Shown here: piece by piece, positions 1 to 64,000 of the stretch
How positions within the stretch are numbered: position 1 is the first letter of the stretch
How the letters are laid out: each line of letters starts with the position of its first letter
Assembly: GCF_056746865.1 (NCBI RefSeq)
Contig: NZ_CM163382.1
DNA: 64,000 nucleotides
Reading direction: 5' to 3' (one strand)
Notes under the pieces: generated by a model
The model's input: only the letters and a program-made list of their open reading frames with translations
The model's database searches: none
Told to the model about the DNA's origin: nothing
Position numbers and translations under genes: made by a program

Positions 1-171
1 TTGCAATGAAAATAACGCCCGCCTAGTATGTGCGCGTTTTCTTATTCCACAAACTGCAAGGAGGTAAATCATGACAAATCCTTTATCAATGACTCTTTGC
101 AGACCTTTCCAGGATTAATTCTTTTTTTCTTGCCCTGGATTCGTCTGCCATTTCCTGATTTTTATTCATAA

Positions 172-1323
172 ATGGAATGGTTTATGGGCAAATATATTCG
201 TCCCTTATCCGATGCGGTATTTACCATCGCATCTGATGACCTGTGGATCGAGAGTTTAGCGATCCAACAATTACACACCACGGCAAATTTACCCAACATG
301 CAGCGCGTAGTAGGGATGCCAGATTTACATCCCGGACGCGGCTACCCGATTGGCGCAGCGTTCTTCTCCGCAGGCCGTTTTTACCCGGCACTGGTCGGCA
401 ATGATATCGGCTGCGGCATGGCGCTATGGCAAACAGATATTCTCGCTCGCAAATACAACGCCGATAAGTTTGAAAAGCGATTATCAGCTTTGGATGACGT
501 TGCTGAAGAAAGCTGGCTGGAGGAAAACCTGCCGTCAGCATTTGCACAGCATCCGTGGCGCAGCTCGCTTGGCTCTATCGGTGGCGGAAACCACTTCGCA
601 GAACTGCAACAAGTTGATGAAATCATCGACGCTGAACTGTTTGCACTGGCAGGTCTGGATGCGCAGCATCTGCAACTGCTGGTTCATAGCGGCTCGAGGG
701 GGTTGGGGCAGTCTATTTTACAGCGGCATATTGCCTCGTTTTCGCATCATGGTTTGCCTGAAGGCAGTGACGACGCGCTACGGTATATTGCGGAACATGA
801 CGATGTGCTAGCGTTTGCGCGTATTAATCGCCAGATGATTGCTTTGCGCATAATGCAACAAGTTAAGGCCACCGGAAGTCCGGTTCTGGATGTGGCGCAT
901 AACTTTGTTAGCGCGTGCCAAATCGGCGATCAACAGGGTTGGTTGCATCGTAAAGGTGCCACGCCGGATGACAACGGTCTGGTGATTATTCCCGGTTCAC
1001 GCGGTGATTACTCCTGGCTTGTACAGCCTGTTGCGAACGAAAAAACGCTCCACTCGCTGGCGCATGGGGCAGGGCGTAAATGGGGGCGCACCGAGTGTAA
1101 AGGGCGTCTGGCAGCGAAATGCACGGCGACGCAACTCTCGCGTACTGAACTTGGCAGTCGGGTAATTTGTCGCGATAAACAACTCATCTTTGAAGAAGCG
1201 CCACAAGCCTATAAATCGGCTGAAAGCGTGGTGCAATGTCTGGTGCAAGCCGGTTTAATTATTCCTGTCGCGCGGCTGCGTCCGGTGCTAACGCTCAAAA
1301 ACAGTGGAGGGAAAAAAGGATGA
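172..1323 (+). CDS. RtcB-family RNA ligase paralog (RtcB2-type, linked to prfH); true start may be the ATG at 184
   Basis: 383 aa ORF with RtcB hallmark motifs ([27 protein letters not shown]); stop overlaps prfH start (ATGA at 1320-1323). Confidence 0.85.
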
Positions 1324-1934
1324 TCTTGCTACAACTCTCCTCAGCGCAGGGGCCGGAAGAATGTTGCCTCGCAGTGAAAAAGGCGCTGGACAGGTTGATT
1401 AAAGAAGCTACCCGACAAGACGTCGCGATAACGGTGCTGGAAACAGAAACGGGTCGCTACTCTGACACGTTGCGTTCAGCGCTGATTTCTCTGGATGGCG
1501 ATAACGCATGGGCATTAAGCGAAAGTTGGTGCGGCACTATCCAGTGGATTTGTCCGAGTCCGTATCGGCCTCATCATGGGCGCAAAAACTGGTTTCTGGG
1601 CATTGGGCGTTTTACTGCTGATGAGCAGGAACAATCGGATGCAATCCGTTATGAGACGCTGCGTTCGTCGGGGCCGGGCGGTCAACATGTCAATAAAACC
1701 GACTCGGCGGTACGCGCCACGCATCTGGCATCCGGGATTAGCGTGAAGGTTCAGTCAGAGCGCAGCCAACATGCCAACAAACGGCTGGCGCGATTGCTGA
1801 TTGCCTGGAAGCTGGAGCAACAGCAACAGGAAAATAGCGCGGCGCTGAAATCGCAGCGGCGAATGTTCCATCACCAGATTGAACGTGGCAACCCGCGACG
1901 AACGTTTACAGGGATGGCTTTTGTCGCTGTGTAA
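1320..1934 (+). CDS. prfH: peptide chain release factor homolog PrfH
   Basis: 204 aa; GGQ motif in [24 protein letters not shown] upstream of ATG at 1320; start overlaps upstream stop. Confidence 0.9.
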
Positions 1935-1995
1935 TTGAGGAATGTCTCCCGCCGTTTTCTATATGAAAGCGGCGGGAAAAACGAAAGGAATAGTC

Positions 1996-2505
1996 ATGTT
2001 TATCGGTCATCTTCCGGCTGGTTATTTAATAACTTGTACTTTAATGAAACGCTTGCCACTGATTGCTCGTCATGCGCGCTGGGCGATGGTTATTGGCTTA
2101 CTTGGGGCCGTTGCGCCCGATTTTGATCTTTTTTGGTGCTATCTGGTTGATAACGGGCAACGACATCATCATCTTTACCCGTCTCATTGGCCATTATTAT
2201 GGTTTGCTCTGCTGGCGGCGACATTAGTCTGGGCAGGAATTGCGAAGAATAAACTTCCGGCGTGGCTGGGCGTGGTGTTTTGCCTGAATAGTATCGCGCA
2301 TTTATTACTCGATACGCTGGTCGGTGATATCTGGTGGCTGATGCCTTTCGTTAACCAACCGTTTGCATTCTTTCATATTACGGCGGTACATCATCCGTGG
2401 TGGCTCAATTTTTTATTACACTGGTCGTTTTTACTGGAACTGGCATTAGTGGTTGCCGCCATTGCCATGTGGTGCAGGCGTAATGCCAAAATGGTAAATG
2501 CATGA
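1996..2505 (+). CDS. inner-membrane metal-dependent hydrolase family protein (YdjM/DUF457-like)
   Basis: 169 aa from ATG 1996 with AAAGGAA RBS; hydrophobic segments; conserved His/Asp motifs (GH, PDFD, HHHLYPSHW, HLLLD). Confidence 0.6.
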   Translation: MFIGHLPAGYLITCTLMKRLPLIARHARWAMVIGLLGAVAPDFDLFWCYLVDNGQRHHHLYPSHWPLLWFALLAATLVWAGIAKNKLPAWLGVVFCLNSIAHLLLDTLVGDIWWLMPFVNQPFAFFHITAVHHPWWLNFLLHWSFLLELALVVAAIAMWCRRNAKMVNA

Positions 2506-2521
2506 AAAAATTATTCTGACT

Positions 2522-2803
2522 TTAAGCGGCGTAACATGTTTCCTGGGGAAATTCTCCCGTGGTTAAGTATGCTCTCCTGACTTTGCCCCAGGCTCTGAAC
2601 ATATAAAATTTCTGCTTTTCACCCTTAAGTTCTTTCACGGATTCCAGCGCAAAACCTTCTTTGGTGATCAGAAATTCTCCCCATGAAATATGGTCGCAGC
2701 TATATAAATATGCGACCTTTTCATGAGTTTCATAATGTTTTGTTATTTCGATATAGATAGCCATTGGCTTCAAACAGTAGTCCACGCCCGCAGGCGTGGA
2801 CAT
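2522..2803 (-). CDS. hypothetical small protein (weak call)
   Basis: 93 aa ORF between YdjM-like gene and pepD; no clear RBS; predicted start lies inside a hairpin. Confidence 0.2.
   Translation of the reverse strand: MSTPAGVDYCLKPMAIYIEITKHYETHEKVAYLYSCDHISWGEFLITKEGFALESVKELKGEKQKFYMFRAWGKVRRAYLTTGEFPQETCYAA
2780..2801 (-). terminator. hairpin 11 nt downstream of pepD stop (9 bp stem gtccacgcc/ggcgtggac, 4 nt loop)
   Basis: perfect inverted repeat read directly; weak U-tract. Confidence 0.4.
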
Positions 2804-2811
2804 TATTGTAA

Positions 2812-4269
2812 TTACTTCGCCGGAATTTCTTTCAGCAGTTCAGTCAGTAGTGTCCAGTAATGACCTACGCTTTCGATGTGAACTTGCTCATCCGGAGAGT
2901 GTGGACCGGTGATGGTTGGCCCGATAGAAACCATGTCCATTTCCGGATACGGTTTTTTGAACAGACCACATTCCAGGCCCGCGTGGATAATCTGGATGTT
3001 CGGCGTCTTGTTGAACAGACGCTGATAAGTTTCACGTACCAGATGCATCACCGGAGAATTAGCGTCCGGCTGCCAGCCAGGATATGCGCCTTTCGCTTCG
3101 GTTTTCGCGCCAGCCAGTTTACCCAGCGAATCCAGCATGCTCACCACGTAGTCTTTACCGCTGTCGATCAGAGAACGGATCAGGCAGTGAATTTCTACGT
3201 TATTGTCAGTCATGGTCACCACACCGACGTTCAGGGAGGTTTCCACCACACCTTTTGCCACATCGGAATTGCGGATCACACCGTTCGGGGTGGCGTTCAG
3301 CAGACGAATAAAGGTATCGCGAGATTTCGCAATCAGGGCAGCTTTATCGTTCGCAACAGAGTCCAGCAGCAATGCCAGATTTTTCTCTTTCTCTGCCAGC
3401 TCGTTTTTCAGGATTTCCTGATAGGTATTCACCAGAGATTTCAGGGCGTCGACTTTATCAGCTGCGACAGCAATGGTCGCAAAGGCTTCACGCGGGATGG
3501 CGTTACGCAGTGTGCCACCGTTGAAATCGATAAGGCGCAGGTCCAGCTCTTCTGCATGACCCGCCAGGAAGCGCACCAGCAGTTTGTTGGCATTACCCAG
3601 GCCAACGTGGATTTCACCGCCGGAGTGACCGCCTTTTAGACCTTTTAAGGTTAACTTGAAGGTTTCAAAACCAGCTGGAACTGCTTCACGATCTAAATGC
3701 AGGTTGGAGGTGAAGTCGATACCCCCCGCGCAACCCATGTAGATTTCACCTTCCTCTTCGGAGTCGGTGTTAATCAGAATATCAGCCTGCAACCAGTTGC
3801 TCTGTAAGCCAAAAGCACCATCCATACCGGCTTCTTCGGTCATGGTCAGCAGCACTTCCAGCGGGCCGTGAACCACGTTTTCGTCAGCCAGAACCGCCAG
3901 CGCAGACGCCATACCAATGCCGTTATCCGCACCCAGCGTGGTGCCGCGCGCTTTAACCCATTCGCCATCAATATAAGGCTGGATAGGATCTTTAGTGAAG
4001 TCATGCACGGTGTCGTTATTTTTCTGCGGCACCATATCGAGGTGGGCCTGCAAGACGACCGGTTTACGATTTTCCATACCTGCGGTAGCAGGTTTACGAA
4101 TCAGGATATTACCTACCTGATCGCGTTCGACATGGAAACCTTTCTCTTTTGCCCAACCAACAATGTATTCAGCGAGTTGCTCTTCATGATAGGACGGGTG
4201 AGGAATAGAACAGATTTTGGCAAAAATATCCCACAGCGGCTGTGGAGATAATTGAGACAGTTCAGACAC
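2812..4269 (-). CDS. pepD: cytosol non-specific dipeptidase (aminoacyl-histidine dipeptidase) PepD
   Basis: 485 aa, recognisable PepD sequence (MSELSQLSPQPLWDIFAKICSIPHPSYHEE...). Confidence 0.96.
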   Translation of the reverse strand: MSELSQLSPQPLWDIFAKICSIPHPSYHEEQLAEYIVGWAKEKGFHVERDQVGNILIRKPATAGMENRKPVVLQAHLDMVPQKNNDTVHDFTKDPIQPYIDGEWVKARGTTLGADNGIGMASALAVLADENVVHGPLEVLLTMTEEAGMDGAFGLQSNWLQADILINTDSEEEGEIYMGCAGGIDFTSNLHLDREAVPAGFETFKLTLKGLKGGHSGGEIHVGLGNANKLLVRFLAGHAEELDLRLIDFNGGTLRNAIPREAFATIAVAADKVDALKSLVNTYQEILKNELAEKEKNLALLLDSVANDKAALIAKSRDTFIRLLNATPNGVIRNSDVAKGVVETSLNVGVVTMTDNNVEIHCLIRSLIDSGKDYVVSMLDSLGKLAGAKTEAKGAYPGWQPDANSPVMHLVRETYQRLFNKTPNIQIIHAGLECGLFKKPYPEMDMVSIGPTITGPHSPDEQVHIESVGHYWTLLTELLKEIPAK

Positions 4270-4529
4270 GTTAAGTCTCCTTGTCGATCACCCGCAAAAC
4301 AGTATTGCAGGTCACAGGGTTAGCAGAAAATGTTGTCAACACAAGACAGGCTTGCGAGATATGTTTGAGAATACCACTTTATCCCGCGTCAGGGAGAGGC
4401 AGTGCGTAAAAAGACGCGGACTCATGTGAAATACTGGTTTTTAGTGCGCCAGATCTCTATAATCTCGCGCAACCTATTTTCCCCTCGAACACTTTTTAAG
4501 CCGTAGATAAACAGGCTGGGACACTTCAC

Positions 4530-4988
4530 ATGAGCGAAAAATACATCGTCACCTGGGACATGTTGCAGATCCATGCACGTAAACTCGCAAGCCGACTGAT
4601 GCCTTCTGAACAATGGAAAGGCATTATTGCCGTAAGCCGTGGCGGTCTGGTACCGGGTGCGTTACTGGCGCGTGAACTGGGTATTCGTCATGTCGATACC
4701 GTTTGTATTTCCAGCTATGATCACGACAACCAGCGCGAGCTTAAAGTGCTAAAACGCGCAGAAGGCGATGGCGAAGGCTTCATCGTTATTGATGACCTGG
4801 TGGATACCGGTGGCACTGCGGTTGCGATTCGTGAAATGTATCCAAAAGCGCACTTTGTCACCATCTTCGCAAAACCGGCTGGTCGTCCGCTGGTTGATGA
4901 TTATGTTGTTGATATCCCGCAAGATACCTGGATCGAACAACCGTGGGATATGGGCGTCGTATTCGTCCCGCCAATCTCCGGTCGCTAA
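4530..4988 (+). CDS. gpt: xanthine-guanine phosphoribosyltransferase
   Basis: 152 aa, recognisable Gpt sequence; PRPP-binding motif [11 protein letters not shown]. Confidence 0.97.
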
Positions 4989-4994
4989 TCTTTT

Positions 4995-5027
4995 CAACGC
5001 CTGGCACTGCCGGGCGTTGTTCTTTTT
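4995..5027 (+). terminator. rho-independent terminator of gpt
   Basis: stem caacgcc...ggcgttg followed by ttcttttt. Confidence 0.6.
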
Positions 5028-5079
5028 AACTTCAGGCAGGTTACAATAGTTTCCAGTAAGTATTCTGGAGGCTGCATCC

Positions 5080-6324
5080 ATGACACAGGCAAACCTGAGC
5101 GAAACCCTGTTCAAACCCCGCTTTAAACATCCTGAAACCTCGACGCTAGTTCGCCGCTTTAATCACGGCGCACAACCGCCTGTGCAGTCGGCCCTTGATG
5201 GTAAAACCATCCCTCACTGGTATCGCATGATTAACCGTCTGATGTGGATCTGGCGCGGCATTGACCCACGTGAAATCCTCGACGTCCAGGCACGTATTGT
5301 GATGAGCGATGCCGAACGTACCGACGATGATTTATACGATACGGTGATTGGCTACCGTGGTGGCAACTGGATTTATGAGTGGGCCACCCAGGCGATGGTG
5401 TGGCAACAAAAAGCCTGTGCGGAAGAAGATCCGCAACTCAGTGGTCGTCACTGGCTGCATGCGGCTACGTTGTACAACATTGCCGCCTATCCTCATCTGA
5501 AAGGAGATGACCTGGCCGAGCAAGCGCAGGCTTTGTCAAACCGCGCCTATGAAGAGGCCGCTCAGCGTCTGCCGGGCACCATGCGGCAGATGGAGTTTAC
5601 CGTACCCGGCGGTGCGCCCATCACCGGCTTTTTGCATATGCCGAAAGGCGATGGCCCGTTCCCGACAGTATTAATGTGTGGTGGTCTGGATGCGATGCAG
5701 ACGGACTATTACAGCCTGTATGAACGTTATTTTGCGCCGCGCGGCATTGCGATGCTGACTATTGATATGCCGTCGGTGGGCTTTTCTTCAAAATGGAAGC
5801 TCACCCAGGACTCCAGCCTGTTGCATCAGCACGTCTTAAAGGCGCTGCCTAACGTACCGTGGGTAGATCACACTCGCGTCGCGGCCTTTGGTTTCCGTTT
5901 CGGCGCTAACGTTGCCGTGCGTCTGGCATACCTTGAATCGCCGCGTCTGAAAGCGGTTGCCTGTCTTGGTCCGGTAGTTCATACCCTGTTGAGTGATTTT
6001 AAGTGCCAGCAACAGGTGCCGGAAATGTATCTTGACGTTCTGGCGAGTCGTTTGGGTATGCATGATGCTTCCGACGAAGCGTTACGCGTGGAGTTGAATC
6101 GCTATTCATTAAAAGTGCAAGGATTGCTGGGACGTCGTTGCCCAACGCCAATGTTATCAGGCTACTGGAAGAACGATCCGTTCAGCCCGGAAGAGGACTC
6201 ACGCTTAATCACCTCATCAACTGCTGACGGTAAATTGTTAGAGATCCCATTTAACCCGGTGTATCGGAATTTTGACAAAGGTCTTCAGGAAATCACCGAC
6301 TGGATCGAAAAACGATTGTGTTAA
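5080..6324 (+). CDS. frsA: fermentation/respiration switch protein FrsA (alpha/beta hydrolase)
   Basis: 414 aa; recognised sequence and conserved position between gpt and crl. Confidence 0.93.
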
Positions 6325-6783
<459 letters not shown>

Positions 6784-6791
6784 GTGAAATG

Positions 6792-6814
6792 TGCCGGATG
6801 CATCACATCCGGCA
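6792..6814. terminator. bidirectional hairpin between convergent crl and phoE
   Basis: 9 bp stem tgccggatg/catccggca with 5 nt loop. Confidence 0.5.
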
Positions 6815-6821
6815 ATATCCA

Positions 6822-7877
6822 TTAAAACTGATAGGTCATGCCAACCGCGACAATATCATCATTATTGATGTTCAGCTTATTATCGCTATCCAGTTGGTTT
6901 ATTTTATAATCAACAAATGCCGACATATTTTTGTTGAAATAATACGTAGCACCAACATCGATATAATTGACCAGATCTTCATCACCGATGCCTTCAATAT
7001 CTTTCCCTTTCGATAAGACATAACCCAGCGACGGACGCAGACCAAAGTCAAACTGGTATTGGGCGACCGCTTCAAAGTTCTGTGTCTTATTGGCAAAGCC
7101 GCCAGTTATTGGCGTCATTTTGCGTGTTTCAGAATAGAAAGTTGCCAGATAAATATTATTGGCATCGTATTTCAGACCTGTTGCCCATGCTTCTGCACGC
7201 TTGCCTGTGCCACGGCTTTGCAGGTTCTGCTCGTTAGTGCGATCGGAGTTGGTATAGGCCCCACTGATGGCGAAATCGCTGCCACCAAAGTCATATGTCA
7301 ATGACGTACCGAAGCCATCGCCGTTTTGCTTTTTAACGTCGCGGTTTTCGTTTTTCCCTTGATATTGCAGGGTTAAGTTCAGGCCATCGATAACGCCGAA
7401 GAAGTCAGTGTTACGGTAAGTGGCCAGACCGCTGGCGCGTTTGGTCATAAAGTTGTCGGTCTGCGCCGAGGAGTCGCCACCAAATTCCGGGAACATATCG
7501 GTCCAGGCTTCCACGTCATACAGCGCGCCCAGGTTACGACCATAATCGAAAGAACCCAAATCTTTATATTTCAACCCGGCAAAAGCGAGACGCGTTTTTT
7601 GCTGTGCAGTATCACTCTCCGCTTTATTACCGGCAAACTCTGCTTCCCAACGACCATAACCAGTCAGTTGATCGTTAATTTGTGTTTCGCCTTTAAAACC
7701 AAAACGGATATAACTCTGGTCGCCATCTTTACTGTCGTTATCACTCATATAATGCATGGCTTTAACTTTGCCATAGACATCCAGTTTATTACCGTCTTTG
7801 TTATATATTTCTGCGGCCTGTACGGATGCAGATGCCACAATGCCCATCACCACTAATGCCAGAGTGCTCTTTTTCAT
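6822..7877 (-). CDS. phoE: outer membrane phosphoporin PhoE
   Basis: porin sequence with C-terminal ...VGMTYQF; second ATG (7877) has AGGA RBS, giving a 351 aa precursor. Confidence 0.95.
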
Positions 7878-7956
7878 TTTCATTCCTGATTTTAATTAAC
7901 GCGCGAATATTCAGCGGGAGAGTCCCGTTGAAAACAGGAAAGTTTTTAACCTGAGA

Positions 7957-7976
7957 TTGTTAAAGATATATTACAG
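7957..7976 (-). promoter_or_regulatory. candidate Pho box in phoE promoter
   Basis: minus-strand CTGTAATATATCTTTAAC resembles the PhoB CTGTCAT-N4-CTGTCAT consensus about 80-100 nt upstream of the phoE start. Confidence 0.4.
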
Positions 7977-8164
7977 ATTAATAATATTCTTAAAATGTGG
8001 TAATTTATTAAATCTGTAATAAAAGCGTAAACAACTGCCGCTACGCTTGCTGATCCCGCGCAACAAAACGCCATGCTTTGCTCGCAGATGGTTGGCAACC
8101 GACGACAGTCCTGCTAAAACGTTCGTTTGATATCATTTTTCCTAAAATTGAATGGCAGAGAATC

Positions 8165-9268
8165 ATGAGTGACAGCCAGACGCTGGTGGTAAAACTCGGC
8201 ACCAGTGTGCTAACAGGCGGATCGCGCCGTCTGAACCGTGCCCATATCGTTGAACTTGTTCGCCAGTGCGCGCAGTTACATGCCGCCGGGCATCGGATTG
8301 TTATTGTGACGTCGGGCGCGATCGCCGCCGGACGTGAGCACCTAGGTTACCCGGAACTGCCAGCGACTATCGCCTCGAAACAACTGCTGGCGGCGGTAGG
8401 GCAGAGTCGACTGATTCAACTGTGGGAACAGCTGTTTTCGATTTATGGCATTCACGTCGGGCAAATGCTGCTGACCCGTGCTGATATGGAAGACCGTGAA
8501 CGCTTCCTGAACGCCCGCGACACCCTGCGAGCGTTGCTCGATAACAATATCGTTCCGGTAATCAATGAGAACGATGCTGTCGCTACTGCAGAGATTAAGG
8601 TCGGCGATAACGATAACCTTTCTGCGCTGGCGGCGATTCTGGCGGGTGCCGATAAACTGTTGCTGCTGACCGATCAAAAAGGTTTGTATACCGCTGACCC
8701 GCGCAGCAATCCGCAGGCAGAACTGATTAAAGATGTTTACGGCATTGATGACGCACTGCGCGCGATTGCTGGCGACAGCGTTTCAGGCCTCGGAACTGGC
8801 GGCATGAGTACCAAATTGCAGGCCGCGGACGTGGCTTGCCGTGCGGGTATCGACACCATTATTGCCGCGGGCAGCAAGCCGGGCGTTATTGGTGATGTGA
8901 TGGAAGGCATTTCCGTCGGTACCCTGTTTCATGCCCAGGCGACCCCGCTTGAAAACCGTAAACGCTGGATTTTCGGTGCACCACCTGCGGGTGAAATCAC
9001 GGTAGATGAAGGGGCAACCGCCGCCATTCTTGAACGCGGCAGCTCCCTGTTGCCGAAAGGTATTAAAAGCGTGACTGGCAATTTCTCGCGTGGTGAAGTC
9101 ATCCGCATTTGCAACCTCGAAGGTCGCGATATCGCCCACGGCGTCAGTCGTTACAACAGCGATGCATTACGCCGTATTGCTGGACACCACTCGCAAGAAA
9201 TTGATGCAATACTGGGATATGAATATGGCCCGGTTGCCGTTCACCGTGATGACATGATTACCCGTTAA
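8165..9268 (+). CDS. proB: glutamate 5-kinase
   Basis: 367 aa from ATG 8165 ([19 protein letters not shown]...); the ORF-track upstream extension is not used. Confidence 0.96.
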
Positions 9269-9279
9269 GGAGCTGGCCG

Positions 9280-10533
9280 ATGCTGGAACAAATGGGCATT
9301 GCCGCAAAGCAAGCCTCGTATAAATTAGCGCAACTCTCCAGCCGCGAAAAAAATCGCGTGCTGGAAAAAATCGCCGATGAACTGGAAGCACAAAGCGAAA
9401 TCATCCTCAACGCTAACGCCCAGGATGTTGCTGACGCGCGTGCCAATGGCCTTAGCGAAGCGATGCTTGACCGTCTGGCACTGACGCCCGCACGGCTGAA
9501 AGGCATTGCCGATGATGTGCGCCAGGTGTGCAACCTCGCCGATCCGGTGGGGCAGGTGATTGATGGTGGCGTACTGGACAGCGGCCTGCGTCTTGAGCGT
9601 CGTCGCGTACCGCTGGGGGTTATTGGCGTGATTTATGAAGCTCGCCCGAACGTGACGGTTGATGTCGCTTCGCTGTGCCTGAAAACCGGTAACGCAGTGA
9701 TCCTGCGTGGTGGCAAAGAAACCTGTCGCACTAACGCTGCAACGGTGGCGGTGATTCAGGACGCCCTGAAATCCTGCGGCTTACCGGCGGGTGCCGTGCA
9801 GGCGATTGATAATCCTGACCGTGCGCTGGTCAGTGAAATGCTGCGTATGGATAAATACATCGACATGCTGATCCCGCGTGGTGGCGCTGGCCTGCATAAA
9901 CTGTGCCGCGAACAGTCGACGATCCCGGTGATCACAGGTGGTATAGGCGTATGCCATATTTACGTTGATGAAAGCGCGGAGATCGCTGAAGCATTAAAAG
10001 TGATCGTCAACGCGAAAACTCAGCGACCGAGCACATGTAATACGGTTGAAACGTTGCTGGTGAATAAAAACATCGCCGATAGTTTCCTGCCCGCATTAAG
10101 CAAACAAATGGCGGAAAGTGGCGTGACGTTACACGCTGATGCAGGTGCACTGGCGCAGTTGCAGACAGGCCCCGCGAAGGTGGTGGCTGTTAAAGCGGAA
10201 GAGTATGACGATGAGTTTCTGTCATTAGATTTGAACGTCAAAATCGTCAGCGATCTTGACGATGCCATCGCCCATATTCGTGAACACGGCACACAACACT
10301 CCGATGCGATCCTGACCCGCGATATGCGCAACGCCCAGCGTTTTGTTAACGAAGTGGATTCGTCCGCTGTTTACGTTAACGCCTCTACGCGTTTTACCGA
10401 CGGCGGTCAGTTTGGACTGGGTGCGGAAGTGGCGGTAAGCACACAAAAACTCCACGCGCGTGGCCCAATGGGGCTGGAAGCACTGACCACTTACAAGTGG
10501 ATCGGCATTGGTGATTACACCATTCGTGCGTAA
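9280..10533 (+). CDS. proA: gamma-glutamyl phosphate reductase
   Basis: 417 aa, recognisable ProA sequence; 11 nt after proB. Confidence 0.96.
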
Positions 10534-10537
10534 ATAA

Positions 10538-10606
10538 AACCGGGTGATGCAAAAGTAGCCATTTGATTCACAAGGCCATTGACGCATCGCCCGGTTAGTT
10601 TTAACC
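10538..10606 (+). terminator. long-range hairpin after proA (13 bp stem with one G-U, about 33 nt loop, then agtttt)
   Basis: aaccgggtgatgc...gcatcgcccggtt inverted repeat; atypical loop size, so weak. Confidence 0.35.
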
Positions 10607-10647
10607 TTGTCCACCGTGATTCACGTTCGTGAACATGTCCTTTCAGG

Positions 10648-10723
10648 GCCGATATAGCTCAGTTGGTAGAGCAGCGCATTCGTAATGCGAAGGTCGGAGG
10701 TTCGACTCCTCTTATCGGCACCA
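10648..10723 (+). tRNA. thrW: tRNA-Thr (anticodon CGT)
   Basis: 76 nt cloverleaf: acceptor GCCGATA/TATCGGC, D-arm GCTC/GAGC, anticodon loop TTCGTAA, T-arm GGAGG/CCTCT, 3' CCA. Confidence 0.95.
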
Positions 10724-10850
10724 TTTAAATCAAGTAGTTACCTCACATTCAATTACACCACATTTTCCTCCTGTGCCGTATTTGTGCCATTGTAACCCTG
10801 GCAATTCATCAAAATACTGTTCTGACATCAGGCAGTGCAGGTGCAGACAT

Positions 10851-11090
10851 TTAAGCCAATTGCTGCCGCCATTCCTTGACGTGGTCAATCAGGGCGCGGA
10901 GCTTTGGTGCAATATTGCGACGCTGTGGGAAATACAGATAGAAGCCCGGAAATTGTGGAAGAAAGTCATCAAGCAGCGATACAAGCTTACCGCTTTCAAT
11001 ATATGGCCTGAAAGTTTCCTGAGTGGCAATTGTTATGCCTGCGCCGGCAAGAGCCAGCCTCAACATCAGACGCAGATCATTCTGCTAATC
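10851..11090 (-). pseudogene. 3' remnant of a LysR-family regulator gene
   Basis: 71 aa ORF resembling only the C-terminal region of the other LysR proteins in this window (GKL..L..F.P.FPGFYLY); in-frame stop upstream, no N-terminal HTH. Confidence 0.5.
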
Positions 11091-11165
11091 CCACCGATGC
11101 TTCGGTCTGGAGTGGTAAATTAATATTGGACACAGTTTTATTTTCTCTCTTTTTCGAGGGCTATA

Positions 11166-11434
11166 TGAACAGGAAGAATACATCCCTAAGCGGTTAATGC
11201 TGGCGTAATCAATAGACCAGCATTAATCACGGATGATTACCAATCAGACAGATATGGTTAAATCGTCGAATTCATAATTAATACTTTTTCTTACGCCGCT
11301 GAACAGCTTGAAAAGGATACATATTTTAAATATCAGTGAAGTGAACAGTTTATTGCCGTTATTAATAGAGATGGAGGAATAAATACGCGTATTCTACTAT
11401 TGCAACAAAAACAACGATGATGATCAGTTTTCAT
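11166..11434 (-). repeat. degenerate paralogous copy of the ykgO-3'-end/terminator and ykgR region (compare 31042-31195 and 31875-31993)
   Basis: two blocks of roughly 80-85 percent identity by eye; contains a remnant of the last ~12 ykgO codons and a frameshifted ykgR-like 33-codon ORF; ykgM and most of ykgO are missing. Confidence 0.6.
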
Positions 11435-11641
11435 AATGAAGTAACCTGACAGATATAAAAATGTTGATTGAGGCTCAATGCCCGGATGAAGGTTGTCGAG
11501 GGAGCCAGGTGGTTTTTTCTTTTGGGTGATCTCCATTGCTGGATAGTCCCCTCTTTCTCGCTCAAAGCAGACCCTGGAATTGAACGCAGAGGGACTACCT
11601 GACACAATTTTGCACAGTGAAGAGTCGGTCGTTATTAACGT

Positions 11642-12526
11642 TCAGATTTTCAATGTATCAATGACCATCCGCAGGGCGGGGGAGACGTTGCGATGAGGGT
11701 AATAGAGAAACAATCCCTCCATTCGCAGGCTGTAACGCTGCAACACCCTGATAAGCTTACCGTGTTCTAAATCATCCGCGACCAGTTCAACAGGAACATA
11801 GGCCAATCCGAGGCCCAGCCGGGCTGCTTCTGCTTCCATATAGCTGTCGGATAAGGCCCATTGCCCTTCAGGGCGATGAGTGATTTTTTTATCATCCTGA
11901 TTGAGTTCCCACTGGTATACGCTGCCGTCGGCAAACTGATAGGCGATACAGGGATGCGCCTTTAAATCCGCCGGGGTTTGCGGAAAACCATAGCGACGAA
12001 AATGTTCCGGAGTCCCCACAATTGCCATCTCCATATCGGGCGTGATGCGTACCGCGACCATACCCTGGCCGACTTCAGGCCCCAGGCGGACACCTGCATC
12101 GAATCTTTCCTCGATGATATCGACGAACCGGCTCTCATTTATCAGTTCAAGCCGGATATCAGGATATCGCTGTTTAAATACCGCCAGCTTTGGCAGCAGG
12201 CATTTATCAATCGCGTGCTGGCTGGCATTGATACGCACCGTGCCGGAGGGCGTCTCTCGATAGTGCGCCAGCGTGGCAAGCCCAAGATCTAACATTTCAA
12301 ATCCAGATGCCGTCTTCTGGTAGAGCTGCTCGCCTGCTTGTGTCAGCGACAGTTTACGCGTGGTGCGCACTAGCAGCTGGACGCCGAGCCTTTCTTCAAG
12401 CTCGCGAACAGAACGGCTGACTCCTGACTGAGCAAGACCCAGCCGCTGAGCCGCTGCGGTAAAGCTGCCTTCCCGCACCACCTGCATAAACAGGTACAGC
12501 TCGTTGTAGTTCTCCCTTTTCGCCAT
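11642..12526 (-). CDS. LysR-family transcriptional regulator
   Basis: 294 aa; N-terminal HTH (FTAAAQRLGLAQSGVSRSVRELE) and LysR substrate-binding domain; divergent from the hydrolase gene. Confidence 0.88.
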   Translation of the reverse strand: MAKRENYNELYLFMQVVREGSFTAAAQRLGLAQSGVSRSVRELEERLGVQLLVRTTRKLSLTQAGEQLYQKTASGFEMLDLGLATLAHYRETPSGTVRINASQHAIDKCLLPKLAVFKQRYPDIRLELINESRFVDIIEERFDAGVRLGPEVGQGMVAVRITPDMEMAIVGTPEHFRRYGFPQTPADLKAHPCIAYQFADGSVYQWELNQDDKKITHRPEGQWALSDSYMEAEAARLGLGLAYVPVELVADDLEHGKLIRVLQRYSLRMEGLFLYYPHRNVSPALRMVIDTLKI

Positions 12527-12712
12527 TGAAACATCCCCCCTTCATGCCGGCAATCTCCGCATTAATTTATAACAATATGGTATTAATCTTAGCATTAATC
12601 GCCCCCTAATCAGCACTAATTCTGCTCATTATAATGACCCCATCAAAGCAAAGCACCGCAGCGTTTTCCGTCGGAAACCTGTATCTCTCTATTGTTTTTT
12701 ATGGGGATTTTT

Positions 12713-13849
12713 ATGAAAGCCTTCACCCGAACGCTAAAAACCGCGATGCCGACCATGCTGCTTTTCGCATCATTAAGTGGAGTCACGACAATGAGTTATG
12801 CTGATTCAACCAATCCTAATGCCCCTGTGTCCATGACAGATAAATGGGATAAAACGTTCGCCGAGAGCCAGAAAGTCGATCACCGTAAAGTCTCGTTCCC
12901 GAACCGATATGGCATCACCTTAGTGGGCGATCTTTACCTGCCTAAAGACCGTGGCGATCGCAAGCTGGCGGCGATTGCGGTCAGTGGGCCATTTGGCGCG
13001 GTGAAAGAGCAATCCAGCGGCTTGTATGCGCAGACGCTGGCGGAACGAGGGTTTGTTACCCTGGCGTTCGATCCTTCTTACACCGGGGAAAGCGGCGGCT
13101 ATCCGCGAAACGTCGCCTCACCGGATATCAACACTGAAGATTTCAGCGCGGCGGTGGATTTCTTAGGGCTGCAAAAAGAGGTAGATCGCAACCGTATCGG
13201 GCTGCTCGGTATTTGTGGCTGGGGCGGCATGGCGCTGAACGACGTGGCGATGGATACCCGCGTTAAAGCGGTAGCTACCAGCGTGATGTATGACATGAGC
13301 CGGGCGATGGGTCATGGTGTGGGGGATGGCAAAGACCGTTATTCTACCGCCGACCGTCGTGCCGTTCTGCAATATCTGAATGAACAGCGCTGGCAGGATG
13401 CGCAGAGCGGAACGTTCGCTCACGGTGGTCATGATATTAATGTCGATAGCAACGGCAAGGTCAGTGCGGGCGAGCGCATTCTGCCAGAAACGCTGCCGGC
13501 AAATCCTCATCCGGTACTGAAAGAGTTCTTTGACTACTATCGCATGCCGCGCGGCTTCCACGAACGTTCCGTTAACTCTACCGGGGCGTGGACGGCAACG
13601 ATGCCGCTGTCATTTATGAATATGCCGCTGTTGAGCTACGCCAGTGAAATCACCATTCCGACGCTGATTGTGACCGGTGAGAAAGCACATTCACGCTATT
13701 TTGCTGAAGATGCTTACAAGGCGGTTGGCAGTAAAGACAAAGAGTTGGTGGTGGTACCAGGGGCAAATCACGTGGACCTGTACGATAACGTGGCCGGAAA
13801 AATACCTTTCGCGAAGTTCGAACAATTTTTCCAGACCAAACTGAAATAA
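12713..13849 (+). CDS. secreted alpha/beta-fold hydrolase, dienelactone-hydrolase-like (Cys in the nucleophile elbow)
   Basis: 378 aa from ATG 12713; signal-peptide-like N-terminus; GICGWGG elbow; paralog of the 33884-34804 product. Confidence 0.8.
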   Translation: MKAFTRTLKTAMPTMLLFASLSGVTTMSYADSTNPNAPVSMTDKWDKTFAESQKVDHRKVSFPNRYGITLVGDLYLPKDRGDRKLAAIAVSGPFGAVKEQSSGLYAQTLAERGFVTLAFDPSYTGESGGYPRNVASPDINTEDFSAAVDFLGLQKEVDRNRIGLLGICGWGGMALNDVAMDTRVKAVATSVMYDMSRAMGHGVGDGKDRYSTADRRAVLQYLNEQRWQDAQSGTFAHGGHDINVDSNGKVSAGERILPETLPANPHPVLKEFFDYYRMPRGFHERSVNSTGAWTATMPLSFMNMPLLSYASEITIPTLIVTGEKAHSRYFAEDAYKAVGSKDKELVVVPGANHVDLYDNVAGKIPFAKFEQFFQTKLK

Positions 13850-13870
13850 AACCTCTCCTGAATTGATGCA

Positions 13871-13900
13871 AAGCCACCGGCCATAGGCTGGTGGCTTTTA
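13871..13900 (+). terminator. terminator-like hairpin after the hydrolase gene
   Basis: aagccaccgg...ctggtggctt followed by ttat. Confidence 0.45.
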
Positions 13901-13924
13901 TCCTGATCTTTGTGAAATTTCACT

Positions 13925-15118
13925 ATGTCGACACTAAGCCAAACACTATCACCTCATCATCAGCGCGCATACTGGGGCGGTATTTTTGCCATGACCCTGT
14001 GCGTGTTTGTGCTGATTGCTTCTGAATTTATGCCCGTCAGCCTGCTCACGCCGATTACCCGCGATTTAGGCGTGACGGAGGGGCTTGCAGGGCAGGGGAT
14101 TGCTATCTCCGGCGCGCAGGCGGTTCTGACCAGCCTGACGCTTTCAACGCTAGCTGGAAAGATGAATCGTAAGTTCCTGCTGCTGGGGATGACGGTTCTG
14201 ATGGCCGTATCGGGGCTTATTATTGCGCTGGCTTCCAGTTATCTGATGTATATGGTCGGTCGTGCGATGATTGGTGTGGCTATTGGCGGATTCTGGTCGA
14301 TGTCAGCGGCAACGGCGATTCGTCTGGTGCCGCAGCATCAGGTCACGCGTGCGCTGGCAATTTTCAACGCCGGTAATGCGCTGGCGACGGTCGTGGCCGC
14401 ACCGCTGGGAAGCTATCTGGGGGCTACGGTCGGATGGCGAGGCGCTTTCTTGTGCCTGGTGCCCATCGCGGTTGTCGCCTTTATCTGGCAGTGCATCAGC
14501 CTGCCAAGCATGGATGCGAATAAAAGCCACACTTCATGTGGCGCGGTATTCCGCTTATTTAGCCGCCGCATGGTTGTGGTCGGCATGATAGCTTGTGGCC
14601 TGTTTTTCATGGGGCAGTTTGCGCTATTCACCTATGTGCGCCCGTTTCTGGAGTCGGTGACACGGGTTAATTCCTTAGGCTTGTCGTCGATTTTGCTGAT
14701 TATCGGCGTGGCCGGTTTTATTGGCACGCTGGTTGTTTCGGCATTTCTCAACAGAAAATTCTACCCCACGCTGATGGCCATACCCGGACTGATGGCCGTC
14801 ATTGCCATCGGTCTGATGCTTACCGGGCATCACGTCTGGACGGTCTCGCTGCTGTTAGGACTCTGGGGCATGCTGGCCACCGCCGCGCCAACCGGATGGT
14901 GGACATGGATTGCGCGTACGTTGCCTGACAACGCCGAAGCTGGAGGCGGGCTCATGGTCGCGGTGATTCAGCTCGCCATCGCCCTTGGATCAACGGCAGG
15001 AGGCATTGTGTTTGACCGCCTTGGCTGGCAGAGCACGTTTGCTATGAGTAGCGTGCTGCTCCTTTGCGCTGGCGTACTGACCTTTGTTACCGCACGCCAG
15101 AAGGCCGGTGCGCTTTAG
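13925..15118 (+). CDS. MFS-family transporter
   Basis: 397 aa, multiple hydrophobic helices, MFS-like pattern. Confidence 0.85.
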   Translation: MSTLSQTLSPHHQRAYWGGIFAMTLCVFVLIASEFMPVSLLTPITRDLGVTEGLAGQGIAISGAQAVLTSLTLSTLAGKMNRKFLLLGMTVLMAVSGLIIALASSYLMYMVGRAMIGVAIGGFWSMSAATAIRLVPQHQVTRALAIFNAGNALATVVAAPLGSYLGATVGWRGAFLCLVPIAVVAFIWQCISLPSMDANKSHTSCGAVFRLFSRRMVVVGMIACGLFFMGQFALFTYVRPFLESVTRVNSLGLSSILLIIGVAGFIGTLVVSAFLNRKFYPTLMAIPGLMAVIAIGLMLTGHHVWTVSLLLGLWGMLATAAPTGWWTWIARTLPDNAEAGGGLMVAVIQLAIALGSTAGGIVFDRLGWQSTFAMSSVLLLCAGVLTFVTARQKAGAL

Positions 15119-15162
15119 TCCGGCGAGGGCGCGCGTTGCTGAATAAGTTACACAAGGCGATG

Positions 15163-15192
15163 AGCGCCCACTATGGGTTGGGCGCTCTTTTA
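15163..15192 (+). terminator. terminator hairpin between convergent MFS gene and paoD
   Basis: 8 bp stem agcgccca/tgggcgct followed by cttttaaa. Confidence 0.5.
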
Positions 15193-15298
15193 AACGATTT
15201 AGGTGATTTTCTAAAACGGCTACTGCAGATTTTTTCTCTTAATTTATGGGTATTTCCCCCGGAGGCGAGAAAGCGCTCTCCACGCCCGGCCGCAAGGA

Positions 15299-16255
15299 TC
15301 AGGACGACGGGGGCAGGCATGAATCCTCATCCTGATGGAGACGTACAGAGGCGACTTCTGCCAGCACGGAGAGTGCCAGAGTATGCGCATCCCGGGCTTT
15401 GGGGAATATCCCGACGGGTGCCCGGATTTGCGCTGTCTCCTCCCTGGACCATCCCAGCTCGTGGAGCTTTTGCAGACGTAAAGTGTGGGTTCGATAGCTG
15501 CCCAATGCGCCGAGATAAAAGGGTTTTGCTTCTCGCGCGGCCTGCAACACTGGCAGCTCCCGGTTGAGATCATGGCACAGCAAAATGACCGCCGTATCGG
15601 TATCGATCTGAGCGCTGGCTGAGGCCGGAAAAAGATCGAAGATATGGCTGTCATAGCCTGTGGCTGCTGCAAGACTCGCGGTTGCCTGCGCCTCAAGAGA
15701 ACGTCCGTAAATCATCAGACTGACGCATGGCCTGAACCCCACCTCAAAGCCATTGAGATTCCAGCCCGTCCGGGTTTGCGTGGGCAGGCACACCAGCGAT
15801 TGAGCTTGCGGATCGTAGCGCAGACCCGCCGGTTTTCTCTGTTCCAGGCGGTTCAGCACGGCGAGCAGAGGCTGTGCCGAGCGTAGTTTATGGAGCGTCA
15901 GCGTGATCCCACCGCCGCAGGGCAGAACGATGTCAAACCACGGCGAACCTTCGCCATAGCAAATTTCGCGATCGCGGCCTGAGCCCATCACCTCCAGCGC
16001 TTCAAAAGCGGCAGCGGCCTCCACGCAGCCGCCAGAGACAAAACCGCAGTAACGGCCATCTTCGCGCACCACCATCTGCGCCCCGAGCGGGCGCGCCGCG
16101 CCGCCGCGTATCTCCACCAGCGTCACCAGCACCGCTCCTTTACCGGACATTAGCGCCTCTACGGCGAAGCGCAGAATGGTCCGGTGGTCATCGGTGAGAA
16201 ACGCCTGCTCTGGCTTATGCCAGTGCTCGTCTTTGTCAAAAAGCGAGTATGACAT
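15299..16255 (-). CDS. paoD: molybdenum cofactor insertion chaperone (XdhC family) PaoD
   Basis: 318 aa; last gene of the pao cluster. Confidence 0.88.
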   Translation of the reverse strand: MSYSLFDKDEHWHKPEQAFLTDDHRTILRFAVEALMSGKGAVLVTLVEIRGGAARPLGAQMVVREDGRYCGFVSGGCVEAAAAFEALEVMGSGRDREICYGEGSPWFDIVLPCGGGITLTLHKLRSAQPLLAVLNRLEQRKPAGLRYDPQAQSLVCLPTQTRTGWNLNGFEVGFRPCVSLMIYGRSLEAQATASLAAATGYDSHIFDLFPASASAQIDTDTAVILLCHDLNRELPVLQAAREAKPFYLGALGSYRTHTLRLQKLHELGWSREETAQIRAPVGIFPKARDAHTLALSVLAEVASVRLHQDEDSCLPPSS

Positions 16256-16264
16256 TGTTCCTCC

Positions 16265-18463
16265 TTAAACCACATCCGGCAGTTTATCGAGCAGCTTATC
16301 CAGAGTGATGGGATAATCCCGTACCCGAATACCGGTGGCGTTATACACCGCGTTGGCGATAGCCGCGCTCACGCCGCACAGGCCCAGCTCACCGACACCT
16401 TTGGCCTTCATCGGGGAGGAGATGGGGTCGGTATCATCCAGGAAAATCACCTCCTGTTTTGGGATATCCGCATGAACCGGCACCTCATACCCCGCCATAT
16501 CGTGATTAACGAAGTAGCCCAAACGGTCATCCACCGCCAGCTCCTCCATCAGTGCCGCGCCCATGCCCATAGTCATTGCGCCAATGACCTGGCTGCGTGC
16601 GGTTTTCGGATTCAGGATGCGTACTGCAGCACACACAGCGAGCATACGCCGGACCCGAACTTCTCCCGTCGCGCTATGCACGCCGACCTCCACAAAATGC
16701 CCGGCAAAGGTCGATTGCTGGTACTCCTTGCTCAGTGTTCCGAATTCAATGCTCTCTTCCGCTGTCAGCCTGCCGCCTGCGGTGGCCTCATGTAGCGTGG
16801 CGCTTCGGGTACCGTTGGTAATCTTGCCGTCGGCAAACTGCGACTGCCCAGGATCAAACCCGACTGCCGAGGCAATCATTTCGCGAAGTTTCACACAGGC
16901 GGCGTAAACGCCGGAGGTGGAGGTATTCGCGCCCCATTGTCCACCAGAACCCGCAGAAACCGGGAAACTGGAATCGCCGAGGTGAACCGCAACCTGCTCC
17001 AGCGGTACGCCAAGCATTTCCGCTGCCGTCTGAGCCAGAATTGTGTAGCTGCCGGTGCCAATATCGGTCATGTCCGTTTCCACGGTAACGGTGCCGTTTT
17101 GTTCTAGGTGAACCCGAGCACCCGATTTTTCCAGCAGATTATTGCGAAAGCCCGCCGCAACACCGTGGCCGACTAGCCACTCCCCGTCGCGTACCTGTCC
17201 GGGTGTGGCGTTGCGCTGCTTCCAGCCAAATTTATCCGCTCCGGTGCGCAAGCACTCAATAAGCTGACGGCGAGAGAAGCGGCGCGTCGGGTCGGCGGGG
17301 TCAACCTGAGTGTCATTCAGGATGCGAAACTCGACGGGATCGATGCCTGCTTTTTCCGCCAGTTCATCGATCGCGATTTCGAGCGCCATCAGACCGGGGG
17401 CTTCGCCGGGCGCACGCATGGCGTTCCCTTCCGGCAAATCAAGCGTGGCGAGCCGCAGGCCGGTATGACGATTCGCCCCTGCGTAGAGTAATTCGCTTTG
17501 CTGTACCGCCGTTTCCGGCGTGCCGCCGGGCAGGTTTCCGGACCAGCTTTCATGTGAGATAGCAGTGATTTTCCCGCTCTGGTCGGCACCGATACGCAGG
17601 TGCTGAAGGGTGGCGGGGCGGTGCGTTGTGTTATTGGGAATAGTGGGGCGGGGGAGCATCACTTTAACCGGACGTTTCACCGCACGGGCGGCGAGGGCCG
17701 CCAGCAGCGCATCGCTTCTCAGGAACAGCTTGCCGCCAAACCCTCCGCCGATATACGGGGAGATAATACGCACATTCTCCACGGGCACTTTCAGCGTTTT
17801 TGCCAGATCGGTGCGGCACCAGTCAATCATCTGATTTGAGGTCCAGAGGGTAAGCTTATTTCCATCCCAGACGGCCATCGAGGCATGCGGCTCCATCGCC
17901 ATATGGCTCTGGTCCGGGGTCGTGTAGGTAGCATCAATCTTCACCGCAGCGGAGGTGAAAGCCCCGTCAAAGTCACCAACATTTTTATCGGGCGTGTCTT
18001 CCGGCGGCTGACTGACGGCCTGTTTCTCGTCCGCCAGGGAGTAAGCTCCTTTATTACGGCGATAGTGCGCCTGCACCAGCGAGGCCGCCGCTCGTGCCTG
18101 TTCGAAGGTCTCGGCCACTACCAGCGCAATGGCCTGATGATAGTGCTCAATAGTGGGGCCGGCTAACAGCCTGGCGGTGTTTTTGTCGCCTTTGCCGAGT
18201 GCCCCGGCGTTACTGGCGGTAATGACAGCCAGTACGCCCGGCGCTTTTTGCGCGGCGTCCGTATCAAGGGCGGTGAGGCATCCTTTGGCAATGGCGGAAC
18301 CGACGATATAACCATAGGCGGCGTTGGGAGCTTCTTCATACCATTCGTAGGCGTAGCGTGCCGTGCCGGTAGTTTTCAGCGGTCCGTCGATGCGGTCATG
18401 GGGACGACCGACAACCTTCAGCTGATCGATCGGGTTTTCCCCTGCGGGTTTATCAAATTTCAT
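16265..18463 (-). CDS. paoC: aldehyde oxidoreductase molybdopterin-binding subunit PaoC
   Basis: 732 aa xanthine-dehydrogenase-family large subunit; start overlaps paoB stop by 4 nt. Confidence 0.92.
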
Positions 18464-19416
18464 GCCTGTGCCCTCGCTTCAGCCAGTACGGAGGCAAGCG
18501 TTCGCTTCGCCAACAGGAGTTTAAAGGTGTTTTCAGCGGTGGGATGGGCGCTGGCGAACAGCGCGTCATACACGGCCTGCGCCCCCTGGGATAGCTGAGC
18601 ATTCGCAGCCTCAATGCGCCAGGGCTTATGTGCTACTCCGCCCAGCGCGACGCGCCCGCTGCCGTCAGGCTGAATAATCGCCGCGACCGATACCAGGGCA
18701 AAGGCGTAGGAGGCGCGATCGCGCACCTTACGGTAAATATGTTTTCCGCCGAGCGGCGGAGGTAACGTCACCGCAACGATAAGCTCACCGGGAAGCAGGG
18801 CGGTTTCAATGTGCGGCGTTTTCCCCGGTGGGTGATAAAAATCAGCCAGTGTGATACTGCGAGTCTTTCCCTCCGGCGTGATGGTTTCCACCACCGCATC
18901 CAGCAACCGCATTGCGACCGCCATATCGCTCGGATGGGTGGCAATGCAGGCTTCGCTTACGCCTACCACCGCGTGCTGACGGCTAAAGCCTTCAAGTGCC
19001 GCGCAGCCGCTCCCGGGCAGGCGCTTATTGCAGGGCTGATTGGTGTCGTAAAAATAGGGGCAGCGCGTGCGCTGGAGCAGATTACCTGCGGTGGTTGCCT
19101 GATTACGTAACTGACCAGACGCGCCAGCGAGCAGGGCGCGGGAGAGTACCGCGTAATCACGACGCACGCGCTCGTGAGCCGCCAGGTCGGTGTTCCGTAC
19201 CAGTGCGCCGATGCGCAGCCCACCCGCGTCGGTCACTTCAATCTTATCGAGCCCGAGGCCGTTCACATCGATAAGGTGGGTGGGCGTTTCAATTTCCAGC
19301 TTCATCAGGTCCAGCAGATTGGTCCCGCCCGCGATAAATTTTGCGCCGGGTACGCGCTGAGCGCTAAGTGCCGCCTCGGCCGGGGTGTTCACTCGTTCAT
19401 AGGTAAACGCCTTCAT
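18460..19416 (-). CDS. paoB: aldehyde oxidoreductase FAD-binding subunit PaoB
   Basis: 318 aa; overlaps the paoA stop. Confidence 0.92.
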
Positions 19417-19903
19417 GATTTTATCTCCCCCGCAGCGTCTTCAATGGCGGCAAGGATGTTAGCGTATGCTCCACAGCGACAGATGTTGCCGCTCATACGT
19501 TCACGGATCTCATCGGCAGTTCTTTCTGGAGGGGAAACCAAATCGACCGTGACGTGACTGGGAATGCCGTCCTGAATCTCTTTTAGCACCGCTACTGATG
19601 AGCAAATTTGCCCGGAGGTGCAGTAGCCGCACTGGAAGCCATCATGCTTGATAAAGGCCGCCTGCATGGGGTGAAGATTCTCTGGTGAACCCAGGCCTTC
19701 AATGGTGGTGATCTCGGCCCCCTGATGCATGACTGCAAGCGTCAGGCAGGCATTAAGCCTGCGACCATTGACCAGCACGGTACAGGCTCCGCACTGTCCG
19801 TGATCGCAACCTTTCTTGGTACCGAACAGATGCAGATTTTCACGCAAAGCGTCCAGTAGCGTGGTTCGGGTATCCACCTCAAGCTGCTCGGTTTTGCCGT
19901 TCA

Positions 19904-21162
<1,259 letters not shown>

Positions 21163-21769
21163 CACCTTAAGTGTCAGGGGCATTATCTCTGGCGCGGGTG
21201 TAGCTGCCGGAACGCTTGCTGCAAGCGTAGAATGAGGATAAACCACGGCGGTCGCCGCCGTTGCGGCGCTGACTTTAATCAGATCGCGACGGGTCAAACT
21301 AAAATCGTGCGGCTCGTGCTTCCCAACCCGATTATCTTCGGGGTATTCGCCTTGGTTGCTCATACCAGGCCTCCGGTATTCTAAAGGGGAAAATAAGAGA
21401 GCGTTGCGAGAGTGCTGATGCTTTTTTAAACGTTAAGCATAGTCGGTGAGAGCAGGAGGATTATTCTTAAAACGCGAATGCAGCTATGAGCCCGGCTAAT
21501 TAATTCATATTCGCCGATGACGGGAGCTCGTTTATTGCTTTAGTTGTGCGATGCAAAAACCGATAAGGAAACCTGTGATTGTCAGCTCTGCATCACCCTA
21601 CAAATCTTTGTCACTTCTAACATAAAAATAGGGAGAAATGATGGTGCTTATATTCATTGGCGATTAGGAAACTATCTTGTTATACAAAACAATACAGTTC
21701 TTTACATTTGTCTTGTTTTATGAATACTCCTGAAGAGGTGTATAACATAATGGTACAAGCAGGGTAGAT

Positions 21770-22384
21770 ATGAATATATTTGAACAAACTCCACCGAACC
21801 GCAGACGTTATGGTCTTGCTGCATTCATTGGGCTGATTGCTGGCGTTGTTTCCGCATTTGTGAAGTGGGGTGCTGAAGTTCCATTGCCGCCACGTAGCCC
21901 GGTGGATATGTTTAATGCAGCGTGTGGCCCGGAATCATTAATCAGGGCTGCTGGGCAAATTGATTGCTCCCGTAATTTTCTCAATCCTCCGTATATTTTT
22001 CTTCGAGACTGGCTAGGGCTGACAGATCCCAATGCGGCTGTTTATACCTTTGCCGGGCATGTCTTTAACTGGGTTGGCGTTACGCACATTATCTTTTCGA
22101 TAGTGTTTGCTGTCGGTTATTGTGTGGTTGCTGAAGTATTTCCAAAAATTAAACTCTGGCAGGGCTTACTGGCAGGTGCTTTAGCCCAACTTTTTGTTCA
22201 TATGATTTCATTCCCTCTCATGGGACTGACGCCACCTCTGTTTGATCTCCCGTGGTATGAGAATGTTTCTGAAATTTTTGGACATTTAGTCTGGTTCTGG
22301 TCCATTGAAATTATTCGCAGAGATTTACGAAACAGAATTACTCATGAGCCAGACCCTGAGATCCCTTTAGGCTCAAACAGATAA
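21770..22384 (+). CDS. yagU: inner membrane protein YagU (DUF1440)
   Basis: 204 aa, hydrophobic; recognised sequence and position. Confidence 0.85.
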
Positions 22385-22397
22385 TGCATTGAATAAT

Positions 22398-22426
22398 AAA
22401 AATGGCGCAAATGCAGCGCCATTTTT
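22398..22426 (+). terminator. rho-independent terminator of yagU
   Basis: aaaaatggcgc-aaatgca-gcgccattttt. Confidence 0.65.
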
Positions 22427-22573
22427 ATAGGTTAAAAACATTGCTTTTTACTTTCTGAAGCAGATAGCCAGTGAGTACATCGCGCTACTTCAGGATGCTG
22501 TAGATCCGGAGAACACTATAGAGGAAGAGGCATTGTTGCTGGCAGATGGAAGAAGTTTCGGGTTTTGTTATCC

Positions 22574-22612
22574 CTGAAAAACGAAGCCCCGCGGTTATAG
22601 CTGGCGGGGCAG
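22574..22612 (-). terminator. terminator-like hairpin downstream of ykgJ
   Basis: gccccgc...gcggggc stem followed on the minus strand by a T-run. Confidence 0.45.
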
Positions 22613-22632
22613 TGCAATTAATTATTGCATAT

Positions 22633-22962
22633 TTATAACGGTGTCAGCCCGTATTTAGCTCTTGCACGATTGCAAGCCTCATTGACGACTCCGTTCTCAC
22701 CAGACATGGCGAATTCTCTGCATGTGGACGATCGATTTTTATATATCGTGCAGCAGGCATTTTTGCCCGGGGTTCCTGCAAGGGCAATACATCGGGGGTT
22801 TTTCTGATTGGTACCGCTCATGCATCGGTGAAAAGGGGATATTTGTTCAGTGAGCCTGGCGGGAATGGTACCGCCAGCATCGTCGGCTTCGGCCCAGTAA
22901 AAAGAGACGCGGAAAAATGCACAACAGGCACCACACGTCATGCATGGATTCAGATTGCTCAT
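22633..22962 (-). CDS. ykgJ: YkgJ-family cysteine-cluster protein
   Basis: 109 aa, multiple Cys ([10 protein letters not shown]...CTIY...C). Confidence 0.8.
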
Positions 22963-23275
22963 AATTCACCAGTACAGCTATAAATCGTAAAGAGAACAGC
23001 GGTACATCGTATGTAAGAACGTACCGCGGTTGGCTGGGGAACTTTCGATAGTGTGAGTATTGAATGATTTCCAGCCGTTACCGATTTTACGTACTAATTC
23101 GTGAATAAACCACTCGTTAGCAGGCTGCCTGGCACCTTTCCGTGTCTCCTGAACACTATGGTGTACATATGAGAAAGCCCATCATTACAGGTGACATTGA
23201 CGATCGCTTCCACATCATTTAAACGATTATTTGAGTCTCTGAGGTGGAATTCTTCCCTCGACCGATGGATAAGTC

Positions 23276-23986
23276 TTAGTCCGCCGAAGGGGGCTTAGCC
23301 GGACAGGAATCGCTAATCTTAATGAATTTGTCGTTATAGACCAGATAATGATTCCCCGGCTGACGTAACTCAGGCTGATGAACCACGTCTCCCGGACGTA
23401 GATACCAGGCATCGCCTTCCTCTTCGGTCGAATCACATCCTGGCTTAATCAGTAGCTTAAACCATGTGTTGCCAGTGTTACTTACCGTTCCTGTCACCTT
23501 GTCGAAGGACCATTTAAACTGAACCTGACGAGGTCGTACTACCAGAATGGTATCCATCACCACCACCGGCTCCGTGCTAACCTCGCCGCCGGTTGGGCTG
23601 CGTCTTGTCTGGTTGCGAGTGGGGACCTCGCGAAATGAGACCCGGTAGTAGCGCTCGCGGTTATCCCGTGGACCATGATAGTAAAATTTAAAATACTCGC
23701 TCTCACCAGCCTGCAACGCCAGCTGGCGGGGGGCGAAAAGCAGTTCACCATCCACCGGTCGGGTGCGCAATTCACTGCTGCCCGGGCTATCGATAGCACT
23801 GATGGCAATACGGTATATCCGTGCGCTTTTGTTGTTATTCACTACACGTTTGCTGACAAAGTCAGTCTCGGACGGCAGCGAAAATGTCAGATTGCCGACC
23901 GAAATCGCCTGTGTCAAAGGTGCCGCCAGCATACAGACCGCTGTCAGCAGGGCCTTAGTTAATGTTACGCCACGTCGCCTGAACAT
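23276..23986 (-). CDS. ecpE: E. coli common pilus chaperone EcpE
   Basis: 236 aa from internal ATG with signal peptide; last gene of the ecp operon; overlaps ecpD end. Confidence 0.82.
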
Positions 23987-25598
23987 GAATCTCTCCTGAA
24001 GCGCTGACTTCGCCAAACCAGCCGTTATCATCTACCGTACGCAGAGAAATGGCGTTATCCATTGGAATCGAAAATTTGACTGTGGTCTTATCCATCTGCC
24101 CCACTTCGCCAGAGATATCAGTCCACGGTGTGGTCAACCACAGCGCATCGGTCATATCCCGCCAGCTATCATCGCACCCGGCATCGTAGGTTTTTGTAGC
24201 TCCGTTGCGGGTAATAAAGGAAAGTGTCGCCGGGAACGGTACTTTCGCCTTACCGTCATCGGAGCTGAAGACACAATAGGAGCGCCCGCCAATCACCTGC
24301 GCGGGTCCGGTCACCTTGATCAGCACTTCGTCGGCAGCTGTTTTACCGCTGGTGGTTACGATATAGCCGAAATCGAGTGCCGACTCGCCGCTGCCAACAT
24401 ATCCCTCCCGCGACGGTGTCTGAGTATATTCATCGGAGATAATACTGATGCTGAAATCACGGGGTTTGATAATCAGCGTGTTGGAGGTAGAAAATTCATA
24501 CCAGCCAGACTCCGGTGATGTGGTGTTCTGAAAGCGAAAGTTGAACAGATCTTTGGTGTTGATATCGCTGATCCCCAGGTTCACCATCTGCTTAAAGAAG
24601 TTGCTCGAGAAGAAAACATAGATCGAGTCTGCGCTCTTCATCTCGTTGAAGGTGTAGTAATAGGCAGTATTGCTCACCGGTTTCCATGAACTGCCATTCA
24701 GACTGAACTGCATATCGTACGCCCCGACGGCCGAGGCTAACGACGAGTTGGCGATCGCCGGGAAGATATGGATTGAGGTGTTGCTGAGTCCGTTTGTTTG
24801 CAGGGTATAGTTAACCATCTTACAACTTAATCCTGAACGGCTGCCGATGGTTTGCGTCCGGCAGTCGGCGTTCCCTTCGCCCAGAGTCGGTACTCCGTCG
24901 CTGTTGATAAACACCTCCGCCAGCGAGTGGGTATTTATCAACCGTAGATTTGCTGCTTTCGTATGGGTGACGTTGCGAACATACCAGTTGCCGGAGGCCT
25001 GATCCTTACAGCGTGCGCCGCTGCTGGCGTCATAGTTCACAGAGGTCTGGCAGGCATTGATGGTCATTGTAAAGCTGCTGCCGACGGGCATTTGTTGCAG
25101 ATACTGGTAAAACGCGTCTGACAACATGCCGTGCATCCACTTCGCGCCGCCGCTGGTCACCGTCGCGCCATAAAATCCACTGGCGTCGGTGGTTTGCGGC
25201 AGGATAAGACTGGTGGTCATATTACACCCTGCGTACCAGTTGATGCAGCGCAAGCCAGTTAAAGGAGATGAAACTGGTGAATTTTCCAGCCACATATCAA
25301 ACTTCCAGTTGGTATAAAGGCCGGTGTTGTAACCGTTATCAATGTAGCCGAGACTTTGCTGATAGATGGTTCCTGAACCATTGTATTTTAAACCGGTCCA
25401 GCGGTTGGCACCGGTCAGGCGCGGATCCAGCGCCCCGCCAGGCGTGACGAAAAAGTTGTCGTCTGAGTTGTTTTCGACAAACACAAACTCGCGTGCCGGA
25501 GCATCCGCCCAGGTTGTTTTGCTCACTGCCGCTCTGAGCGCGGTTGCAGGCCAGATTAGCGCAAAGATTATCATCGCTATCAGTAGGTTAACTCTCAT
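23955..25598 (-). CDS. ecpD: E. coli common pilus tip adhesin EcpD
   Basis: 547 aa with signal peptide; operon position. Confidence 0.88.
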
Positions 25599-28119
25599 TC
25601 TCTTCTCCTGTCTGCGTCACCGCCGCCCACGATGAGAGGCCGCTGCAGACCACATCACCGACCCAGACGGCACCGCGCGCCTGGTTGAGTTCCAGCGCCA
25701 CTTCGCAGGTTTTATTGCCACTGTAGCGAAAATCGATAGTGGGGTATTTCTTATCCACGTCCATGACAAACTCGCCGTTTTCATCGGTTCGAGTTCGGCC
25801 GATATGGTTGTTAATCCGTGCGTTAGCCAGCAGTGTGCCGTCTTCCGCACGGATACGACCGGAGACGGTAACCATCTGCTTCACTTCTGGCTCAATGACA
25901 GCGACATTGCCTGGATAGAGAGTCAGATGACTTTTGCGGCCGCTGACGATATCGTAGCTGTCGAGTGAGTTTTTGCTGTTCTGTAACTCCACCTCATATC
26001 TCCCATAGGGAGAGAGCGGGAGATAGTTACGCTTGCCGTTAAGCGGGAAAATCCGCCCGTTGATTTTGGCGCTGATCTGACCATCGTTCTCCAGGCCAGT
26101 GTCGAATATCACCCCAGCGTTGCCATCGGTCTGCCCGCTGGCAGCGATGTTTTTACCCTGCCAGCCGATGCTGCCGTTGGCGGTCAAATTGGTATTGATG
26201 TAGCCGTCCGCCGCGCTATTGACGTTCAGCGTTCCGCTGGCGTAACGAGCGTCGAACTGTGCATACGCCCCACCGCTGAGGGTTTTGTCATCACCGGTAT
26301 CGCCGGAGATGGCTCGTGACAGATTGGCACCAACAGTGCGAATGGTTCCTTCATCAAACTGTTTGCGTGCTGACAGGTTTGCCATGGTGTAGCCGTTTTG
26401 ATGGGTCATCCCTGCGCTAAACCAGTTGCCCAGTGGTAGCGAGAGATCGAGAGCGATATATTTCCCTGTATTGGCGCTGCTGTCGCCGTTGTTATAGCGC
26501 TGAATACCGGCCCGCAGGCCAAGCGAACCAAAGGTACCGCTGTAGACACTTTGATAGTAATCTGCCGTGTAATAATGGCTGTTGTAGCGGCGGTCATCAT
26601 TGTAGCTGATGCTGAACGTACCCAGCTTCGACCACAGTGAGTTCAGGTTGAGTGTGCCGCCGATTGCACGGTTGTCGGCATCGCTACGTCGCAATTGATT
26701 GCCAATGCGGGTTTTTTCCTGGTTAACCCACAGCGAACTGAAGCCTCCAGGTAGAGTGGCGCTGATGCTGGCGATGTTGCTCCATGAGCTGTCACTGGCC
26801 AGCATGTTTTGCAGGTTAACGTTGATCGCCCCCCCAAGCGGCAGCGTCAGACGGGTTTCACCCACCGCCTGATTATCGTATCCATATCCCGTTGCCGCCC
26901 AGCTAAGCGTACTCAGTGAGCCGGAGGTCGAGGCACCTGCCAGCCAACTCTCTTTAGCTGGTCGCGTCTTTTTCCCGTTTTCCGACCAGCGATCCATATG
27001 AAAGCTACCGCCCCATATCTGCCACGCCAGTGGTGCACCGACGCCGCGCCCCCGGCTAAACAGCTTATTGACCCGTTGAGTGCGTTTGCTGATCACGCGA
27101 CCGTTAACGATGACCTCAACTTCCACATCGTAAATACCGTACGGTAGACCCCGGGTATCCACTTCATGATTGCCCATGGTGAAGTTCTGAACGCTTAGTA
27201 GCCGCCCATCACGGGTGAGATGTACTTCGCCCGCCGCCGGTAAAAAGGCGATCACTGGCGTGGCTGACTGGCTGCTGTCGAAGATGGTGGAGCTGGCCTG
27301 GTTTCCCCAGGAAAGGCCGTAAATCTTCCCTGCTGAAATGGCGGTCATCGGCCCTAAGGACTGCAAGTTCCAGGTATCGAGCATTCCACCGGCAAATCGG
27401 TGACCGGCAAAATCGCGTTCATACATCGCTTTATATAATTCACTGTCCTGTTGACCGCTACCGATCCCGTACAGCGAGCCGTCGAGCACCACGTGATGTT
27501 CGCGCAGTGCAGTAACGTTATTCAGCGACAGATAGCTGGATGTGTTGCTCCCGCCGTTACGCAACTGGTTGTTATAGACGCCGAAGTTATAGCTCAGATT
27601 ACTGCTGAGGGTGTTAACACTGGACTGCCCGATGTCTTCGCTACGTGAGCGTAGTACGGTGCCCAGCGCTTCGCGCTTGACCACCAGCTGCAGCAGCAGT
27701 TGGCGCAAGCTGAGATCCAGCTGCGCGTTGTCAGTCAGGGGGATGGTAAGGGCCTCATTGAACGGGGCGTTCGCCAGAGCCATCAGCTGCTGTCGAGTTT
27801 GTTCGCTGACACTGGCGTTATCTTCACTCTCTTCCAGCTGTATTTTCCGGATGCGTAGCTGTCCATCATCCAGCCAGATAAAAGCGCTGCCGATTCGCTG
27901 ATCGTCCTGGCGCCCCTGGCTACCGGCGAGATGAATATAAAGTGGGACGCTCATGCCGTCCTGAAGCGCCTGACTGAAGGCCTGCGGAATAATCACCCCA
28001 CCTATTTGCTGCGCACTTATGTCAGCAGCGCTGGCATCGGGCTGAACGAACAAAAAGACCATGCCGAAGGCAAACTGGGCTTTCAGTCCTGGGGAGAACC
28101 GTCGTAAAGGCATTGTCAT
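25588..28119 (-). CDS. ecpC: E. coli common pilus usher EcpC
   Basis: 843 aa outer-membrane usher-like protein. Confidence 0.88.
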
Positions 28120-28138
28120 TATCCATCTGCACAGCTAT

Positions 28139-28807
28139 CTATTTCACGGGAATGAACTTATCACCCTGCCAAAGTGCAACCCGTCCTTTGTTATCCGCCG
28201 TGTCCACGCGGGTAAAACGACGCGACTTGCCCGGCATCAGGTAGTAATTCTCTTTACACTCCTTACCATTGGCGGCTTTCAGGCAGGGGCCGTAGGCGAG
28301 GATCCGCAGCGTCGCATTTCCTGTATTTGTCAGGGAGCCGTTGGCGTACTGAAAGTGGTAGTTCGCCTGGCGGGGGGCGACGACCAGAATGGTGCCGATG
28401 CGGGCGGAAGCAGTGGCCACAGCGCTACGGTTGGCATTATCGCGCTGCGCATCACTGAGGGCCTGATCAAACCAGACAATGCGGTAGTAGCGCTCTTTTT
28501 CATCTGCTGGTCCCTTATAGAAGAAGCGGATCACTTCGCTGGCTTGGGCGGGTAGCAGCAAGCTGGCGGGAGTGAGTAGCAACTCATCCGGCTTGTCCAT
28601 TGCGATAACCTGCCCGTCGTCAAGCGGTGAAGAGAGCCGTTCGAGACGGATATTGATGAGGCGGCCACTGTCGGTACTGTTTTGGATCGTTTTGCTCAGC
28701 GTGCTGCTGTCACTGTTCATAAACGATGATATATCGCCGACATCCAGCGCCTGGGCCGGAGATATTCCGGAAAACAGCAGAGCGAGAGGCAGAAGGTGCT
28801 TTTTCAT
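28139..28807 (-). CDS. ecpB: E. coli common pilus chaperone EcpB
   Basis: 222 aa periplasmic chaperone-like protein with signal peptide. Confidence 0.88.
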
Positions 28808-28819
28808 AACAATTCCGTC

Positions 28820-28849
28820 CAGGAATAAAGCAGGGGGGCTACCCCTGCT
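28820..28849 (-). terminator. partial terminator hairpin between ecpA and ecpB
   Basis: 8 bp stem agcagggg/cccctgct in the ecpA-ecpB intergenic region. Confidence 0.45.
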
Positions 28850-28864
28850 GGTACATCAGAGAGA

Positions 28865-29452
28865 TTAACTGGTCCAGGTCGCGTCGAACTGTACGCTAAC
28901 GTCGCCGCTCCAGATGCCTTCCGGTAGAGTGCTGTAATCGGTTACTGCGGTGGTACCATTGGTGGTGCCGCTGATGATGGAGAAAGTGAAACCATCCTGT
29001 GCGGTGGTACGATTGCTGGCATTGTAACCGTTAGCCAGTGGGCTAAGGTTGCCGCCCAGTACGCCGTTGGCGGTATCGATCATCACGGTATCGCCAGTTT
29101 TTTCGACTGCCGCGCCGTTATAATCCACGCCCACATTCAGTGTGGAACCTGAGGTATCCAACTGGGTTAAGGTGTTGGTGATAAGACGTGAGGTCAGTTT
29201 AAAGGCGGTAGCCGTTGAGTCACCCTCGATAGCCACGTCAAATAGACCTTTCTGTGAGTTAAAACCTTTAATGCCTTCGGCATACTGGAACGCCAGGCTA
29301 CCGAGTGGCGTCACAACCAGCTTACTGGTGGTGTCTTTTTTGGCTGTTGCTGACCAGGTCGCTACAGCCTGAGCTGTTACGTCAGCAGCCTGCGCCACAC
29401 CTGAACCGGTAAACACCGTTACCAGAGCTATTGCCAGAACCTTTTTTTTCAT
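28865..29452 (-). CDS. ecpA: E. coli common pilus major pilin EcpA (MatB)
   Basis: 195 aa with signal peptide ([22 protein letters not shown]). Confidence 0.92.
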
Positions 29453-29526
29453 TGCTTTTCTTCCCGAGTTGAATTGAGGACGTGATGTCCCTGTGAGTCA
29501 TTTTTTAAAACTAACTTGCCTGGAGT

Positions 29527-30138
<612 letters not shown>

Positions 30139-30519
30139 TTACAGGTACATTCAGTTTCTTTAGTAAATCGGAAGTAAATAAGATACGTAGCACATATCAA
30201 TATAGGTTAAACGAGATTAAGTTTTAATTATTTTCGATTGGGCTTAAATTTATGTTTTTTTCCTGATGAGTGTCAATATGTGAACAGAAAAGGAATTCCA
30301 TGGTTAAGTCAATATTTACAAAAAATGAAAATATTGCTTTTTTGATAAGAAGAAAAAGACATTCAGTTTCATAAGGTTATTGGCAATATAACGTTCAATT
30401 CTTACTTGCATTTTATATTAGCCAGGAACTTTGCCCTGAGGTGTTAGGAATAGTCTTAATGTGTTGTGTAATGGACTAGTAAAAAAACAAGTTTAAATGA
30501 TAAGAAATAGAATATAAAA

Positions 30520-30747
30520 CTATAATGAGTCATAATTAAAGATGATTTGCCAATCAGTAAAGTGTTTTAATGGATTAACATGCCGCACAAAATGGTTATG
30601 GGTGTTCATTCCAATAAGTGATGAAAAATTAAACAGGTGTAAGTACGTCATCTGTCCGGTAAGCCCCCTAAGAGCCAAATTAAGTGAAGTTAAACGAAGA
30701 CTGCCAGTTGTCACAGGAACGATGGCCTCTTTGCCAGGGCACTGCAT
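30520..30747 (-). CDS. hypothetical 75 aa protein (position and length match ykgL of K-12 from memory)
   Basis: ORF only; no strong RBS or domain signal. Confidence 0.3.
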   Translation of the reverse strand: MQCPGKEAIVPVTTGSLRLTSLNLALRGLTGQMTYLHLFNFSSLIGMNTHNHFVRHVNPLKHFTDWQIIFNYDSL

Positions 30748-31153
30748 TCAGTCATCTGTGCGCGTTACTCTAACTGGCACTCGAACGTCGGCGATGGGGT
30801 TACCGGTGGATCAGGCCGTTCCTGTGGCGTAAACGTTTTTATGTCAGTACCAACAGATTTACCACATTTATCATCTTAACCGTTTGAGTGTAAATGCAGG
30901 CTGCGTCGCAAAGGGAGGAAACTGAGTGGCGTGTTCAGTCTAAAAGAGAGTTGATGCCAGCATACAGGGCGCACCTGGTCAACAAGTCAACATTAATATA
31001 ATGGAATATTCGGAGAGAAACGTCAGGCAGTTGACCTTAAATGAACAGGAAGATACATCCCCAGGAAAATTAATGCTGGTGTAATAAATACACCAACATT
31101 AATCCGGTCTGATTATTAATCAGACAAATATCGTTAATTCGTCGAATTTTGAA

Positions 31154-31294
31154 TCAACGTTTTTTCTTACGACCCTGAACGGCCTTAAAACGTGGATTAG
31201 ATTTACAAATCACATATAGCCGTCCTTTTCGCTTCACAATCTGACAGTCTGGATGGCGTTCTTTTGCGGTACGCAGAGAGTTAAGGACTTTCAT
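31154..31294 (-). CDS. ykgO: 50S ribosomal protein L36 paralog (zinc-independent type)
   Basis: 46 aa [46 protein letters not shown] read directly; absent from the ORF track (<60 aa); start overlaps ykgM stop (ATGA). Confidence 0.85.
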
Positions 31295-31557
31295 CATGCC
31301 CCCTTTTTCGTGCTAACAAAACGACCAAAACGTTGGGTGAATCGTGCAACATTTCCTTCTGATGCCACTGTTCTCAGCTTCCCTGTATAGAACGGGTGCG
31401 ATTTAGAAGAGACATCAATTGTCACGTACGGATACGTTACGCCATCCAGCTCAATCTCACGGTCTGTTTTGATAGTCGAGCCGATTTTAAAGTACTCATC
31501 AACACTGGTGTCATGGAACACCACAGTACGATACTCAGGATGGATATTGGGTTTCAT
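31294..31557 (-). CDS. ykgM: 50S ribosomal protein L31 type B
   Basis: 87 aa ([23 protein letters not shown]...); no Cys zinc ribbon, consistent with the zinc-independent paralog. Confidence 0.9.
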
Positions 31558-31568
31558 CATTTTTACCT

Positions 31569-31586
31569 GTTATGTTATAACATAAC
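31569..31586. promoter_or_regulatory. Zur box upstream of ykgM
   Basis: perfect 18 bp palindrome GTTATGTTATAACATAAC immediately upstream of the ykgM start. Confidence 0.7.
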
Positions 31587-31921
31587 CGTAAAGATACATG
31601 CTCATCCGGATCATTTCAACACCCAATCCCTGTGACCATTTGTGGTATGTGGAATTTCCTCAACGGGGAAGTCTGGCATTGTTAACAGCCATTGGCTGAC
31701 GCTCCCATAAACGCCTGGATGAGTGATTGATGATGGTTTCGCTGAGAGTATGGATTTTTCGAGAATGGAGGTTATCTCCACTTTACTGGCCGATGATTTA
31801 TCGCAGTATGATTGATTACCTGACAGCGTGTATTCCTCTCCCACGGATATAATAATTACTTACAAAAAGGGAGAGGATGCATATTTTAAATATCACTGAA
31901 GTGAACAGTTTATTGCCGTTA

Positions 31922-32023
31922 TTAATAGAAATGGAAAAATAAATAGGCGTATTCTACAATTGCGACAAAAACAACGATATTAATCAGTTTATGACTGATT
32001 TGTTGTACTTTATTCTCTTTCAT
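31922..32023 (-). CDS. ykgR: small membrane protein YkgR (33 aa)
   Basis: MKENKVQQISHKLINIVVFVAIVEYAYLFFHFY read from the minus strand; hydrophobic core; not in the ORF track. Confidence 0.6.
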   Translation of the reverse strand: MKENKVQQISHKLINIVVFVAIVEYAYLFFHFY

Positions 32024-32496
32024 TGGTACTTCCTCGCTTTAAAAAAGAGTGCACTTCGTAAGTGCCCTTATATAAATAACGAGTTTGGTCAACCAATTTT
32101 TTGACATGTATCACAAATTTGAATAGATGTATTACATCAACTATCTTTTATTGCCCCAACGTCATTGATATATGTCGCCTGAAGTCAGTTCCGGGAATGA
32201 GTCTGATCTCAAGACAGGCCCAGTCCTGGCGTTGATTAGCGCTGAGGAGCATATCGCATCTCATCATAATGTCGTATCTCCTGGGGTGTTATACAAGATA
32301 TCGTTGTTGGTGACCTGGGAGAGGAATTGAGTTCTATTAAACCGTCAACTATGCCGGATACATACTGGATTACACAGCAGGCACGCCTTATGAGAGAACG
32401 TGCCGCAGTGACGGGTTAATTATCTGAAAGAATTTGCGAGGCTGTATCGGTTACTCATTGGTTTGATAGTTTTACACTCGGGAGAGTAATAGATAT

Positions 32497-33639
32497 TTAA
32501 TCCATTAACGGAAACCAGCCAGTTCCTTTCGATGCCTGAATTTGATCCCATAGTTTATCCGGAATGGTTAATTCAGGAACAAGTTGTGGATTAAGGGTTG
32601 TTTGAATTTCATGGCTTCTACCTGATTCAGCTAAAGTCACCCATTCTGGATTTATCACCAGCCCTTTACCGATCGCAACAAGTGGCAGGCCAGTGGAAAT
32701 TGCTTCTTGAGCCTGAGACGGTGTGCGTATTTTACCTGCAGCGATTACCGGCACTCTGCCTGCAATATGATTTAAAATCAATTCAATAGTTCGGGGGCCA
32801 TTTGGCGACTCAACAGGGTAGCTATCGTTAATACTGACCAGCGAGGTATGTATATACGAAATACCGGATGCAATGAGCCGATCAAGGAGTTTATAAGTAT
32901 CCTCTATCCGCAGCCCCCCTGTTGCAGATTCTTCAGGAGATATTCTGTAACCGATGGCAAAGGGCTTTGTCGCATATTCATAGACTACATTTTTTACTTC
33001 CTGTAATACGGCCAGCGGGAATCGCATACGTCTTTCGAGATCTCCTCCCCATCGGTCATTACGCTGGTTAAATAGAGGGGAGAAGAAATTCTGTAGAAGG
33101 AATCCGTGCGCACCATGAAGTTCAATGCCATCAAAACCTGCTTTAATCGCCCTTTTTGTGACATCTCCGAATGCTCTAATGGTTTCCTGAATTTCGTTTT
33201 CAGTCATTTCCCTGCTTTGTACCACTCTCTTCATAAAGTCACCAGATTTTACGCTTGATGCGCTGGCACTAATAACATCGTTATTTGGTACAAGCTCCGG
33301 GATGGCTTTATTACCGGCGTGGAAAATCTGCAAAATAGCCGGAGCACCGCCACTTTTGGCTGCCGCTGCTAACTTTTCAAGGCTGTTAATGAAACGGTCG
33401 TCATACGCGGCAAATTCATGAGTAAACCCAATGCCGCTTGGCGTGACATAGGTACATCCTGTTATTACTAAACCAACATTTTGTGAGCGACGTTTATAAA
33501 ATTCGAGTTCTTGCTCAGAGATGGTTCCATCAGGATTCGCTGACCAGGTCGTCATAGGAGCCATAACGATACGATTACGTAGCTTTATTTTTTCTGTCAG
33601 CATAAAAGGAGAAAACAATGATGGGTGTTTATTTGTCAT
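32497..33639 (-). CDS. NADH:flavin oxidoreductase, Old Yellow Enzyme family
   Basis: 380 aa; OYE-like TIM-barrel signature (RIVMAPM, LQIFHAGN, GFDGIELHGAHGFLL); GAGG RBS. Confidence 0.85.
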   Translation of the reverse strand: MTNKHPSLFSPFMLTEKIKLRNRIVMAPMTTWSANPDGTISEQELEFYKRRSQNVGLVITGCTYVTPSGIGFTHEFAAYDDRFINSLEKLAAAAKSGGAPAILQIFHAGNKAIPELVPNNDVISASASSVKSGDFMKRVVQSREMTENEIQETIRAFGDVTKRAIKAGFDGIELHGAHGFLLQNFFSPLFNQRNDRWGGDLERRMRFPLAVLQEVKNVVYEYATKPFAIGYRISPEESATGGLRIEDTYKLLDRLIASGISYIHTSLVSINDSYPVESPNGPRTIELILNHIAGRVPVIAAGKIRTPSQAQEAISTGLPLVAIGKGLVINPEWVTLAESGRSHEIQTTLNPQLVPELTIPDKLWDQIQASKGTGWFPLMD

Positions 33640-33883
33640 AACAATACCTCAAATGTTTATCTGATTTTGATGCGTATGTTTTAACTGGTTAGTTGTTGCC
33701 AGCTTTGGAACCAAGGTTTATGGCTTTATTTATAATTCCTTCAAAGGGTTTCTAATAATCTTAATAATTGAGTTGCTGCTTTTTTGTTTCTTTAATGAAA
33801 TTTCTTTTTGAGTAATTTTATTATTGTTGTGTAGTCAATAAAGGATAAATGTCAGGGAGATAAGGAATCTCCCTGTAAGATTA

Positions 33884-34804
33884 TTACAAATGTGTTTTAT
33901 AAAAAGGAATTAATTTATCGAGTGCCTGTTTCACAGGTTCTGGCTTATCATACAGGTCGTAATGTGAATAACCTTCAACCACGACCAGCTCTTTATGTTT
34001 TGAGGCAGCGCGGCCAATAATTTCGCAGCCGTCACGGTAGGCACCAAATGCGCCCACTCTATCGCCCACCACAACCATTATTGGTTGAGTTAACAGGACT
34101 TCTGCAAGATGAAATGCATCCCAACCCACGGCAACAGTCTGATGTGAGAATAGCGAACGATTTACCCCATTAGGTGCACAGCCTCGTGGCGAACGATAAT
34201 ATTCTGTGGCTTCAAAAAGGTCTATTTCTGTTAATCCCGCTTCAAGAGCTGCATCCGGAGAAGAGGGGAGTAAATCATCTACGCGAAGTTTTGCGCCGTT
34301 AGCTTCGTCTGTTCTTTGTTGCGCCATTGCTTCGAGTGCTCCGATAGGATTAAACGCTGTAAATCCCTCACGCATAAGACGCCCGTAGTTTGCACCCGTG
34401 ACAGTACCAATAGCTTTAATTCGACGTTCTGTCATTGCGGCATTAATGGCATATCCACCTCCACCACAAATACCCAGTACACCAATACGCCCGGCATCAA
34501 CGTAAGGTAAGGTGGTAAGGTAATCAACGACAATGCTGAAGTCTTTTACTCGCATTGTTGGATCTTCCAGATAACGCGGTTCTCCACCGCTGCTTCCCTG
34601 AAAACTGGCATCAAAAGCAATGACGATAAAGCCAGCTTTTGCCAGGGCGGCACCATACACACTACCCGATGTTTGTTCTTTGCAGCTTCCAATTGGATGG
34701 GCGCTGATAATGGCAGGATACTTTTTTTCACTATTAAAATCGTCAGGGAAATAGATATCAGCAGCTATATCCCAGTAAGTATGTTTTATCGAAACAGTTT
34801 TCAT
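33884..34804 (-). CDS. alpha/beta-fold hydrolase, dienelactone-hydrolase-like (Cys nucleophile elbow GICGGGG)
   Basis: 306 aa; no signal peptide; paralog of the 12713-13849 product. Confidence 0.82.
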   Translation of the reverse strand: MKTVSIKHTYWDIAADIYFPDDFNSEKKYPAIISAHPIGSCKEQTSGSVYGAALAKAGFIVIAFDASFQGSSGGEPRYLEDPTMRVKDFSIVVDYLTTLPYVDAGRIGVLGICGGGGYAINAAMTERRIKAIGTVTGANYGRLMREGFTAFNPIGALEAMAQQRTDEANGAKLRVDDLLPSSPDAALEAGLTEIDLFEATEYYRSPRGCAPNGVNRSLFSHQTVAVGWDAFHLAEVLLTQPIMVVVGDRVGAFGAYRDGCEIIGRAASKHKELVVVEGYSHYDLYDKPEPVKQALDKLIPFYKTHL

Positions 34805-34960
34805 TTCAAGCTCCGGGGAATTGCCTAAACAGATTTAAATATCATTTCTATTATCCGCAACTGGCATTCGTGTTCATGTCGAGAACGGCGTAATAGTATG
34901 ACTTGTATTGGTTATCATCAATGGTCTAATATCTATCACAGTGTTAAGTTAAGGTTTACA

Positions 34961-35887
34961 ATGATGAAAATAGAGCCTTCAATTTTGCCTTCTCTTGCCT
35001 GGTTTGCGCTGATTGTTCGTGCCGGCAGTTTTTCCAGAGCCGCTTCTGAAATGGGTATTACGCGGGCCGCATTGTCCCAGAATTTAAAATCTCTTGAGGA
35101 ACGTCTTAACACCAAGCTGATATACCGTACGACCCGCAATATGTCGCTTACTGAGGAAGGACAGCGTCTGTATGAAGTGCTGGTGTCGGCTTTGGGGCAA
35201 ATTGATGATGCTTTGAAAGATGTTGGTGATACCCAACTTGAACCTACAGGCCTGTTGAGAATAAATTCCTCCCGTGTTGCAGCACGGATGCTTGTTGAGC
35301 CTCATATTGGCGAGTTTCTTACTCGTTACCCCAAAACAAAGATAGAACTCATTATGGATGACGGTTTATCTAACATTATTGCGGACGGCTGTGATGTGGG
35401 CATACGTCTTGAGCAAGGACTGGATGAGCATATGACTGCCATTCCTGTTTCTCCGCTTATTAAACTGGTTACTGTGGCATCGCCAGATTATTTAAAAGAG
35501 CACGGTATTCCTGAAACGCCTCAGGAACTGAGTAACCATAATTGCCTTCGGTTGCGGCATAAAAGTAGTGGTGCACTCTCTGCATGGGAGTTTTCTAATG
35601 TTGCGGGGGGTAATGAAGAGTTCGAAATAGAGGTTTCAGGTAAGTATATTTCTAATGATGACGAAAGCATGATACGAATGGCGCTGAATGGAACGGGTAT
35701 CATTCAACATCTGGATTTTGCAATCGCTGAACATATCAATGCGGGCAAGTTACAGCCGATTCTTGAGGATTGGGCTGTTTCATTTCCTGGATTTTATATT
35801 TATGTTTCATCACGGGTGAGAATGCCCTCTAAAGTTCGTGCTTTTATTGATTTTATGGTGGAGAAAAGAGTAAAACTCGAAAATTGA
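34961..35887 (+). CDS. LysR-family transcriptional regulator
   Basis: about 309 aa from MMKIEPS...; HTH FSRAASEMGITRAALSQNLKSLE; divergent from the hydrolase. Confidence 0.82.
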   Translation: MMKIEPSILPSLAWFALIVRAGSFSRAASEMGITRAALSQNLKSLEERLNTKLIYRTTRNMSLTEEGQRLYEVLVSALGQIDDALKDVGDTQLEPTGLLRINSSRVAARMLVEPHIGEFLTRYPKTKIELIMDDGLSNIIADGCDVGIRLEQGLDEHMTAIPVSPLIKLVTVASPDYLKEHGIPETPQELSNHNCLRLRHKSSGALSAWEFSNVAGGNEEFEIEVSGKYISNDDESMIRMALNGTGIIQHLDFAIAEHINAGKLQPILEDWAVSFPGFYIYVSSRVRMPSKVRAFIDFMVEKRVKLEN

Positions 35888-36042
35888 TGATATGTGTAAT
35901 TGATGGTTGCTCTGGGCGAATATCGGTAAGAGGAATAACGTAATCATTAGGACGCGTTTACATAATAAACTTTCTGATAATTAATACTTATTTTCTATAC
36001 GGCCATAATATCAATTATCATTATCACCGGTAATGTGGTTAA

Positions 36043-38918
<2,876 letters not shown>

Positions 38919-39355
38919 TTATCGTTCATGAGAAGCATAACGTAAAGGGAAGAGCTCGATTAGACGGCAGGATTTGTCAGGGGTTATGAACGAAATTCAT
39001 AAATCTGCTTGAGTGTTGCGATGAGTCGTGCAAGTTCGATATCCCTGCAATTCACAGTCTGATGAAGAAAAATGAATATCCATAAAAAATATATTGGTTT
39101 ATCCTGGTGTATATACCTACTTCGACGTATTCCCAATAGCGATTAATTAAAGACAGGTCATTATTATTCACTCTTAATAATGAATTATTCACTGCCCGCA
39201 GAGTAAGAAATATAACTTAAGTATCTATTTAATAACTTGCACAAAAAGCTAAATTTTCACCAATAAATAAAAATATAATCCCGCGCCCAACCACCTGATG
39301 AGTGGCTACAGACACTGGATATATTAGGTGGCGGTGTACTTTCTTACATAAAGGT

Positions 39356-39400
39356 ATTTCCTTTTCTGCGGAAAAGGAAATCGGGGATTTCCCGGTTTTT
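39356..39400 (+). terminator. terminator-like tandem hairpins plus U-tract in the eaeH leader
   Basis: 11 bp perfect stem atttccttttc-tgcg-gaaaaggaaat, then cggg-gattt-cccg, then gttttt; about 70 nt upstream of the eaeH start. Confidence 0.4.
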
Positions 39401-39468
39401 CTGACAAGCAGACGCCACTATTTGTGTCTGCCTATGTTCGTTAATTCGTTCATCAGGAAATTATCTCA

Positions 39469-42400
39469 ATGTCACGTTATAAAACAGGTCATAAACAACC
39501 ACGATTTCGTTATTCAGTTCTGGCCCGCTGCGTGGCGTGGGCAAATATCTCTGTTCAGGTTCTTTTTCCACTCGCTGTCACCTTTACCCCAGTAATGGCG
39601 GCACGTGCGCAGCATGCGGTTCAGCCACGGTTGAGCATGGAAAATACCACGGTAATTGCAGATAATAATGTGGAGAAAAATTTCGCGTCGTTTGCCGCAA
39701 ATGCCGGGACATTTTTAAGCAGTCAGCCAGATAGCGATGCGACACGTAACTTTATTACCGGAATGGCCACCGCTAAAGCTAACCAGGAAATACAGGAGTG
39801 GCTCGGGAAATATGGTACAGCGCGCGTCAAACTGAATGTCGATAAAGATTTCTCGCTGAAGGATTCTTCGCTGGAAATGCTTTATCCGATTTATGATACG
39901 CCGACAAATATGTTGTTCACTCAGGGGGCAATACATCGTACAGACGATCGTACTCAGTCAAATATTGGTTTTGGCTGGCGTCATTTTTCAGGAAATGACT
40001 GGATGGCGGGGGTGAACACCTTTATCGACCATGATTTATCCCGTAGTCATACCCGCATTGGTGTTGGTGCGGAATACTGGCGTGATTATTTGAAATTGAG
40101 CGCCAATGGTTATATCCGGGCTTCTGGCTGGAAAAAATCGCCGGATGTTGAGGATTATCAGGAACGCCCGGCGAATGGCTGGGATATTCGTGCTGAGGGC
40201 TATTTACCCGCCTGGCCGCAGCTTGGCGCAAGCCTGATGTATGAACAGTATTATGGTGATGAAGTCGGGCTGTTTGGTAAAGATAAACGCCAGAAAGACC
40301 CGCATGCTATTTCTGCCGAGGTAACCTATACACCAGTGCCTCTTCTGACACTGAGCGCCGGGCATAAGCAGGGCAAGAGTGGTGAGAATGACACTCGCTT
40401 TGGCCTGGAAGTTAACTACCGAATTGGCGAACCTCTGGAAAAACAACTCGATACAGACAGCATTCGCGAGCGTCGAATGCTGGCAGGCAGCCGCTATGAC
40501 CTGGTTGAGCGTAATAACAACATCGTTCTTGAGTACCGCAAATCTGAAGTAATCCGTATTGCTCTGCCTGAGCGGATTGAAGGTAAGGGCGGTCAGACAC
40601 TTTCCCTGGGACTTGTGGTCAGCAAAGCAACTCACGGACTGAAAAATGTGCAGTGGGAAGCGCCGTCATTACTGGCTGAAGGTGGCAAAATTACCGGTCA
40701 GGGTAGTCAGTGGCAAGTAACGCTCCCGGCTTATCGTCCAGGCAAAGACAATTATTATGCGGTTTCAGCGATTGCCTACGATAACAAAGGCAATGCCTCG
40801 AAACGTGTGCAGACAGAAGTGGTTATTAGCGGAGCTGGTATGAGCGCCGATCGTACGGCGTTAACGCTTGACGGTCAGAGCCGTATTCAAATGCTTGCTA
40901 ACGGTAATGAGCAAAAACCGCTGGTGCTGTCTCTGCGCGACGCCGAGGGCCAGCCAGTCACGGGCATGAAAGATCAGATTAAGACTGAACTAACCTTCAA
41001 ACCGGCTGGAAATATTGTGACTCGTACCCTGAAGGCCACTAAATCACAGGCAAAGCCAACACTGGGTGAGTTCACCGAAACTGAAGCAGGGGTGTATCAG
41101 TCTGTCTTTACTACCGGAACGCAGTCAGGTGAGGCAACGATTACTGTTAGCGTTGATGACATGAGCAAAACTGTCACTGCAGAACTGCGGGCCACGATGA
41201 TGGATGTGGCAAACTCCACCCTGAGCGCTAACGAGCCGTCAGGTGACGTGGTTGCTGATGGTCAGCAAGCCTACACGCTGACACTGACAGCGGTGGACTC
41301 CGAGGGTAATCCGGTGACGGGAGAAGCCAGCCGCCTGCGACTTGTTCCGCAAGACACTAATGGTGTAACCGTTGGTGCCATTTCGGAAATAAAACCAGGG
41401 GTTTACAGCGCCACGGTTTCTTCGACCCGTGCCGGAAACGTTGTTGTGCGCGCCTTCAGCGAGCAGTATCAGCTGGGCACATTACAACAAACGCTGAAGT
41501 TTGTTGCCGGGCCGCTTGATGCAGCACATTCGTCCATCACCCTGAATCCTGATAAACCGGTGGTCGGCGGTACGCTTACGGCAATCTGGTCGACAAAAGA
41601 TGCCTATGACAACCCTGTGACCAGCCTCACGCCGGAAGCGCCGTCATTAGCGGGTGCCGCTGCTGTAGGTTCTACGGCATCGGGCTGGACAAATAATGGT
41701 GATGGGACGTGGACTGCGCAGATTACTCTCGGCTCTACGGCGGGTGAATTAGAAGTTATGCCGAAGCTAAATGGACAGGATGCGGCAGCAAATGCGGCAA
41801 AAGTAACCGTGGTGGCTGATGCGTTATCTTCAAACCAGTCGAAAGTCTCCGTCGCAGAAGATCACGTAAAAGCCGGCGAAAGCACAACCGTGACGCTTAT
41901 TGCAAAAGATGCACATGGCAACGCTATCAGTGGTCTTTCGTTGTCGGCAAGTTTGACGGGGACCGCCTCTGAAGGGGCGACCGTTTCCAGTTGGACCGAA
42001 AAAGGTGACGGTTCCTATGTTGCTACGTTGACTACAGGCGGAAAGACGGGCGAGCTTCGCGTCATGCCTCTCTTCAACGGCCAGCCAGCAGCCACCGAAG
42101 CCGCGCAGTTGACGGTCATCGCTGGAGAGATGTCATCAGCTAACTCTACGCTTGTTGCGGACAATAAGACTCCAACGGTTAAAACGACGACGGAACTCAC
42201 CTTCACCGTGAAGGATGCGTACGGGAACCCGGTCACCGGGCTGAAGCCAGATGCACCAGTGTTTAGCGGTGCCGCCAGCACGGGGAGTGAGCGTCCTTCA
42301 GCAGGAAGCTGGACAGAGAAAAGTAATGGGGTCTACGTGTCGACCTTAACGCTGGGATCTGCCGCGGGTCAGTTGTCTGTGATGCCGCGAGTGAACGGCC

Positions 42401-43722
42401 AAAATGCCGTTGCTCAGCCACTGGTGCTGAATGTTGCAGGTGACGCATCTAAGGCTGAGATTCGTGATATGACAGTGAAGGTTAATAACCAACTGGCTAA
42501 TGGACAGTCTGCTAACCAGATAACCCTGACCGTTGTGGACAGCTATGGTAACCCGTTGCAGGGGCAAAATGTGACGCTGACCCTGCCGAAAGGTGTGACC
42601 AGCAAGACGGGGAATACAGTAACAACCAATGCGGCAGGTAAAGCGGATATTGAGTTGATATCAACCGTTGCAGGGGAACTTGAAATCGCGGCCGCGGTGA
42701 AAAACTCTCAGAAGACGGTCACGGTGAAATTCAACGCGGATGCCAGCACCGGTCAGGCAAACCTGCAGGTTGACACCGCCGTTCAAAAAGTGGCAAACGG
42801 CAAAGATGCCTTTACGCTGACGGCGACCGTTGAGGATAAAAACGGTAACCCTGTTCCAGGCACTCTGGTGACCTTTAATCTGCCCCGAGGTGTCAAGCCG
42901 CTTACTGGCGATAATGTCTGGGTGAAAGCCAACGATGAGGGGAAAGCAGAGTTGCAGGTGGTTTCCGTGACTGCCGGAACCTATGAGATCACGGCGTCGG
43001 CAGGAAATGACCAGCCTTCGGATGCGCAGACTATAACGTTTGTGGCCGATAAGGCGACCGCAACCGTCTCCGGTATTGAGGTGATTGGCAACTATGCACT
43101 GGCGGATGGCAAAGCCAAACAGACGTATAAAGTTACGGTGACTGATGCCAATAACAACCTGTTGAAAGATAGCGAGGTGACGCTGACTGCCAGCCCGGCA
43201 AATTTAGCTCTGGATCCCGATGGGACGGCGAAAACTAATGAGCAAGGGCAGGCTATTTTCACCGCCACGACCACTGTCGCAGCGAAATATACACTCACGG
43301 CGCAAGTGAGTCAGACCAACGGTCAGGTATCAACGAAAACTGCCGAATCTAAATTCGTCGCGGATGATAAAAACGCGGAGCTCACCGCATCATCTGATGT
43401 GCAATCGCTGGTGGCGGATGGGAAATCGACTGCGAAGCTGGAGGTTACCCTGTTCTCGGCAAATAACCCTGTTGGGGGGAATGTGTGGGTCGACATTGAG
43501 GCTCCGGAAGGAGTGACGGAGAAGGATTATCAATTCCTGCCGTCGAAAAATGACCATTTCGTGAGCGGAAAAATCACGCGTACATTTAGTACCAGCAAGC
43601 CTGGTGTCTATACGTTCACATTTAACGCCCTGACCTATGGCGGGTACGAAATGAAGCCAGTGACGGTGACCATAACCGCGGTGGATGCCGATACGGCAAA
43701 GGGCGAGGAGGCGATGAAGTAA
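39469..43722 (+). CDS. eaeH: intimin/invasin-family outer membrane adhesin with bacterial Ig-like repeats (EaeH-like), full length
   Basis: 1417 aa; N-terminal signal and beta-barrel region followed by many roughly 95 aa repeats (...TLTA.D..GNPV.G...). Confidence 0.82.
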   Translation: MSRYKTGHKQPRFRYSVLARCVAWANISVQVLFPLAVTFTPVMAARAQHAVQPRLSMENTTVIADNNVEKNFASFAANAGTFLSSQPDSDATRNFITGMATAKANQEIQEWLGKYGTARVKLNVDKDFSLKDSSLEMLYPIYDTPTNMLFTQGAIHRTDDRTQSNIGFGWRHFSGNDWMAGVNTFIDHDLSRSHTRIGVGAEYWRDYLKLSANGYIRASGWKKSPDVEDYQERPANGWDIRAEGYLPAWPQLGASLMYEQYYGDEVGLFGKDKRQKDPHAISAEVTYTPVPLLTLSAGHKQGKSGENDTRFGLEVNYRIGEPLEKQLDTDSIRERRMLAGSRYDLVERNNNIVLEYRKSEVIRIALPERIEGKGGQTLSLGLVVSKATHGLKNVQWEAPSLLAEGGKITGQGSQWQVTLPAYRPGKDNYYAVSAIAYDNKGNASKRVQTEVVISGAGMSADRTALTLDGQSRIQMLANGNEQKPLVLSLRDAEGQPVTGMKDQIKTELTFKPAGNIVTRTLKATKSQAKPTLGEFTETEAGVYQSVFTTGTQSGEATITVSVDDMSKTVTAELRATMMDVANSTLSANEPSGDVVADGQQAYTLTLTAVDSEGNPVTGEASRLRLVPQDTNGVTVGAISEIKPGVYSATVSSTRAGNVVVRAFSEQYQLGTLQQTLKFVAGPLDAAHSSITLNPDKPVVGGTLTAIWSTKDAYDNPVTSLTPEAPSLAGAAAVGSTASGWTNNGDGTWTAQITLGSTAGELEVMPKLNGQDAAANAAKVTVVADALSSNQSKVSVAEDHVKAGESTTVTLIAKDAHGNAISGLSLSASLTGTASEGATVSSWTEKGDGSYVATLTTGGKTGELRVMPLFNGQPAATEAAQLTVIAGEMSSANSTLVADNKTPTVKTTTELTFTVKDAYGNPVTGLKPDAPVFSGAASTGSERPSAGSWTEKSNGVYVSTLTLGSAAGQLSVMPRVNGQNAVAQPLVLNVAGDASKAEIRDMTVKVNNQLANGQSANQITLTVVDSYGNPLQGQNVTLTLPKGVTSKTGNTVTTNAAGKADIELISTVAGELEIAAAVKNSQKTVTVKFNADASTGQANLQVDTAVQKVANGKDAFTLTATVEDKNGNPVPGTLVTFNLPRGVKPLTGDNVWVKANDEGKAELQVVSVTAGTYEITASAGNDQPSDAQTITFVADKATATVSGIEVIGNYALADGKAKQTYKVTVTDANNNLLKDSEVTLTASPANLALDPDGTAKTNEQGQAIFTATTTVAAKYTLTAQVSQTNGQVSTKTAESKFVADDKNAELTASSDVQSLVADGKSTAKLEVTLFSANNPVGGNVWVDIEAPEGVTEKDYQFLPSKNDHFVSGKITRTFSTSKPGVYTFTFNALTYGGYEMKPVTVTITAVDADTAKGEEAMK

Positions 43723-43842
43723 TATTAAGAATATGAAAGTAACATTCTAATAAACAATAATGGCGTTGACATCTTCAACGCCATTATTTATTGAATTGCC
43801 TGACAGTAGTCTCGTTATAAATTCATGTAAACATCGCTACAG

Positions 43843-44733
43843 CTAAACCGGGCGAACGGGGATAAAAATTTCGCAAACAATGTTATTGCTATCAATTTCG
43901 ACGAAGTTTTCATTGTAATAAAATCGCTCAATATCACTGCCGTTCACTCTGGCTAACCCCCTGGCAGGTAATTCCATCAGATAGAGGTTTCGCGCCCATT
44001 CAGGGTAGTGCTCCCACTCACCTTCATAGCGGAAAGAGGCATACAGTCCTCGGTTAATTGTCCACTCTTTCGACATCTCTGAATCGGTTTGTTTGCATAC
44101 CGTACCGGCAAAAGTTTCAACTGTGAGCAAATCGACCGATTTTGTTGACGGTTCGAATGTGGAGACGAAATAGATATCCGTCTTAAAATTCTTCATACAT
44201 CTGGCTAAATGATGACGTCGCAGTTTGACTTCTTCATCCGGTGATTTATTCGATACTTCAATATCATATTTAAATGAATTGCCAAAAATAGGTGTCTCAG
44301 GAAAGTTGACTAATCTACACTCCGTCTTTTGCTGTTGACGTATTAAAAAAGAAGGGAAGATATTTGCGAGATCCCAATAATCACGGTGGCGGTATTCACG
44401 GGGAGAGCAGCCGAATAACTTTTTAAATTCGCGGCTGAATGACTGCTGTGAGTCAAAATGTAAAGAGAGTGCAATATCAAGCATAGATTTCGCGGTGAGT
44501 CGGACAAGAATGGCGGCACGACAAAGCCTTCGTTTGCGAATGTATTCTCCCAAAGGCACATGCATGAAATTTCGGAACAGAAGCTGGATGTTGCGTCTGC
44601 TGTAGCCAGATTTCTGTGCGATATCTTCGATTGAAATAGGGTGCTCAAGATTGCACTCAATCCACTCCAGGAGCTGCTGTAGAATCTTCTGCCTGATCAT
44701 CACATTCTCCGTTAATTCTTTGTCATATCGCAC
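43843..44733 (-). CDS. ykgA: AraC-family regulator with GyrI-like effector domain (YkgA-like)
   Basis: 296 aa; N-terminal AraC HTH (IEDIAQKSGYSRRNIQLLFRNFMHVPLGEYIRKRRL); C-terminal GyrI-like region. Confidence 0.75.
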   Translation of the reverse strand: MRYDKELTENVMIRQKILQQLLEWIECNLEHPISIEDIAQKSGYSRRNIQLLFRNFMHVPLGEYIRKRRLCRAAILVRLTAKSMLDIALSLHFDSQQSFSREFKKLFGCSPREYRHRDYWDLANIFPSFLIRQQQKTECRLVNFPETPIFGNSFKYDIEVSNKSPDEEVKLRRHHLARCMKNFKTDIYFVSTFEPSTKSVDLLTVETFAGTVCKQTDSEMSKEWTINRGLYASFRYEGEWEHYPEWARNLYLMELPARGLARVNGSDIERFYYNENFVEIDSNNIVCEIFIPVRPV

Positions 44734-45521
44734 ATTTTCGTTATGTCCTGGGCCTTAAGTGTATCAAAAACAGCAAGTCCCAAGGCAAAAGCACTGATAG
44801 CGTCTGCTTCATTGCCCCAAAAATAGAGAGGTTTCAGTCCTACATTATTAATGAATTTTTTGCATAAGTGATATCAAAATCCACATACTAATTTGAGGTT
44901 ACGTTTTAACGTAGACTCATTGTTCATACCTAATGGAGGGACTGACAGTGGAATTTTCCGTATTAAGTAACAATCTGAAAATGCCGATGATGGGATTTGG
45001 TGTTTTTCAGGTTACCGATAAAGACGTGTGCAAACAGTCAGTGTTGAATGCTATCCGCACGGGTTATCGACTCATCGACACTGCAGCGGTATACGGTAAT
45101 GAAGATGCCGTCGGTGAAGCCGTTCGTGAAGCTATATCTGAAGGTTTATGTACCCGAGATGAGTTATTTATAACGTCTAAATTGTGGGTGCAGGATATGT
45201 TGAATCAGGATACGGCAAAAGCAGGTATTGAAGCATCATTAAAAAAATCGGGACTAGAATACTTCGACCTCTATTTATTGCACCAGGCTATGCGCGATTA
45301 TTTCAGTGCGTGGCGTGCACTCGAAGATGCCTATGAAGAGGGCAAATTAAAAGCAATTGGGGTTTCCAATTTCTATCCTCATGTTCTGGCGAACTTTTGT
45401 GAAACGGTAAGAGTTAAACCGATGGTCAACCAGGTCGAGTTGCATCCCTATTTTGCCCAACCAGAGGCGCTGGCAACCATGAAGTATTATAACGTGCAGC
45501 CTGAAGCATGGGCTCCGTTAG

Positions 45522-46716
<1,195 letters not shown>

Positions 46717-47175
46717 TTAGGTGGTGGACGACATAAACCCTTTGAAAATAATCTGCTTCAGAGTATTGCAGATGCCCATCAAAAATCGATTTCTCAAGTC
46801 ATTCTGCGTTGGAATATTCAACGGGGAGTGGTCGTTATTCCGAAATCGACACATCAACAGCGTATCGAAGAAAATTTTGCTATCTGGGATTTCTCACTGA
46901 CAGAGAAAGAAATGGCACAAATTAGTTCGCTTGATTTGGGTTATGTTGGGGAGTCGGTAAAACATTTTAATCCTGAATTTGTTCGTGGTTGTCTTGCTGT
47001 AAAAATACATGATTGATATTAATCATGTATTTTACCTGAGACGACAAGAATCTTTTAACAGGGGAGTGATATTGATCTTCACTCTGTCATATCTCCGGTA
47101 ATATGGCGTCAGGCTTCATCATCAGAAAGGGGGCCTGACGCCTGAAAAAGTGAACAACAGACAGTGTTCGGATTA

Positions 47176-47769
47176 TCAATATTCAGTTTTTAACGTTGAA
47201 CTGGATTCATTACTGCGTTGTTTAAGAATTTCCCGCGCCGAATCTGCCATTATCATGACAGCACCTGCCAGCATCAGAGTATCTTTCAATACCAGGCGAC
47301 CAGCACCGGATAAATAAGGGAAACCATGATGAGCGTCACCCAATGCGGGTACCCATGCCTCCGGGGTGGTGATTAAAAATGAGAGTGTTACCAACGGTGT
47401 GGTAAATGCCATCAGCCCTCCCAATAAACCTAACCAGCGATTGACAGGATTAGCCAAAACCAGCAGAGCAATAATCACCTCCACGACGCCAAGACCGTTG
47501 GAAAAACCATAGGTATTATTGGCCGATTGCCATGCCCTTGCTTCTGGTTTGTATTCGCCTTCGTGAGTCAGATACTGTTTATAGTCTTCCGGGTGTTCAT
47601 AAAAGAACGACATTAGTGGACTGTTTGCGACGAATGGTGTAATGCTGTCTGCCTCGTAAGGGACAAACTTTAATAACCCAATCCACATAAAAACAATCGC
47701 AATACTCAGACGAATCAATGTCAGGCCAATTTTATCTCCCCGACTTAACAGGTGAAGGTATTTTTCCAT
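47176..47769 (-). CDS. rclC: reactive chlorine resistance inner membrane protein RclC
   Basis: 197 aa hydrophobic protein; first of three collinear genes divergent from rclR. Confidence 0.82.
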   Translation of the reverse strand: MEKYLHLLSRGDKIGLTLIRLSIAIVFMWIGLLKFVPYEADSITPFVANSPLMSFFYEHPEDYKQYLTHEGEYKPEARAWQSANNTYGFSNGLGVVEVIIALLVLANPVNRWLGLLGGLMAFTTPLVTLSFLITTPEAWVPALGDAHHGFPYLSGAGRLVLKDTLMLAGAVMIMADSAREILKQRSNESSSTLKTEY

Positions 47770-47780
47770 TGTGAACATCC

Positions 47781-48017
47781 TTATTTATACAATACTGCTG
47801 TTGCGGTTGAATTATTATCAATTCGCATCGATGTGACTTTCCAGGATGAAGCATTATATTTTCTGGCCATATCAGCAATGGCATCCTCCAGAACTGTCGG
47901 TGATGCTGATACTGACGAGACGCTGATATGTTTCAGAATTATTTTATCATCTGCATTGGTGGAAAATGCCATAACGCCAGATAATAGTGTTGCAAATAAA
48001 ACAGATTTTTTAAACAT
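47781..48017 (-). CDS. rclB: reactive chlorine resistance periplasmic protein RclB (DUF1471)
   Basis: 78 aa with signal peptide (MFKKSVLFATLLSGVMAFSTNA). Confidence 0.8.
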   Translation of the reverse strand: MFKKSVLFATLLSGVMAFSTNADDKIILKHISVSSVSASPTVLEDAIADMARKYNASSWKVTSMRIDNNSTATAVLYK

Positions 48018-48125
48018 ATAAAATACCATCAATGAAGTGATTAAGAAGTTATAGAGTAACAGAGAATTAATAAGATTCTTTTCTCTGAGACGCCAGAATA
48101 TTTGTTCTGGCGTCTGATTTTGAGT

Positions 48126-49451
48126 TTATTTGACTAATGAAAATAGATCATTGAGTGATTCGCTCATCGACGGATGAGTAAATATCTGATCGCGTAATAT
48201 GCTATAAGGCAGCCCGGCATCCATCACCATTTTCACTATATTAATCATCTCGTGGGAGTCAACACACAGCAGTGATGCCCCTAATATACGTTGGGTTTTA
48301 TTATCAACAATCGCTTTTAATACCCCACGGGTATCGTTCATCACTCTGGCGCGCGGAATTGCAGCTACAGGCAATGTCACCACCTGAATATCAGCACCAC
48401 TCTCTCTGGCTTGTTCTTCTGTCATACCAACCCTGGACAGGGGCGGTGTCATAAATACGGAATAAGGCACATTTTTCCGATCATCAGTACTACGTTTGCC
48501 TTCACCCAGTAACTCATCACGTACAATGCGGTAATCATCCAGTGAAATATAAGTAAATTGCAGCCCGCCGGTAACATCTCCCATCGCCCAAATATTGTCT
48601 GCGGTGGTATGTAATCGCTTGTCAACGACAATTGCCCCGCGCTCGTTTACTGCGATACCGGCATTTTCTGGATGTAACGAAGCGGTAGCCGGTTGACGAC
48701 CGGAAGCTATTAACAGTGCATCCACCGCCAGTTGGGCGTGCTCGCTATGCACTTGCACTTGATTTTCATGGTGACTGATTCGCTCCACATGGGCATTGAG
48801 GATAATATCGACGCCCTGATCGCGTAAAATCGTCGCGATATTATCAGCAATATCCCGATCTTCCCGAGGCAAAAACAGCGAAGCTGCTTCTAAAATGGTT
48901 ACCTTGCTGCCAAAATTAGCGAACATAGAGGCGAACTCAACGCCAATATATCCGCCGCCTAAAATACCTAAATGCCCAGGCAATTCTTTTAGATTAAGTA
49001 ATCCGGTGCTGTCATATACTCCTGGCGTGGTGGTAATTCCAGGAATTGGCGGAACCACGGTTTGTGCACCGGTATTAATAAAAATTTTCTCGCCATGAAT
49101 TTCCAGATTTCCCTCAGGCCGATGAACACGCAGGCTATGATTATTGATAAACTCCGCCTGGCCGTCGATCACGTCGATATTGGGCATATCCGCAAGATTA
49201 TGAAAATTCTTATTACGTAAAAAATTAACCACTTCATTTTTACGCTGTATGGCACGGACAAAATCTGTGTGCTGCTGTGCGTCATGAACCAATGTTTTGG
49301 TTGGGATACAGCCGATATTAATACAGGTCCCGCCATACATTGCATTTGATTGTTCGATGAGAGCCACACGCCAACCTGCTTTTGCCAGCGTGACGGCTAA
49401 TGTTTTTCCAGCCTTGCCAAAACCAATAATAACTGCCTGATATTTATTCAT
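48126..49451 (-). CDS. rclA: pyridine nucleotide-disulfide oxidoreductase RclA
   Basis: 441 aa; FAD-binding GFGKAG; redox-active CINIGC motif. Confidence 0.88.
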   Translation of the reverse strand: MNKYQAVIIGFGKAGKTLAVTLAKAGWRVALIEQSNAMYGGTCINIGCIPTKTLVHDAQQHTDFVRAIQRKNEVVNFLRNKNFHNLADMPNIDVIDGQAEFINNHSLRVHRPEGNLEIHGEKIFINTGAQTVVPPIPGITTTPGVYDSTGLLNLKELPGHLGILGGGYIGVEFASMFANFGSKVTILEAASLFLPREDRDIADNIATILRDQGVDIILNAHVERISHHENQVQVHSEHAQLAVDALLIASGRQPATASLHPENAGIAVNERGAIVVDKRLHTTADNIWAMGDVTGGLQFTYISLDDYRIVRDELLGEGKRSTDDRKNVPYSVFMTPPLSRVGMTEEQARESGADIQVVTLPVAAIPRARVMNDTRGVLKAIVDNKTQRILGASLLCVDSHEMINIVKMVMDAGLPYSILRDQIFTHPSMSESLNDLFSLVK

Positions 49452-49677
49452 GATGATTTCCTGTCGAAACGCGTTCATTTGACATCATGACTATAGACGC
49501 AAAAGAGCAAATAACATTTCTTCACAACGCTTGATATTTTGTCTTATCGTCTGGTATTTTCTTTTTCTTAATCAGAATCACAAAACAAAAATCATGATTA
49601 ACTATTTGATGGTATTAGATTAATTATTGACTAAGATAGTTGGTGTTTGTAATCAAAAAACTACTCAGGAGTCTGAT

Positions 49678-50532
49678 ATGGATGCTCTTAGCCGTTTGTT
49701 GATGCTTAACGCTCCACAAGGAACGATCGATAAGAATTGCGTGTTAGGAAGTGACTGGCAACTTCCACATGGTGCCGGGGAATTGTCGGTTATTCGTTGG
49801 CATGCGTTAACGCAAGGAGCGGCGAAGCTGGAAATGCCGACGGGAGAGATTTTTACATTACGCCCGGGAAATGTGGTCCTGCTACCACAAAATTCAGCTC
49901 ATCGCCTGAGCCATGTCGATAATGAATCGACCTGTATTGTCTGTGGCACTCTTCGGCTGCAACATTCGGCGCGTTATTTTTTAACGTCTTTGCCGGAAAC
50001 GCTGTTTGTAGCACCAGTGAACCATAGCGTGGAATATAACTGGCTGAGGGAGGCGATCCCGTTTTTACAACAGGAATCCAGATCGGCAATGCCGGGAGTG
50101 GATGCTCTGTGTAGCCAGATCTGCGCTACATTCTTTACCCTCGCGGTGCGTGAGTGGATTGCACAGGTTAATACAGAGAAAAACATTCTCAGTTTGCTTC
50201 TGCATCCACGTCTTGGTGCGGTAATACAGCAAATGCTGGAAATGCCAGGACACGCCTGGACCGTCGAATCGCTGGCCAGCATCGCCCACATGTCCCGGGC
50301 AAGTTTTGCCCAGCTTTTCCGTGATGTTTCCGGAACCACGCCGCTAGCTGTATTAACAAAGTTGCGTCTACAAATAGCGGCCCAGATGTTTTCCCGGGAA
50401 ATGCTCCCTGTTGTGGTGATCGCTGAGTCAGTAGGCTATGCCAGTGAATCATCTTTTCACAAGGCGTTTGTCCGCGAGTTTGGTTGTACTCCGGGAGAAT
50501 ATCGGGAAAGGGTCAGACAGCTTGCACCCTGA
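49678..50532 (+). CDS. rclR: AraC-family redox-sensing regulator RclR
   Basis: 284 aa from MDALSRLL...; C-terminal AraC HTH; divergent from rclABC. Confidence 0.85.
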   Translation: MDALSRLLMLNAPQGTIDKNCVLGSDWQLPHGAGELSVIRWHALTQGAAKLEMPTGEIFTLRPGNVVLLPQNSAHRLSHVDNESTCIVCGTLRLQHSARYFLTSLPETLFVAPVNHSVEYNWLREAIPFLQQESRSAMPGVDALCSQICATFFTLAVREWIAQVNTEKNILSLLLHPRLGAVIQQMLEMPGHAWTVESLASIAHMSRASFAQLFRDVSGTTPLAVLTKLRLQIAAQMFSREMLPVVVIAESVGYASESSFHKAFVREFGCTPGEYRERVRQLAP

Positions 50533-51059
50533 ATAAAACCGCCAGCAATCGGAGCAAAGATAATCCGCATTCCGGGAGTTGTGAGCCTTTCAACTATTTC
50601 TATTTCCAACGGTGGTTTGGGCTTTATATATTTTTTTCTGATGGACTCTAGCTCAGTTTTTAAATAAAAATGCAAACTAAATTGCTTCAATTAAATAAAG
50701 TGCCGATTATTACTTGATACGTAATTATTGTTGGTGATTTTGTTTGTACACCATCAGTGTATATCTCAATAACCCCTGAATAAGTAGCACTGAATAGGTA
50801 TAAGGGATGTAGCCTTTTTAAATGGATTTCTTATGCTAAAAATGATCGTCGATTTCCCTATAAAATGTGAGCGATGCCGAAAGAAATAAAATTAGTTATT
50901 GCATTTGAAGTTTAGATGAAAGATTATCATTTGTCATACAAATGAGGGGTGGTATGTTACTAGCCAATTAAAAAAGAACGCCATATTTATTGATGATTGA
51001 TCCCCCGGAAGGGGGGAACCATCGGGCATAAATGGGTATGAAGTAATGGAGTATTAGTT

Positions 51060-51779
51060 GTGAATGTCAATTTCTTTGTCACCTGTATTGGTGACGCCCT
51101 GAAATCAAGAATGGCACGAGACTCCGTGCTGCTACTGGAAAAACTCGGCTGTCGCGTAAATTTCCCGGAGAAACAGGGATGCTGCGGTCAGCCTGCGATC
51201 AATAGCGGTTATATCAAAGAAGCGATTCCAGGGATGAAAAATCTGATCGCCGCACTGGAGGATAACGACGATCCCATTATTTCACCGGCTGGCTCTTGCA
51301 CCTATGCCGTAAAAAGTTACCCGACGTATCTGGCGGATGAACCTGAATGGGCATCACGTGCCGAAAAGGTTGCCGCGCGTATGCAGGATCTCACCTCTTT
51401 TATTGTTAATACATTAGGGGTAGTCGATGTAGGTGCCAGTTTGCAAGGGAGAGCGGTGTATCACCCATCTTGTAGCCTGGCCCGTAAGCTGGGGGTGAAG
51501 GACGAACCACTTACGCTGCTGAAAAATGTGCGTGGACTGGAGCTGTTGACCTTTGCTGAACAGGATACCTGCTGCGGATTTGGCGGCACGTTCTCGGTCA
51601 AAATGGCCGAAATATCCGGCGAGATGGTGAAAGAAAAGGTTGCGCACCTGATGGAAGTCCGCCCTGAGTATTTAATTGGTGCTGACGTGAGTTGCCTGCT
51701 GAACATCAGTGGGCGATTACAACGGGAAGGGCAGAAAGTCAAAGTAATGCATATTGCTGAAGTGCTGATGAGCCGCTGA
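51060..51779 (+). CDS. ykgE: cysteine-rich (CCG-domain) Fe-S oxidoreductase YkgE (LutA-like)
   Basis: 239 aa; GTG start with GGAG RBS; Cys-rich motifs. Confidence 0.85.
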   Translation: MNVNFFVTCIGDALKSRMARDSVLLLEKLGCRVNFPEKQGCCGQPAINSGYIKEAIPGMKNLIAALEDNDDPIISPAGSCTYAVKSYPTYLADEPEWASRAEKVAARMQDLTSFIVNTLGVVDVGASLQGRAVYHPSCSLARKLGVKDEPLTLLKNVRGLELLTFAEQDTCCGFGGTFSVKMAEISGEMVKEKVAHLMEVRPEYLIGADVSCLLNISGRLQREGQKVKVMHIAEVLMSR

Positions 51780-51789
51780 GGATATAAAG

Positions 51790-53217
51790 ATGTCGATCAA
51801 AACCAGTAATACAGATTTTAAGACACGCATCCGTCAGCAAATTGAAGATCCTATCATGCGCAAAGCGGTGGCAAACGCGCAGCAGCGTATTGGGGCAAAT
51901 CGGCAAAAAATGGTCGATGAATTGGGGCACTGGGAGGAGTGGCGCGATCGGGCCGCCCAGATACGTGATCATGTTCTGAGTAATCTCGACGCTTATCTGT
52001 ACCAGCTCTCAGAAAAAGTGACACAAAACGGCGGTCACGTCTATTTTGCAAAAACCAAAGAAGACGCCACCCGCTATATTTTACAGGTTGCCCAACGCAA
52101 AAATGCCCGGAAGGTGGTGAAATCTAAATCGATGGTGACCGAAGAGATTGGTGTCAATCATGTGTTGCAGGATGCTGGCATTCAGGTGATTGAAACCGAT
52201 CTGGGTGAATACATTCTCCAGCTGGATCAAGATCCGCCCTCTCATGTTGTGGTCCCGGCAATTCATAAAGATCGCCATCAGATCCGTCGAGTGCTACACG
52301 AACGTCTGGGCTATGAGGGGCCGGAAACGCCTGAAGCAATGACCTTATTCATTCGGCAAAAAATCCGCGAAGATTTCCTCAGTGCTGAAATAGGTATTAC
52401 CGGCTGTAATTTCGCGGTGGCAGAGACCGGTTCGGTATGCCTGGTGACCAATGAAGGTAATGCGCGAATGTGTACCACGCTGCCTAAAACGCATATTGCA
52501 GTGATGGGAATGGAGCGTATTGCCCCCACGTTTGCCGAGGTAGATGTATTGATCACCATGCTGGCGCGCAGTGCCGTTGGTGCACGTTTGACGGGATACA
52601 ACACCTGGCTGACAGGACCGCGCGAAGCGGGGCACGTTGATGGTCCTGAAGAGTTTCATCTGGTTATTGTCGATAACGGGCGTTCTGAGGTGCTGGCCTC
52701 TGAATTTCGGGATGTGCTGCGCTGTATTCGCTGCGGGGCTTGTATGAATACTTGTCCGGCATATCGCCATATTGGCGGTCATGGATATGGCTCTATTTAT
52801 CCAGGGCCAATTGGTGCGGTGATTTCTCCGCTACTTGGCGGCTATAAAGATTTTAAAGATTTACCCTACGCCTGCTCTTTATGCACTGCTTGTGACAGCG
52901 TGTGTCCGGTGCGTATTCCGCTGTCAAAACTGATTTTGCGTCATCGTCGGGTGATGGCTGAAAAAGGGATCACCGCAAAAGCAGAGCAACGGGCGATAAA
53001 AATGTTCGCTTATGCCAATAGTCATCCAGGATTGTGGAAAGTCGGGATGATGGCCGGCGCTCATGCGGCAAGCTGGTTTATCAATGGCGGCAAAACACCA
53101 CTCAAATTTGGCGCGATTAGCGACTGGATGGAAGCACGCGATCTTCCTGAAGCTGACGGAGAGAGTTTCCGTAGTTGGTTTAAGAAACATCAGGCGCAGG
53201 AGAAAAAGAATGGATAA
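51790..53217 (+). CDS. ykgF: 4Fe-4S ferredoxin-type oxidoreductase YkgF (LutB-like)
   Basis: 475 aa; CxxCxxCxxxCP motifs (CIRCGACMNTCP, CSLCTACDSVCP). Confidence 0.88.
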   Translation: MSIKTSNTDFKTRIRQQIEDPIMRKAVANAQQRIGANRQKMVDELGHWEEWRDRAAQIRDHVLSNLDAYLYQLSEKVTQNGGHVYFAKTKEDATRYILQVAQRKNARKVVKSKSMVTEEIGVNHVLQDAGIQVIETDLGEYILQLDQDPPSHVVVPAIHKDRHQIRRVLHERLGYEGPETPEAMTLFIRQKIREDFLSAEIGITGCNFAVAETGSVCLVTNEGNARMCTTLPKTHIAVMGMERIAPTFAEVDVLITMLARSAVGARLTGYNTWLTGPREAGHVDGPEEFHLVIVDNGRSEVLASEFRDVLRCIRCGACMNTCPAYRHIGGHGYGSIYPGPIGAVISPLLGGYKDFKDLPYACSLCTACDSVCPVRIPLSKLILRHRRVMAEKGITAKAEQRAIKMFAYANSHPGLWKVGMMAGAHAASWFINGGKTPLKFGAISDWMEARDLPEADGESFRSWFKKHQAQEKKNG

Positions 53218-53905
53218 TCGGAGCGAATTTTTGAATAACGTTGCTCAGGCACTGGGTCGCCCGTTGCGACTTGAACCGCAAGCAGAAGATGCGCCGCTTA
53301 ACAACTATGCTAACGAGCGGCTTACCCAACTTAACCAACAGCAGCGCTGTGACGCGTTTATTCAGTTTGCCAGCGATGTTATGTTGACGCGCTGTGAGCT
53401 GACCAGCGAGGCGAAGGCGGCAGAAGCTGCAATACGTCTGTGTAAAGAGCTGGGAGATCAGTCGGTCGTGATTAGCGGTGACACGAGGCTGGAGGAATTG
53501 GGGATTAGCGAACGTTTGCAGCAGGAATGCAATGCCGTTGTTTGGGATCCGGCGAAAGGTGCCGAGAATATCTCGCAGGCAGAGCAGGCTAAAGTGGGTG
53601 TCGTGTATGCTGAATATGGTTTAACCGAATCGGGAGGCGTGGTTCTTTTTTCCGCCGCCGAGCGCGGGCGTTCATTGAGCCTGCTCCCGGAATCTTCTCT
53701 TTTTATCCTGCGTAAAAGCACAATCCTGCCGCGTATAGCGCAACTTGCAGAAAAATTGCATCAGAAAGCGCAGGCCGGTGAACGAATGCCGTCATGTATT
53801 AACATCATCAGTGGTCCCAGTTCAACGGCGGACATTGAGCTTATCAAAGTCGTCGGGGTTCATGGTCCGGTGAAAGCGGTGTATCTGATTATTGAGGATT
53901 GCTGA
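53210..53905 (+). CDS. ykgG: LutC-like protein YkgG
   Basis: 231 aa from ATG 53210, overlapping the ykgF stop; third gene of the ykgEFG operon. Confidence 0.82.
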   Translation: MDNRSEFLNNVAQALGRPLRLEPQAEDAPLNNYANERLTQLNQQQRCDAFIQFASDVMLTRCELTSEAKAAEAAIRLCKELGDQSVVISGDTRLEELGISERLQQECNAVVWDPAKGAENISQAEQAKVGVVYAEYGLTESGGVVLFSAAERGRSLSLLPESSLFILRKSTILPRIAQLAEKLHQKAQAGERMPSCINIISGPSSTADIELIKVVGVHGPVKAVYLIIEDC

Positions 53906-54147
53906 GAGTGATATGAAGTCTGGACATAAACCTGAAGTCGGCATACGAGGTTGTGAATAGCGTTAAGGACAACCTGACTTAACCCCGTTCCGTCATGGTT
54001 ATGCTGCTCTTCTGTAAATATCCTGGCATTAGTAATGCCAGGATATTTACAGTGAAAAAGACAGGAATCCATTCCTGAAGACGGGCTCCCTTCCCGGTCA
54101 TTGTCACTATAGTTTTATACAGGCACTCTCTGTCAGAATGCTGTTTA

Positions 54148-54816
54148 TTACTGCCCAGAGTTTTGTTGGTATTCATCTACCATTTTTTTGACAAGGCAAA
54201 ACATTACAGAAATTACAATGCTTATAAAAAATCCCAGAGCCAGGCAAATGGCAGCAGGGTATTTATTTTTTATTTCTGGTGAGCTTATAGTTACACAGCC
54301 ATCACCGTTCGGATACAATGACCAGTTCCTGGTCAGGTATATCATTTTTGTATAAAGCTCACTGTTAATTGCTGAAGGTGTTTGTATCTCATCGAGAACT
54401 TGCCTGCCATTATGATATTCTGACGCATACCATTTGATAATAGACGCCTGCACGCGAGATATTTCCGCTTCAGCAGTTGGTAAATCTCTCTTATCTCCTG
54501 ACCATTCCAGCTTTATTTCTCTGTTCTTGACATCTGGGCTGGTCTGAAAAAATGTAGTAATTCGCTGAATAACATCTTCAGTCATTGTGGTCTGACAGGC
54601 AAAGTTATTATTGCTATCACAGCTAACAAGTATGCCTGGTGTTGTCTGGTTTATTTTTAGGCTGTAACTCACTTTTATATTATCTTTATTGATATACAGA
54701 AACAACAGCACCATTGCCATACAGATAGTTATAATAAAAAGGATAATACGAATCTTTTTCTTCAGATAAAATAAAATCTCAATCAGATCGATATCCTGTT
54801 TGATTTGTTCACTCAT
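54148..54816 (-). CDS. ykgH: inner membrane protein YkgH
   Basis: 222 aa, single N-terminal TM helix; position between ykgG and betA. Confidence 0.75.
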   Translation of the reverse strand: MSEQIKQDIDLIEILFYLKKKIRIILFIITICMAMVLLFLYINKDNIKVSYSLKINQTTPGILVSCDSNNNFACQTTMTEDVIQRITTFFQTSPDVKNREIKLEWSGDKRDLPTAEAEISRVQASIIKWYASEYHNGRQVLDEIQTPSAINSELYTKMIYLTRNWSLYPNGDGCVTISSPEIKNKYPAAICLALGFFISIVISVMFCLVKKMVDEYQQNSGQ

Positions 54817-55026
54817 AATATATCCAGAAAATAAAATCTGCCGCAGATAAATGAATTAATAGGCTGTATCAGGAGTGTTCGGGTTAAATATCAGCAAAAA
54901 ACCAGCATCATGAATACTGGATATGAAGCATGAGAGTTACCTCAGTGTTTTATATAAGGATTCGGTCCTCATAGTAGAACGGTAACTCTCAATCTGATAG
55001 GTTCCTGAGTCAGTTCACATCACGAC

Positions 55027-56697
55027 TCATTTTTTCGCTCTCACCGGCCTCCCATTTGCCACATAATATCCCGCCGTGCTCCTCGGCAACGCATCCTTCC
55101 CGCGAATCATATCCGCCATTTTCTCGCCAATCATAATAGTCGTGGCGTTCAAATTGCCGGTGATAATCTGCGGCATAATTGACGCATCCACCACGCGCAG
55201 GCCTTCCAGCCCGTGTACGCGGCCTTCGCCGTCAACCACTGCCATCTCGTCATAACCCATTTTGCAGGTACCGCACGGGTGGAAGGCGGTTTCGGCGTGG
55301 TTACGCACGAACTCATCGAGCTGCTCATCCGTCTGGCATTCGACACCGGGGCTGATTTCGCGGCCACGATACTGATCCAGCGCCGGTTGATGCATGATCT
55401 CGCGGGTGATGCGAATTGCGTCGCGGAACTCCTGCCAGTCCTGCTCGTGCGACATGTAGTTAAACAGAATCGCTGGATGCTGGTGCGGGTCGCGGGATTT
55501 AATCCGCACATGCCCACGGCTTGGCGAGCGCATCGATCCGACGTGGCACTGGAAGCCGTGCTCTTTCACTGCGTTCGAGCCGTTATAGTTAATCGCCACT
55601 GGCAGGAAATGGTACTGAATATTCGGCCACGCAAATTCCTCACGGCTGCGAATAAATCCGCCTGCTTCAAAGTGGTTGCTGGCACCAACGCCGGTGCCGC
55701 CAAACAGCCACTCCGCACCGATTTTCGGCTGATTCCACCACTGCAGGGCAGGGTAGAGGGAAACCGGTTCTTTGCACTCATATTGCAGGTACATCTCCAG
55801 GTGATCCTGAAGATTTTCGCCGACGCCGGGTAAATCATGCACCAGCGGAATATCAAACTCCGCCAGCAGTTCAGCGCTACCCACGCCGGAACGTTGCAGG
55901 ATCTGCGGAGAGGCGATCGCACCTGCACATAACAGCACCTCTTTATTCGCTGTCGCGCGGGTTGGAATGGTGCTGTCGCCTTCCAGCCACTCGACGCCCA
56001 CCGCGCGTTTGCCGTCAAAAATGATGTGATCGGTCATGGCGTGAGTACGAATGGTCAGGTTAGGGCGCGATTTGGCCTGATCGAGATAGCCACGCGCGGT
56101 GCTGGCGCGACGGCCATGCGGCGTGACGGTGCGATCCATCGGGCCAAAACCTTCCTGCTGATAGCCGTTGAGATCGTCCGTGCGCGGGTAGCCTGCCTGC
56201 ACGCCCGCTTCAATCATCGCTTCAAACAGCGGATTGACGCCGGGTTTGGAGGTAGTGACGCTCACCGGGCCATCGCCACCGTGGTAGTCGTTCTCGCCTA
56301 CATCGCGAGTCTCGGCCTTGCGGTAGTAGGGCAGGCAGTCGAGATAACTCCAGTTCTCCAGACCGGGTTCTTGCGCCCAGTTATCGAGATCCAGCGCGTT
56401 ACCACGGATGTAACACATGCCGTTGATCAGTGATGACCCGCCAAGCCCCTTACCGCGTCCGCACTCCATGCGACGGTTGTTCATAAACGGTTCCGGTTCC
56501 GTCTCATAGGCCCAGTTATAGCGTTTACCCTGTAGCGGGAATGCCAGCGCGGCGGGCATCTGGGTGCGGAAGTCAAAGCGATAGTCCGGGCCGCCTGCTT
56601 CAAGCAGCAGCACGGTTGTGTTCGGATCTTCAGTCAGACGGGTAGCGAGAACGTTGCCGGCTGAGCCGGCACCAATAATGATGTAGTCAAATTGCAA
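55027..56697 (-). CDS. betA: choline dehydrogenase BetA
   Basis: 556 aa from TTG start with GGAGG RBS; GMC oxidoreductase FAD motif [11 protein letters not shown]. Confidence 0.94.
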
Positions 56698-56710
56698 ATA
56701 AACCTCCTGG

Positions 56711-58183
56711 TTAGAATATGGACTGGAATTTAGCCATCTCAACCTGGATGGACTTCACCTGGGTGTAACTCTGGAGCGTCATCACGCCGTTCTCGCGACC
56801 AATGCCGGAGTGTTTGTAGCCGCCAACGGGCATCTCAGCAGGGGATTCGCCCCAGGTGTTGATCCAGCAAATACCCGCTTCCAGCTGATGAATGACGCGA
56901 TGCGCGCGGTTCAGGTCCGCCGTCACGATGCCCGCCGCTAGGCCGTAGTCGGTATCATTGGCGCGGCGAATCACTTCGTCCTCAGATTCATAAGTGAGAA
57001 GCGACATCACCGGACCGAAGATCTCTTCGCGCACGATGGTCATTTCGTCGCGGCAATCGGTGAACACGGTCGGTGCAACCCATGCGCCGTTATCGAAGCC
57101 ATCGCCTTTCAGTACATCGCCGCCGCACAGTACGCGCGCGCCTTCCTCTTTGCCTTTGGCGATGTAACGCAGCACGTTATCGCGATGCGGGAAGCTGACC
57201 AGCGGGCCAAAGTTAGTTTGCGGATCGAAAACGTCGCCCGCGCGAATGCGCTCAACGCGCGCCAGAATCTTTTGTTCAAATGCGGCTTTGCATTTCGCCG
57301 GAACGAAGACGCGGGTGCCGTTGGTACACACCTGACCGGAGCTGAAGAAGTTCGCCATCATGGCGATATCAGCGGCGAGATCGAGATCTGCATCGTCGAA
57401 AACGATCAGCGGCGATTTACCGCCCAGTTCCATGGTCACTTCTTTCAGGGAGGAAGCTGCCGAGTTAGCCATCACTTTTTTGCCGCTGGCGACACCGCCG
57501 GTAAATGACACTTTGGCAATGCCCGGATGATCGGTCAGATATTGCCCGGTCTCCGCGCCCACGCCCGGCAACACGTTAAATACACCGTCCGGCAGGCCCG
57601 CTTCGCTGTAAATTTCAGCCAGCTTTAACGCGGTAAGCGGGGTGACTTCGCTCGGTTTGAAGATCATTGCATTGCCTGCCGCCAGCGCCGGGGCGGATTT
57701 CCACAGGGCAATCTGGATCGGGTAGTTCCATGCGCCAATCCCTGCCACTACGCCCAGCGGTTCGCGGCGGGTATAGACAAATGACGTCTCACGCAATGGG
57801 ATCTGGCTGCCTTCCAGCGACGGGATCAGCCCGGCGTAGTACTCGAGCACGTCCGCGCCGGTAACGATATCGACGGTTGAGGTTTCCGAATACGCTTTTC
57901 CGGTGTCGAGGGTTTCCAGTTTTGCGAGTTCGTTATTGCGTTCACGCAGAATATCAACGGCCCGACGCAGAATACGCGAGCGTTCCATAGCGGTCATCGC
58001 CGCCCAGATTTTTTGCCCCTGTTGGGCACTCTTCACGGCGCGATCGACATCCTCACGCCCGGCGGCCTGCACGGTCGCCAGCACGTTACCGTTGGCCGGG
58101 TTAATGGTCTCGAAGGTGCGACCGCTGGTGGCGGAGGTATAACCACCATGTATATAAAGCTGCTGTTCTGCCATTCGGGACAT
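56711..58183 (-). CDS. betB: betaine aldehyde dehydrogenase BetB
   Basis: 490 aa aldehyde dehydrogenase; recognised BetB sequence. Confidence 0.95.
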
Positions 58184-58196
58184 CACGTCTCCTCGG

Positions 58197-58784
58197 TTAA
58201 TCGGTGGGTAAATGCTGAGTAATAAAGTGACGGGTCAGCGAGTGTGCGAGAGGTTTATCCAGCGGTTTGCCGCTCAGTGCCGCGCGCAGCCATAATCCGT
58301 CAATCAGCGCGGCAAGGCCGTAGCCCGCTTCCTGTGCCTGTTGGCGCGGTAACTCGCGGTGAAATTCGCTCACCAGATTCGACAACAAGCGGCGGCTGCT
58401 CACCTGCTGCAAACGGTAAAGCATTGGCTGATGCATACTGCTGGCCCAAAACGCCAACCAGGCTTTCATCGCAGCATTACTGACCTGCGTTTCATCGAAA
58501 TTCCCGTCAACAATCGCCTGTAATCGCTGCTCTGCACTGCCCTGCGGAAGTGCATGTAATCGATTCAAAACCGCGTCACGCAGCTGACTGGTGATATCGC
58601 GCATGGTTGCTTCCAGCAGACCATTTTTGTCCCTGAAATAGTGGCTGATGATCCCCGTAGAAACGCCTGCACGGCGGGCGATCTGCGCGATCGTTGCATC
58701 GTGCATGCCCACTTCATTTATTGCTTCCAGCGTGGCGTCGATCAGTTGTCTGCGCCGGATCGACTGCATCCCCAATTTGGGCAT
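58197..58784 (-). CDS. betI: TetR-family repressor BetI
   Basis: 195 aa from [19 protein letters not shown]...; TetR HTH. Confidence 0.9.
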
Positions 58785-58828
58785 TTTCGCCACTCCATTC
58801 ATCAGCGTTGTTTATCTATTAAAGCGGT

Positions 58829-58848
58829 TATTGATTGGACGTTCAATA
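58829..58848. promoter_or_regulatory. candidate BetI operator in the betI-betT divergent promoter region
   Basis: inverted repeat TATTGA-N8-TCAATA (tattgattggacgttcaata) centred in the 128 bp intergenic region. Confidence 0.45.
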
Positions 58849-58912
58849 TAAAATGTGTCTTAATTGTTACGAATTTGATTTTAAATGGTAACAATAACAG
58901 TGGGGATACTGG

Positions 58913-60946
58913 ATGACAGACCTTTCACACAGCAGGGAAAAGGACAAAATCAATCCGGTGGTGTTTTACACTTCCGCCGGACTGATTTTGTTGTTTTCCC
59001 TGACAACGATCCTGTTTCGCGACTTCTCGGCCCTGTGGATTGGACGCACGCTGGACTGGGTCTCTAAAACCTTCGGTTGGTACTATCTGCTGGCGGCAAC
59101 GCTCTATATTGTCTTTGTGGTCTGTATCGCTTGTTCGCGTTTTGGTTCGGTGAAGCTCGGGCCAGAACAATCCAAACCGGAATTCAGTCTGCTGAGTTGG
59201 GCGGCGATGCTGTTTGCTGCCGGGATCGGTATCGACCTGATGTTCTTCTCCGTAGCCGAACCGGTAACGCAGTATATGCAGCCGCCGGAAGGCGCGGGTC
59301 AGACGATTGAGGCTGCGCGTCAGGCGATGGTCTGGACGCTGTTTCACTACGGCTTAACCGGCTGGTCGATGTATGCGCTGATGGGCATGGCGCTCGGATA
59401 CTTTAGCTATCGTTATAATTTGCCGCTCACCATCCGCTCGGCGCTGTACCCGATCTTCGGTAAACGGATTAACGGGCCGATTGGTCATTCAGTGGATATT
59501 GCAGCGGTAATCGGCACCATCTTCGGTATTGCCACTACGCTCGGTATCGGTGTGGTGCAGCTTAACTATGGCTTGAGCGTACTGTTTGATATTCCCGATT
59601 CAATGGCGGCGAAAGCGGCACTGATCGCCTTGTCGGTGATCATCGCCACGATCTCTGTCACCTCCGGTGTCGATAAGGGCATTCGTGTGTTATCGGAACT
59701 TAACGTTGCGCTGGCGCTGGGATTGATCCTTTTCGTGCTGTTTATGGGCGACACCTCGTTCCTGCTTAATGCGCTGGTGCTGAACGTTGGCGACTATGTG
59801 AATCGCTTTATGGGCATGACGCTCAACAGTTTTGCCTTCGACCGTCCGGTTGAGTGGATGAATAACTGGACGCTCTTCTTCTGGGCATGGTGGGTGGCAT
59901 GGTCGCCGTTTGTCGGCCTGTTTCTGGCGCGTATCTCGCGCGGGCGTACCATTCGCCAGTTCGTGCTGGGCACGTTGATTATTCCGTTTACCTTCACGCT
60001 GTTATGGCTCTCGGTGTTCGGCAATAGCGCGCTGTATGAAATCATCCACGGCGGCGCGGCATTTGCCGAGGAAGCGATGGTCCATCCGGAGCGCGGCTTC
60101 TACAGCCTGCTGGCGCAGTATCCGGCGTTTACCTTTAGCGCCTCCGTCGCCACCATTACTGGCCTGCTGTTTTATGTGACCTCGGCGGACTCCGGGGCGC
60201 TGGTGCTGGGGAATTTCACCTCGCAGCTTAAAGATATCAACAGCGACGCCCCCGGCTGGCTGCGCGTCTTCTGGTCGGTGGCGATTGGCCTGCTAACGCT
60301 CGGCATGCTGATGACCAACGGGATATCCGCGCTGCAAAACACCACGGTAATCATGGGGCTGCCGTTCAGCTTTGTGATTTTCTTCGTGATGGCGGGGTTG
60401 TATAAATCTCTGAAGGTAGAAGATTACCGCCGTGAAAGTGCCAACCGTGATACCGCGCCGCGACCGCTGGGGCTTCAGGATCGCCTGAGCTGGAAAAAAC
60501 GTCTCTCGCGCCTGATGAATTATCCGGGCACGCGTTACACTAAACAGATGATGGAGACGGTCTGTTACCCGGCAATGGAAGAAGTGGCGCAGGAGCTGCG
60601 GTTGCGCGGCGCGTACGTGGAGCTAAAAAGCCTGCCGCCGGAAGAGGGACAACAGTTGGGGCATCTGGATTTGTTGGTGCATATGGGCGAAGAGCAAAAC
60701 TTTGTCTATCAGATTTGGCCGCAGCAATATTCGGTGCCGGGCTTTACCTACCGCGCACGTAGCGGTAAATCGACCTACTACCGGCTGGAAACCTTCCTGT
60801 TAGAAGGCAGCCAGGGCAACGACCTGATGGACTACAGCAAAGAGCAGGTGATCACCGATATTCTTGACCAGTACGAGCGGCATCTTAACTTTATCCATCT
60901 CCATCGTGAAGCGCCGGGCCATAGCGTGATGTTCCCGGACGCGTGA
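58913..60946 (+). CDS. betT: choline transporter BetT (BCCT family)
   Basis: 677 aa polytopic transporter, recognised BetT sequence. Confidence 0.95.
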   Translation: MTDLSHSREKDKINPVVFYTSAGLILLFSLTTILFRDFSALWIGRTLDWVSKTFGWYYLLAATLYIVFVVCIACSRFGSVKLGPEQSKPEFSLLSWAAMLFAAGIGIDLMFFSVAEPVTQYMQPPEGAGQTIEAARQAMVWTLFHYGLTGWSMYALMGMALGYFSYRYNLPLTIRSALYPIFGKRINGPIGHSVDIAAVIGTIFGIATTLGIGVVQLNYGLSVLFDIPDSMAAKAALIALSVIIATISVTSGVDKGIRVLSELNVALALGLILFVLFMGDTSFLLNALVLNVGDYVNRFMGMTLNSFAFDRPVEWMNNWTLFFWAWWVAWSPFVGLFLARISRGRTIRQFVLGTLIIPFTFTLLWLSVFGNSALYEIIHGGAAFAEEAMVHPERGFYSLLAQYPAFTFSASVATITGLLFYVTSADSGALVLGNFTSQLKDINSDAPGWLRVFWSVAIGLLTLGMLMTNGISALQNTTVIMGLPFSFVIFFVMAGLYKSLKVEDYRRESANRDTAPRPLGLQDRLSWKKRLSRLMNYPGTRYTKQMMETVCYPAMEEVAQELRLRGAYVELKSLPPEEGQQLGHLDLLVHMGEEQNFVYQIWPQQYSVPGFTYRARSGKSTYYRLETFLLEGSQGNDLMDYSKEQVITDILDQYERHLNFIHLHREAPGHSVMFPDA

Positions 60947-60958
60947 TTGTTATTGCAT

Positions 60959-60996
60959 AAAACCGCGCCATGTCTGCATATGGCGCGGTTTCTCTT
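60959..60996 (+). terminator. terminator hairpin after betT
   Basis: 12 bp stem aaaccgcgccat/atggcgcggttt followed by tctctt. Confidence 0.55.
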
Positions 60997-61822
60997 ACCT
61001 CTTGATACGTTATATCTGTGTACAGTTAAGCCCTTAGTATCGATTGATGATTGCCAGGCAACAGATAATAAAAAAGAAAAGAACTATTGAAGCCCAAAAC
61101 CTACGCTTGGACTGTTGTGAATGTTCAATAAGCTTAGTCTTATTTAATGTAAATATTGGTGCTAATTTGAAATGACGCTTTATTCATGGGAAACGCGTAG
61201 CGCAAATCAACTAAAATCAATGTAACTGTTTGTTGTTTAAGGTTTAATTGTCTGTGTCTGATATTTTATTGATTGTTTTAAATATTGTTTTTATTGTCAT
61301 TGTTATAATGTTGGCTATCTATTGCTGAATGGATTCAGCCTTAAAAGGCAGGTTGTTAAGGGATAGGCATAGAGTAATGACGTGTATGCATAACCAACAT
61401 CTTTACTCATTATGTCATTGAATGTTGACGCTATGTGTTTATGAGGTTGAGGTATTTTCAGTTGATCTGGATTGTTAAATTCATATAATGCGCCTTTACT
61501 CATGAATGGGCGTCAATACGTAGTGGGAAATTATAAATATTGAAATAGTCCAACTACTTCTTTATTACCAAAAATGAGTATCTGAATTTTAATATTGCAT
61601 TCTTGCGTGATTATCTCCTGAGTTTGACTTGTGATTACCTTTTTAAGGTATTTAGCGTAACTGTTTTTGAGCGAGCATCAGAGGTAAAGATAATCTTTTT
61701 GATAGTAATGTGGGATGTTATGCGTATGGCATCGCTGATGTTTATGGTTACCCCTTATGTGTGCTCAGGAATCCACAGGTAATCACTCATACTGAACAGC
61801 GATAAAAGATAAAGGTGTGTTC

Positions 61823-62911
61823 ATGAATTCATGTGATTTTCGTGTTTTTCTGCAAGAGTTCGGTACAACGGTTCATTTGTCATTGCCTGGTAGCGTATCC
61901 GAGAAAGAACGACTGCTACTCAAGCTGCTGATGCAGGGAATGTCTGTAACAGAAATATCACAGTACAGAAATCGCAGTGCAAAGACCATTTCACATCAAA
62001 AGAAACAGCTCTTTGAGAAACTGGGGATTCAGAGCGATATTACTTTCTGGCGGGATATTTTCTTTCAGTACAATCCGGAGATCATATCCGCCACGGGTAA
62101 TAATAGTCACAAATATATTAATGATAATCACTATCACCATATCGTCACGCCTGAAGCCATCAGTCTGGCGTTGGAAAACCATGAGTTTAAACCGTGGATC
62201 CAACCGGTTTTCTGCGCGCAGACTGGGGTACTGACGGGCTGTGAGGTGCTTGTCCGCTGGGAACATCCACAAACGGGAATTATCCCACCGGATCAGTTTA
62301 TTCCTCTGGCGGAGTCATCTGGTCTTATCGTCATAATGACTCGCCAGTTGATGAAACAGACTGCGGATATTCTGATGCCGGTAAAACATTTGCTGCCGGA
62401 TAATTTCCATATTGGCATCAACGTCTCGGCGGGTTGTTTTTTGGCCGCGGGATTTGAAAAAGAATGCCTGAACCTGGTCAAGAAATTAGGAAACGATAAA
62501 ATCAAACTGGTTCTCGAGCTAACGGAACGTAACCCTATTCCGGTAACGCCAGAAGCCAGAGCGATATTTGACAGCCTTCATCAGCACAACATTACCTTTG
62601 CGCTGGATGACTTTGGTACGGGTTATGCGACCTATCGTTACTTGCAGGCGTTCCCGGTCGATTTTATTAAGATCGATAAGTCATTTGTGCAAATGGCGAG
62701 CGTGGACGAAATATCCGGTCATATTGTGGACAATATTGTCGAACTGGCGCGTAAGCCTGGTCTGAGTATCGTGGCGGAAGGGGTAGAAACCCAGGAGCAG
62801 GCGGATTTAATGATCGGCAAAGGCGTTCACTTTTTGCAGGGCTATTTGTACTCTCCGCCAGTACCGGGTAATAAATTTATCTCTGAATGGGTAATGAAAG
62901 CAGGTGGTTGA
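61823..62911 (+). CDS. pdeL: c-di-GMP phosphodiesterase PdeL (LuxR HTH plus EAL domain)
   Basis: 362 aa from MNSCDF...; N-terminal LuxR-type HTH; EAL-domain motifs (ELTE, DDFGTGYA). Confidence 0.9.
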   Translation: MNSCDFRVFLQEFGTTVHLSLPGSVSEKERLLLKLLMQGMSVTEISQYRNRSAKTISHQKKQLFEKLGIQSDITFWRDIFFQYNPEIISATGNNSHKYINDNHYHHIVTPEAISLALENHEFKPWIQPVFCAQTGVLTGCEVLVRWEHPQTGIIPPDQFIPLAESSGLIVIMTRQLMKQTADILMPVKHLLPDNFHIGINVSAGCFLAAGFEKECLNLVKKLGNDKIKLVLELTERNPIPVTPEARAIFDSLHQHNITFALDDFGTGYATYRYLQAFPVDFIKIDKSFVQMASVDEISGHIVDNIVELARKPGLSIVAEGVETQEQADLMIGKGVHFLQGYLYSPPVPGNKFISEWVMKAGG

Positions 62912-62952
62912 TGTAAACCGCTATTCACAGCGCATCGGGAGGTTGGCAGCGA

Positions 62953-63885
62953 TTAATTCTCCCGATGCAGTAAATCCTGATAGATCCCCGTTAATATGCC
63001 ATTTGGCGAAAATTGTTTTTTAATCCACTGCGTCACCTGACCGGTGGCAGAGTGCTGGGTCGCCAGTAACATGCGTGAATCCTGGCGCGGATTATGGATT
63101 TGGCGGGTAACCAGCAGGGATTGCTCCATCGCCTCGCGAACCATGTAATCCGGCAAAAAACCAATTCCTTCACCTAAAATCTGGCACTGACATTTGGTGT
63201 TGAAATCTGGCACCAGAATCGACTCCTGCCCATGCAGCAACCAGCCCACTTTTTTATTAATCGTATGCGCGGTGTCTTCCACCATGATATTGGGATAGAG
63301 ACGCAGCTGGCTTTCGGCGATGGGTTCCGGCACAAAGGCTAACGGGTGATCCGGGGCGATAGCAAAAGCCCAGCGAATCGCGCCAATCTCCGTGTAATCA
63401 ATGCCGCCACCGTCCAGCAGCGTGTCGGGTGCGCCGATAGCAATATTCGCCTGATTATTAATAATCGCATCCCAGACGCCGTTATACACTTCGGTCGTCA
63501 CGGTAATCTGGCAGGTTGGAAACTGCTTTTTCAGTACCTGTAATAAGCGTGCGGTGTGTTTGGGCGTATAAAGCAGTTGGTTAATACAAATGCGCACCCG
63601 TGCTTCTATACCCTGCGAAATAGTATCGATGCTGCGTTTGATGGCGTGAAAATCATTCAGCAGGTCGGTAGCTTTGCGGAAAAAATAACGCCCGGACTCC
63701 GTTAACTCAATGCTGCGGGTACTGCGAGTGAACAGCACCACATCCAGCCCTGTTTCCATTCGCTTGATGGTGTAGCTAATGGCGGAAGTGGTTAAACCCA
63801 ACTCTTCTGCGGCTTTACTGAAGCTGCCAAAACGCGCAGCGGTAGTAAATGCCAACAGATTCTCTTCGGTAAAAATTGAGTTCAT
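62953..63885 (-). CDS. yahB: LysR-family transcriptional regulator YahB
   Basis: 310 aa; HTH FSKAAEELGLTTSAISYTIKRME; convergent with pdeL. Confidence 0.85.
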   Translation of the reverse strand: MNSIFTEENLLAFTTAARFGSFSKAAEELGLTTSAISYTIKRMETGLDVVLFTRSTRSIELTESGRYFFRKATDLLNDFHAIKRSIDTISQGIEARVRICINQLLYTPKHTARLLQVLKKQFPTCQITVTTEVYNGVWDAIINNQANIAIGAPDTLLDGGGIDYTEIGAIRWAFAIAPDHPLAFVPEPIAESQLRLYPNIMVEDTAHTINKKVGWLLHGQESILVPDFNTKCQCQILGEGIGFLPDYMVREAMEQSLLVTRQIHNPRQDSRMLLATQHSATGQVTQWIKKQFSPNGILTGIYQDLLHREN

Positions 63886-64000
63886 TAAACCATTCCCGCC
63901 ATTATCGAATATGAATTTCTCCAGCCATGACTGTAGAGGTATCGGTTAAAGATAGATAATCATTTTTGAATAACTTTTAATACCCGTCGCGTTTAGTCGT

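Follow-up and report, generated by a model that had tools for sequence, protein, structure and literature searches.

A conserved hairpin module upstream of the Escherichia coli adhesin gene fdeC (eaeH): a candidate leaky terminator in the putative mRNA leader

The fdeC locus and its upstream region

The DNA analysed here, referred to as the window, is a stretch of 64,000 nucleotides from contig NZ_CM163382.1 (NCBI RefSeq assembly GCF_056746865.1). Its fdeC (eaeH) gene, at 39469-43722 on the plus strand, is intact and encodes an inverse-autotransporter adhesin of 1417 aa as annotated by RefSeq at the identical locus of strain 118UI. This adhesin, FdeC/EaeH, is widely conserved in E. coli, has been put forward as a vaccine candidate and is notoriously difficult to express in vitro; H-NS, alkaline pH, contact with host cells and a temperature of at least 39 °C are known to control fdeC (PMC11143625; PMC3324786). 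The upstream neighbours of fdeC are two aldo/keto reductase genes, both on the minus strand, so that the preliminary description of this DNA was right in stating that there is no plus-strand gene upstream to terminate. The hairpin element considered below sits in the 565-bp intergenic gap between one of these genes (38052-38903) and fdeC. This intergenic region is 100% identical to that of E. coli strain 118UI, in which RefSeq annotates nothing in the gap, and the RefSeq record of K-12 carries no annotation at the equivalent position (the K-12 U00096.3 coordinate is the window coordinate plus 274,888). The features of the region are listed below, H1 to H3 being the three hairpins.

39236-39285, plus strand: 5' part of the upstream block that appears to travel with fdeC; holds TATAAT at 39274-39279, followed by a G+C-rich discriminator, CCCGCGCCC
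39286-39325, plus strand: stretch under little constraint, belonging to a long leader as its 5' part or forming a spacer; ends in TATATT (39320-39325)
39326-39355, plus strand: conserved 5' flank of H1, GGTGGCGGTGTACTTTCTTACATAAAGGT, recognised from alignments and folds
39356-39381, plus strand: H1, ATTTCCTTTTC-TGCG-GAAAAGGAAAT, a perfect A/U-rich stem of 11 bp with the 4-nt loop TGCG; -12.5 kcal/mol
39381-39395, plus strand: H2, a short G+C hairpin of the form (U/C)CGGG-loop-CCCGG
39396-39400, plus strand: U-tract, TTTTT, followed by CTGA (to 39404); tail of the candidate terminator H2
39406-39433, plus strand: H3, with its core GCAGACGC/GTGTCTGC at 39408-39431; -12.4 kcal/mol
39434-39468, plus strand: invariant pre-ATG region with a TTCGTT(A/C)A tandem and the Shine-Dalgarno AGGA (39455-39458)
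39469-43722, plus strand: fdeC

Of 5426 complete E. coli genomes, 5015 contain the intergenic region once; over 5033 genomes the copies per genome amount to a median of one place and a maximum of two. The same E. coli genome search reported nine or ten copies of this region on records typed as plasmids. A REP/BIME-type repeat was considered for the element and rejected, as it is single-copy across the 5033 genomes and a covariance model finds no second copy of it in the window. A scan of 38500-40000 against Rfam, with E values up to 10 allowed, returned only noise and no riboswitch, ROSE, fourU or other family.

A protein-anchored scan for FdeC orthologues, taking one genome per species, found true orthologues (>90% aa identity) in Escherichia alone, namely in E. 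sp. E1V33, in E. whittamii and in E69, a divergent lineage labelled E. coli. The 75 other distinct loci retained by the scan are paralogous inverse autotransporters of at most 57% identity, and none of these 75 contains the H1 motif or matches the covariance model built on H1-H2-H3. As judged from these searches, the leader element is not common to inverse-autotransporter genes generally but occurs only with true fdeC orthologues in Escherichia. In E69 a gadA/gadB-like glutamate decarboxylase gene (locus L009, 730-2160, minus strand) adjoins fdeC and replaces the aldo/keto reductase and LysR genes, and the upstream homology between E69 and the window begins at CTTGCACAAAAAGC, around 39236 and about 235 nt before the ATG. 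Because the upstream neighbour differs and homology starts only there, these ~235 nt appear to travel with fdeC. In another genome, E. coli FDAARGOS_943 (locus L006, ~750-1454), an IS4-like element, ISEc60, lies directly after H2 and replaces the T-tract, the remaining leader and the fdeC start.

Structure and conservation of the hairpins

The preliminary description had placed an 11-bp perfect hairpin, a second short hairpin and a U-tract on the plus strand about 70 nt before the eaeH start, and the sequence agrees throughout, with 68 nt between the end of the U-tract and the fdeC ATG (39469). The core of H2 in the window allele reads CGGG-GATTT-CCCG (39382-39394) and is extended by an outer wobble pair, U39381.G39395; its predicted stability is -7.2 kcal/mol, and values as low as -10.5 kcal/mol are reached in other alleles. 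The conserved 5' flank of H1 (39326-39355) can fold, in the predictions, into a weak hairpin at 39337-39356 or pair with the AUG region. An 81-nt stretch folds with -23.7 kcal/mol (z = -2.7), and 1 of 200 shuffles is equally stable. A scripted count found seven perfect hairpins in the window whose stem has at least 11 bp and whose loop has 3-8 nt, against 0.16 expected from Markov shuffles, and several of the other six possess a terminator-type G+C stem and a T-tract. One of these, a 14-bp perfect hairpin at 43756-43788, located 34 nt past the fdeC stop and accompanied by weak T-runs on both strands, is probably fdeC's own terminator and possibly a bidirectional one. The longest perfect inverted repeat of the window lies elsewhere, at 54012-54052, with arms of 20 nt and 1 nt between them (CTGTAAATATCCTGGCATTA / TAATGCCAGGATATTTACAG).

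Between E69 and the window, 31.5% of the 4-fold degenerate sites (70 of 222) differ in the first 1350 nt of fdeC. The differences in the upstream region are distributed as follows.

39286-39339: 19 of 54 positions differ in E69; neutral relative to the 4-fold sites (p = 0.63)
39340-39405 (H1, H2 and the U-tract): 5 of 66 positions differ; p = 4.7e-5 relative to the 4-fold sites
39406-39433 (H3): 9 of 28 positions differ; the stem is kept
39434-39468 (pre-ATG): 0 of 35 positions differ; p = 7.5e-6 relative to the 4-fold sites

Such a pattern indicates that the block formed by H1, H2 and the U-tract is under strong purifying selection. The 35-nt pre-ATG stretch, invariant across Escherichia, contains a tandem direct repeat, TTCGTTAA-TTCGTTCA, at 39437-39452. 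The constrained, and presumably functional, unit covers about 39326-39468 and takes in H3 and the invariant ribosome-binding-site region; of the interval 39356-39400 originally given for the element, the 5' boundary holds, but the unit as a whole is larger.

The natural variation was compiled from genomes of E. coli and of other Escherichia species and from 117 metagenome contigs, which together gave 31 distinct variants of 161 nt, with the pre-ATG region, and hence the 3' side of the long-range helix discussed below, fixed in the metagenome set by the search anchor. The U-tract is invariant but for one metagenome contig. The stem of H1 is unchanged in all major lineages, while its loop varies (TGCG, TGTG or TACG), and variants that disrupt H1 are rare in the set: two G-to-A changes in the 3' arm, one C-to-A change in the 5' arm and one deletion of 1 nt. 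A further metagenome contig (L170) has lost 30 nt at about 39344-39373, and with them the greater part of H1, H2 and all that follows it being untouched; this is a naturally occurring variant without H1 or else an error of assembly.

The loop of H2 (39386-39390) is GATTT in the window, as it is in 396 of 5034 E. coli records (about 8%), and AAATC in the remainder; sister species have AAATT, AAATA or AAATTA. GATTT is the exact reverse complement of AAATC, and the H2 stem is the same in both alleles. Because the two loops are exactly reverse-complemented across an unchanged stem, what appear to be three SNPs are one inversion event, which shows that the sequence and orientation of the loop are unconstrained and that the stem is constrained. 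Inversion of hairpin loops by template switching at short inverted repeats (quasipalindrome mutagenesis) is known from chloroplast non-coding DNA, and template-switch inversion of loops has been proposed as a source of RNA hairpins. The H2 loop conforms to that process in being exactly reverse-complemented between lineages with the stem kept, but the likeness concerns how the fdeC element mutates and not its function. No sign of reversible switching of the H2 loop was seen. The only candidate antiterminator, GGAAAUC/GAUUUCC, which overlaps H1, is confined to the ~8% allele, so that the inversion leaves most lineages without it.

The substitutions also bear on whether the element acts as RNA or as DNA, and on which strand. 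Changes in the H2 stem comprise U.G to C-G and, at two further pairs, G-C to G.U, the sole break being found in E. whittamii. In H3, E69 carries a compensatory G-C to A-U double change, the outer A.C mismatch has been repaired independently to G-C or to A-U, and a G.U pair is replaced by G-C or A-U in other lineages. The wobble states of H2 and H3 are standard pairs on plus-strand RNA only, and would be C.A mismatches on the minus strand or in a symmetric DNA site. This pattern favours H2 and H3 as plus-strand RNA structure; a minus-strand terminator was rejected because its wobble states would be C.A mismatches. Covariation statistics are weak, with two pairs showing double changes, both in H3, and four such cells, a number reached by 4 of 500 shuffles. 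H1 displays invariance and zero covariation, as would a DNA operator, and its substitutions are silent on the question.

An operator is indeed conceivable for H1, a 26-bp perfect palindrome that could bind a dimeric regulator of fdeC, such as the LuxR-type EcpR/MatA, and whose RNA hairpin would then be incidental. The strictly invariant arms and variable centre are what a two-half-site operator would be expected to show, the arms hold TTCCT (39358) and AGGAA (39375), EcpR/MatA reportedly recognises TTCCT boxes, and ecpR itself lies within the window at ~29.5-30.1 kb, about 9 kb from the element. However, TTCCT/AGGAA occur at ~2 per kb across the window with no enrichment at H1, the changes in H2 and H3 obey the pairing rules of plus-strand RNA (wobbles being mismatches in DNA symmetry), and an operator leaves the U-tract directly after H2 unexplained. 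We consider this reading quite unlikely.

Candidate promoters, possible termination and translation initiation in the putative leader

A matrix scan placed sigma-70 -10 candidates at 39211, 39250, 39274 and 39320, all upstream of 39326, and returned no sigma-70-like -10 downstream of 39356, such scores being so common that the predictions do not discriminate. The TATAAT at 39274-39279 is perfect and is the only -10-like hexamer kept in all lineages; it is the presumptive promoter -10. TATATT at 39320-39325, which scored 8.4 in the scan, is lost in E69. A sigma-32 promoter at 39236-39266 was rejected: the K-12 sequence CTTGCAC-N15-CCCCCATAA, which resembles a sigma-32 promoter, is unconserved, the window reading CACCAAT and E69 TATTTAC at the CCCCAT part. 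Two candidates for a leader peptide, a 9-codon ORF at 39299 and a 97-aa ORF with a GTG start at 39302, were likewise rejected, since both are broken in E69 by loss of the start codon or a 1-nt indel, and neither the ORF list nor the E69 alignment reveals a small conserved ORF spanning the element.

A sigma-E-like sequence, GGAAATC (39376-39382)-N17-TCTGA (39400-39404), overlaps the 3' arm of H1, H2 and the T-tract. If it were a promoter, transcription would start at about 39411 and the structure would lie outside the mRNA; a related possibility is that the hairpins insulate fdeC, or the divergent reductase genes, from stray transcription in an AT-rich, H-NS-bound region. The promoter model for sigma E has a -35 element GGAACTT with the core GAAC, a -10 element TCAAA or TCTGA and a spacer of 15-19 nt, 16 being preferred (PMC1312014; PMC3326320), into which the TCTGA and the 17-nt spacing fit. 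The sequence upstream is A/T-rich, sigma E is heat-responsive, and a U-rich run follows H2 on the minus strand as well, which makes bidirectional insulation conceivable. Nevertheless, the sigma-E promoter was rejected because the core C of the -35 element is missing (GAAA in place of the GAAC described for both promoter clusters); ECF sigma factors require near-consensus promoters (PMC3326320), and eaeH is absent from the main text of the sigma-E regulon paper (PMC1312014). A start at ~39411 would moreover truncate H3, a hairpin kept paired by compensatory changes, within its 5' arm, the wobble changes are incompatible with a minus-strand RNA hairpin, and no sigma-70-like promoter was predicted downstream of 39356. 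That the structure lies outside the mRNA is, in our judgement, very unlikely.

It is tentatively proposed that H1, H2 and H3 constitute a cis-acting RNA module in the fdeC leader, in which H2 and the U-tract form a leaky intrinsic terminator; we regard this as a real possibility that falls somewhat short of being probable. The fdeC mRNA would possess a structured 5' leader of ~135-185 nt transcribed from a putative promoter at or upstream of 39320. H1 would fold first during transcription, followed by H2 directly against H1 and then by UUUUU, whereupon a fraction of RNA polymerases would stop ~70 nt before the start codon. Termination of this kind would be leaky and probably constitutive, would reduce fdeC expression in addition to the known silencing by H-NS, and would set free a short RNA of ~70-115 nt derived from the leader, while read-through transcripts would fold H3 and the U-tract would then be able to pair with the Shine-Dalgarno sequence. 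The structure, its linkage to fdeC, its conservation and the substitutions compatible with plus-strand RNA are shown here, and from them we infer that the element is transcribed, that polymerase may terminate at its U-tract and that expression may be affected.

The anatomy of an intrinsic terminator is present, with a G+C stem of 4-6 bp that closes a loop of 5 nt and is followed immediately by UUUUUCU. In a d'Aubenton-Carafa type score, computed with ViennaRNA energies, the window/K-12 allele with the outer U.G pair obtains -18 to +11, which is marginal and missed by a strict scan; the common C allele obtains +23 to +27, and the gene-end terminators in the window 13-45. Since shuffles give only about two matches scoring at least 10 per strand per 64 kb, one terminator-grade match inside a given 200-nt leader is unlikely to arise by chance. 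The simple terminator pattern, on the other hand, is not rare (5 found vs 3.1 expected in 2.5 kb), and H2 in the window allele is short and weak (-7.2 kcal/mol), with a tail of only five U. The Term-seq and premature-terminator tables for K-12 hold no eaeH entry near 314,28x, as is expected of a locus that is H-NS-silenced in K-12. In the literature and the published tables we found neither a mapped transcription start nor a mapped RNA 3' end at this locus, and in the literature nothing linking fdeC/eaeH to an RNA thermometer, an attenuator or a small RNA.

There are precedents for termination within leaders. Premature 3' ends are widespread in E. coli 5' UTRs (PMC7815308), and in the greA leader two of every three transcripts end at a terminator, which gives rise to the short GraL RNAs (PMC2836576). 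The fdeC element resembles greA/GraL and the 5'-UTR terminators detected by Term-seq in that a sense-strand stem-loop and U-tract lie between promoter and start codon with no gene upstream, and it is predicted likewise to stop part of the transcripts and to release a short RNA. It differs from them in that H2 is shorter and weaker, is directly preceded by an A/U-rich perfect hairpin and has a U-tract complementary to its own Shine-Dalgarno sequence; termination at fdeC is moreover a prediction. Classical attenuators and riboswitch platforms (trp, pyrBI, T-box) also have a terminator hairpin in the leader, but lineage alignments and Rfam revealed in the fdeC leader no conserved, mutually exclusive antiterminator, no leader peptide and no aptamer or other ligand-binding fold. 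Since no alternative structure is conserved, classical regulated attenuation is unsupported, and any regulation of the fdeC terminator would need to rely on temperature or on a factor acting in trans. The earlier suggestion of an attenuator or regulatory RNA element controlling the adhesin is accordingly divided: the linkage to fdeC, the purifying selection and the plus-strand-RNA substitutions speak for a regulatory RNA element, whereas regulated attenuation is left with neither a conserved antiterminator nor a conserved leader peptide.

The short RNA could itself be the functional product, as a small RNA gene with a promoter at ~39274 or ~39320, an RNA of ~70-115 nt ending at H2 and 39326-39355 as its single-stranded seed, fdeC being transcribed by read-through or separately. 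A conserved unstructured stretch, two hairpins and a U-tail on the last of them is the architecture of many enterobacterial small RNAs, conservation starts at ~39326 directly past the -10-like TATATT, and there are documented small RNAs that arise when transcription ends prematurely within a leader (PMC2836576; PMC7815308). However, the U-tail is short (5 U), the Rfam scan assigns the RNA to no family, the TATATT is lost in E69 and the element is never found apart from fdeC. We judge a small RNA gene decidedly unlikely as an account of its own; it largely overlaps the leaky-terminator explanation and does not exclude it.

A different proposal, that the hairpins neither terminate nor sense but only protect the fdeC mRNA from RNase E or 5'-end-dependent decay, appears highly improbable to us. 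Stem-loops at the 5' end do protect E. coli mRNAs such as ompA, and the fdeC leader contains stable conserved hairpins of which H1 would be near the 5' end if transcription started at ~39330-39350. Stabilisation, however, explains neither the U-tract placed exactly after the G+C hairpin nor the invariance of the CUGA and of the 35-nt region before the AUG.

Folding of the leader RNA, which the preliminary description had suggested as a check, formed H1, H2 and H3, and for a 137-nt leader the consensus fold and the minimum-energy folds of 7 of 7 lineages include a helix in which UUUUCUGA (39397-39404) pairs with UCAGGAAA (39453-39460), a segment that covers the Shine-Dalgarno AGGA; the helix was found in both consensus and single-sequence folds. 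In some folds ACAU..AGGUA (39346-39356) pairs additionally with the spacer and the AUG. It may be that the module exerts translational control, possibly thermosensing, by keeping the ribosome-binding site closed, and in the thermosensing version this weak helix of A-U and G.U pairs would open from 39 °C upwards, as a fourU element does, and so explain the published temperature threshold of FdeC. For the 137-nt leader the central anti-Shine-Dalgarno pair has a probability of 0.47-0.90 and the Shine-Dalgarno bases are unpaired with a probability of 0.04-0.16. Both partners of the helix are invariant, including the CUGA after the U-tract, which is dispensable for a terminator. In EHEC, FdeC reportedly becomes detectable only once the temperature reaches 39 °C, and in APEC it is reported to be induced at 42 °C (PMC11143625, citing Easton 2014); a fourU thermometer is known in the E. 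coli virulence gene chuA (PMC9002310).

Against this stand several controls. Between 13 and 21% of dinucleotide shuffles of the leader occlude the Shine-Dalgarno sequence at least equally, and the fdeC initiation region ranks 20th of 42 window genes for accessibility, results by which Shine-Dalgarno occlusion as something statistically special was rejected. All pairs of the helix are invariant, so that covariation is impossible, and with a 183-nt leader the helix probability drops to 0.12-0.5 in several lineages. The temperature control of FdeC may be wholly due to H-NS, and Rfam gave no ROSE or fourU match even at E values up to 10. The predicted probability that the Shine-Dalgarno bases are unpaired is 0.05 at 37 °C and 0.07 at 42 °C, a negligible opening; the proven ibpA thermometer is equally flat in the same model, so that such melting curves do not discriminate for or against a thermometer. 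Translational control by this helix is in our view unlikely.

The comparison with known fourU and ROSE thermometers (Salmonella agsA, E. coli/Shigella chuA/shuA, ibpA) shows the same balance. As in those systems, a U-run and the AGGA are predicted to form a helix of A-U and G.U pairs, and the gene encodes a virulence-associated surface protein with temperature-dependent expression. In contrast to them, the fdeC pairing is long-range, joining segments ~50 nt apart and closing a multiloop, instead of a local hairpin; it is statistically unexceptional, matches no Rfam family and is predicted only, and its U-run doubles as a terminator tail. A bolder, and rather improbable, combination of the two readings is a dual-purpose heat sensor, in which H2 and the U-tract would form a temperature-labile stop and, in read-through transcripts, the U-tract would act as a fourU-like anti-Shine-Dalgarno sequence, the two together setting the FdeC threshold of at least 39 °C independently of H-NS. 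The loop inversion would then shift the set-points of the lineages, as the exchange of GAUUU and AAAUC would turn an anti-Shine-Dalgarno-like heptamer into a Shine-Dalgarno-like one.

Implications for FdeC expression

The element upstream of fdeC is real, conserved and specific to this gene, and it probably represents a previously undescribed RNA control element of an ordinary kind. Should it prove to be merely a leaky terminator, it would be another example of a common class. If the leader does stop transcription or hide the ribosome-binding site, a post-initiation layer would be added to the control of fdeC, and this would account for the much stronger conservation of the 130 nt preceding the ATG as compared with synonymous sites. 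It would also provide a concrete target (H2, the U-tract and 39397-39404) for making FdeC-expressing strains. The element is of value because it provides a post-initiation control point, open to testing, for an adhesin of whose expression little is understood.

Follow-up and report, generated by a model that had tools for sequence, protein, structure and literature searches.

The window, that is, the whole stretch of 64,000 nucleotides that was analysed, carries betT at 58913-60946, followed on the same strand by pdeL, the ATG of which lies at 61823, and then by yahB on the minus strand. The two genes betT and pdeL are separated by a spacer of 876 bp (60947-61822), or 826 bp once the betT terminator is subtracted, which agrees with the interval of about 825 bp described earlier in a reading of the sequence alone. 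The terminator that this sequence-only reading had placed behind betT is confirmed by the properties of its hairpin: the inverted repeat is 100% complementary, the predicted folding energy is -22.5 kcal/mol (z = -5.3), and the same hairpin is common to O157-type genomes. The description of the interval as AT-rich, with many short A/T tracts, also proves correct. The G+C content of the spacer is 0.348, compared with 0.497 for the 64-kb window, and only 0.6% of the 876-bp segments within the 64 kb are equally AT-rich; A/T tracts of at least 4 nucleotides occur at 18.3 per kb in the spacer and at 10.7 per kb elsewhere. The plus strand of the spacer is T-rich (36% T). Other parts of the window in which G+C falls below 0.40 over 876 bp are located at approximately 29350-34300, 47360-48570 and 53860-55220, with a minimum of 0.326 at about 29771. 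A 1-kb query across the interval is 100% identical to the genome of Escherichia coli CFSAN061770 and finds matches in 5,220 of the 5,426 complete E. coli genomes. The features discussed below are collected in Table 1.

Table 1. Positions of the features in the betT-pdeL spacer and of the adjoining pdeL gene, numbered along the window
Feature	Position	Strand	Description and basis
betT intrinsic terminator	60960..60997	+	14-bp G+C-rich hairpin at 60960-60991, then U-rich tail UUUCUCUU
CIB, Cra-independent PdeL box	61124..61147		palindrome AATAAG-N6-CTTATT, AATAAGCTTAGTCTTATT, at 61127-61144; oligos 4991/4997 and legend of Fig. S1, bioRxiv 10.1101/2021.10.01.462762
yahV allele, 24 codons, GTG start	61254..61328	+	MSDILLIVLNIVFIVIVIMLAIYC, hydrophobic; syntenic with K-12 'protein YahV'
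Cra (FruR) box	61324..61339		GCTGAATGGATTCAGC; overlaps the yahV stop codon; oligo 4695 and CB-minus mutagenesis oligos
Position of CDB, Cra-dependent PdeL box	61340..61352		CTTAAAAGGCAGG in the window, CTTAATGAGTGGG in K-12; oligos 4695 and 5028
Conserved block, 34 bp	61398..61431		CATCTTTACTCATTATGTCATTGAATGTTGACGC; between CDB and the -35 element
Predicted pdeL sigma-70 promoter	61462..61489	+	TTGATC-16-TATAAT; 10/12 matches; sole strong match in the spacer
Predicted pdeL 5' leader, ~327 nt	61496..61822	+	Shine-Dalgarno AAGGTG at 61812-61817
Conserved imperfect inverted repeat, candidate leader hairpin	61663..61772	+	arms at 61667-61687 and 61748-61768
pdeL (yahA) CDS	61823..62911	+	HTH-EAL transcription factor and c-di-GMP phosphodiesterase

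The position of the interval between betT and pdeL, on the pdeL strand, together with the sites described below, indicates that the interval very probably controls pdeL in cis, in an E. coli strain with an allele unlike that of K-12. The region is already known as the pdeL control region and is in this respect ordinary, being neither a new RNA nor a gene-free mystery. The K-12 pdeL (yahA) regulatory region has reportedly been treated by Reinders et al. in 2016 and by Shimada et al. in 2005, besides the experimental study on which the present mapping is based. According to that study, the pdeL region of K-12 is silenced by H-NS and co-activated by Cra and PdeL (bioRxiv 10.1101/2021.10.01.462762). 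Two PdeL sites are described in it, the distal palindrome CIB and the proximal CDB, which PdeL can bind only when Cra occupies the adjacent box. The study also reports several sites for H-NS, one of them overlapping CIB, and an hns mutant is strongly derepressed. Cra plus PdeL recruit RNA polymerase; the reporter fusions contained the whole spacer, and the sites were required for expression (bioRxiv 10.1101/2021.10.01.462762). The K-12 sites were placed on the window by means of the oligos given in Table S4 of the same preprint. For the window allele, what is demonstrable of H-NS silencing and of activation by Cra and PdeL is the AT-richness (G+C 0.35), the binding data being those of K-12.

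The mapped sites are preserved to different degrees. The CIB palindrome has its sole match within the 64 kb at this position, where 0.08 would be expected by chance; its half-sites are the same in the window and in K-12 and are conserved in Escherichia sp. E1V33 and SCPM-O-B-8794 (SCPM below), with one base of the CIB spacer differing from K-12. A perfect match to the Cra box GCTGAATGGATTCAG lies upstream of the promoter, and this box is invariant in the window, K-12, E1V33, SCPM and the DNA upstream of ehaA in O157, except that K-12 and O157 have T as the final base. The main text of a Cra ChIP-exo paper (PMC5888115) does not mention yahA/pdeL. The place of CDB next to the Cra box is conserved, but 4 of its 13 bases are unlike K-12, and it is the least conserved mapped site across the lineages. 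Since the binding data all come from K-12, these four differences suggest that PdeL autoregulation may differ quantitatively in the window strain. The 34-bp block between CDB and the -35 element is nearly invariant among the window, K-12, E1V33 and SCPM; no factor is assigned to it in the pdeL literature examined.

Promoter prediction had been suggested in the sequence-only reading, together with the possibility that the interval holds a long regulatory leader. A promoter and terminator scan of 60800-62000 returned three promoter-like sites, compared with 4.1 expected by chance, and outside support exists only for the strong sigma-70 match at 61462. The same two hexamers are given as the yahA promoter, flagged for H-NS, by Shimada et al. 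in their binding map of the RNA polymerase holoenzyme (PMC3946193), where promoter hexamers are best-match predictions within an experimentally bound spacer. The site is also located inside the RNA polymerase recruitment fragment 4695-4283, which corresponds to 61323-61501 of the window, and its 33-bp core is identical in 13/13 E. coli loci of the window type, apart from L013. The position of this promoter would put the transcription start at about 61496 and make the leader about 327 nt long. It is thus likely, as far as the sequence can tell, that pdeL is transcribed from this point into an mRNA with a long leader under purifying selection. The second promoter-like site, TTGAGC-16-GATAAT at 61667-61694, could, if used, shorten the leader; E1V33 and SCPM do not preserve its -10 element. 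The proposal of a long regulatory leader is therefore well supported by the published control region, by a promoter approximately 330 bases upstream of the gene, and by a leader that is 3-4 times more conserved than neutral sequence.

The last of these values comes from the conservation analysis, likewise suggested in the sequence-only reading. In comparison with a K-12-type genome, dS amounts to 0.085 in betT and 0.10 in pdeL. The betT-proximal part of the interval (60997-61460) diverges by 11.0% from the K-12 type, which is about the neutral rate, whereas the promoter and leader (61461-61822) diverge by 2.8% and are 3-4 times more conserved than neutral or synonymous sites. Within the leader, E. 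coli genomes show hardly any variation at positions 61540-61700. Of 3784 records, 3779 have a promoter and leader with 95% or more identity to the window. The distal half falls, among complete genomes, into identity classes of at least 99% (n = 613), 95-99% (n = 1,139), 90-95% (n = 400) and 80-90% (n = 1,648). Genomes of the NCTC122/M19 type are mosaics with a breakpoint at about 61300, within yahV. One further locus (NZ_CP074749.1, compared over 58913-63885) combines diverged flanks, with dS values of 0.26 in betT and 0.21 in pdeL, with a spacer that is only 1.9% different and a yahV that is identical. The genealogy of the spacer is consequently uncoupled from that of its flanks, a sign of recombination or of transfer of the spacer by itself.

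Insertion sequences interrupt the region at several points. In one natural isolate, IS1 (IS1A) is inserted inside CIB at 61136-61144, and an IS3-family element is present in the leader of another locus, at 61731-61736. At a third locus, an IS1 junction is located at 61429, just upstream of the promoter, and everything upstream of it, including the Cra box, CIB and betT, is lost. One half of the spacer is interrupted or truncated in approximately 100-140 of about 3,800 genomes. Decay is also observed in neighbouring genes: pdeL is truncated by IS1 at one locus, yahB carries an internal stop at another, and both yahB and yahC are frameshifted in O157:H7.

The spacer had been described as gene-free, which is wrong because it contains yahV: an intact allele of a gene that is both annotated and detected in K-12. 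YahV (b4730) is a small membrane protein of 24 aa, and its detection in K-12 was achieved by chromosomal SPA epitope tagging (VanOrsdel et al. 2018, PMC6001520). In the window, an in-frame TTG at 61248 precedes the GTG start. The predicted protein matches K-12 YahV at 17 of 24 residues and differs at the other 7; at the nucleotide level, 8 nonsynonymous and 0 synonymous changes separate the two alleles, so that dN is 0.16, compared with values of at most 0.005 in neighbouring genes. The reading frame is uninterrupted in all 9 E. coli loci that were compared. In a simulation of ORF survival under 8 random substitutions, a yahV-like frame remains open with a chance of 40-55%, and for this reason its retention does not argue for selection. 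Neither purifying selection nor presence in relatives was found: apart from the high dN, the frame is broken in E1V33 and SCPM through loss of the start and the appearance of stops, and the region is absent in E. albertii and E. whittamii. Accordingly, yahV is most plausibly a young, fast-evolving, E. coli-specific ORF within upstream regulatory DNA and not a conserved gene. The mean Kyte-Doolittle value is 2.7 for window YahV and K-12 YahV alike, and T-rich strands tend to encode hydrophobic sequences of this kind.

The annotation of yahV varies with the allele. The window allele bears no annotation in the identical strain CFSAN061770, and its exact protein sequence is absent from a collection of 15 billion proteins in which the K-12 allele is present; an NCBIfam scan of both alleles returned no family. 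In NCBI annotation, the K-12 allele is called 'protein YahV' and the mosaic alleles 'hypothetical protein', and the pipeline leaves the window-type allele uncalled. A published account confines yahV to phylogroups A, B1 and C (PMC9976479). This restriction is probably an artefact of sequence divergence combined with annotation practice, rather than a true absence.

Beyond the K-12 and window types, the organization upstream of pdeL is variable. Full-length PdeL orthologues are found in Escherichia only. Escherichia-type pdeL fragments are also present on a 385-bp contig labelled 'Stappia sp. BW2' and on a MAG contig labelled 'Collinsella sp.', with 99% and 84% protein identity, respectively, the latter in an autotransporter-pdeL arrangement; both are most likely contamination. 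E1V33 and SCPM have no bet genes, and in these strains ykgF/ykgG-like LUD-domain genes directly precede an AT-rich spacer that is homologous to that of the window but far more diverged. This spacer includes a hairpin homologous to the 'betT terminator'; conservation in it is concentrated in CIB and the Cra box, in the block at 61398-61431, and in the promoter and the final ~100 nt of the leader. In E. albertii, E. whittamii and a contaminated MAG contig, the order is autotransporter gene, about 140 bp and pdeL, and the AT-rich spacer is missing. Among the 5,426 complete E. coli genomes, 1,402 (26%) contain an allele with ehaA and 3,796 are of the window type. The former is exemplified by O157:H7 (NZ_CP038300.1, 4383300-4390450), in which betT is followed by 573 bp, ehaA, 141 bp and pdeL, and homology with the window picks up again only 14 nt before the pdeL ATG. 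The leader was also considered as a remnant of ehaA coding sequence, a possibility that was rejected when tblastn of O157 EhaA against the spacer gave nothing significant. A literature search for a connection between ehaA and pdeL returned only noise.

The existence of the ehaA allele raises the question of whether the spacer is mostly functionless filler, left by a rearrangement between betT and pdeL through loss or gain of ehaA, with an AT-richness that is incidental. Such an origin would agree with the presence of ehaA between the same Cra box and promoter and pdeL in about a quarter of the complete genomes, with the roughly 140 bp that separate the autotransporter gene from pdeL in E. albertii and E. 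whittamii, and with the near-neutral divergence of the betT-proximal half between haplotype classes. It is nevertheless quite improbable, considering the constraint on the promoter and leader relative to synonymous sites, the invariance of CIB and the Cra box even in deeply diverged lineages, and the K-12 experiments in which the sites were needed for expression (bioRxiv 10.1101/2021.10.01.462762). It is even harder to maintain that the spacer encodes an independent small regulatory RNA, as had also been suggested from the sequence. A short abortive or terminated transcript starting at the 61462-61489 promoter would fit this idea, but the sole strong promoter is that of pdeL, and the scan of 60800-62000 returned no intrinsic terminator-like site. 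An Rfam scan with permissive filters, covering both strands of 60500-62300, gave no match at E <= 10, and the folding of the whole leader is no better than that of shuffled sequences (z = -0.6). In the four-lineage consensus fold, 1 of 73 pairs is compensatory and the covariation term is -0.69 kcal/mol, values that come from an underpowered test, since no more-diverged leader alleles were gathered: a distant blastn search with the SCPM-type leader against the 5,426 complete E. coli genomes gave full-length matches that were all of the ordinary type, at about 79% identity. Taken together, these results leave the small RNA, which is very improbable, unsupported. Additional protein coding is scarcely credible. 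The largest ORFs of the spacer are one of 62 aa, starting with ATG on the minus strand (61315-61503), and one of 59 aa, starting with TTG on the plus strand (61603-61782); a leader peptide could also run from an ATG at 61708, 61720 or 61726 to 61782. The former slightly modifies the earlier statement that no ORF of at least 60 aa with a credible start is present: a 62-aa frame with an ATG does exist, yet it has no Shine-Dalgarno sequence, is unannotated and contains several stops in the two sister lineages E1V33 and SCPM, so that the statement is correct in substance. None of these frames is interrupted in the 9 E. coli loci that were compared, and the frame and stop position of the leader ORF are retained in E1V33 and SCPM. 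However, every substitution within the leader ORF (the 59-aa frame and the internal ATG frames) is nonsynonymous and synonymous sites are unchanged, a pattern that indicates constraint at the nucleotide rather than at the protein level. No record examined annotates any of the candidates, and the frames of 62 and 59 aa, which match no NCBIfam model, were rejected as genes on these grounds.

A different type of function would be exerted by the leader after initiation, as a structured cis-acting RNA in which the candidate hairpin at 61663-61772 controls the elongation, stability or translation of pdeL. In four lineages, folding to minimum energy yields the outer helix of this inverted repeat (18 bp), with z values from -1.6 to -5.6; the arms are nearly invariant and the interior is variable, and the leader as a whole is strongly constrained. 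The binding of RNA polymerase upstream without entry into pdeL would also be consistent with such control. Against it stand the single compensatory pair among the 73 predicted and one pair that is broken in E1V33, the location of the hairpin away from the ribosome-binding site, and the lack of an Rfam match. Moreover, the minus strand makes the same helix with similar z-scores, and because both strands form it, the repeat may be a DNA-level feature or due to chance. A literature search for a connection of Rho or of a UTR to pdeL returned only noise. Control by a leader hairpin is thus unlikely, and the inverted repeat, being suggestive only, is considered a lead and not a finding. An extended version of this proposal is similarly doubtful. 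In it, the leader, through the hairpin and the invariant segment 61540-61700, would act as a checkpoint for elongation, stability or translation, and lineages would in addition differ in the threshold of the bistable c-di-GMP switch of PdeL. If true, the checkpoint would account for RNA polymerase at the region without entry into pdeL. The connection of the Cra box and promoter to either pdeL or ehaA, together with the 11%-diverged haplotypes of the PdeL boxes and yahV, suggests that lineages may differ in switch threshold.

The preferred interpretation therefore remains that of a cis-regulatory region of pdeL, and the K-12 literature allows its operation on the window allele to be outlined. 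Starting from betT, the order of elements is the terminator, CIB over an H-NS site, yahV, the Cra box with the position of CDB beside it, the conserved block, the predicted sigma-70 promoter, the predicted leader of about 327 nt and the pdeL ribosome-binding site. H-NS would coat the AT-rich DNA and thereby silence the promoter, and Cra on its box would assist the binding of PdeL alongside. At low c-di-GMP, tetramers of PdeL are expected to occupy the two PdeL boxes, to displace H-NS and to bring in RNA polymerase. The likely outcome of this anti-silencing by PdeL and Cra is a switch-like positive autoregulation. According to the K-12 literature, the switch-like autoregulation of PdeL decides whether cells are motile or sessile and how sensitive they are to phage N4, and the spacer would be the site at which the c-di-GMP switch of PdeL is computed. 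What is new here is minor: all the mapped sites now have coordinates in an allele other than that of K-12; the distal half, CDB and yahV included, is mosaic and diverges at about the neutral rate; and there are further the evidence for yahV as a young, unconstrained ORF, the Cra/promoter module in common with the ehaA allele, the IS insertions of natural isolates, and the inverted repeat in the leader. For annotation, the spacer deserves the label 'pdeL regulatory region', with a diverged and currently unannotated yahV allele. The distal haplotypes around the PdeL boxes and the ehaA allele also constitute natural variants with which the tuning of the switch could be probed.

Compared with the K-12 pdeL region, the window allele has the same position between betT and pdeL, a length within 2 bp, the same CIB half-sites, the same 33-bp promoter core and a leader that is 97% identical. 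It differs in the 460 bp nearest to betT, which are 11% diverged, and in the 4 of 13 bases of CDB, and the K-12 experiments were performed on the other allele. The two yahV alleles share their position, length, GTG start, a stop codon that overlaps the Cra box, and strong hydrophobicity. The product has been detected for the K-12 allele, whereas the window allele is a predicted ORF in which all nucleotide changes are nonsynonymous.

The betT-ehaA region of O157:H7 has in common with the window the betT terminator, the Cra box, a promoter of the form TATTTTnAGTTGATyTG ... CATATAATGCGC, a similar spacing between box and promoter, and an AT-rich composition (32% G+C). In contrast, neither CIB nor yahV is present there, and the leader bears no relation to that of the window. 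The module there precedes ehaA, which encodes the autotransporter adhesin EhaA, and pdeL follows 141 bp further on, behind a hairpin.

Among E. coli control regions, those of bgl and flhDC are silenced by H-NS and can be activated by insertion sequences. As in these two cases, a long stretch of AT-rich DNA upstream of pdeL is bound by H-NS, silencing is relieved by a specific anti-silencer, and natural isolates carry insertions of IS1 or IS3. It differs from both in the identity of the anti-silencer, which for pdeL is the product of the gene itself together with Cra.
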